Shown: positions 1-38,382, numbered from the stretch's first letter. The stretch: DNA of 38,382 bases from Burkholderiales bacterium (GCA_038234045.1 JBBSUX010000001.1:1-38382); one strand, 5' to 3'. The notes: generated from the sequence alone by a model not told the origin. Translations and numbers: made by a program.

Positions 1-817
1 CCGGCGCAGTCCCGCCGGCCCAGGAAATGGTGAGTATTCCGCCGCGGGTCTGTACATCGACCGGCGCGCCCGCATCGAGCAGGCTCAGGCGAATGCCGGC
101 CACCACGGCAGCGCAGGCGCCCGTGCCGCAGGCTAGCGTTTCGCCTGCGCCGCGCTCGTAGACCCGAAGCCGCAGATTGCGCCGGCTAACGACCTGCGCG
201 AAGCCGGCGTTCACCCGACTGGGAAAGCGCGGGTGATGCTCGATCAACGGCCCTTGCTGCGCCACCGGTGCTGCATCGACATCGGGCACGAACAGCACCG
301 CATGCGGATTGCCCATCGACAAAATAGCTACTTTTACAATAGCATCATGCGCATGCGTACCAAGCGCTAGATGCCATTTTTCCCATGAATTATCTACATG
401 GGGCACGAGACCGGAAGCATCGAATGGAACACACCCGGCATCGAATACCGGCGCTCCCATGTCGACCGTCACGCGCCCGTCGGCATCCATGCGGGGCGTG
501 ATGACGCCCGATCGGGTCTGTACTCGCACTTCATCCTTTTTCGTCAAGCCATGCTCACGCACATAGCGCACGAAGCAACGCGCGCCGTTTCCGCATTGCT
601 CCACCTCGCCACCGTCGGCGTTGTGGATCACATATTCGAAATCGACCGCGCTCGAGGGCGCAGCGCGCACGCTCAGCACCTGGTCGGCTCCGACGCCGAA
701 ATGACGATTGGCGAGAAAACGGATCTGCGCCGGCGACAGGCCGAGCAGCTCACGGGTTTCGTCCAGCACGACAAAATCGTTGCCGGCGCCCTGCATCTTG
801 GTGAAGGCAATCTTCAT
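1..817 (-). CDS. dapF: diaminopimelate epimerase, C-terminus runs off the window edge
   Basis: Reverse translation from ATG (complement of 815-817) reads [20 protein letters not shown]... It contains both DapF active-site Cys motifs ([10 protein letters not shown] and LACGTGACA). Absent from the ORF track because it is open at the window edge. Confidence 0.9.
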
Positions 818-886
818 GCTGCGATTATCGGCTGCAGCGCAGACGCGGCGAGGGCATGCGGCCCTGCATACGGCCCGGCCTGCGGC

Positions 887-1384
887 CTACCCGCCAGGAA
901 TGGCGACCTCGCTCCCAAGCGGCACCACCGTGATGCTGTTCTTGGGCGAACCATCGATCAGCCGATCCGAATAGGTCAGGTACACCAGGGTGTGACGCTT
1001 GCGGTCGACCATGCGCACGACGCGTAATTTCTTGAACAGCAAAGAAATACGCTCACTGAACATCTCCTCCTGATCGGGCAGTTTGTGGACGTCGGCTGAA
1101 AAGCGGATCGGCCCGACCTGCCGGCAGGCGATAGAAGCCTCGGCGCGGTCTTCGGCCAGCCCGATGGCACCCTTGATGCCACCGGTCTTGGCACGCGACA
1201 CATAGCAGGTCACTCCCGCAACCTTGGGATCGTCATAGGCATCGACGACGATCTTGTGATCGGGCCCGATCAGCTTGAAGACGGTATCGACAGAACCGAT
1301 GTTTTCCGCTTGAGCCGCAGGCGCCAGCGCAATGCCCGTCACCAGGAACGAAAAAGCCAGAAGTGCGCGCGGTAGATGGAGCAT
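887..1384 (-). CDS. creA: CreA family periplasmic protein
   Basis: [44 protein letters not shown]...[14 protein letters not shown] is near-collinear with E. coli CreA as I remember it. Start moved to the internal Met ([26 protein letters not shown]), which gives a clean signal peptide. Confidence 0.85.
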
Positions 1385-1575
1385 GAGAGGATCAGAAAAG
1401 AAGTCTGGGAAGGGTCGGGGAAATGACGCCTCGTAAAAAGAATCATGGGCAAGAGCCCCCCGCGCCAAGCACCATCAGATGGGATGGGAACGTTGAAATA
1501 AAAGGAGAAGGAGCACGCGTGGAACCGGAACCAGCGATCCTGAAGCCATGCCAGACCCAAGCAGGAAGCATGCTT

Positions 1576-3219
1576 TCACGCTGCCTGCCAGGCGTCGGCC
1601 TTCATCCACTCCGCAGCCCGCTCGGCCATCATGATGGTGGGCGCATTGGTATTGCCACCTATCAGCGTCGGCATGACGGAGGCATCCACGACCCGAAGCC
1701 CCTGCAAACCGCGCACCCGCAAATGCGGATCAACCACCGCGGCCGCGTCATCGGCAGCGCCCATGCGGCAGGTTCCAACCGGATGGTAGATGGTGTCGGA
1801 GCGTTGGCGGATCTGCTCCACCAGTGCTTCATCGGTATCAGTATCGGAAGCGAATAGTTTCCGATGGCAAAACGGCGCCAGCGCTGGCGCGCGCATGATG
1901 TCGCGCATGCGCCGCGCGCCGGCCAGCAGCAGTGCCAGGTCTTGCGGCTCCGACAGAAAGCGCGGGTCGATGCGCGGCGCATCCCGGGCTTGGGCGCTGT
2001 GCAGTGTGACTTCCCCGCGCGATCGGGGTCGCAGCACGCACACATGACAGGAATAGCCATATCCCCAATGCAATTTGCGAGCGTGATCGTCCACGATGGA
2101 GATGCAGAAATGCAATTGCAGGTCAGGCTGTGCGACGTCAGGCCGCGAGCGCAAAAAGGCGCCGCCTTCAGCAAAAGGGGTCGCTATAATGCCGCCACCG
2201 TCGCGCCTCCACTGCATGGCCGCGCGCAGCAGGCGCAGCCCCGCGCCCACACCGATGCCGAACAGATCGGTATCGCGTGAGGTGCACGACAGGATGAAAT
2301 CGAGGTGATCCTGCAGGTTCTGCCCGACACCCGGCAGCGCGTGCTGAATCGCAATGCCATGGCGCTGTAGTTCGGCCGGCGCGCCCACCCCGGAGAGCAA
2401 AAGCAGCTGCGGCGAATGGAAGCTGCCGCCGCACAGCGCCACCTCGCGCCGCGCCTTCAAGAGTTCGGGTGGGCCATCGCCACGGCGCACCTGCACGCCA
2501 ATAGCGCGTGTACCTTCGAACACGATCCGCTCGGCACGCGTGTCCGTCCAGAGGGTAAGGTTGGGGCGCTGCGCCTGAACCGGATGAAGATAGGCAGCAG
2601 CAGCGGAGCAGCGTTCGCCCCGACGGGATCCCTCGTGAAACTGGGTGACTTGGTAAATCCCCGCACCCTCTTGCTCCGGTCCGTTGAAATCGTCGTTGCG
2701 CGGTATTCCGCATTCCCCAGCCGCGCGGACGAAGGCTTCGGTGATAGGCCTCGGATTGCGCTGGTTGGCCACCTTCAAGGGACCGCTGCCGCCGTGCAGC
2801 GGGCTCTCTCCGCGCTCGTTGTCTTCAGAGCGCAGGAAATACGGCAGCACTTCGTCGAATGACCAACCCGTACATCCCTGCGCGGCCCAGCTGTCGTAGT
2901 CGGACGGATGTCCCCGCACATACAACATCGCGTTGATGGCGCTGGAGCCACCCAGGCACTTGCCACGCGGCTGGTATCCGCGCCTGCCGCCGAGCCCCGG
3001 TTGCGGCTCGGTCTGCAAGGCGTAGTTGTTGATCTTCAGGGGCTTGCCCGGCAGCATGGCAACCACCGCAGCCGGCGCGCGCACCAGAATGCTGCGGCCG
3101 TCGCCCCCGGCTTCGACCAGACAGACACTGGTCGCGGGGTCTTCACTCAGGCGCGCGGCAAGCGTTGCGCCACCGGAGCCACCGCCCACGATCACATAGT
3201 CGAACGGGGTTTCCTGCAT
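1576..3219 (-). CDS. GMC-family FAD oxidoreductase (choline/alcohol dehydrogenase-like)
   Basis: FDYVIVGGGSGGATLAARLSED ADP-binding fold, GMC-type layout and C-terminal HPVGTCRMG...VVDASVMP motif. Start set at ATG 3219, which has AGGAGA 8 nt upstream. Confidence 0.9.
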   Translation of the reverse strand: MQETPFDYVIVGGGSGGATLAARLSEDPATSVCLVEAGGDGRSILVRAPAAVVAMLPGKPLKINNYALQTEPQPGLGGRRGYQPRGKCLGGSSAINAMLYVRGHPSDYDSWAAQGCTGWSFDEVLPYFLRSEDNERGESPLHGGSGPLKVANQRNPRPITEAFVRAAGECGIPRNDDFNGPEQEGAGIYQVTQFHEGSRRGERCSAAAAYLHPVQAQRPNLTLWTDTRAERIVFEGTRAIGVQVRRGDGPPELLKARREVALCGGSFHSPQLLLLSGVGAPAELQRHGIAIQHALPGVGQNLQDHLDFILSCTSRDTDLFGIGVGAGLRLLRAAMQWRRDGGGIIATPFAEGGAFLRSRPDVAQPDLQLHFCISIVDDHARKLHWGYGYSCHVCVLRPRSRGEVTLHSAQARDAPRIDPRFLSEPQDLALLLAGARRMRDIMRAPALAPFCHRKLFASDTDTDEALVEQIRQRSDTIYHPVGTCRMGAADDAAAVVDPHLRVRGLQGLRVVDASVMPTLIGGNTNAPTIMMAERAAEWMKADAWQAA

Positions 3220-3460
3220 GCAAAGCGTCTCCTGATCTGGGGCAGTTGGCCGCTGCAGCACGCGCGACCTGCGGGCACTGTAAGCAGACGCATGCGGTCC
3301 GCCTCCAGTATTTACCCTGTGCAGCGCGAACCAGATTCGCAGGCCTTTAACGCCCTGCGCGCCGCCCGCTGGATGACAAGGGCAGTGGATTTTTTCTCAC
3401 CGTCTGGAACAGCGGCCTCCCGTAGGTTCACTGCTGATTTTCCAGGAGGTAAAAAATAAA

Positions 3461-4219
3461 ATGCTCGGCATCGTCATTCCGGCACACAACGAAGAGGCCT
3501 GCATCGGTGCTGCCGTGAGCGCCGCAAACACCGCCGCCCGTCATCCAGGCTTGCTGGGTGAAGATGTGCGCGTGCTGGTGGTACTCGACGATTGCAGCGA
3601 TGAAACAGCACAAGCAGCGCGCGCTGCCGGTGCGCAGACGCTGAAGGCGCACACACGCAATGTAGGCGCCGCACGCGCGGCGGGCGCTGAAGCTCTGCTC
3701 AATGCCGGGGCGCGCTGGCTCGCGTTCACCGATGCCGACAGCATCGTCTGCCCCAACTGGCTGGTCGATCAACTTTCGCTGAACGCCGACGCGGTTTGTG
3801 GAACGGTAGCGGTGGATGACTGGAGCGCGCACGGCATTCACGCCGCCCTGATCCACGCCCACTTTCTGGAAATCTATTTCGACCGGGACGATCATCCGCA
3901 TATCCACGGCGCCAATCTCGGTGTTTCTGCGGTGGCGTATCGCCTTGCCGGTGGTTTTTTGCCACTTCGTTGCGGCGAGGATGTGCACTTCGTCGATGCC
4001 TTGGAGAAGTCAGGCGCTCGCATCGCGCGCAGCGCCAAGCCACGGGTCGTCACCAGCGCGCGGCGCGATGCCCGGGCGGCTGGAGGGTTCGCCGACGCCT
4101 TGCTCAACGCTATCGCCACGCGGCTTGCAGCTGCGGCAGATCCTGCGGTCGGCGCGAATCACTTTACGCAAACCATTTCGCAGACCGCGCTGCCTGCGCC
4201 TGAAGCTCCCGCAATCTGA
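3461..4219 (+). CDS. family 2 glycosyltransferase (small, single GT-A domain)
   Basis: IVIPAHNEE..., VLDDCSDET and FTDADS (DxD) motifs. Strong SD (AGGAGG) 9-10 nt upstream of the ATG. Confidence 0.85.
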   Translation: MLGIVIPAHNEEACIGAAVSAANTAARHPGLLGEDVRVLVVLDDCSDETAQAARAAGAQTLKAHTRNVGAARAAGAEALLNAGARWLAFTDADSIVCPNWLVDQLSLNADAVCGTVAVDDWSAHGIHAALIHAHFLEIYFDRDDHPHIHGANLGVSAVAYRLAGGFLPLRCGEDVHFVDALEKSGARIARSAKPRVVTSARRDARAAGGFADALLNAIATRLAAAADPAVGANHFTQTISQTALPAPEAPAI

Positions 4220-4222
4220 CGC

Positions 4223-5293
4223 ATGCAACTCTCCGTACAACATGCGGCATCCCGGGTGGATACCAGACCCGACATCGCATCCCTGCTCGGCTCCATCAAC
4301 GAAGCGGAAGGGTTCCGCGAGTCGGCCATGCAGGCACTGATCGACGCCGGCCTGGACCAGCCCCCGCTTCCCGGTAGCGGCAACACGCTTGAGCGCTGGC
4401 GAGTGCTGGCGCAAGTCGCCAGCTACGACCTGGCCCTGGTGAAGTGGTTCGAAGGCCATACCGATGCCATCGCCATTCAGGCAGAGCTGAATCCGGGAAA
4501 TGCGCCAAGCGATGGCATCTGGGCGACCTGGTGCGCCGAACCGCCACAGGCCCGCCTGGAAATGGCAGCGGCCGATACCGGCGAGGTTCGTATCTCGGGC
4601 GCCAAGGCGTGGTGTTCCGGGGCGGCGATCGCTGCGTACGCGGTTGTCAGTACCTGGAACGCAAAGGGCGAACCTTGTCTCGCCACGGTCGATCTCCGCC
4701 AGAGCGGGATCACTTTGCACACGGGTCGCTGGCAGGCCGTCGGTATGGCGGCATCGGGCAGCCACGAGCTGAACTTCGACGATGTTCCGGCGCAGCCTCT
4801 AGGCAAACCGCACGACTATGTCGCCCGCCCCGGTTTCTGGCAGGGTGGCGCCGGCATTGCAGCCTGCTGGTGGGGCGGAGCGCGAGGAATCGCACGCCGC
4901 ACGCACAAAGCCTTGCGCCAGCATGCCAACCCGCATGCGCTGGCGCATCTGGGCGCGATTGACGTGGCTCTCGCACAGGGTGCCGCATTGCTGCGGGAGT
5001 CCGCGCGCTGGATCGACGAACATCCGCAGGCCGATGCCATGGTGTTAGCCCTGCGCCTGCGCGCAGCGGTAGATCAGCTGTGCACAGAGGTTATGCACCA
5101 CGCCGCTCGGGCAGTGGGTGCCGGCCCGCTGTGCAACGACCTGGCCTTTGCACGCGCTATGGCAGACCTCCCCGTTTTTCTTCGGCAGAGCCATGCAGAA
5201 AAGGATCTTGCGGCACTCGGCAGCCAGCTGCTCAAGGCGCCACACGATCCTGCTTGCCGCTTGACGAACGAGAGTAGCCCGTGGGATTTATGA
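4223..5293 (+). CDS. acyl-CoA dehydrogenase-fold flavoprotein (type-2 / monooxygenase-like, not an obvious acyl-CoA dehydrogenase)
   Basis: Middle beta-domain and C-terminal helical domain are recognisable (ISGAKAWCSGA, WQAVGMAASGSHELNFDDV, RPGFWQGGAGIAACWWG). Starts 3 nt after the GT2 stop. Confidence 0.8.
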   Translation: MQLSVQHAASRVDTRPDIASLLGSINEAEGFRESAMQALIDAGLDQPPLPGSGNTLERWRVLAQVASYDLALVKWFEGHTDAIAIQAELNPGNAPSDGIWATWCAEPPQARLEMAAADTGEVRISGAKAWCSGAAIAAYAVVSTWNAKGEPCLATVDLRQSGITLHTGRWQAVGMAASGSHELNFDDVPAQPLGKPHDYVARPGFWQGGAGIAACWWGGARGIARRTHKALRQHANPHALAHLGAIDVALAQGAALLRESARWIDEHPQADAMVLALRLRAAVDQLCTEVMHHAARAVGAGPLCNDLAFARAMADLPVFLRQSHAEKDLAALGSQLLKAPHDPACRLTNESSPWDL

Positions 5294-6093
5294 GCGAGCC
5301 CTCCGTGGCAGCCGAGCCTCAAATCACACTGGCGGAGGTGTCGGGTGATCGCACGATAGCGGCTACCCCGACCACGCCAGAGCACGACTGGCGCTCATGG
5401 ATCGAACAGCAGCGTTTCAAGGCGGTGGATCCTGCCCGGTTGCTCTGCGACCGCAGCCGCCTGGTGGTGGTTGCGCCGCATCCGGATGATGAAATCCTGG
5501 CGGCCGGAGGGCTGATGCAGGCAGCGACCCGGCTCGGCATTCCCGTCGCCCTGGTGGCCGTGACCAACGGAGGCGCCAGTCATCCGGGCTCAGTTTGCTG
5601 GCCGGTCGCGCGACTTGAAATCGAGCGGCCGCGTGAAACAACGCTCGCGCTCGCGCGCCTGGGCGTGCGTGCCGAACAGATCCGCCTCGGCTTTGGAGAT
5701 GGCGCGCTGGCGGGATCGGCCGAGAAGCTCGTCTCGGCCATCGGCGCAGTGCTCCATGAAGACGATCTGATGGTGACAACCTGGCGACTAGACGGCCATC
5801 CCGACCATGAGGTAACCGGGAATGCCTGTGATGTCGCAGCGCAGAGGATCGGCGCGCGGCTGCTGGAAGCCCCCGTCTGGGCATGGCAGTGGGCTCTGCC
5901 TGCAGATCCGCGTTTGCCGTGGCAGTTGGCGCAGCGGCTCGATCTGGACGCAGAAGCAGTACAAAGAAAAACGCTGGCCCTCAGCGCTTTTGAATCACAG
6001 CTCTCATCCGATCCGGCAACTTCATGCGAACCCATTCTTGGCCCGGCGATCGTGCAGCGAGCCGCCCGTAATTTCGAACTGTTCTTTGCATGA
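5290..6093 (+). CDS. PIG-L / LmbE family N-acetylglucosaminyl deacetylase
   Basis: VVVAPHPDDEILAAGG and GHPDHE metal-binding motifs. ATG 5290 overlaps the upstream TGA (ATGA). The ORF track starts it at an upstream GTG (5281). Confidence 0.85.
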   Translation: MSEPSVAAEPQITLAEVSGDRTIAATPTTPEHDWRSWIEQQRFKAVDPARLLCDRSRLVVVAPHPDDEILAAGGLMQAATRLGIPVALVAVTNGGASHPGSVCWPVARLEIERPRETTLALARLGVRAEQIRLGFGDGALAGSAEKLVSAIGAVLHEDDLMVTTWRLDGHPDHEVTGNACDVAAQRIGARLLEAPVWAWQWALPADPRLPWQLAQRLDLDAEAVQRKTLALSAFESQLSSDPATSCEPILGPAIVQRAARNFELFFA

Positions 6094-6713
6094 CACCACA
6101 GCCCGGCAACGCTGATCTGCGCGACGCCTACTTCGAGCCGATGTACCGCGCGGGCGCCGATCCGTATGGCGTACGAGACCGCTGGTACGAAAAAAGGAAG
6201 CGCGCGCTGTTGCTGGCGAGCCTGCCCCGCCCGAGGTTCGCCCGCGCTTTCGAGCCCGCATGCGGCATCGGCGAACTGACCCTTCAGCTGGCCGCGCGCT
6301 GCGACTACTTGCTGGCATGTGACTTCAGCACCAGCGCCGTTGCGACAGCGCGGTCGAAAACAGCGGCTTGCGCCAACGTGCAAATCGACTGCATTGATTT
6401 CACACACGCGTGGCCAGAAGATGCAACAGGGCTCGATCTGATCGTGTGGAGCGAAATCGGGTATTTCCTGTCAGCCGAAGTCCTTGATGCTGTGGCGGAA
6501 AAATGCCGCGCTTGCCTCAATCCCGACGGGATTCTCGTCGGCTGCCACTGGCGCCCCGACTTTGGCGAACGCACGCAAAATAGCGCCTCGATTCACCAGC
6601 GTTTGGGCGTCGGGCTGCATTCCCTCTCGACCCATGCTGAAGCGGATTTTCTGCTGGAAATCTGGTCACCCAGCCCGCGATCAGTCGCCCAACGCGAAGG
6701 AATTCGTGAATAG
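6090..6713 (+). CDS. class I SAM-dependent methyltransferase, NodS-like
   Basis: SAM motif I EPACGIGELT, acidic motif II LLACDFS, about 200 aa. ATGA overlap with the PIG-L stop. Confidence 0.85.
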   Translation: MTPQPGNADLRDAYFEPMYRAGADPYGVRDRWYEKRKRALLLASLPRPRFARAFEPACGIGELTLQLAARCDYLLACDFSTSAVATARSKTAACANVQIDCIDFTHAWPEDATGLDLIVWSEIGYFLSAEVLDAVAEKCRACLNPDGILVGCHWRPDFGERTQNSASIHQRLGVGLHSLSTHAEADFLLEIWSPSPRSVAQREGIRE

Positions 6714-6745
6714 CACGCGGCCAGGGACCTGCCGATAATCACCGC

Positions 6746-8449
6746 ATGGTCCGTTCCTCCCAGCTCCTGCATCCCGCGCGCCAGATCGCGCCTGTTCGTC
6801 AAGCCGCCACGGTGCTGCTGCTGCGCGATGCGCCGCAGGGGCCCGAGGTGCTACTCACGCGTCGCTCCGAAAAAGCCAGCTTCGCGCCGGGAGAGTATGT
6901 GTTTCCTGGCGGCGTCATCGACGCGGCTGACGCACAGAGCCATGCACTCGCCGCACGCCGCAGCACGCAGATCGATGTGCAACTGACCGAGGCCATCGCC
7001 GCCATCCGCGAATCGTTCGAAGAACTCGGGGTACTCCTGGCGCGGCACCACGACGGCCGCTTTGCCAGCGCGGCGGACGTCGCCTCGATGGATCGGCAAG
7101 CGCCCTTCTTTACGCAGTGCGCCGAACGCAGACTGGTATTGGCGGCAGATGCAGTCTTCACACTGGCGCACTGGACAACCTCGCGCGACCGGCCCAAGCG
7201 CTTTGCCACGATCTTTCTGGTGGCGCGCATGCCCGAAGGTGACCAGCATCCGGTCGCCGACGATGCCGAGCAGTTCGACCCCGTGTGGCTGCGGCCAGCC
7301 GACGCACTGGCTCGCCATGCACAAGGCGGCTTCTCGATGATGTTTCCCACCATCCGCACGCTCGAGCGCCTGGCAAAGTATCGCGATGTGGATGCCGTGC
7401 TGCTGGCCTGCGCGGCGCGCGACGGCGTTGAGACACCCCTCTGGAAAGCCGAGCCGCGCGGCGCGATGAAAGCTGGCAAGGCCGAGCGTTTCATGGACGA
7501 CGAATCACCCTTCGGCGAGCTGGCACTGGTTTGCCCCGATGGCCAGGTGGAGCACGCGCTCGACTGGCAATGCGAACGCCCTGTCGCGCTGCTGAAAAAC
7601 GTGCAGCGCCTCACCGCGCCCAACGCCGGCCGCATGACAGGCCCCGGCACCAACAGCTATCTGGTGGGCGATGCGGCAAGCGGATTCATCGCGATCGATC
7701 CGGGCCCGGACGACGCAGGTCACATCGCGCGCCTGCATGCTGCTGCGGTCGGCGACATCCGCATGATCGTCTGCACGCACTCACATCCCGACCATTCGCC
7801 GGGTGCGCGCCCCCTGCAGGCCCTGTGCGCTGCCGATGGCCGGCCCGTGCCACCGATCCTCGGCCTGCCATCGGCCCCAACGTCGCGCGCGAGTAGTGAA
7901 TTCACGCCGGATCGAGAACTATCGAATGGAGAGCTACTAGCGCTTTCACGCAATGCGCTAGAGCACGATTTGACTGTTATTTTTACGCCCGGCCATGCGG
8001 CGAACCACGTCTGCCTGGTGCTGGCCGAAGATGGCCTGCTCTTCAGCGGCGACCACGTCCTCAACGGCAGCACTACGGTGGTCGATCCACCCGATGGCGA
8101 CATGGACGACTACCTGCGTTCGCTCGACCTCCTGGCCGAGGTTTGCTTGCAGCAGCACATCGAATTTATCCTGCCGGCGCATGGCTATGTGCTGCACGAC
8201 GCACCCAATGTGATCGCCCGTCTCAAGGCGCACCGACTGGCGCGCGAAGCCAAGGTGGCTGCGGCCATCGCGGCAGTGCCTGACGGCGCGCCAGCCGACT
8301 GGCTGCCGCTCGCGTACGACGACGTTCCCCGCGCCATGTGGCCGGTGGCCGAGCGCTCGCTGATGGCGCACGTGGACAGGTTGCGCCGGATCGAGGCGGC
8401 ATCGATGGCGCACGACGCAAGCTCCGGGCAACGGGACACATCGGCATGA
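6746..8449 (+). CDS. Nudix-like domain fused to an MBL-fold metallo-hydrolase
   Basis: N-terminal half has REsfEElGv (the C-terminal part of a Nudix box). C-terminal half has CTHSHPDHSPGA (HxHxDH) plus TPGH and a later His. Confidence 0.85.
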   Translation: MVRSSQLLHPARQIAPVRQAATVLLLRDAPQGPEVLLTRRSEKASFAPGEYVFPGGVIDAADAQSHALAARRSTQIDVQLTEAIAAIRESFEELGVLLARHHDGRFASAADVASMDRQAPFFTQCAERRLVLAADAVFTLAHWTTSRDRPKRFATIFLVARMPEGDQHPVADDAEQFDPVWLRPADALARHAQGGFSMMFPTIRTLERLAKYRDVDAVLLACAARDGVETPLWKAEPRGAMKAGKAERFMDDESPFGELALVCPDGQVEHALDWQCERPVALLKNVQRLTAPNAGRMTGPGTNSYLVGDAASGFIAIDPGPDDAGHIARLHAAAVGDIRMIVCTHSHPDHSPGARPLQALCAADGRPVPPILGLPSAPTSRASSEFTPDRELSNGELLALSRNALEHDLTVIFTPGHAANHVCLVLAEDGLLFSGDHVLNGSTTVVDPPDGDMDDYLRSLDLLAEVCLQQHIEFILPAHGYVLHDAPNVIARLKAHRLAREAKVAAAIAAVPDGAPADWLPLAYDDVPRAMWPVAERSLMAHVDRLRRIEAASMAHDASSGQRDTSA

Positions 8450-9207
8450 CCGAAGACCGACACGCACCAGCCGTCCGCCTCTCCAAGCACGTGGCCGAAC
8501 AGCGCCAGTGCTCGCGCCGCGAAGCCGAGCTTCTGATTGAAGCCGGCAACGTGAAGGTCAACGGACGCATGGTCGATCAGCCCGGCGTCAAGGTCTCGGC
8601 GCGCGACACCATCGCGATTGCTGACGACGCTGCGCCGGAGGTGGTAGAGACTGTCACTTTACTGCTGCACAAACCCGCCGGCATCGCGGCGCCGGATGGG
8701 CAATCGGCCGAGGCGCTGGCGCTCTTCACGCCAGCCCGGCATCTGGTGGGCGACCGCTCCGGCATCCGCAGCGTGCACCGGCATTTCATACAGCAGCACT
8801 GCGCCACGCCACTCGAGCCAGCCGCAACGGGCCTGGTGGTTTTCACGCAGCATTTCCGCATCCGCCGGAAGCTGACCGAAGACGCCTCGCAGGTCGAGCA
8901 TGAGCTGATGGTCACAGTGCGCGGCGACGTGGATGAAGCATTGCTGCGCCAGCTCAACCGCGCGCCGGTGATCGACGGCCGCGCCATGGCGCGAGCGCAG
9001 GTCAGCATCAGCAGCCAGACCGAAGATGGGCGGGAAACCGGCCTGCGCTTTGCCGTCAAGGGCCACTGGCCAGGCCGCATCGCGCAAACCTGTGAAGCAG
9101 CGGGCCTCACCATCGTGGGTATGAAGCGCATTCGCGTTGGCCGCATCCGGCTAGCGGGGCTGGAGCCCGGGCAGTGGCGTTATCTGCTGCCGTACGAGCG
9201 GATCTGA
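8446..9207 (+). CDS. S4-domain protein homologous to RsuA/RluB-family pseudouridine synthases, catalytic motif altered
   Basis: S4 domain (RLSKHVAEQRQCSRREAELLIEAGNVKVNGRMV) followed by the synthase fold (ATGLVVFTQ, IVGMKRIRVGRIRLAGLEPGQWRYL). ATG 8446 overlaps the upstream stop (ATGA). Confidence 0.8.
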   Translation: MTEDRHAPAVRLSKHVAEQRQCSRREAELLIEAGNVKVNGRMVDQPGVKVSARDTIAIADDAAPEVVETVTLLLHKPAGIAAPDGQSAEALALFTPARHLVGDRSGIRSVHRHFIQQHCATPLEPAATGLVVFTQHFRIRRKLTEDASQVEHELMVTVRGDVDEALLRQLNRAPVIDGRAMARAQVSISSQTEDGRETGLRFAVKGHWPGRIAQTCEAAGLTIVGMKRIRVGRIRLAGLEPGQWRYLLPYERI

Positions 9208-9447
9208 ACAGCTGTTGAAGGCGCTGCGTCCGCGACGCTGCAGTGCTGGAGCGTCAATTGGCCATCGATTCGCATGCGGACCGAAGAAGACGTAAGCAAC
9301 CATCCAGGGAGCTGCGCCTGACAAGGCACTCGTGCGGTTGCGGCGAGAACTTTTAGGATTCACAGTTGGTAGTCGCGAGATGGCTTTTGCCGGTGTCAGG
9401 CCATCCAACAGCACCACGTTAGAGGCTTCCTCGGCGAAGACCATGTG

Positions 9448-9475
9448 ATGCAACTGATTCGCATTTGTGTTGCAT
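9448..9475. promoter_or_regulatory. inverted repeat ATGCAAC-N14-GTTGCAT about 100 nt upstream of the iron ABC operon (candidate operator)
   Basis: 7-bp arms read directly. The spacer TGATTCGCATTTGT is weakly Fur-box-like. Only the position relative to an iron-uptake operon suggests a function. Confidence 0.25.
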
Positions 9476-9573
9476 GATCTATATTTGGAGCGTGGTGGTG
9501 CTGAGTTGAAGACCGGCTCTTACGGGACAGGTTGTGTACGCCGCGTGTCTTTTCAAATCATCAAAGGTTTTGC

Positions 9574-10593
9574 ATGAAATTTTCCTTTACGTCTCTGCTC
9601 GGGGTCTTGGCCGCTGCCCTCGTCGGCATGCCGTTGGCAGTGATGGCCCAGTCCGCGTCGACCGCCGATGGGATCGTCGTATACAACGCACAGCACGCCA
9701 GCCTCGGCAAAGCTTGGGCGCAAGCTTTTACGAGTGAGACTGGCATCAAGGTAACGCTGCGCAACGGCTCAGACACTGAGCTGGGCAATCAGATTGTGCA
9801 GGAGGGCCCAGCATCACCGGCGGACGTGTTCCTGACCGAGAACTCGCCGGCGATGGCACTGGTCGATCGGGCCGACCTGTTCGCTCCGCTTGACGCCGCG
9901 ACGCTGGCCCAGGTGCCAGCGAACTGGCGCCCTACTGATGGCCGCTGGATCGGTATCGCTGCGCGCAGCACTGTGTTTGCTTACAACAAGACGAAGTTAA
10001 CGCCAGCGCAGTTGCCGGCATCGTTGCTGGACCTCGCGAAGCCGGCTTGGAAAGGCCGCTGGGGCGTATCGCCCGCTGGGGCCGATTTTCAGGCTATCGT
10101 TGGCGCGTTGCTGGAGATCAAGGGCGAAGCAGTGACCTCGGACTGGCTCAAGGGGTTGAAGGAAAACGCCGTACCCTTCCGTGGCAACAGCACGGTTCTG
10201 AAGGCGATCAATGCCGGACAGATCGAGGGTGGGGTGATCTACCATTACTACTGGTTCGGCGATCAGGCCAAAACTGGCGAAAACAGCAGCAACACGGCGC
10301 TTCATTACTTCCGCCATCAGGATCCAGGCGCCTTCGTCAGCATTTCGGGTGCAGGCGTTCTCAAGTCGAGCAAACACCAGCAGCAAGCGCGTGCCTTCGT
10401 GAAATGGGTAAGTGGCAAAGGCGGTCAAGAGATTCTGAAGACCGGCAATTCGTATGAATACGCCGTAGGTCAGGGTGCACAGTCCAATCCGAAACTGGTG
10501 CCGCTGGCTGAGCTTCAGGCGCCGGCGGTCAACCCTGCGAACCTCGACAGTAAAGCGGTCAGCGACATGATGACCCAGGCCAACCTGCTGTGA
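9574..10593 (+). CDS. Fe(3+) ABC transporter periplasmic substrate-binding protein (FbpA/AfuA-like)
   Basis: Signal peptide [26 protein letters not shown]. FbpA-type blocks present ([26 protein letters not shown]). Context with a two-domain permease and an ATPase. Confidence 0.85.
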
Positions 10594-10696
10594 CGCCGCA
10601 CTGACCGTCAATGGACAACTCGCAGCACAGACCGCCCGTGCGTTGGCAGCGTTCGCCATCATGCAGGACGGCGCGCGCGCCGTGAGGGCACACCAG

Positions 10697-12235
10697 ATGC
10701 ACTACCTGCCCATTCGCCGTTGGCGAATGTCTTGGGTGACCAGTGCTGCGGCGGTCGTGTCGTTATTGGGGCTGCTGCCGCTGGGCTTCGTCGTCTGGGC
10801 GGCATTTCATGCGGGTTGGGCGACGGCATCGTCACTGATCTTTCGACCCAGGGTTGGCGAACTGCTGGCCAACACCGGGTTGCTGCTGGCTTTGACGTTG
10901 CCGCTTTGCGCGCTGCTTTCGCTCGGGCTGGCTTGGCTCACCGAGCGTAGCGACATACCTGGCGCACGCACCTGGTCATGGCTTGCCGTCGCTCCGCTCG
11001 CGGTTCCTGCCTTTGTGCACAGCTACGCGTGGGTCACAGTGTTTCCTGGTCTGCACGGTCTCACAGGTGGCGTGCTGGTGTCGGTGGCCGCTTATTTTCC
11101 GTTTCTGTATTTGCCAATTTCCGCAACGCTGCGCCGCCTCGACCCGGCGTTGGAAGACGCTGCGGCTTCGCTCGGGCTGAGTCCGTGGCGCGTGTTCTAT
11201 CGCGTCGTGCTGCCACAGTTGAGGCTGGCCCTGTGCGGCGGCTCGCTTTTGATCGGACTGCATCTACTTGCCGAATACGGCCTATTTGTGATGATCCGCT
11301 TCGATACCTTTACCACTGCCATCGTCGATCAGTTTCAGTCCACCTACGACGGGGCTGCTGCCAATATGCTGTCGGGCGTGCTGGTGCTGTGCTGCTTGGC
11401 GTTGCTAGGGCTCGAGGGTAGAGTGCGCGGCCGCGAACGCTACGCGAGCGTTGGGGCCGGCGTCGCGCGCCAAGCGTTGCAGTCTCGCTGTGGCCGTGGC
11501 AGCGTGCTTTGTTTGCTGCTGCCCGTTGTCACCACTGCGCTGGCGCTGGGTGTGCCGTTGTTTACGCTGGGGCGCTGGCTGGTGGCCGGCGGCGCCGGTG
11601 TCTGGCGCTTCAACGAGATCGGTCCCGCGCTTGGCCAGACCATGGCGCTCGCGCTCGTCGGGGCCTTGCTGGCGACACTCGCCGCCGTGCCCATGGCCTG
11701 GCTCTCGATTCGCGCACCCGGGCGCCTGCAGCGGGCGCTCGAAGGCTGCAACTACTTGGTTGGCTCGTTACCGGGCGTGGTGGTGGCACTTGCGCTGGTC
11801 ACCGTCGTGGTGCACGTGGCGTTGCCGATCTACCAAACGGCTGTGACCTTGCTGCTCGCTTATCTACTCATGTTTTTGCCACGCGCGCTGATCAGCCTGC
11901 GCGCCGGCATTGCGCAGGCGCCTGTCGAACTCGAACACGTGGCGCGCAGCCTTGGGCGCACGCCGGCGCAGGCGCTGTGGTCGGTCACCATGCGGCTGGC
12001 AGCACCAAGCGCTGCCGCTGGCGCGGCGCTGGTCGCATTGGGTATTACCAACGAACTCACCGCCACCTTGATGCTGGCACCGAACGGCACGCGCACGCTG
12101 GCGACATCGTTCTGGGCGTACAGCAGCGAGATCGACTATGCCGCAGCCGCCCCGTATGCGCTGATCATGGTGCTGCTCTCGCTGCCGATCACGTGGCTGC
12201 TTTATGTTCAATCTAAACGGACCGCTGGACGATGA
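10697..12235 (+). CDS. iron ABC transporter permease, duplicated (two-module) FbpB type
   Basis: About 12 predicted TM segments in two repeated modules. Start is ambiguous: TTG 10643, or ATG 10661, 10697, 10727. 10697 has the best SD-like GAGG upstream. Confidence 0.8.
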
Positions 12236-13359
12236 GCTACCTGGACATCCACGCAGTTCGCAAAGCCTATGGCTCGACGATCGTGCTCAACGGCGTCGAT
12301 TTGCGCGTGCCCGAAGGCAGCCGCACTGCGATCGTCGGCCCCTCTGGATCCGGCAAGACCACGCTGCTACGCATCATTGCCGGTTTCGAGGCTCCTGACA
12401 TCGGCCGGGTAATGCTTGGCGACCGTCTGCTGGCCGATGGGCCCGACGCGGTGCCGGCGCACCGGCGCGGCATCGGTTTTGTGCCACAAGATGGGGCGCT
12501 GTTCCCGCACCTCAGTGTGGCTGACAACGTTGGCTTCGGACTGCCCCGCGACACGCCACAGCGCTCACGCCGAATCAACGAGCTGATGGACATGGTGTCG
12601 CTCGACCACCCCATGCTCAAGCGCCGCCCCCACGAGCTGTCGGGCGGTCAGCAGCAGCGTGTGGCGCTGGCGCGCGCGTTGGCTCAGCGGCCCAGCCTGA
12701 TCCTCCTCGATGAGCCGTTTTCCGCACTCGATACCGGCTTGCGCGCCAGCACGCGCCGAGCGGTGGCGCAGTTGCTCGGCAGCGCGGGTATCACTTCGAT
12801 TCTTGTCACGCACGACCACGCGGAGGCGCTGTCGTTCGCCGATCAGGTGGCTGTGATGTGCCAAGGGCGATTGGCACAGGCGGGTCGTCCGCTCGATTTG
12901 TATCTACGGCCAAAAGACGCTGCGATTGCCAATCTTCTGGGCGCATCCATCGTTTTGCCAGCGCAACTGGCAGATGGCTGGGCGGACTGCGCGCTGGGGC
13001 GCATTGCCGTTGACGACAGCCAGCGCAGCGGCTCGGCTCAGATCATGTTGCGTCCCGAGCAACTACAGGTTGCCGAGGTGTCAACGGAGAGAACGCCGAG
13101 CGCAGCCGCCAGGAGCAATGACTCTGCCGAGTGCTACGGCGTCGTAACTGAGACGGATTTTGGCGGCTCTGTCTGCGTGCTGTCAGTTCGCCTGCTGCGT
13201 CACGCCCACAGTCATGCGAACAGCGTCAGCCTGACGGCAGACGGTGCGACGGCATGTGAAGCGCCACTGCTGTTGCACAGCGCTGGCGCTGATATGCCGG
13301 CGGTCGGAGCCACCGTTCGCGTCACGATGGTCGGTCAAGCCCACGTGTTCGACAGATAG
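12232..13359 (+). CDS. iron ABC transporter ATP-binding protein (FbpC-like)
   Basis: Walker [10 protein letters not shown], signature [15 protein letters not shown], Walker B LILLDEP, plus a C-terminal regulatory domain. ATGA overlap with the permease stop. Confidence 0.9.
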
Positions 13360-13601
13360 CGTGGGCCTGACCGACCTTGCCGCCGCATCGCCTGTTCGGA
13401 GGGTGACGCAGTAATGGCGACGACGGGGTGCCGCCGCCGGCTGGACTGCTGAGGTCGGCTGTGAGCGGCATGGCAGAACGCCCTCGGCAGCACGAACAGT
13501 GGCAGTAGCCAGGCCAGCCACGAGGTGGTCACCACAGCGTGAAAACCCCCACAAAAAGTAGCCGTCATTGACAGCATCGTCAGTTGTTCCTACATTTTCA
13601 T

Positions 13602-13628
13602 AATTGCGAACAGTTCTTATTAGCAATT
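13602..13628. promoter_or_regulatory. AT-rich palindrome AATTGC-N15-GCAATT upstream of the TonB-dependent receptor (possible Fur box)
   Basis: Read directly. It sits in the only AT-rich patch of this spacer, next to ATAAT/TTATTA/AATAAA hexamers reminiscent of NATWAT Fur repeats. The match to the 19-mer consensus is only about half. Confidence 0.3.
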
Positions 13629-13684
13629 AAAATAAATGTCGGAAGTGGACGGTAAGCCGAGCACTCGCAATTTACACACGGCGC

Positions 13685-15901
13685 ATGGCGCTGACTTCTC
13701 TTCATCCCCATTTCGTAATACACATGAACTCCTGTCTTCGGGACTCAGTCGCGGTCCATCGCTTCGCGCACCTCTCCTTGGCGAAAGCGGCCTATTTGCT
13801 GGCGGCCAGTGCAACGCTTACGATTTGCGCCACACCCGCTTGGTCGCAAACCGACAGCGGCTCGCTACCACAGATCACGGTCAACGGCGCAGACGACCAG
13901 GGCTATTCGGCTAAGCGCAGCACGACCGCCACCAAAACCGATACTCCGCTTCGCGACACACCGCAATCGATCAGCGTCATCACCGCCGACGAAATGCGCG
14001 ACCGCGCTGTACAGAGCATTGCCGAGGCCACCCGCTACGTGCCGGGCGTGGGCTTCGCACAAGGCGAAGGCAACCGCGAGACACCGATTTTCCGGGGCAT
14101 CAGCACCACCGGCGACTTCTTCATCGACGGCATTCGGGACGACGTGCAGTACTACCGCGACCTGTACAACATCGAGCGTGTCGAAGTCTTTAAGGGACCA
14201 AACGCAATGGTATTCGGCCGTGGCGCCACTGGCGGTCTGATCAACCGCGTGAGCAAGCAACCCGAGTGGAAGCCCTTCTACGCAGGCTCCGCTACGCTGG
14301 GTTCGTACAGCAATCGTCGCCTGACGGCCGACTTGAACCAGCCCATCAATGACCAACTGTCGTTCCGCCTGAACGCCCTCGACGAGAACACGAAGAGCTA
14401 CCGCGACGGCGTGTGGGTGAAGCGCTCTGGTATCAATCCGACTGTCAGCTGGCGGGCCGATGCGAAGACGCTCGTCACGCTGGGCTATGAGCAGTTCAAA
14501 GACAACCGCATCGCTGACCGCGGCATCCCATCGGTCCGCGGCGTGCCCGTCCTCACTGACCCATCGACATTTTTCGGCAATGCGGCCGCCAGCCCCACGG
14601 GATCCACGCTCAACGCGTTCAACGCACTGATAGAGCACGAATTCGACAATGGAGTGCTGCTGCGCAACCGCACGCGCTCGTCAAACCAAGACAAGTTTTA
14701 TCAAAACGTATTCGCTGGCGCCGTGAATAACGCTGGAACAGATGTAGAGCTCAGAGCCTATAACAACGCAACCTCGCGCAAAAGCATCTTCAACCAGACC
14801 GATCTGAACTACACGCTCGATACAGGCACCATCAAGCACAAACTGCTGGTGGGCGCCGAGCTTGGCCAGCAAGAAACCGACAACTTCCGCAATACCGGCT
14901 TCTTTAACAACACAGCCACCGGCGTGACTGTGCCACTGGCCTCCCCGACCACCTATGCGCCAGTCGTCTTCCGCCAGTCGGCTACGGACGCGAACAACAG
15001 CGGAAAGGCAACCGTCGCAGCCCTGTATGCACAGGACCAAATAGAGCTGAGCCCACAGTTTCAGGTGATCGGTGGCCTGCGTTACGACCAGTTCAAGGTT
15101 GACTTTCTCAACAACCGCAACCTTGACCGCTTCAAAACCAACGACGGGCTCGTGTCGCCGCGCCTGGGCCTGATCTACAAGCCGCTGGAGCAGGTGTCGC
15201 TGTACGCTAACTACAGCATCGCCTACCAGCCGCGCGCCGGCGACCAGCTCGCTTCGCTGAACCTGAGCACCGCGGCACTCAAGCCCGAGAAATTCAAGAA
15301 CTACGAGATCGGCGCGAAGTGGGACGTGCTGCCTAACCTTGCCGCCACTGCGGCGATATACCGCCTAGACCGCTCGAACGTTGTCGTGCTTGACCCGACC
15401 GACCCCGCCAACGTGCGCACCATCCTGAGCGATGGTCAACGCACGCAGGGCCTCGAACTGGGTCTGAGCGGCAACATTACGCGCGCATGGAGCGTGGCGG
15501 GCGGCTACTCGTACACCGACGCCAAATTCAAGGCCGATACGTCGGCCACCATTCGCGCCGGTGCCAACGTGGCCCAGGCGCCCAAGCACACCTTCGCGTT
15601 GTGGAATCGCTATGACTTCACACCTGCGTGGGGCGCCGGTCTCGGTGTGATCCATCAGACGAATATGTTCGCGTCGAGCCAGCAGATCGTGACCGCCAGC
15701 ACGCCTTTCCCCAATGTGGTGCTGCCGGGCTACACCCGTGTCGATGCCGCCGTATTCTTCACGCTGAGCGAACAGGTTCAGATGCAGGTCAATGTCGAAA
15801 ACCTGTTCAACCGCGAATACTTCCTGAACGCGAACAGCAATACCAACATCACGCCGGGCGGGCCTCGTGCGTTCCGTGTCTCGTTGAACGCAAAGTTCTG
15901 A
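13685..15901 (+). CDS. TonB-dependent siderophore receptor (catecholate-receptor-like)
   Basis: Plug domain (TDTPLRDTPQSISVIT, IERVEVFKGPNAMVFGRGATGGLINRVSK), long beta-barrel, terminal ...RVSLNAKF. The start could instead be ATG 13724. Confidence 0.9.
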   Translation: MALTSLHPHFVIHMNSCLRDSVAVHRFAHLSLAKAAYLLAASATLTICATPAWSQTDSGSLPQITVNGADDQGYSAKRSTTATKTDTPLRDTPQSISVITADEMRDRAVQSIAEATRYVPGVGFAQGEGNRETPIFRGISTTGDFFIDGIRDDVQYYRDLYNIERVEVFKGPNAMVFGRGATGGLINRVSKQPEWKPFYAGSATLGSYSNRRLTADLNQPINDQLSFRLNALDENTKSYRDGVWVKRSGINPTVSWRADAKTLVTLGYEQFKDNRIADRGIPSVRGVPVLTDPSTFFGNAAASPTGSTLNAFNALIEHEFDNGVLLRNRTRSSNQDKFYQNVFAGAVNNAGTDVELRAYNNATSRKSIFNQTDLNYTLDTGTIKHKLLVGAELGQQETDNFRNTGFFNNTATGVTVPLASPTTYAPVVFRQSATDANNSGKATVAALYAQDQIELSPQFQVIGGLRYDQFKVDFLNNRNLDRFKTNDGLVSPRLGLIYKPLEQVSLYANYSIAYQPRAGDQLASLNLSTAALKPEKFKNYEIGAKWDVLPNLAATAAIYRLDRSNVVVLDPTDPANVRTILSDGQRTQGLELGLSGNITRAWSVAGGYSYTDAKFKADTSATIRAGANVAQAPKHTFALWNRYDFTPAWGAGLGVIHQTNMFASSQQIVTASTPFPNVVLPGYTRVDAAVFFTLSEQVQMQVNVENLFNREYFLNANSNTNITPGGPRAFRVSLNAKF

Positions 15902-15939
15902 GACATGCGTAGGCGGGCTTCGGCCCGCCTACGCATGTC
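15902..15939 (+). terminator. perfect 17-bp hairpin immediately after the receptor stop
   Basis: GACATGCGTAGGCGGGC-TTCG-GCCCGCCTACGCATGTC. No U-tract follows, so it is not a canonical intrinsic terminator. Confidence 0.5.
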
Positions 15940-16095
15940 GCGCACTGCCATGTCCCGTTGCACCCCAAGATCCCTGCCAAATAGCGCAGCGCTAGGTGCC
16001 ACGCCTCCATTGGTCGACCGTTTACCAGCAATTGAAAACCCGCTCGATCGTCCTTAGATCTTGCGCGTCGACCTGCTTCGTCAGGCCTAGGCGCT

Positions 16096-16512
16096 ATGAA
16101 TCTCTCTGCGAATTCGGCCACGGGACATCGAGGTAGACCAGTACATCAAGCTCTTCGCGCACAACACGAATACCATCGTGGCCGCCATGACCGGCATGAT
16201 TGACACCGCCACCCACACCACGGGGCTTCCTATGTGCCAGATGCCCGTCACGACTGAGGAAAAGCCTTGCTTGCTCAAACGCTCGCCTTCGCGTGGACAC
16301 CGCATTGCGACGAGATCATGCTGCGCACTGCACGAAATGCACGAAAAGATGAAGGCACGCTGAGGCTCTATGAGCGGGCAGGTTTCGATAGGCACGGAAA
16401 GCAAGCATTTGTGACCAACCTACCGCCTGACCGCTGCTTTCAGCGAACTGGACTGCCGCCAACCGCTTCAGTGAATCGATGGGTGAATCTGCATACCGCA
16501 GCAAAAAAATAA
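16096..16512 (+). pseudogene. decayed GNAT-family N-acetyltransferase
   Basis: Pieces lie in different frames: M..ISLRIRPRDIEVDQYIKLF..., then after a frameshift near 16262 GKALLAQTLAFAW..IMLRTARNA....RLYERAGFDRHGK (GNAT motif B region). No intact ORF spans them. Confidence 0.35.
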
Positions 16513-16513
16513 A

Positions 16514-16992
16514 GTGTGAAGTCTGCCGATAAGCCGGATTCTGTGCATCGGCTGCGCCTTTGCAGCGCAGCCGATGTGACCGCCATTACTCTGGGCCGGG
16601 GGTCGCCCACCCGGCTCGATGCCACCTACCCGCACACTGCCCGCGAGCCGCGGTTGGCTCAGGCATTGCTGCCCGCGCCGTGTGTGCCTAATTGGTGGTG
16701 CTGCGCGCAGAGATTGCCCGTTTCACCCGAGGCAGGCTTTGCCGGCCTCGGGCGGCTGTGGGATTCCAGGCTTTCACCTGGACCGAACGGCTAGCGCCAT
16801 CCGGTTGTCGGCTTTCGCCGCCGTCCCACAGAACACCTCTGGTGGCTACCACTGGCCCCGACTCGTCTCTGTTGCTCTGATCCTCACCTCACGGTGGAGA
16901 GTCGTTAACTCCTGCGCTGCCCTGTGCAGTCCGGACGTTCCTCCAGTGCGCTCTTTCGAGACTTGCACCAGCGGCAGTCTGGCAGGCTTCAC
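16514..16992 (-). ncRNA. rnpB: RNase P RNA, bacterial type A
   Basis: The minus-strand RNA carries these blocks: 5' GAAGCCUGCCAGACUGCC; GGAGGAACGUCCGGACUGCACAGGGCAG (P4 5' strand, complement of 16929-16944); GAUCAGAGCAACAGAGA; and 3' GCACAGAAUCCGGCUUAUCGGCAGACUUCACAC. They match the E. coli M1 RNA blocks. P1 pairing is GAAGCCUGCC/GGCAGACUUC, and a U-run follows the 3' end. Confidence 0.9.
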
Positions 16993-16998
16993 GCGGAG

Positions 16999-17004
16999 AT
17001 TATC
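16999..17004 (-). promoter_or_regulatory. candidate -10 box (GATAAT) for rnpB
   Basis: GATAAT lies 8-9 nt upstream of the predicted 5' G of the RNA. Only a weak -35 (TTCTCA/TCTCAA, 18-19 nt spacing). An AT-rich tract lies further upstream. Confidence 0.3.
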
Positions 17005-17081
17005 GGCGACGTGCAATGGTGTTTGAGAAACCTGAAACGCTTCGCGAGCAACCACGAGTTGACGTATTTACTATTTATTTA

Positions 17082-17097
17082 GTAGCTAGTAGCGCTT
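17082..17097. repeat. 16-mer GTAGCTAGTAGCGCTT, copy 1 (intergenic, upstream of rnpB)
   Basis: Identical 16-mer at 38200-38215. A close variant, AGCTACTAGCGCTT, lies at 7932-7945. All three sit in locally AT-rich patches. Confidence 0.5.
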
Positions 17098-17320
17098 AAT
17101 AAATATGGAAATATTTCATATTTCATCAATATTTTCGAGCGTTATGAACGGAAGCACAGGGGCGGCCGCCGCAAGCTCATGCCTCATTCTTCCGAAATCG
17201 CCTGCGCCGGCTGCCCCTGCGCTTCTGGACGCGTGAATGGTCATGCACCGAAAACAGCGAATAGCACGGCGCGCCGAAACCGGCCGCAAAAGGCGCAACG
17301 CCTGATCCACCCCGAAGGAT

Positions 17321-17383
17321 GTCGGGCACAGGTCGAAGCCGATTTCGGAGGAACGAGGCATGAGGCTTTGGCCTGTGCCCGAC
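17321..17383 (+). other. 20-bp helix with a 23-nt loop in the spacer upstream of the FAD-protein gene
   Basis: 17321-17340 pairs with 17364-17383: 18 Watson-Crick pairs plus 2 G.U pairs. The G.U pairs exist only in a + strand transcript. Confidence 0.5.
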
Positions 17384-17526
17384 AGCAGCGCCGCCAAGAA
17401 GCACGGCTGTTCATTTCACGGACTCTCACACCACGCAGCCAAAAATGATCCCCGTCCCCTATCATCGACGCCCTTGCTTGATCACCACAAGCCACAGGTT
17501 TTCGCTTTCCCCATTCCACGCACGCC

Positions 17527-19242
17527 ATGCTGCGCCTGACTGAAATCAAACTCCCGCTCGATCACGACGACGACGCGCTGCAGACAGCGGTAGCTGCCGC
17601 GTTGGGCATCGCCGTGGCCGACATCGGAGAAGTCAAGGTCTTCAAGCGCAGCTTCGACGCCCGCAAGGTGGCATTGCTGCAGGTCTACATCGTCGACGTG
17701 ACACTGTCTGATCCGGCGCTGGAAACCGCACTGCTGGCGCGCCATGCCGATCACCCACACATCGCGGCCGCACCCGACATGACGTGGGTGCCGCCGCCCG
17801 CTGCCAACGCTTCGCCAACGCTCCGGCCGGTCGTGGTCGGCTTCGGCCCCTGCGGCATCTTTGCCGCGCTGGTGCTGGCGCAGCGCGGCTGGCGGCCGAT
17901 TGTGCTGGAGCGCGGCAAAAGCGTGCGGGAGCGCACGCAAGATACCTGGGGCTTGTGGCGTCGTGGCGAACTGCATGCCGAATCGAACGTGCAGTTCGGC
18001 GAGGGCGGCGCTGGCACGTTTTCGGACGGCAAGCTCTGGAGCCAGATCAAGGACCCGCGACACCTCGGCCGCAAGGTGATGGAAGAATTCGTCAAAGCCG
18101 GCGCGCCGCCTGAGATCCTCTACGTGGCCCATCCGCATATCGGCACTTTCAAGCTGGTGAAGGTGGTGGAGCACATGCGTGAGCAGATCATTACGCTAGG
18201 CGGCGAAATCCGCTTTCAGCAGAAGGTGGTCGATATGCAGGTGGAGCGCGACGCTGCTGGTGCGCGCCATGTGCGCGGCCTGACCGTACTGGACCAGGCC
18301 AGTGGTCAGACGAGCGATCTGCGCTGCGACCACGTCGTATTGGCGCTCGGCCATAGCGCGCGCGACAGCTTCCAGATGCTGCATGCTCGCGGCGTGCAGA
18401 TCGACGCCAAACCTTTTTCCATCGGCTTTCGCGTCGAGCATCCGCAGAGCGTCATCGACCGTGCTCGCTGGGGCCGGCATGCGGGCCATCCTCTCTTGGG
18501 TGCGGCCGATTACAAGCTGGTGCACCACGCGCGCAATGGCCGCAGCGTCTACAGCTTTTGCATGTGCCCGGGTGGCACGGTGGTCGCCGCTACGAGCGAG
18601 CCGGGCCGCGTGGTCACCAACGGCATGAGCCAGTATTCCCGCAACGAGCGCAACGCCAATGCCGGCATCGTGGTCGGCATCGATCCGCGCGACTTTCCCG
18701 AAGATTACGGCCAGCTCGAAGATGTGGCTCCAGAAGCACATGGCAAGCCGCATCCGCTGGCCGGCATCGAGCTGCAGCGCCGGCTTGAATCGCATGCCTA
18801 TGTGCTCGGCGGCAGCAACTACCACGCGCCGGGCCAATTGGTGGGCGATTTTGTTGCCGGGCGCGCCTCCACACAGCTCGGCAGCGTCGAACCCAGCTAC
18901 AAGCCGGGCGTGACGCTGGGCGATTTGCACAGCGCCCTGCCCGCCTACGCCATTGAAGCCATGCGCGAAGCGTTCCCGGTCTTCGGGCGCAAGATCGCCG
19001 GCTTCGATGGGCACGACGCAGTGCTGACGGGAGTCGAGACGCGCACCTCTTCGCCGATCCGCATCGGCCGTGGCGCAGACGATTTTCAGAGTCTGAATAC
19101 GCGCGGCCTGTATCCGGCGGGCGAAGGCGCGAGTTATGCGGGCGGCATCCTCTCGGCCGGGGTCGACGGCATCAAGGTGGCCGAGGCGGTGGCGCGCAGC
19201 ATGGCGGTCGCATCCGCAAATTCCGAAGAAAGACATCGATGA
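17527..19242 (+). CDS. FAD-dependent protein of the COG2509 type (uncharacterised NAD(FAD)-utilising dehydrogenase)
   Basis: N-terminal small domain (MLRLTEIKLPLDH...VKVFKRSFDARK), then the Rossmann motif VVVGFGPCGIFAALVLAQRG. Also FCMCPGG and a C-terminal GEGASYAGGILSAGVDG block. Confidence 0.85.
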   Translation: MLRLTEIKLPLDHDDDALQTAVAAALGIAVADIGEVKVFKRSFDARKVALLQVYIVDVTLSDPALETALLARHADHPHIAAAPDMTWVPPPAANASPTLRPVVVGFGPCGIFAALVLAQRGWRPIVLERGKSVRERTQDTWGLWRRGELHAESNVQFGEGGAGTFSDGKLWSQIKDPRHLGRKVMEEFVKAGAPPEILYVAHPHIGTFKLVKVVEHMREQIITLGGEIRFQQKVVDMQVERDAAGARHVRGLTVLDQASGQTSDLRCDHVVLALGHSARDSFQMLHARGVQIDAKPFSIGFRVEHPQSVIDRARWGRHAGHPLLGAADYKLVHHARNGRSVYSFCMCPGGTVVAATSEPGRVVTNGMSQYSRNERNANAGIVVGIDPRDFPEDYGQLEDVAPEAHGKPHPLAGIELQRRLESHAYVLGGSNYHAPGQLVGDFVAGRASTQLGSVEPSYKPGVTLGDLHSALPAYAIEAMREAFPVFGRKIAGFDGHDAVLTGVETRTSSPIRIGRGADDFQSLNTRGLYPAGEGASYAGGILSAGVDGIKVAEAVARSMAVASANSEERHR

Positions 19243-19904
19243 TGACTGCGAAGACAGATTCACCAGCGCCCGGTGTGGCTGCCATGCAAGCCGATATGCA
19301 TGTCTACGAGCCCGCGCAAGGCCACGGGCTGCCGCACGATCCGTTCAACGCTATCGTCGGTCCACGGCCGATCGGCTGGATCTCGTCGCAGGACGCGGCA
19401 GGCCGGCTGAACCTCGCGCCCTACAGCTTTTTCAACGCTTTCAACTACACGCCACCCATCGTCGGCTTTTCCAGTATTGGTCACAAGGACTCGGTCCGCA
19501 ATATCGAGGCGACGGGCGAGTTCGGCTGGAACCTGGCCACCCGCGAGCTGGCCGAACAGATGAATGCATCCTGCGCGGCTGTCGGGCCCGAGGTGGATGA
19601 GTTTGCGCTCGCCGGTCTCACGCCGGTAGCGTCTCGCCGCATCGCCGTGCCGCGCGTGGGTGAGAGCCCTGTCAGCTTCGAGTGCCGGCTGACGCAGTTG
19701 ATTCAGCTGCAGGGCGTCGACGGCGCGAAGGTTGAAACGTGGCTGGTGCTCGGTGAAGTAGTGGCCATCCACATCGCGCGCCATCTGTTGAAAGATGGCG
19801 TCTACGATACGGCTGGAGCGCATCCCATCCTGCGGGGCGGCGGGCCAGCGGATTACTTTCAGGTCATGCCGGAGAATCTCTTTCGCATGTTCCGGCCGAA
19901 GTAG
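19239..19904 (+). CDS. flavin reductase family protein (FMN-binding split barrel)
   Basis: GPRPIGWISS...NLAPYSFFNAF...P.I.GFSS pattern of flavin reductase-like domain proteins. ATGA overlap with the upstream stop. Confidence 0.85.
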   Translation: MMTAKTDSPAPGVAAMQADMHVYEPAQGHGLPHDPFNAIVGPRPIGWISSQDAAGRLNLAPYSFFNAFNYTPPIVGFSSIGHKDSVRNIEATGEFGWNLATRELAEQMNASCAAVGPEVDEFALAGLTPVASRRIAVPRVGESPVSFECRLTQLIQLQGVDGAKVETWLVLGEVVAIHIARHLLKDGVYDTAGAHPILRGGGPADYFQVMPENLFRMFRPK

Positions 19905-19992
19905 CATCGTCCGGCACCATTTTTTGCGGCCCTGACAACCTTCACGGCCTTTCGACCCTTTTTTTCTTTCACGGCTTTGTGCCCTGCTTCTG

Positions 19993-20865
19993 ATGAACGA
20001 CACCGCCGAATCCCCCCTTTCCGCCGATGCGGTAGCGCCCGGCACAGACATCCCTGTTGTCACTGCAGGCCCATCCGATCAGCAAAACGATAAAAGCCAG
20101 GCCGAGGGCCAAGGCAAGGGTCAGCGCCAGGGCAATGGGCCATCCAACCCACAGAAGAAAAAAGCGCCACGCGCCCGCGGCCCGAATCCGGTTCTGGAAA
20201 AGCTCTTCGAGCTCTACCCGCAACTCTTTGGCGCCCGGTTTATGCCGCTCAAACTCGGTGTGTTCCAGGAGCTGATGGCGCGGCATCCCGACGCCTTTGC
20301 CAAAGACGAGCTCAAGGTCGCAATGGGCCTGCACGCGCGCTCCACCCGCTACCTGGAATCCGTGGCGGCAGGCCATCCGCGCCATGACCTGGACGCTCAG
20401 CCAGTTGAGCCGGTTGCGCCAGAGCATGTGCATCACGCCATCATGGAGCTGCACCGCCGCCGCCAGCTGCGCACACCAGACGACCTTTCTGGTGAGTTGC
20501 GCAACCGACTGGCGCGTGCGATCGACGAGAGCGGCCTCAGCCGTGAAGACTATGCGGAGCGCACCCGCACGCAGAACGAAGATCACAACGAGATGCTCGA
20601 AGGCGCGCTGGCGGAGCACGCCGGCTTTGTCGCGCGGCGCGAAGCCCTGTTGCGTGCGTTTGAAGCCAGCGGCAAAACCGAGGCCGAGTTTGCCGACATG
20701 TACGGCATGGACCCGAAGGAAGTGAACCGCACACTCAAGCGCGCCCGCCTGCCTGCGCCGGTAGCAGCCGCTCCCGTCGCGACCGCCGAACCGGAGGCAG
20801 AGGATGCGCCAGAGGCAGCAGCTGCGCCGGCAGAAGACAGCACGCCTTCAGATCCATCGGTCTAA
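19993..20865 (+). CDS. ProQ/FinO-domain RNA-binding protein with long low-complexity tails
   Basis: VLEKLFELYPQLFG...PLKLGVFQELMARHP...LKVAMGLHARSTRYLESV aligns by eye with the E. coli ProQ N-terminal domain. Confidence 0.85.
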   Translation: MNDTAESPLSADAVAPGTDIPVVTAGPSDQQNDKSQAEGQGKGQRQGNGPSNPQKKKAPRARGPNPVLEKLFELYPQLFGARFMPLKLGVFQELMARHPDAFAKDELKVAMGLHARSTRYLESVAAGHPRHDLDAQPVEPVAPEHVHHAIMELHRRRQLRTPDDLSGELRNRLARAIDESGLSREDYAERTRTQNEDHNEMLEGALAEHAGFVARREALLRAFEASGKTEAEFADMYGMDPKEVNRTLKRARLPAPVAAAPVATAEPEAEDAPEAAAAPAEDSTPSDPSV

Positions 20866-20908
20866 CAAAGGGCTTCACGTCGCGCAGGCAGCAAGGCGAC
20901 TCGGAGGG

Positions 20909-20944
20909 CGCCGCGGCCGGGCTGATCGCGCGGCGTTTCTCTTT
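20909..20944 (+). terminator. candidate intrinsic terminator after the ProQ-like gene
   Basis: CGCCGCG ... CGCGGCG 7-bp GC stem (13-nt loop) followed by TTTCTCTTT. Confidence 0.4.
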
Positions 20945-21822
20945 CAGCGACCGCTGCTGGCCTGCAGCGCCGCGATCCGCTCCTCAATCGGCGGATGGGT
21001 CGCGAATAGCTGGCCGATGCCGCCGGTGATACCCATGGCCTGCACGCTCTTGGGCAATACGCCCGGCACCATTCCGCCGAGTCGCGCCAGTGCGGCGACC
21101 ATCGGCTGGGGTCGACCCATCAGCTTGGCCGAACCCGCATCGGCACGAAACTCGCGGTGCCGTGAGAACCAGGCCACGATGATGGCCGCCAGAAAACCCA
21201 GCACGATGTCGAGCACGATGGTGGTGGCGTAGTAGCCGATACCGGGGCCCGATCGATTGTCGTTGTTCCGGTTCAAGAAGCTGTCCACCGCGTAGCCGAT
21301 GACCCGGCTCAGGAACACCACGAACGTGTTCATTACGCCCTGGATCAGCGTCATCGTCACCATGTCGCCATTGGCAATGTGCGCCACTTCATGGCCGATC
21401 ACGGCCTCGATCTCTTCGCGCGTCATGCCCTGCAGCAGGCCGGTAGAAACCGCCACCAGCGCAGAGTTCTTGAAGGCTCCGGTGGCAAAGGCGTTGGCAT
21501 CCCCTTCGAACACGCCGACCTCGGGCATGCCGATCCCGGCTTTGTCGGCAAAGCCCCGTACCGTCAAAACCAGCCAGGCTTCGTCGGCATTGGCCGGCTC
21601 TGAAATGACCCGCACGCCCGAGCTCCACTTGGCCACCGGCTTGCTGATGAGCAGCGAAATGAAAGCGCCCCCAAAACCGAACACCAAGGCGAATCCGAGA
21701 AGTGCCGGCAGATTCAACCCGTTGGCGGTGAGGTAGCGATTGAAGCCCAGCAGGCTGGTGACAATACCCAGCACCACCACGACAGCGAGGTTGGTGAGGA
21801 CGAACAAGGCGATGCGTTTCAT
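20944..21822 (-). CDS. htpX: zinc metalloprotease HtpX
   Basis: [21 protein letters not shown]..., [10 protein letters not shown] (HExxH) and a ...[12 protein letters not shown] tail. Start set at the internal Met with GGAGAA SD. The track ORF extends 89 codons further upstream without support. Confidence 0.95.
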
Positions 21823-21859
21823 GGATTCTCCGTGGGTGGACTGATGCCCATTGCGCGGC

Positions 21860-21888
21860 AGATGGAGGCAGGCGTGCCCCGATTCAAG
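21860..21888 (-). promoter_or_regulatory. sigma-32-type heat-shock promoter candidate for htpX
   Basis: The minus strand reads CTTGAAT-N13-CTCCATCT, against the consensus CTTGAAA-N13/14-CCCCATNT, about 40 nt upstream of the htpX ATG. htpX is a sigma-32 regulon member in E. coli. Confidence 0.5.
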
Positions 21889-21976
21889 CCGTGCCACGTC
21901 GCAGATTCGCTTGTTGTCTGGTTCTGATGCTGCCCTGCGAGGACTGTGCAAGAGAGCGATGATAGAAGCAAAAAGT

Positions 21977-22753
21977 TCATACGACAGGGGCGGTTCGACT
22001 GGGTCGAAAAACCAGCGAATCGTCGTAGAACGCCGGGCTCTCGTTGGCCGGCCACCAACCGGGCACGCCCAGCACCGGCAGAGGCGCAAAGGGCTTCGAC
22101 GCCAGCCGCTCGGCAGTCAGGTGCCGCGCCATCCAGACGTCGGTAGGCAAGAGGTCGGCATCAAACTCGTTCGATAGTTTTTCCATAGCTAAAGGCCTAT
22201 GCAGTACATGCGCCACGATGCTTTTTCTTGGGGAAACAAGTTTCTCCAACAAGGCGTGTCCAAAAAGCTCCAAACGAGCGTAACGCCAAGCGTCGCGATG
22301 CGTGATAAACAACGCAGTCCAGTCGCGCGCCTGCAGGGCGTGCCATAACACCTCAGGCGCAGTGAACACAGCACCGTTTTCATCTAACACGGTGGCGGCA
22401 TCGCGCACGAGGCCGCGCACTCGGCCCACGCCGTCTGCAGCAATTGCCGAGGCCTGTATCCGGTTGAGCTGTGTCTTCGTTTGCGGATAGCGCAGCCACG
22501 CGAGGCCGTTGAAAAAATCGTGCAGGTTGTCGCGAGTGGGGACCTGTCCAGTGTTGGCGATGAAGCGTTCGTATGGCATACCGGGCGGCAGCGTCTCTTG
22601 GCGAACGAAGCGAACCGCAGCGGTCGTTGTCAACGCGTTCAACGCATCGGCTGTATGTGCGCCGCCCAGACTTGTCGACCCCACAACGTGACCGCTTAGG
22701 TGCCACGGGATGAACCAGGGCATGCTCCAGTCGATAAGGGGTGACGCCAGCAA
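21977..22753 (-). CDS. DUF3025 domain-containing protein
   Basis: [11 protein letters not shown]..., [17 protein letters not shown] and [13 protein letters not shown]-type C-terminus. Start is uncertain: TTG 22753, ATG 22723, or the track start 22834, which would overlap pyrC by 59 nt. Confidence 0.7.
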
Positions 22754-22775
22754 GCAGAGAACCGTCAGCGTTTGA

Positions 22776-23822
22776 CTATGCCAGCTTCCAGGCCAGCGTA
22801 TCGCCACCGCGCAATGGCTTAAGCGCAGCGTCACCGAACGGGACCGATTCGGGCACTGTCCAGGTCTCGCGACGGAGAGTTACTGTCTCGGTGTTGCGTG
22901 GCAGGCCGTAGAAATCGGGGCCGTAAAGGCTGGCAAAGCCTTCGAGCTTGTCGAGGGCCTGCGCAGCGTCGAAGGCCTCGGCGTACAGCTCGAGCGCGGT
23001 CAGTGCGCTGTAGCAGCCGGCACAGCCGCTGGCATGCTCTTTCAGATGGGCGGCGTGCGGTGCGCTGTCGGTACCCAAAAAGAATTTGGGGCTGCCGCTG
23101 GTAGCAGCCTCTACCAGCGCTTGACGGTGGAGCTCGCGCTTCAGAATCGGCAGACAGTAGAAGTGCGGACGGATGCCACCGGTGAATAGCGCGTTGCGGT
23201 TATATAGCAAATGCTGCGGCGTGATCGTGGCGGCCACAAAACGGTCTGCGCTGCGCACATAGTCGGCTCCCTCTTTGGTGGTGAGGTGCTCGAAGACGAT
23301 TTTGAGTTCAGGGAAATCCCGTCGCAGCGGGATCAGGACTCGGTCGATGAACACCGCCTCGCGATCAAAAACATCAACGGTTTGATCTGCCACCTCGCCG
23401 TGAATCAGCAGCAGCAATCCTTGCCGCTGCATCGCCTCAAGCGCGGGATAGGTAAGCCGAATATCCGTCACGCCCGCGTCGCTGTTGGTGGTTGCGCCAG
23501 CCGGATAGAGCTTGACCGCTACGACCCCCGCTGCTTTCGCGCGTTCGATCTCGGCCGGGGCGAGGCGGTCGGTCAGGTAGAGCGACATCAACGGCTCGAA
23601 GGAATATCCGGATGGCACTGCATCGACAATTCGCTGGCGGTAGGCCATCGCCTGTTCAGCCGTCGTAATGGGCGGGCGCAAATTGGGCATGATCAGCGCG
23701 CGCCCCATTTGACGGGCAGACGCCGGGACCACCGCGCGCAACGCGTCCCCGTCGCGGACATGCAAATGCCAGTCGTCCGGGCGGATCAAGGTGAGGGAAT
23801 CAATTGGGCTAGACATAGACAT
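22776..23822 (-). CDS. pyrC: dihydroorotase, homodimeric (class II) type
   Basis: [43 protein letters not shown]: the E. coli PyrC-type metal and carbamyl-Lys motifs. Confidence 0.95.
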
Positions 23823-24060
23823 GCGTTCGAATGAACCAACGATCGATCGGCCGGGTGGGACGCTCGGTGCAGCAGCGCCGGCTCAGGCAAGCACGACCTG
23901 ACGGAGCCGCAGAGCGAACGTAGAGGGCGTTCATGACCGCTCCGGGGAGCGCAACTGGCGGGATCGATCGTCTCGGGATGATCGGCACCCCCTGCTGACT
24001 GAGGCCAGGCACCACCGCGCCGCATCTGCTCTGTGGAGCGAGCGAAACGACGGTTTCCCT

Positions 24061-24810
24061 TCAGTGCTGCAGGATCTTGTCGAGAAAATCCTTGGTACGC
24101 GGCTGCCGCGCTTCAGGATGGTTGAAGAAATCCTCCTTCGAGCAATCTTCAAGGATACGGCCGCCCACGTCGATGAAGATCACGCGATTGGCTACCTTGC
24201 GGGCAAACCCCATTTCATGGGTGACGACCATCATTGTCATGCCTTCCTTCGCAAGACCGACCATCACGTCCAGCACTTCGCCCACCATTTCAGGATCAAG
24301 CGCCGAGGTGGGTTCATCAAAAAGCATGACCACAGGGTCCATCGACAAGGCGCGGGCAATGGCTACGCGCTGCTGCTGGCCGCCAGAGAGCTGACCGGGG
24401 AATTTGTCCTTGTGCGCCATAAGACCGACACGGTCGAGCATTTTCAGTCCGCGCTGGAGCGCTTCGTCCTTGCTGCGACCGAGCACCTTGATCTGGGCAA
24501 TGGTGAGGTTCTCGGTCACGGAGAGATGGGGGAACAACTCGAAGTGCTGGAAGACCATACCGACACGCGAACGCAATTTCGGCAGATTGGTTTTTGGATC
24601 GTGCAGCGGCGTGCCGTCGACGGTGATTTCACCTTTCTGGAACGGCTCCAGCGCATTGACCGTCTTGATCAGGGTGGACTTGCCCGAACCAGAGGGCCCG
24701 CACACCACCACCACATCGCCCTTGTTGATGGCCACGGAGCAGTCGTTCAGAACCTGCACCGAGCCGTACCACTTCGAGACGTTCTTGATTTCGATCATTT
24801 GTTCAGACAT
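24061..24810 (-). CDS. gltL: polar amino acid (glutamate/aspartate-type) ABC transporter ATP-binding protein
   Basis: Walker [38 protein letters not shown]. High collinearity with GltL/GlnQ. Confidence 0.85.
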
Positions 24811-24831
24811 TTTTTCTTCCTTCTCGGGCGA

Positions 24832-25524
24832 TCAGCGAATGATGGCGATCTTGCGATGCAGACGCTTGACCATCAGGGACAGCGAATAGCAGATGACGAA
24901 GTAGACGACGGCCGCCAGCAAATAGGATTCGATCGGACGGTTGAAATTTTTCCCGGCGGTGTCGAAACCCTTGAGCAGGTCGTAGGCGCCGATGGCGTAA
25001 ACCAGCGAAGTATCCTGGAACAGGATGATCGTCTGCGTCAGCAGCACTGGAAGCATGTTGCGAAACGCTTGCGGCAAGATGACGATGCGCATGTTCTGGC
25101 CATACGTCATTCCCACCGCTTGCCCCGCGTGGACCTGTCCCCGTGCGATCGACTGAATTCCAGCGCGCATGATCTCGCTGAAATATGCCGCCTCGAACGC
25201 GACAAAGGTAATCACGGCAGAAATTTCAGAACGGTAGTTCCGGCCTAATTCGTACGGAATGGCGTTGTAGAAGGCCGCCGGCACAAGAAGAAAGAACCAC
25301 AGGATCACCATCACCAGCGGAATACTGCGCATGCCATTCACATAGATCGTGGCTGGCACCGTCAGGATCTTCACGCCCGATAGCCGCAACAGGGCAAGCA
25401 GTGTTCCAAAGACGACACCACCCACGGTCGCGATGGCGGTCAGCATGAGGCTGAACCAGAACCCCTTGAGAATAAATTCCCGGATCAGGGTCCAGCTGTA
25501 AAAGGAAAAGTCGAGATGGGACAT
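24832..25524 (-). CDS. gltK: amino acid ABC transporter permease
   Basis: HisM/GltK-type permease with the EAA-like loop (FEAAYFSEIMRAGIQSI). The stop is adjacent to gltL. Confidence 0.8.
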   Translation of the reverse strand: MSHLDFSFYSWTLIREFILKGFWFSLMLTAIATVGGVVFGTLLALLRLSGVKILTVPATIYVNGMRSIPLVMVILWFFLLVPAAFYNAIPYELGRNYRSEISAVITFVAFEAAYFSEIMRAGIQSIARGQVHAGQAVGMTYGQNMRIVILPQAFRNMLPVLLTQTIILFQDTSLVYAIGAYDLLKGFDTAGKNFNRPIESYLLAAVVYFVICYSLSLMVKRLHRKIAIIR

Positions 25525-26249
25525 CAGTGACCTCCGCCGCCGCCTTGAACCACAAAGCCCGGTATGCGCACCTTGCGCTCGATGACTGCCATGATCCGAT
25601 TGATACTGAGGGCTGACACGACGTAAAGCGCGGTCACGGCGAGATAGACCTCGATCCCGCGCGACGTCTCTTCCTGCACCTGCATGGCATACATCGTCAG
25701 CTCAGTGACCGACACAGCGAATGCCACCGAGGAATTCTTGAAGATATTCATTGCCTCACTCGTCAGCGGCGGAACGATGATCCGGAAAGCCAGCGGCACC
25801 AACACGTACCGGTAGTACTGGAGCGTGGTGAAGCCCACCGCCATGCCGGCGTAACGCTGACCACGCGGCAAGGCCTGGATCCCCGATCTAACCTGCTCGG
25901 CAATCCGCGCCGAAGTGAAGAAGCCGAGTGCGAAAACGACGAGGATGAAGCCCGGCACCTTCTGTAGCGCCGGAACGAACGTCGGGATTACGAAGTACCA
26001 GAGAAAGATCTGCACCAACAACGGGATATTGCGGAACAGCTCCACCCAGACATTACCGAATCGCACCCAAAAGGGGCTGTCGGGAAGGGTTCTGAGCATG
26101 CCGATGGTGAAACCGAAAACCAGCGCTATGAGCAGCGAGAGCAGCGACACCGAAACCGTCCAGCCCCAGGCATGCATCATCCACTGTAGATAAGTGGGGT
26201 ACTTGCCACCTGGATCGTCCAGGAAAAATTGCCAGTGCATCGAACTCAT
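25524..26249 (-). CDS. gltJ: amino acid ABC transporter permease
   Basis: LFRNIPLLVQIFLWYFVIP, ARIAEQVRSGIQALPRGQ and YRYVLVPLAFRIIVPPLTSE track E. coli GltJ. Start set at ATG 26249, which has GAGGAGG 7 nt upstream. Confidence 0.8.
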   Translation of the reverse strand: MSSMHWQFFLDDPGGKYPTYLQWMMHAWGWTVSVSLLSLLIALVFGFTIGMLRTLPDSPFWVRFGNVWVELFRNIPLLVQIFLWYFVIPTFVPALQKVPGFILVVFALGFFTSARIAEQVRSGIQALPRGQRYAGMAVGFTTLQYYRYVLVPLAFRIIVPPLTSEAMNIFKNSSVAFAVSVTELTMYAMQVQEETSRGIEVYLAVTALYVVSALSINRIMAVIERKVRIPGFVVQGGGGGH

Positions 26250-26857
26250 GCAATTGCCTCCTCGGCGCAAGGTGAGAGTGGAAATCCATCATTCATAGGG
26301 AACTGGACCAAGGACAGGGAAGAAGCGAGCCCCGGTCAATCGCAAGCGCATGTAGGTAGCGCGCAGGCACACCAGATGCGAGGGCAATCGCGGATTTGGA
26401 GCAAGAGGATTCAATGATTGCGCGCCTTTTTCAGCAAGGGGACAGCGTGATCGCACTGTGCGAAATTCTAGGCAATCGGGCTTGGGGGATAACCCTCTAC
26501 CCATACCGCCCGGCATCCCAAACCTTTCGCCTTTCGTGCCCGATCGCAAATTGCAATCCGAGCAAGGGGCGGATCATCTCCAGCAAGCACCATGCCCGGA
26601 TAAGGATGGTTGAGTCGATTGCCGATCCCGGGACGATGGCCCGATCCGGCAGACAACCCATTTACCTGCAAGCGCGTGGCGAATGTAAGCTGTGGTGACC
26701 AAAGTCGCCAATGCCCATTTGATGGGATTTCATGTCGCTTGCGAATACCGGCACAAACCCTGATGGTCAAAAGCTGGCGGAGGTGTGCGATGTCGGACCG
26801 CAGTCGCGAAAGCGGCAGAGCCCCGCCCGGGCGGGTAAGGCGAATGCAAGCGCGGCC

Positions 26858-27877
26858 TTAAACGGCAACTTGTGCCACAGAGCCTGGCTGGCGCGACTGC
26901 AGATAAGCCCACAACGCGTCTGCGGCGCGCTTGCCGTTGGCAGCGCTTCCATCACGCGAGGCACGAGCAGCACCGCGTGCGCGACCTGCGGACGCCCCGC
27001 CCTCCCCGCGCATCGCGGCAGGCTTCTCCCGATACGCGCGGATTTCCATCGTCATGGAAAGTCCCTGCAGCTCAGGGGGCAGCGCACTAACCAGACGCTG
27101 GCTGCGCAACTCCCCCCGAACCGCACTGACAGGCAGAAAAGCCACCCCGTGGCCTTCGACCGCCATTGCCTTGAGTCCTTCAGCCATGTCGGTCTCGTAC
27201 ACCCGGTTCAGATGAATCGGCGTGCTGCACTGCTTGAGCATCAGTTCCACCACGCGGCCGAAGTAAGCGCCTGGCGCGTAGCCAAGGTATGGCAAGGGCT
27301 GTGCACTGCGCCCCGGCAGAATCTGCTGCGGTCGACCCTCGACGTCGGGCCGGGCGAATGGCATCAGCTTTTCCTCGCCGAGCACGACCATTTCGTAGCG
27401 CTCGGCATCGAGCTGGAAGGGCTGCGAGCTGTGATAGTAAGCAATCAATAGATCGCAACTTCCTTCGACCAGCCGCAGCACGGCGTCGTGCACATTCAGT
27501 GCAATCAAGCGGCTCTTGATCGGTCCAAACTCTTCGCGCAGCGTCGACATCCACACCGGGAAAAACGTAAATGCCATGGTGTGAGGTACTGCGAACTCGA
27601 TGACGTCCTTGCCAGCCGTGGTATGACCCCGCAGCGTGGCGCGGGTGGACTGCAGCGCCTGCAGCATGGCAAGCGATTCGCTGTGGAGGGTTTCGCCGGC
27701 CGGCGTCAGACGCGTGGGATAAGAACTGCGGTCAACCAAATCGGTGCCGGCCCAGGCCTCAAGCGCCTGAATGCGCCGTGAGAACGCCGGCTGTGTGACG
27801 TGGCGCAATTGAGCGGAGCGGCTGAAGCTCCGCGTTTCGGCCAGACTGACGAAATCTTCGAGCCATTTGGTTTCCAT
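26858..27877 (-). CDS. LysR family transcriptional regulator
   Basis: N-terminal wHTH METKWLEDFVSLAETRSFSRSAQLRHVTQPAFSRRIQALE. LysR substrate-binding domain, plus a basic Ala/Gly/Arg-rich C-terminal extension. Confidence 0.9.
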   Translation of the reverse strand: METKWLEDFVSLAETRSFSRSAQLRHVTQPAFSRRIQALEAWAGTDLVDRSSYPTRLTPAGETLHSESLAMLQALQSTRATLRGHTTAGKDVIEFAVPHTMAFTFFPVWMSTLREEFGPIKSRLIALNVHDAVLRLVEGSCDLLIAYYHSSQPFQLDAERYEMVVLGEEKLMPFARPDVEGRPQQILPGRSAQPLPYLGYAPGAYFGRVVELMLKQCSTPIHLNRVYETDMAEGLKAMAVEGHGVAFLPVSAVRGELRSQRLVSALPPELQGLSMTMEIRAYREKPAAMRGEGGASAGRARGAARASRDGSAANGKRAADALWAYLQSRQPGSVAQVAV

Positions 27878-27918
27878 CGGCGAATTATCGGATTTTTGTT
27901 ACAGCTATGCTGTATCCC

Positions 27919-29850
27919 TCAAGAAGCAACTTCGGGCGCCTCGCTTTGCTGCAGGTTCCACATCTGCGCATAGCGCCCTCCGCGCGCGATCAACGCCGCA
28001 TGGCGCCCACGCTCGACGATGCGGCCAGCCTCCATCACGAGGATCTCGTGCGCATCAGCGATGGTGGAAAGCCGGTGCGCAATCACCAGCGTCGTCTTGC
28101 CGGTGGCCACGCTGTTGAGCGCGGATTGAATGCCACGCTCGTTGGCGGAATCCAGCGCCGAGGTGGCTTCGTCGAAGATCAGCACCGGGGGGTTTTTCAG
28201 CAGCGTGCGGGCGATGGCTACACGCTGCTTCTCGCCCCCGGAAAGCTTCAAGCCGCGTTCGCCCACCATGCTGTCGTAACCGAGCGGCATGGAGGCAATG
28301 AAATCGTGGATGCGGGCAGCACGCGCGGCCCCTTCGATCTGCGCTTGCGTGGCGCCCGTCCGGCCATAGCCGATGTTGTAGCCAATGGTGTCATTGAACA
28401 AAACCGTGTCTTGCGGCACGATGCCGATTGCCTGGCGCAGGCTCGATTGGGTGACGGCGCGCACGTCCTGCCCCGCGATACGGACGCTGCCGCCAAAAGT
28501 CTCGGGATGACCCGGTATGCCCACGTCGTAAAACCGGTAGAGCAGCCGTGCCAATGTCGATTTGCCCGAGCCCGATGGCCCGACCACCGCCACCGTTTTG
28601 CCGGGTGGGATCTCGAAGCTCACGTCGTGCAGGATGGTGCGCGACGCCTGGTAGGCAAAGGTCACATGCTCGAAGCGCACCGTGGCGCCAACAGCAGGCA
28701 CTTGCAGCGCCTCGGCATCCGGCGCATCGGCAATCTCGCGATGCCGCTCCATCAGGGCAAACATCTTGTCCAGATCGGTCAGGTTCTGCTTGATCTGGCG
28801 GTACAGAACACCGAGGAAATTCAGCGGTATGTAGAGCTGGATCATGTAGGCATTGACCATCACCAGGTCACCCAGCGTAAGGCGCCCTTCGGTCACGCCG
28901 AGCGTGGCGCGCCACAGCATCGCCACCAGCCCGATGGCGATGATGAGTTGCTGGCCGGTGTTGAGAAGCGAAAGGGAGGTTTGTGCCTTGATGCGCGACT
29001 TGCGATAACGCTGCAGGCTCTTGTCGTAGCGCTCCGCTTCGAACTCTTCGTTGTTGAAATACTTGACGGTTTCGTAGTTCAGCAGCGAGTCGACCGCGCT
29101 GGTGTGCGATGCCGAATCGGCATTGTTGGCCTCGACGCGAAAGCGCGTGCGCCATTCGGTCAGGCTCACGGTGAAGATGATGTAGACCACCAGCGCGCCG
29201 CCCGTGATGCCGACAAACCAGGCATCGAATTTCACGCCCAGGATCGTCAGCACCAGCGTCACCTCGACCAGCGTCGGAATGATGCTGTAGAGCGAATATG
29301 AAATAAGCGACTCGATGCCACGCACACCGCGCTCGATATCACGCGTCATGCCGCCGGTTTGCCGCGCCAGATGAAAGCGCAGCGACAAGGCATGCAGATG
29401 CCGGAACGTTTGCAGCGCGATGCTGCGGGTAGCGCCCTGCGTGGCTTTGGAGAACACCAGCTCGCGCAACTCGGTGAAAAACGAGGTGGACAACCGCAGC
29501 AGCCCATAGCCCACCAGCAGCGCCACCGGCACCACCAGGATCGCGACCGGGTCGCCCGGTTTGATCGTCATGCGGTCGATCAAGGTTTTCAGGAGTACCG
29601 GTACGCCGACGTTGGCGCCCTTGGCTGCGATCATGAACAGCAGCGCCAGCACGGCGCGCACACGGTATTCCCACAAATAGGGGAACAGGCGTTTCAGCGT
29701 TGCCCAGTCGCTGCGGCCGGACGCACCGCTTTCGGTACTCGCATCGTCATCCGCCGCGCTGGTCGAAACAGCTTTGGGAGCCAGTGACGCGCCGGAAGCA
29801 GGCGGTTGGGAAGAAGCGGGCCGCGTGGCGGTCTCACCGTAATGGCGCAT
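27919..29850 (-). CDS. ABC exporter, fused permease/ATPase, Atm1/ABCB7-like
   Basis: Six-TM domain, then Walker [35 protein letters not shown]. The N-terminal leader is typical of bacterial Atm1-type proteins. Confidence 0.9.
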   Translation of the reverse strand: MRHYGETATRPASSQPPASGASLAPKAVSTSAADDDASTESGASGRSDWATLKRLFPYLWEYRVRAVLALLFMIAAKGANVGVPVLLKTLIDRMTIKPGDPVAILVVPVALLVGYGLLRLSTSFFTELRELVFSKATQGATRSIALQTFRHLHALSLRFHLARQTGGMTRDIERGVRGIESLISYSLYSIIPTLVEVTLVLTILGVKFDAWFVGITGGALVVYIIFTVSLTEWRTRFRVEANNADSASHTSAVDSLLNYETVKYFNNEEFEAERYDKSLQRYRKSRIKAQTSLSLLNTGQQLIIAIGLVAMLWRATLGVTEGRLTLGDLVMVNAYMIQLYIPLNFLGVLYRQIKQNLTDLDKMFALMERHREIADAPDAEALQVPAVGATVRFEHVTFAYQASRTILHDVSFEIPPGKTVAVVGPSGSGKSTLARLLYRFYDVGIPGHPETFGGSVRIAGQDVRAVTQSSLRQAIGIVPQDTVLFNDTIGYNIGYGRTGATQAQIEGAARAARIHDFIASMPLGYDSMVGERGLKLSGGEKQRVAIARTLLKNPPVLIFDEATSALDSANERGIQSALNSVATGKTTLVIAHRLSTIADAHEILVMEAGRIVERGRHAALIARGGRYAQMWNLQQSEAPEVAS

Positions 29851-29908
29851 CGGGGAGAATCTCGCTTGCGATTGAGCGCCGTGTGCTCAATCGCGACAAT
29901 GAAAATGA

Positions 29909-30343
29909 ATGGAAAGAGCAAAGATTGTGCCCATGACCGACACCCGCTGCACACACGCCGCCGAATTGCCCACCGAACACGAACTGGTGTTGAAGGTGAT
30001 CCCGCAGCCCGGCGACTGCAATGCCAATGGCGACATCTTCGGCGGCTGGGTCATGGCGCAGGTTGATCTGGCGGGCTCGGTGATCCCGGCGCGGCACACC
30101 AAAGGCCGCATGGCCACGGTGGCGGTGAAGGAGTTCATCTTCAAGCAGCCCGTACGGGTCGGCGACATCCTGAGCTTTTACGGCAAGCTGCTGAAGATCG
30201 GCCGCACCTCCGTGACTGTCGAGGTGGAGGTCTATGCCGAGCGCTTCATCAATCAGGGTCACTACATGAAAGTGACCGAAGCTACGCTCACCTATGTGGC
30301 GATCGACGATAACGGCCACCCCCGGCCGATTCCGCGAGATTGA
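29909..30343 (+). CDS. acyl-CoA thioesterase, YciA-like hotdog fold
   Basis: PGDCNANGDIFGGWVMAQVDLAG...TVAVKEFIFKQPVRVGD...GRTSVTVEVEV tracks E. coli YciA. The start could be ATG 29933. Confidence 0.85.
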   Translation: MERAKIVPMTDTRCTHAAELPTEHELVLKVIPQPGDCNANGDIFGGWVMAQVDLAGSVIPARHTKGRMATVAVKEFIFKQPVRVGDILSFYGKLLKIGRTSVTVEVEVYAERFINQGHYMKVTEATLTYVAIDDNGHPRPIPRD

Positions 30344-30436
30344 TGATCAAATAGGCTTGTAACGCTTATTCCATTTGCGCTATTAGCAATGGCTTTGATA
30401 GCGTCAATAACGCTACTGAGTTATCGCTCGACCCCA

Positions 30437-31201
30437 TTAGCTCGCGCTGAAATCCGGCCGACGCTTCTGCATAAAGGCGGTGAAAGCTTCCTTTGCCGCC
30501 GGTTCGTGCAGCATACGGCCGAAGCTTTCGCCCTCCTCCTGCATCTGCGTGATGACCAGCGCCGCCTGGCCCTTCTTCAGCAGCCGCTTGGTTTCGATCA
30601 GTGACGACAGCGGCTTGGCAGCCAGCTTTCTGGCCTGGGTCTGCGCCAGGCCATTGACCTCGGTCGGTGGCACGATGCGGTTGATGAGACCGACTTCCAG
30701 CGCGGCTTCTGCCATGAACGGCTCACCCAACAACAACGCTTCGGCCGCGCGGTGGTAGCCGAACATCTGCGGCGCCAGCAGGCTGGACGCACCTTCGGGG
30801 CACAGGCCGAGGTTGACGAAAGGCATGGAGAACGCGGCGTTGTCGCCGGCATAGACCAGGTCGCAGTGAAACAACATCGTCGTGCCGATGCCGACCGCCG
30901 GGCCGCACACGGCGGCTAGCAAGGGCTTGGCAAAGCCGGCGATGGCACGCAGGAAGCGGAACGCCGGCGCGTCGTCATCGGCAGGCGGTGCGGCGAGAAA
31001 GTCGCCGATGTCGTTGCCGGCACTGAAGATGGTGATATCTCCCTGCAACAGCACTACGCGTACTGCAGCGTCCCCGCCGGCAGCATCGAGCGCGTCAACG
31101 AGTTCACGGTACATGGCGCGGGTGATGGAATTTTTCTTCTCCACCCGATTGAAGGTGATGGTTCGGACGCCGGCTTCGGTGTGGATCAGGATGTCGCTCA
31201 T
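30437..31201 (-). CDS. enoyl-CoA hydratase/isomerase family protein
   Basis: Crotonase fold: ITFNRVEKKNSIT, FSAGNDIGDF, AAVCGPAVGIGTTMLFHCDLVYA. Confidence 0.9.
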   Translation of the reverse strand: MSDILIHTEAGVRTITFNRVEKKNSITRAMYRELVDALDAAGGDAAVRVVLLQGDITIFSAGNDIGDFLAAPPADDDAPAFRFLRAIAGFAKPLLAAVCGPAVGIGTTMLFHCDLVYAGDNAAFSMPFVNLGLCPEGASSLLAPQMFGYHRAAEALLLGEPFMAEAALEVGLINRIVPPTEVNGLAQTQARKLAAKPLSSLIETKRLLKKGQAALVITQMQEEGESFGRMLHEPAAKEAFTAFMQKRRPDFSAS

Positions 31202-31291
31202 GACAGGGCTTTCTGGTTGGCGGAATGGTGGCAGATGAAAGGGCGAGGAATGGCCAATTGATGGCTAAGGAAGGGCGGAAGGAGGCCGCAG

Positions 31292-32113
31292 CTATTCTTT
31301 GAAGTAAACGATCTGATGGCTGGTCGCGAGCATGTGGCCTTTGCTGCTCCAGACCTGCACACTCTGGTCGAAAAAGCCGTTGCGGTATTCCAGGGCGCGA
31401 GCTTGGCCCAGCAGGGCCGCATCGCCCACGTGCAACAGGTCTTTTGCGCTGGCGTGGAAGTACACCGTCAAAGAGACTGTACCGGCCGGAACCCGCAGCG
31501 CGCGACGCAGCCAGACACGGGGAAAGAAGATGTCGCACATGGCAGCGAGCGACGCAAAATCGAGCGCTCGTGGTGGCGCATCGCGCATCCATAGTTGCGA
31601 AAGGCCATCGTCGCCCTGGCCTTCCCAGCGCTCCGGAATGGGCCCCACGACGGGGCGCAGCTCATAACGCTCAAGCCATTCCACTCCGCTCATGAAGGGG
31701 CGCTCTGGCATATCGGCCGCGCCCGCTACAGCCGGCATCGGCATATCAGAGCTGCTCCAGGTCTCGCGCCGCGCTGCGGTGACTGCTGTGGCGGTGGTGG
31801 CGACCACGCGCGCGCCTTGCGCATCCGCCTGGCTCAAAGTCACATTCCAGTGCTGGGTCGAACGGTTGGTGCGCATGGGGACCACTTCGAGCATGAAAGG
31901 GCCTTCGGCGATCGGCCCGGCATAGTTCACGGTGAGCGAGAGGGGCTCGCCCAGCAAGGCCGGATGCTGCATCACCGCCGCAAGCACGGTGGCGGCGGTA
32001 ATGCCGCCGAACGGGCCGAGCATGTTCCAGTAGGCAGGGCTGGTATGTCCGCTGAAGCGATTTTCGCCAGCAGGTGCGAGGCGTGTCGCCTGGTCAAAAA
32101 GATGTAGGTTCAT
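31292..32113 (-). CDS. acyl-CoA thioesterase, TesB-like double hotdog
   Basis: WNMLGPFGGITAATVL...RSTQHW...D.FFPRVW...TVSLTVYFH pattern. Start set at Met 32113 (MNLHLFDQ). The upstream extension in the track is unsupported. Confidence 0.75.
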   Translation of the reverse strand: MNLHLFDQATRLAPAGENRFSGHTSPAYWNMLGPFGGITAATVLAAVMQHPALLGEPLSLTVNYAGPIAEGPFMLEVVPMRTNRSTQHWNVTLSQADAQGARVVATTATAVTAARRETWSSSDMPMPAVAGAADMPERPFMSGVEWLERYELRPVVGPIPERWEGQGDDGLSQLWMRDAPPRALDFASLAAMCDIFFPRVWLRRALRVPAGTVSLTVYFHASAKDLLHVGDAALLGQARALEYRNGFFDQSVQVWSSKGHMLATSHQIVYFKE

Positions 32114-32228
32114 GTGAGAGCGAGTGTCCGTCACCGATGGGGTGATCGCCAGTCGTTTGGGTGACGTGGCCAGAATGCACGCGCATTTGCCAGTTGCTCT
32201 CGGCGGCTCTGCTACCCTGCCCGACGCC

Positions 32229-33425
32229 ATGCTCAAGTCTCCAGATAACCGCTTCACCGCACGCGCCACACTCCCCATCACGCTGCTGGTACAGGCTGCC
32301 GCTTCGGCCGCCATCGTGGCACCCGCCGCCGCCGCGCCCAACCTCCCACTGGCACAACGCATCGGGCCAATCGCCGTAGGCCTCTACATCGCAACCGTCT
32401 ATGCGGCAGCGATGGTGTCGAGCCAGACCGGCGTGGCAATGACCCGACGCTGGGGTCCGATCCGCACCAGTCAGGCCGCGTTGGTGTCGTGCGCGCTCGG
32501 CCTGCTGCTGGTCGGCATGGCATCGCCCTTGGTGGCAATCCTTGGCGCCGTTCTGCTCGGCATTGGGTATGGGCCGATCACCCCCGCCAGCTCGGAAATG
32601 TTGGCCCGCACCACGCCGTTGCACCGCTACTCGCTGGTGTTCTCCATCAAGCAGACCGGAGTGCCGCTCGGCGGTGCGATTGCGGGCCTGATGGTGCCGC
32701 CCGTGATCGGCTGGCTCGGAACCGGATGGGCACTGGCGCAGGTGGCGGTGCTCTGCGTGGCAGGAATCGGGCTCGCCGCACTGCTGCGCGCAGAGCTCGA
32801 TGTGGCCCGCGATCCGCTGGCTCCCTGGCCCACGCTGCGCAGCACCATCAGCCCGATTCGCTTTGTGTGGGGTCACCCGCTACTGCGACGCATAGCGCTC
32901 AGCACTCTGGTGCTTTCGGGCGTGCAGGTGAGCCTGACAACCTATGCGGTGAGCTACCTGCGCGGCGATCTGCGCTGGAGTCTGGTGGCTGCCGGCTTGG
33001 GGCTGACGGTGGCGCAGGTGGCGGGCATGGTCGGCCGCATTGGCTGGGGTTTGATCGCCGACCGGCTGGATGACGGAGCGCGCCGCACCTTGCGGGGGTT
33101 GACGTTGGCAATGGCTGCGTTGGGGCTGCTGCTGCCACTGCTGCACAACGGATCGCCCACCGGTCTGGTGCTGGTATTGTTGGCTGCCTATGGGGCGACG
33201 GCAGTGGGCTGGAACGGCGTCTACCTGGCCACGGTGGCGCGCTCGGTGCCGCATGGCGAAGCAGCTACCGCCACTGGCGGCAGCCTGTTTTTCACGTATT
33301 TCGGTGTGGTGCTGGCACCGCCCCTGTTCGGAGCGGCCGCAGGTTTGAGCGGATCGATCGGCATCGCCTTCGCACTGATGGCCGTGCCGCTGAGCGCCGC
33401 AGTCTGGCTCCTGCGGCGGCGTTGA
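32229..33425 (+). CDS. MFS transporter
   Basis: 12 hydrophobic segments with an MFS-type loop (GRIGWGLIADRL). Start set at ATG 32229, leaving a divergent promoter spacer with the thioesterase gene. Confidence 0.75.
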   Translation: MLKSPDNRFTARATLPITLLVQAAASAAIVAPAAAAPNLPLAQRIGPIAVGLYIATVYAAAMVSSQTGVAMTRRWGPIRTSQAALVSCALGLLLVGMASPLVAILGAVLLGIGYGPITPASSEMLARTTPLHRYSLVFSIKQTGVPLGGAIAGLMVPPVIGWLGTGWALAQVAVLCVAGIGLAALLRAELDVARDPLAPWPTLRSTISPIRFVWGHPLLRRIALSTLVLSGVQVSLTTYAVSYLRGDLRWSLVAAGLGLTVAQVAGMVGRIGWGLIADRLDDGARRTLRGLTLAMAALGLLLPLLHNGSPTGLVLVLLAAYGATAVGWNGVYLATVARSVPHGEAATATGGSLFFTYFGVVLAPPLFGAAAGLSGSIGIAFALMAVPLSAAVWLLRRR

Positions 33426-33476
33426 AAAGCTGAGGCTCAACACGGAGGCTCATCCAGTCAACTTCGAAGTAGGGCG

Positions 33477-34673
33477 TCAGACGCGCTCGAAAATCCCGGC
33501 AGCACCTTGGCCCATGCCGACGCACATGGTCACCATGCCGTATTTGAGGTTCTTGCGGCGCAGCGCATGCACCACCGTCGCAGCGCGAATGGCGCCGGTT
33601 GCGCCCAGCGGATGTCCGAGAGCGATGGCGCCACCCATCGGGTTCACCTTGGCCGGATCAAGCCCCAGCGTGTTCATCACCGCGATCGATTGCGCAGCGA
33701 AAGCCTCGTTCAGCTCGATCCAGTCCATGTCGTCCTGCTTGAGCCCCGCGTAACGCAAAGCCGCCGGAATTGCCTCAATCGGGCCGATGCCCATGATGGC
33801 CGGCGGCACGCCCTTGCTCGCAAAGCTCACAAAACGCGCCAGCGGCGTCAGGCCAAAGCGCTGCACTGCCGCGCCGCTCGCCAGCACCAAAGCGCCCGCG
33901 CCGTCCGAGGTTTGCGAGCTGTTGCCGGCCGTCACACTGCCGCGTGCGGAAAACACCGTCTTCAGTTTGGCGAGCCCTTCCAGGCTGGTATCGGGCCGTG
34001 CGCCTTCGTCCTTCGATACCGTGCGCTTGCTGATCGCCACCTCGCCGGTTTCGAGATCCGGCGTGCGCTCCGTCACCTCGATCGGCGTGGTCTCGTCTGC
34101 AAACTCGCCCGCCGCCTGCGCAGCAAGTGCGCGCTGGTGCGATTGGAGCGCGAAAGCGTCCTGCGCCTCGCGGCTCACCTTCCATTGCTGCGCCACTTTT
34201 TCTGCCGTCAGGCCCATGCCGTAGGCAATGCCCACGTCACCCTCGCGCTCGAAGATGCTGGGCGAGAGCGACGGCGCATTGCCCATCATCGGCACCATGC
34301 TCATGCTCTCGACGCCGGCGGCGATCATCACTTCAGCTTCGCCCACACGGATGCGGTCGGCCGCCATCTGAATTGCCGAAAGACCAGAGGCGCAGAAACG
34401 GTTCACGGTGATACCGCCGATGCTGGTTGGCAGGCCCGCCAGCACGGAAGCGATGCGCGCGACATTGAGGCCCTGTTGCGCCTCCGGAATCGCGCAACCG
34501 CAAATGATGTCTTCGATGGCTGCCGGATCAAGCCCCGGCACCTGCGCCAGCGCGGCCTTCAGCGTGGTGGCGAGCAGATCGTCCGGCCGGGTGTTGCGAA
34601 AGAAGCCGCGATGCGATTTGCCGATGGGCGTGCGCGTGGCGGCAACGATGTAGGCGTCCTGGATTTGTTTCAT
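33477..34673 (-). CDS. fadA: acetyl-CoA C-acyltransferase (3-ketoacyl-CoA thiolase)
   Basis: Active-site Cys context VNRFCASGL. C-terminal NPMGGAIALGHPLGATG and MCVGMGQGAAGIFE. Confidence 0.95.
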   Translation of the reverse strand: MKQIQDAYIVAATRTPIGKSHRGFFRNTRPDDLLATTLKAALAQVPGLDPAAIEDIICGCAIPEAQQGLNVARIASVLAGLPTSIGGITVNRFCASGLSAIQMAADRIRVGEAEVMIAAGVESMSMVPMMGNAPSLSPSIFEREGDVGIAYGMGLTAEKVAQQWKVSREAQDAFALQSHQRALAAQAAGEFADETTPIEVTERTPDLETGEVAISKRTVSKDEGARPDTSLEGLAKLKTVFSARGSVTAGNSSQTSDGAGALVLASGAAVQRFGLTPLARFVSFASKGVPPAIMGIGPIEAIPAALRYAGLKQDDMDWIELNEAFAAQSIAVMNTLGLDPAKVNPMGGAIALGHPLGATGAIRAATVVHALRRKNLKYGMVTMCVGMGQGAAGIFERV

Positions 34674-35086
34674 GGGAGTCTCCTGTAATGAGCTCCTTCC
34701 CCCGCTGGGGGAAGGTTGGGATGGGGGCTTGCGGCGGTCAATTCGTCGAGTCGATTGGCAATTGCCTGGAGCACACCATCCAGATGGTTGAACGGGTCAT
34801 TCGATCCAAAGCGCAGTACTTCGAATCCCTGCGCGCGCAAGTAGCTTTCACGGCGCGCGTCGTACTCTTGGTGGGCCTGATGCTGCGATCCATCCAGTTC
34901 GACGACCAGCCTAGGTTCAAGGCACACGAAGTCCGCGATGTAGTTGCCCAAGGGATGCTGGCGCCGGAACTTCACACCCAATTGCCCGCCGCGCAGGTGG
35001 GTCCAGAGCTTGCGCTCGGAGTCCGTCATTTCACGCCGGAGCGCGCGGGCGTGCCGTTGGGCTGTTGGAGTGGATTGGTTTTGCAT
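34670..35086 (-). CDS. DUF559 (Vsr-like endonuclease fold) domain protein
   Basis: LRREMTDSERKLWTHLRGGQLGVKFRRQHPLGNYIADFVCLEPRLVVELDGSQH...D..R..YL...G..VLRF is the DUF559 signature. Start set at ATG 35086. The track extends to GTG 35140 through the flanking repeat. Its stop overlaps the thiolase ATG (ATGA). Confidence 0.8.
   Translation of the reverse strand: MQNQSTPTAQRHARALRREMTDSERKLWTHLRGGQLGVKFRRQHPLGNYIADFVCLEPRLVVELDGSQHQAHQEYDARRESYLRAQGFEVLRFGSNDPFNHLDGVLQAIANRLDELTAASPHPNLPPAGEGAHYRRLP
34696..34729. repeat. left inverted repeat flanking the DUF559 ORF
   Basis: CCTTCCCCCGCTGGGGGAAGGTTGGGATGGGGGC. The first 21 nt are themselves a 9-bp hairpin. Confidence 0.8.
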
Positions 35087-35096
35087 GGGCCCCTGT

Positions 35097-35130
35097 GCCC
35101 CTATCCCGGCCTTCCCCCAGCGGGGGAAGG
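35097..35130. repeat. right inverted repeat flanking the DUF559 ORF
   Basis: The reverse complement is CCTTCCCCCGCTGGGGGAAGGCCGGGATAGGGGC, 31/34 identical to the left copy. Confidence 0.8.
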
Positions 35131-35143
35131 AGGAAGGCACGCT

Positions 35144-37642
35144 TTAATTTCTGACTGGCTTGCCCGTGCTCAACATCCCCATAATCCGCTCCTGCGTCTT
35201 GGGATGTTCGATAAGCGCGCAGAACGCCTTGCGCTCCAGCGCCATCAGGTATTCCTCCGTCACCAGCGTGCCGGCATCCACATCACCGCCGCACATCACA
35301 TCGGCGATCAACCCCGCAATGTGAAAGTCGTGTGCGCTGATGAAACCGCCGTCACGCATGTTCACCAGCTGGCCGCGGATGGTGGCAGCGCCGCTGCGGC
35401 CCACCACTGGAAAGCTGCGGCGCACCGGCGGGCGGTAGCCGGCATCCGCCATAGCGTGCACCTGGGCCAGCGCCACATGCAGAAGTTCATCCACATGCGG
35501 CACGATGATGTCGCTCTCCAGCAGATAGCCGAGCTTTTTCGATTCGAGCGCGCTGGTGCCAACCTTCGCCATGGCGGCCGCCGTAAAACCTTCTGTGAGA
35601 AACGGCAGGATGTCCTTGCCCGTAGAGGCGGCTGCGTTCTCTGCGGCGCGGCGCGCAATGTAGGCAAGTCCGCCGGCGCCCGGCACCAAACCCACGCCCA
35701 CTTCGACCAAGCCGATGTAGCTCTCCATCGCCACGACCCGCCGGGCTGAATACACCGCCATCTCGCAGCCGCCACCAAGCGCCAAGCCACGTACGGCAGA
35801 CACTACGGGCACCGCCGCGTAGCGCAGCTTGAGCATGGTTTGTTGCAGCTCGTGCTCGGCACCCTCAACAGCAGAAACGCCCGCCACCATGAAGGCCGGC
35901 AGCATCGCCTGCAGATCCGCACCCGCCGAGAACATGCTGTCGGGCGACCAGATTACGAGGCCGCTGTAATCGCGCTCGGCCAGATGGACTGCCTTGGCAA
36001 GCCCTTCGGCCACATCGGGGCTGATGGCGTGCATCTTGGTTTTGATGCTGGCGATGAGCACCTCGCCAACACCCGGCCCGGCCGCGCCGGTCGCATCTGT
36101 CGCAGCGGTCGACTGCGTGCCCTGCAAAGTCCAGAGCCGAATGGCGCGGTCTTCAAATACCGTGGTCCCGGCAGTCTTAGCACTGGCCGCGCCAGAACCG
36201 AGTACCGTCTCGGGGAACAACTGGCGCGCATGCACTGGCAACACGCGCTGGGCAATGAACTTGCCAGCTGCCGCGCTCCAAGAGCCCTGCGGCGTGTGCA
36301 CACCACCGGCCTCGGCAACCGGGCCTTCGAACACCCACTTTGGCAGCGGCGCTGTGGAAAGCGCCTCGCCCTTGTCGATGTCTTCCTGCACCATCTTTGC
36401 CACATTGAGCCAGCCGGCTTCCTGCCAGAGTTCGAACGGGCCCTGCTTCATGCCGAAGCCGCGGCGCATGGCGAAATCAACATCGCGCGCTGTTTCTGCA
36501 ATGGTGGCCAGATGCACGGCGGCATAGTGAAAACTGTCGCGCAGGATCGCCCAGATGAACCGGCCTTGCGCGCCCTCGCTTTCGCGCAGCAGCTTCAGCC
36601 GCTCACCAGCGGGCTTTTTCAGCATGCGCAGATAGACCTCATCGGCCTTGCCGTCAGCAGGCACGTATTCGCCGCTTGAGAGGTCGAAGCGCAGGATGTC
36701 GCGCCCGACCTTCTTGAAGAAACCAGCTTTGGTTTTTTGCCCGAGCTGCTTCAGATCCAGCAGCTTGGCGAGCACCTCGGGCGTGCCATAGCTGCCGTAG
36801 AACGGATCGTATTTGCCAGCGCCGGCTGACTCGTCAGCGCTTAGATTGTCTTGCAGTGTCTTGACGACGTGGGCCAGCGTATCGAGACCCACCACATCGG
36901 CTGTTCGGAAAGTGCCAGAGCTGGCGCGCCCGAGATTCTTGCCGGTAAGCGCGTCCACCACATCAACGCTGAGGCCGAACTTTTCCGCCTCTTTCATCGT
37001 CGCCAGCATGCCGGCGATGCCGACACGGTTGGCAATGAAATTGGGGGTGTCGTGCGCGCGCACCACGCCCTTGCCGAGCGCGCTGGTGACGAAGGTTTCC
37101 AGATCATCGAGCACGTCTTCGCCCGTGGCGGGCGTGTCAATCAATTCCACCAAGGCCATGTAGCGCGGCGGATTGAAGAAGTGGATGCCGCAGAAGCGCG
37201 GCTTCAGCGCGTCGGGCAATGCATCGCTCAATGCGGTGATCGAAAGCCCGGAGGTGTTCGACGCCAGGATGGCGTGCGGCGCAACGTGCGACGCAATCTT
37301 TTGATACAGATCGCGCTTCCAATCCATGCGCTCCGCAATCGCCTCGATCACCAGATCGCATTCACCGAGCAAGGCCAGATCGTCTTCGTAATTGGCCTGC
37401 TGAATCAGCCCCGCATCTTCCGGCACGCCAAGTGGAGCGGGCTTCAGCTTCTTCAAACCTTCCACCGCTTTGGCGACGATGCCGTTACGCGCCGCGCCTT
37501 CAGCCAGCTTGCCTTCCTTGTCCTTGGCTGCCAGATCGAACAGCACCACCGGCACCCGCACGTTGACGAGGTGCGCGGCAATCTGCGCGCCCATGACACC
37601 CGCGCCCAGTACGGCGACTTTCTTCACGATGAATCGAGACAT
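35144..37642 (-). CDS. fused 3-hydroxyacyl-CoA dehydrogenase (N-terminal) / enoyl-CoA hydratase (C-terminal), FadN-type order
   Basis: VAVLGAGVMGAQIAAHL Rossmann motif at the N-terminus, HADH C-domain repeats, and a crotonase fold at the C-terminus (VVSAVRGLALGGGCEMAVY). Confidence 0.95.
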   Translation of the reverse strand: MSRFIVKKVAVLGAGVMGAQIAAHLVNVRVPVVLFDLAAKDKEGKLAEGAARNGIVAKAVEGLKKLKPAPLGVPEDAGLIQQANYEDDLALLGECDLVIEAIAERMDWKRDLYQKIASHVAPHAILASNTSGLSITALSDALPDALKPRFCGIHFFNPPRYMALVELIDTPATGEDVLDDLETFVTSALGKGVVRAHDTPNFIANRVGIAGMLATMKEAEKFGLSVDVVDALTGKNLGRASSGTFRTADVVGLDTLAHVVKTLQDNLSADESAGAGKYDPFYGSYGTPEVLAKLLDLKQLGQKTKAGFFKKVGRDILRFDLSSGEYVPADGKADEVYLRMLKKPAGERLKLLRESEGAQGRFIWAILRDSFHYAAVHLATIAETARDVDFAMRRGFGMKQGPFELWQEAGWLNVAKMVQEDIDKGEALSTAPLPKWVFEGPVAEAGGVHTPQGSWSAAAGKFIAQRVLPVHARQLFPETVLGSGAASAKTAGTTVFEDRAIRLWTLQGTQSTAATDATGAAGPGVGEVLIASIKTKMHAISPDVAEGLAKAVHLAERDYSGLVIWSPDSMFSAGADLQAMLPAFMVAGVSAVEGAEHELQQTMLKLRYAAVPVVSAVRGLALGGGCEMAVYSARRVVAMESYIGLVEVGVGLVPGAGGLAYIARRAAENAAASTGKDILPFLTEGFTAAAMAKVGTSALESKKLGYLLESDIIVPHVDELLHVALAQVHAMADAGYRPPVRRSFPVVGRSGAATIRGQLVNMRDGGFISAHDFHIAGLIADVMCGGDVDAGTLVTEEYLMALERKAFCALIEHPKTQERIMGMLSTGKPVRN

Positions 37643-37790
37643 GTTGTGAGATTTCCTTCATCCGACCGGCTACAGCACCGGCTCTAGGTATTCAATCGAG
37701 AACACCGCCGGGCCGGCTTCGCCGGACGGCTGGTGTTGCCCCCCTGAAAGGGGGTTGGCGAAGCGACACGCAGTGCGCGAAGACTGGGGG

Positions 37791-38222
37791 TTAGTTTCTA
37801 GCCCAGGTCTGGGTCCGCCAGAACGGCCCCAGGTAACCGCGCACTTCGAGCTTCTTGCCGCCGCCGATAGGCGTGTAGCTCGCGCGGTACTCCTTGCCGT
37901 TTTCAGGGTCGAGGATCTTTCCGCCCTCCCACACATCGCGGCCATCGGCCTTCTTGCCACCGCGGATGATTTCCATCCCGACCACCGGTTCATTCTTGCG
38001 GTCATCGCTGCATTCCGTGCAGCGCAGCGCTGGATCGGCGCCCTTGCGAAGCAGGGCATCCACCTTGCCGCTCAGCGCACCGTCACGCTCGGTGATGGTG
38101 ATTTGCGACTTCGGCTCACCGGTACTTTCGTCAACGCTGCGCCAGGTTCCGACGGGCGTCATTTGCGCAAAGGCCGGCACCGATATCACTATTGCAACTG
38201 TAGCTAGTAGCGCTTTCAGCAT
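37791..38222 (-). CDS. DUF2147 domain-containing secreted protein
   Basis: Signal peptide MLKALLATVAIVISVPAFAQ. GTWRS.D..TGEPKS.I.I and GKILDPENGKEYR....L....LEVRGY..PF.RTQTW signature. GAGGAG SD upstream. Confidence 0.85.
   Translation of the reverse strand: MLKALLATVAIVISVPAFAQMTPVGTWRSVDESTGEPKSQITITERDGALSGKVDALLRKGADPALRCTECSDDRKNEPVVGMEIIRGGKKADGRDVWEGGKILDPENGKEYRASYTPIGGGKKLEVRGYLGPFWRTQTWARN
38200..38215. repeat. 16-mer GTAGCTAGTAGCGCTT, copy 2 (inside the DUF2147 signal-peptide codons)
   Basis: Exact match to 17082-17097, read directly. Confidence 0.5.
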
Positions 38223-38281
38223 ATGCGGTCGCTCCTCTTTTTACTATGAATTTTGGCGTGACGAGAACCTGCGGATGATGA

Positions 38282-38382
38282 TCAGGCGAAGATCGCTTCG
38301 GTATCCATCAGCGGCCGGGCTCCGGCGCGGGCGGTGCGCATCAGCATTGCAGTTTCGGGGAGCAGCTTGGCAAAGTAGAAAC
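38282..38382 (-). CDS. C-terminal end of a large acyl-CoA dehydrogenase (rest lies outside the window)
   Basis: Reverse translation reads ...FYFAKLLPETAMLMRTARAGARPLMDTEAIFA*, the characteristic tail of the roughly 600-aa FadE-like dehydrogenases. Confidence 0.7.
   Translation of the reverse strand, partial: FYFAKLLPETAMLMRTARAGARPLMDTEAIFA

Follow-up and report, generated by a model that had tools for sequence, protein, structure and literature searches.

Mycothiol and bacillithiol are protective small molecules made by soluble cytoplasmic pathways in which transfer of GlcNAc by a retaining GT4 enzyme (MshA or BshA) is followed by the action of a PIG-L/LmbE zinc deacetylase (MshB or BshB) that exposes the 2-amino group. 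Nod factor synthesis likewise employs a GT2 glycosyltransferase (NodC), a de-N-acetylase (NodB) and SAM-dependent N-methylation of the glucosamine amine (NodS), and in the Arn pathway a GT2 enzyme (ArnC) transfers an N-acylated amino sugar from which a hydrolase (ArnD) then strips the N-acyl group. Amino-sugar amines are also oxygenated by the nitrososynthases DnmZ, KijD3 and ORF36, which belong, together with DszC/TdsC, MsuC and SfnB, to the Group D two-component flavin monooxygenases of acyl-CoA dehydrogenase (ACAD) fold. Here we analysed a four-gene cassette (positions 3461–6713, + strand) that shares features with all of these systems, found in a 38 382-nucleotide stretch of DNA from a Burkholderiales bacterium (GCA_038234045.1 JBBSUX010000001.1:1-38382; hereafter the window). 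It encodes, in this order, a GT2 glycosyltransferase, an ACAD-fold flavoprotein, a PIG-L deacetylase and a NodS-like methyltransferase.

The cassette differs from the mycothiol and bacillithiol pathways in that its transferase is an inverting GT2 enzyme, it contains neither a cysteine ligase (MshC/BshC) nor an acetyltransferase, and the methyltransferase and flavoprotein replace the thiol-adding steps; no cysteine ligase of the BshC/MshC type was found in any cassette locus inspected. Whereas NodC is membrane-bound, the cassette transferase is a small, soluble protein that does not look processive; the deacetylase is of the PIG-L family whereas NodB is a CE4 enzyme, and the acyltransferase NodA has no counterpart. 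The cassette is found in non-symbionts across phyla, and nodABC genes were absent from all cassette loci. ArnC is membrane-anchored and ArnD is CE4-type, and the flippase and final transferase of the Arn pathway have no counterpart in the cassette. The sequence-only reading of this locus had named no pathway that uses the four enzymes together, and indeed neither full-text literature searches nor the NCBIfam equivalogs yielded a characterised product or pathway for this set. With moderate confidence we propose a soluble, self-contained pathway in which an amino-sugar conjugate would be made, deacetylated, N-methylated and probably N-oxygenated, and which in many lineages would be part of the stationary-phase or general-stress genes.

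The four open reading frames are translationally coupled. A Shine–Dalgarno sequence (AGGAGG, 3444–3449, + strand) lies 11 nt 5′ of the GT2 start codon (ATG at 3461), the GT2 stop codon (TGA, 4217–4219) is separated from the flavoprotein ATG at 4223 by only three nucleotides (CGC), and ATGA overlaps join the flavoprotein to the PIG-L gene (5290–5293) and the PIG-L gene to the methyltransferase gene (6090–6093). This packing is exactly as first read from the sequence, and the family or fold predicted then for each protein was borne out by Pfam scores and, for the flavoprotein, by its predicted structure and Foldseek. The PIG-L gene could alternatively start at a GTG (5281) instead of the ATG at 5290, which would extend the overlap with the flavoprotein gene from 4 to 13 nt; this longer form is the gene call in a relative with 80% identity. 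No terminator-like site was found between the methyltransferase stop (6713) and the next open reading frame (6746) and therefore transcription may continue into an unrelated NUDIX-MBL gene. GC3 is lower in the cassette than in the flanking genes, and no transmembrane segments were predicted in any of the four proteins.

Upstream of the cassette, pairwise alignment with this relative (locus L085, 80% identical to the window cassette) revealed a conserved block (3369..3429, + strand; CTGGATGACAA ... GGATTTTTTCTCACCG ... CCCGTAGGTTC) that represents a putative promoter, although it has no match to the sigma-70 consensus. In Variovorax loci with a GT2 gene detached from the core, the core operon and the detached GT2 genes have a common motif (CCTAC[AG]-N17-C[CT]GAC-N~21-TAnnnT), and 46 of the 52 matches to this pattern in approximately 1.4 Mb of loci, both strands included, fall at core-operon or detached-GT2 sites. 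The window has no clean match to this motif. In a motif comparison, the CCG(T/A)CT-N17-TA(G/C)GTT of the upstream block was similar to the −10-like box (CCTAnnnT) seen in Variovorax.

Among 80 GTDB species-level loci covering Burkholderiales, Pseudomonas, Halomonas, Actinomycetota, Acidobacteriota and Verrucomicrobiota, the flavoprotein, PIG-L and methyltransferase genes (ACAD–PIG-L–MT) are contiguous in about 76. The same gene set also occurs in Acinetobacter (plasmid-borne in several strains) and Streptomyces, as annotated records show, and in Agrococcus. The cassette spans hundreds of species and at least five phyla. The position of the GT2 gene is variable: it lies within 8 kb of the core in about 62 of the 80 loci and is missing from this interval in 17, the commonest order being ACAD–PIG-L–MT–GT2 (34/80) and the GT2-first order of the window a minority (7/80). 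A cassette-type PIG-L is absent from three loci in Paraburkholderia and one in Cupriavidus which, together with the 17 loci without a nearby GT2, leaves the flavoprotein and methyltransferase as the minimal conserved pair; the GlcNAc/deacetylation step may not be universal. PIG-L::methyltransferase fusions, which the sequence-only reading had mentioned as annotated in public databases, do exist and are located inside the same type of cassette (P0124, P0135 and others, within ACAD–[PIG-L::MT]–GT2), and further natural fusions (ACAD::PIG-L::MT in P0375 and GT2::ACAD in P0353) mean that fusions together join all four proteins. The pairwise-identity matrices of the four proteins are correlated (0.68–0.89), and the closest relative carries the same cassette between entirely different flanks. 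The quartet thus constitutes a single functional unit, which probably moves between genomes together: the suspected linkage of the quartet is upheld by contiguity conserved across phyla, three fusion types, a shared promoter-like motif and co-expression, and its co-occurrence extends well beyond close relatives, to several phyla.

In the window the cassette is flanked by housekeeping genes, not stress genes. Across loci, KatE is encoded within 8 kb of the cassette in 11 of 89 loci (six genera), GSP26 lies immediately upstream in nine loci, and other neighbours include PA2169-family, DUF2171, otsAB, GlgX/GlgE and DJ-1 genes. In Acinetobacter baumannii, the cassette genes ACICU_02432–02435 were downregulated 31- to 62-fold, along with otsA/otsB, in an RNA-seq analysis of LPS-deficient mutants (PMC5660220). 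The cassette has not escaped notice: it has been drawn beside blsA in Acinetobacter papers, and RNA-seq data already in print show its genes to be co-regulated as a single operon. These neighbours and the one RNA-seq table point to the cassette being part of a stationary-phase/general-stress regulon in many lineages, a context that lay beyond the reach of the sequence-only reading.

The first protein (252 amino acids; 3461..4219, + strand) is a soluble GT2-family glycosyltransferase of GT-A fold (PF00535 at 45.1 bits, cut-off 23.3; AlphaFold model with pLDDT 81). Its family-invariant motifs in 68 sequences are PAxNE, DxCSD, TDAD (the DxD motif, T90-D91-A92-D93), HGANL, ED and TSxRxxxR. It reached no characterised NCBIfam equivalog (best TIGR04283, 45.5 bits against a cut-off of 182), and from the family membership of the PIG-L protein we infer GlcNAc as its donor. 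An envelope modification by way of a lipid carrier would assign it another role: as in ArnC/ArnD, the GT2 would place an N-acyl amino sugar on polyprenyl phosphate, PIG-L would de-N-acylate it, and the sugar, once methylated or oxidised, would under stress be passed to an envelope polymer such as LPS or peptidoglycan. Among solved sequences, the GT2 profile indeed matches best to ArnC, which transfers Ara4FN to undecaprenyl phosphate (E 4.5e-5), its NCBIfam matches include weak ones to polyprenyl-phosphate glycosyltransferases (PpgS and dolichyl-P hexose transferase), the invariant TSxRxxxR could bind phosphate, and the A. baumannii operon collapses in expression in mutants deficient in LPS (PMC5660220). 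We nonetheless regard this route as unlikely. The ArnC match is weak, and the structural neighbours of the GT2 model (WrtF, TarP/TarS, AvpGT and BcsA, all with Foldseek probability 1.0) are generic GT2 enzymes with various donors; the protein has no transmembrane segment or obvious membrane anchor, unlike ArnC, GtrB and DPMS, and the surroundings of the cassette conserve neither a flippase nor a final transferase nor any further membrane protein.

The PIG-L/LmbE-family protein (5290..6093, + strand; 267 amino acids, or 270 from the GTG at 5281) is a zinc-dependent de-N-acetylase (PF02585, 81.9 bits against a cut-off of 28.2). Its zinc-ligand and catalytic motifs (H64-P-D66-D67 and H170-x-D172-H173) are conserved in at least 95% of 85 sequences and align to those of TT1542, which is among its PDB relatives together with Dbv21 and diacetylchitobiose deacetylase. 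The best NCBIfam models were BshB1 and BshB2, both below their equivalog cut-offs (48.2 vs 182.5 and 33.5 vs 195, respectively). The last protein (207 amino acids; 6090..6713, + strand) is a NodS-like class I SAM-dependent methyltransferase that matched Methyltransf_25 (41.7 bits, cut-off 27) and NodS (PF05401, 30.4 bits, cut-off 24; 57 bits for the A. baumannii ortholog) in Pfam and conserves the NodS-type N-terminal motif DP(W/Y)...WYExRKR, but did not reach the NodS equivalog NF041650 (39.7 vs 300). It has a solved ortholog, PDB 4ISC (E 4e-42 over residues 31–193), which we take to originate from Pseudomonas syringae; this is a structural-genomics entry named ‘Methyltransferase’, with no function, ligand or pathway given. 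Its remaining relatives of known structure all belong to the amine N-methyltransferases and comprise PEAMT and three amino-sugar enzymes, NodS, GenN and a TDP-3-amino-sugar N,N-dimethyltransferase. Judged from these relatives, the protein is probably an amine N-methyltransferase, which fits exposure of an amine followed by its N-methylation.

The flavoprotein (356 amino acids; 4223..5293, + strand) forms a discrete subfamily of the ACAD fold according to profiles, AlphaFold/Foldseek and motifs. Its only Pfam match, Acyl-CoA_dh_M, was slightly below the cut-off (32.7 vs 33.3 bits), and the N- and C-terminal ACAD domains of Pfam were not matched. The AlphaFold model (pLDDT 80, pTM 0.83) nevertheless comprises the N-terminal helical, beta and C-terminal helical domains of the ACAD three-domain fold, to which Foldseek assigned it with probability 1.0. 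Acyl-CoA dehydrogenases plus ColB1 on the one hand and oxygenases on the other fit this fold similarly (TM 0.64–0.73 in both cases), the Group D monooxygenases giving TM 0.64–0.72 and true ACADs (ACADSB, butyryl-CoA dehydrogenase and TT0160) reaching TM 0.72–0.73. The top PDB profile match was ColB1, with TdsC/DszC, DnmZ and MsuC also among the top, and TdsC/DszC, DnmZ, MsuC and KijD3 are among the best matches in the PDB profile and Foldseek searches. SfnB was the best NCBIfam match (2.2e-8), short of the equivalog level (33.4 bits vs 430.9). The protein contains the invariant motifs K74xFEGHTD, WxxWxAEPP, GxKxWCSGA, PGFWQGGAGIAACWxG and RQSHAE, and has in common with DszC/TdsC the flavin motif GTKx[FW]CSGA (GTKAWCSGA aligning with GTKAFCSGS and GTKHFCSGA). 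Differences from the Group D monooxygenases include an identity of 20% or less, a shorter length (about 335–356 vs 390–420 amino acids) with a reduced N-terminal helical domain, invariant EGHTD and RQSHAE that depart from the DszC motifs, and the lack of a linked partner flavin reductase: none was found conserved beside the cassette, and the Flavin_Reduct gene of the window (19239–19904) is 12.5 kb away and unlinked.

Were the flavoprotein a true dehydrogenase, the cassette might make or remodel an acylated amino sugar by a logic like that of Nod factors or lipo-amino-sugars, with the ACAD-like enzyme desaturating an acyl-CoA or acyl-ACP whose acyl group would end on the deacetylated, N-methylated amine. 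NodB, NodS and NodA combine deacetylation, N-methylation and N-acylation in this way, the fold and Pfam middle domain are those of an ACAD, and ColB1 dehydrogenates a substrate tethered to a carrier. This reading appears improbable, given that neither the cassette nor its surroundings conserve an acyltransferase, an acyl-CoA ligase or a carrier protein and that the flavin motif is of the DszC/TdsC rather than the ACAD type. The family is also well separated from ordinary ACADs, since a search of 1.84 billion cluster representatives gave only 1666 matches with E ≤ 0.001. In a manual alignment with the MCAD C-terminus, the invariant Ser323-His324 (of RQSHAE) may occupy the position of MCAD Glu376, and by eye neither canonical ACAD base position (MCAD Glu376, IVD Glu254) seems to have a Glu, with none visible in the region of helix G. 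The label of ACAD-fold flavoprotein given at first stands as regards the fold, but profile and flavin motif correct its meaning: the protein seems closer to oxygenases of the DszC/nitrososynthase type than to dehydrogenases, and is most likely, on the strength of these resemblances, a reduced-flavin-dependent heteroatom (N-) oxygenase.

In the amino-sugar pathway that we favour, the GT2 would first move an N-acetyl-hexosamine, probably GlcNAc from UDP-GlcNAc, onto a common cellular acceptor bearing an anionic group, PIG-L would remove the N-acetyl group to give a primary amine, and the NodS-like methyltransferase would N-methylate this amine. The flavoprotein, using reduced flavin and O2, would then oxygenate the amine nitrogen to a hydroxylamine, N-oxide or nitrone, in the way that its nearest solved relatives (DszC/TdsC, MsuC and DnmZ/KijD3/ORF36) oxygenate sulphur or nitrogen. 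A small amino-sugar conjugate modified at nitrogen would result, co-produced with trehalose and catalase. Beyond the observed linkage, folds, catalytic motifs, A. baumannii co-expression and stress-gene neighbours, we infer the donor, the acceptor, the order of steps, the N-methylation, the N-oxygenation and the protective role.

A strain-specific cluster that tailors a secondary metabolite of the antibiotic type, or a route for salvage or detoxification (cf. aminoglycoside and glycopeptide tailoring, or mycothiol-conjugate amidase), is less probable again than a lipid carrier or a dehydrogenase. PIG-L enzymes do tailor teicoplanin (Orf2*, Dbv21) and nitrososynthases antibiotic sugars, the lower GC3 of the cassette and its variable location suggest horizontal transfer, and several Acinetobacter strains carry it on plasmids. 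However, the four genes recur alone in hundreds of species with no scaffold enzyme, resistance gene or exporter, their neighbours are stress genes rather than biosynthetic clusters, and the presence of a glycosyltransferase favours synthesis over breakdown. Accidental adjacency of four unrelated genes in one genome, for which speaks only that all four families are large and promiscuous, is ruled out by the cross-phylum linkage, the three kinds of fusion, the shared promoter motif and the co-expression.

We tentatively suggest that the proposed pathway might yield a new and widespread stress metabolite, an N-methylated, N-oxygenated glucosaminide (i.e. an amine-oxide, hydroxylamine or nitrone sugar) acting as a protectant. 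If so, this compound could scavenge radicals or, in the manner of TMAO, serve as osmolyte or chaperone, and would constitute, besides mycothiol and bacillithiol, a third GlcN-based protective small-molecule system, built by different enzymes and made by bacteria of soil, leaf surfaces and hospitals, Acinetobacter baumannii among them.

The cassette consists of four tightly packed + strand genes that encode, in order, a GT2 glycosyltransferase (3461-4219; Pfam GT2 match of 45.1 bits against a cut-off of 23.3), an ACAD-fold flavoprotein (4223-5293), a PIG-L (LmbE-family) deacetylase (5290-6093; 81.9 bits against 28.2) and a NodS-like methyltransferase (MT; 6090-6713; Methyltransf_25, 41.7 against 27; NodS, 30.4 against 24). 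The packing described in the sequence-only reading was found in full, i.e. an AGGAGG Shine-Dalgarno site at 3444-3449, 11 nt 5' of the first ATG, a 3-nt gap between GT2 and ACAD (TGA-CGC-ATG) and ATGA overlaps at both the ACAD/PIG-L and PIG-L/MT junctions; the PIG-L gene may instead start at a GTG at 5281, as annotated in the closest relative (locus L085). Three of the families proposed in that reading (GT2, PIG-L and MT) scored above the curated Pfam cut-offs, and the flavoprotein matched the ACAD middle domain alone, just below its cut-off (32.7 versus 33.3), but AlphaFold and Foldseek agree on the ACAD fold. None of the four proteins contains a membrane-spanning segment and none reached an NCBIfam equivalog cut-off. 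A defence role was rejected, as the single PADLOC match was of a generic methyltransferase domain to mad2, with no defence-system context.

The surroundings of the cassette in the window are of a housekeeping nature, with genes for an iron ABC transporter and a TonB-dependent receptor, dihydroorotase-like genes, and the RNA of bacterial RNase P (class A, 16514-16990 on the - strand, 168 bits, E 4e-52). No terminator-like site was seen between the MT stop and the next ORF (6746-8449, +), which begins 33 nt further on and encodes a 567-amino-acid protein in which a metallo-beta-lactamase fold is fused to a NUDIX and a BLACT_WH domain. This gene and a GMC oxidoreductase gene were discarded as cassette members, both being missing from all related loci. 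A gene for an FAD-dependent protein (FAD-depend_C domain) followed by a Flavin_Reduct-domain gene (17527-19904, +) lies 12.5 kb from the cassette and is unlinked to it in other genomes. Third-position GC is 0.67-0.71 in the cassette versus 0.74-0.80 in the flanking genes. In the closest relative, whose flavoprotein is 80% identical, the four genes keep this order between wholly different flanks (GlgX, a UvrA paralog and KatE), so the cassette travels as a unit; together, the low GC3 and changed flanks point to its horizontal movement.

Because the other three proteins belong to very large families, the flavoprotein was chosen as the marker of the cassette. Among 1.84 billion cluster representatives it had no more than 1,666 relatives at E ≤ 0.001, of which 322 (50%-identity clusters) at E ≤ 1e-30, and on sequence grounds it is a discrete family. 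When one genome for each GTDB species was scanned with a pattern, relatives turned up in at least 525 species. Linkage was counted by tblastn of the four window proteins against the best 80 of these loci. GT2 was located within 8 kb in ~62 of the 80, detached or on the opposite strand in ~14, and not found within that distance in 17. The order ACAD-PIG-L-MT-GT2 was the commonest (34/80), with the order of the window, GT2-ACAD-PIG-L-MT, occurring in seven. The loci came from Burkholderiales (Variovorax, Xenophilus, Pseudorhodoferax, Caballeronia, Paraburkholderia, Massilia and Undibacterium), Pseudomonas, Halomonas, two Actinomycetota and one genome each of Chthoniobacterales and Vicinamibacteraceae, while annotated records added Acinetobacter, Cupriavidus, Pandoraea, Comamonas, Streptomyces, Kitasatospora, Embleya and Agrococcus.

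Some loci depart from this arrangement. Three Paraburkholderia loci (L067, L069 and L072) have ACAD-MT-GT2 and no PIG-L gene, and a Cupriavidus basilensis plasmid (L089 3060-6150) likewise carries ACAD-MT-GT2 without the cassette-type PIG-L, a divergent Dbv21-like PIG-L being encoded at a distance of 3 kb and on the opposite strand, beside a catalase gene. These absences could reflect non-orthologous replacement or a dispensable deacetylation step. In the Chthoniobacterales (L063 8984-10030) and Vicinamibacteraceae (L076 9086-10141) loci, a GT2 of ~350 amino acids and only ~30% identity sits between ACAD and PIG-L, and may represent another GT2 subtype that the cassette has taken up. The detached GT2 gene of Variovorax flavidus (L001 ~6561-7373) has an in-frame stop codon, and is a pseudogene unless the stop is a sequencing error; the promoter motif described below is still upstream.

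Natural fusions connect the same enzymes. The PIG-L/methyltransferase fusions mentioned in the sequence-only reading do exist: a concatenated PIG-L+MT query retrieved PIG-L::MT proteins of 439-467 amino acids (P0124, P0125, P0127-P0129, P0133, P0135 from Agrococcus, and P0141), placed in ACAD-[PIG-L::MT]-GT2 cassettes. The flavoprotein relatives further included an 851-amino-acid ACAD::PIG-L::NodS-MT triple fusion (P0375) and a 534-amino-acid GT2::ACAD fusion (P0353), so that, taken together, natural fusions tie all four activities to one another. Across 56 loci, the pairwise-identity matrices correlated at 0.86-0.89 among the core proteins and at 0.68-0.75 between these and GT2. We hold with very high confidence that the cassette is a single functional unit. 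Chance adjacency, for which a lack of co-occurrence beyond close relatives had been named as the telling case, is refuted by the contiguous and co-oriented ACAD, PIG-L and MT genes in ~76 of the 80 best loci.

The GT2 motifs PAxNE, DxCSD, TDAD (DxD), HGANL, ED and TSxRxxxR are invariant. Its best NCBIfam equivalog, TIGR04283, scored below the cut-off (45 versus 182 bits), and its structural neighbours were generic GT2 enzymes (WrtF, TarP/TarS, AvpGT and BcsA) that did not point to any particular acceptor; its invariant Thr-Ser-Arg-Arg cluster would suit one that is anionic. In PIG-L the HPDD and HxDH zinc/catalytic motifs are invariant, and relatives with solved structures include TT1542, Dbv21/Orf2*, diacetylchitobiose deacetylase and LnmX. 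The MT has a solved ortholog without functional annotation (4ISC, E 4e-42), and its remaining solved relatives all methylate amines, i.e. phosphoethanolamine N-methyltransferases, NodS, GenN and a TDP-3-amino-sugar N,N-dimethyltransferase.

The AlphaFold model of the flavoprotein (pLDDT 80, pTM 0.83) adopts the ACAD fold (Foldseek probability 1.0, TM 0.64-0.73), with DszC/TdsC and DnmZ ranked on top and true ACADs close behind. Its best NCBIfam match was SfnB and its best PDB profile matches were ColB1, TdsC/DszC, DnmZ, MsuC and KijD3. The segment GTKAWCSGA aligns to GTKAFCSGS in TdsC and GTKHFCSGA in DszC, with ColB1 and DnmZ differing there. Judged by eye, the Ser-His of an invariant RQSHAE may replace the canonical ACAD glutamate. 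We lean towards an oxygenase, a dehydrogenase being less probable, and consider it unlikely that the flavoprotein acts as an acyl-dehydrogenase in lipo-amino-sugar synthesis.

In the pathway that we propose as the best supported, GT2 would move a HexNAc, probably GlcNAc, onto a common acceptor, PIG-L would take off the acetyl group, the NodS-like MT would N-methylate the exposed amine and the flavoenzyme would oxygenate the nitrogen. We infer the order of these steps and every substrate, and our confidence in this chemistry lies between moderate and low. The cassette is self-contained, without a conserved transporter, ligase, acyltransferase or reductase alongside it, so that common metabolites are its expected substrates. 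Modification of the envelope on a lipid carrier, following the ArnC/ArnD pattern, would agree with a weak profile match of GT2 to ArnC, and is improbable, as GT2 has no membrane-spanning segment. A secondary-metabolite or detoxification role of the cassette is very doubtful.

Upstream of the first cassette gene, Variovorax and Xenophilus loci share a motif, CCTAC[AG]-N17-C[CT]GAC, followed ~21 nt on by a -10-like CCTAnnnT box, at 40-120 nt 5' of the gene. The same motif precedes GT2 wherever this gene is detached, opposite strand included. On both strands of ~1.4 Mb of loci the pattern occurred 52 times, 46 of them at cassette-core or detached-GT2 sites (e.g. among loci L001-L079, L025 7839-7905; L006 4339-4400; L026 ~4029, - strand; L040 ~7177, - strand). 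A promoter-like element appears to fit better than an RNA element, because the spacing is fixed and a TAnnnT box is present; the 17-nt spacer was rejected as a conserved RNA hairpin, because its apparent stems are short and inconsistent and are no more than GC-rich DNA would be expected to give. At five loci (L003, L006, L013, L035 and L038) the ATG of the ACAD-like gene start lies 6-8 nt past the TAnnnT box, which suggests a leaderless mRNA for the first gene, unlike that of the window with its strong AGGAGG site. No clean copy of the motif was found in the window, which shares with its closest relative a block (3369-3429) ending CCG(T/A)CT-N17-TA(G/C)GTT. At gathering thresholds, Rfam recognised no known RNA element in this block, nor anything else 5' of the cassette here or in six related loci; elsewhere in the window its only match was RNase P.

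Stress-related genes recur around the cassette. Of 89 loci, 11 (six genera) have a gene for a large-subunit (KatE-type) catalase no more than 8 kb away. A GSP26/PNPOx-like stress protein is encoded directly 5' of the cassette in nine loci; other recurring neighbours were PA2169-family, DUF2171, DJ-1/PfpI, GlgX/GlgE and otsA/otsB genes, and in Streptomyces rimosus the cassette comes after SpoIIE-phosphatase and HAMP signalling genes. On an Acinetobacter baumannii chromosome (L090 5499-10285), ACAD-PIG-L-MT-GT2 lies directly 5' of, and co-oriented with, a BOF gene (bipA) and the BLUF photoreceptor gene blsA, with a divergent DUF2171 gene on the other side, in agreement with published drawings of the blsA region (PMC9020721, PMC6240043); co-regulation of the cassette by light or temperature is possible. 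[quoted passage not shown] The cassette is thus probably stress-associated. In Mycobacterium smegmatis, the GT2 MSMEG_1097 has a SigF promoter, is SigF-dependent and zinc-responsive, and is among the genes differentially expressed on spray-drying (PMC4694148, PMC5445863, PMC7174638); it might be a mycobacterial cassette member, though MSMEG_1098 carries a KstR site of its own.

In its logic the cassette resembles the way in which mycothiol and bacillithiol synthesis begins, and also the tailoring of Nod factors. It differs from the former in its GT2 rather than GT4 transferase and in having no ligase, and from the latter in its PIG-L rather than CE4 deacetylase and in having no NodA. Every test of equivalog-level membership failed, with NodS, BshB and SfnB scores far under the cut-offs, and the enzyme combination is therefore a new version of amino-sugar conjugate pathways. 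The first reading could name no pathway, and neither literature nor NCBIfam searches gave a characterised product; full-text searches found no assigned product, phenotype or functional study, though one component, the MT ortholog, has a crystal structure. The finding is not categorically new. The gene set is already known to databases and the Acinetobacter literature, and has left traces in drawings of gene neighbourhoods (PMC9020721, PMC6240043), in a STRING listing (PMC9948694) and in an RNA-seq table (PMC5660220).

The cassette is a real, conserved and uncharacterised four-enzyme module. From the association of PIG-L with a NodS-like N-methyltransferase and a flavoenzyme resembling DszC and the nitrososynthases, the chemistry to be expected is N-modification of amino sugars, of a kind that is, to our knowledge, undescribed in primary or stress metabolism. 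As just four soluble proteins without accessory genes, it is a tractable orphan pathway, very widespread and of medical and ecological relevance, with carriers such as Streptomyces, plant-associated Variovorax, Pseudomonas and Burkholderiaceae, and A. baumannii, where it stands beside the blue-light sensor blsA. Since the cassette is both co-located and co-expressed with genes for catalase and trehalose synthesis, what it makes may aid survival of desiccation, osmotic or oxidative stress, which underlies both the hospital persistence of Acinetobacter and fitness in the rhizosphere.
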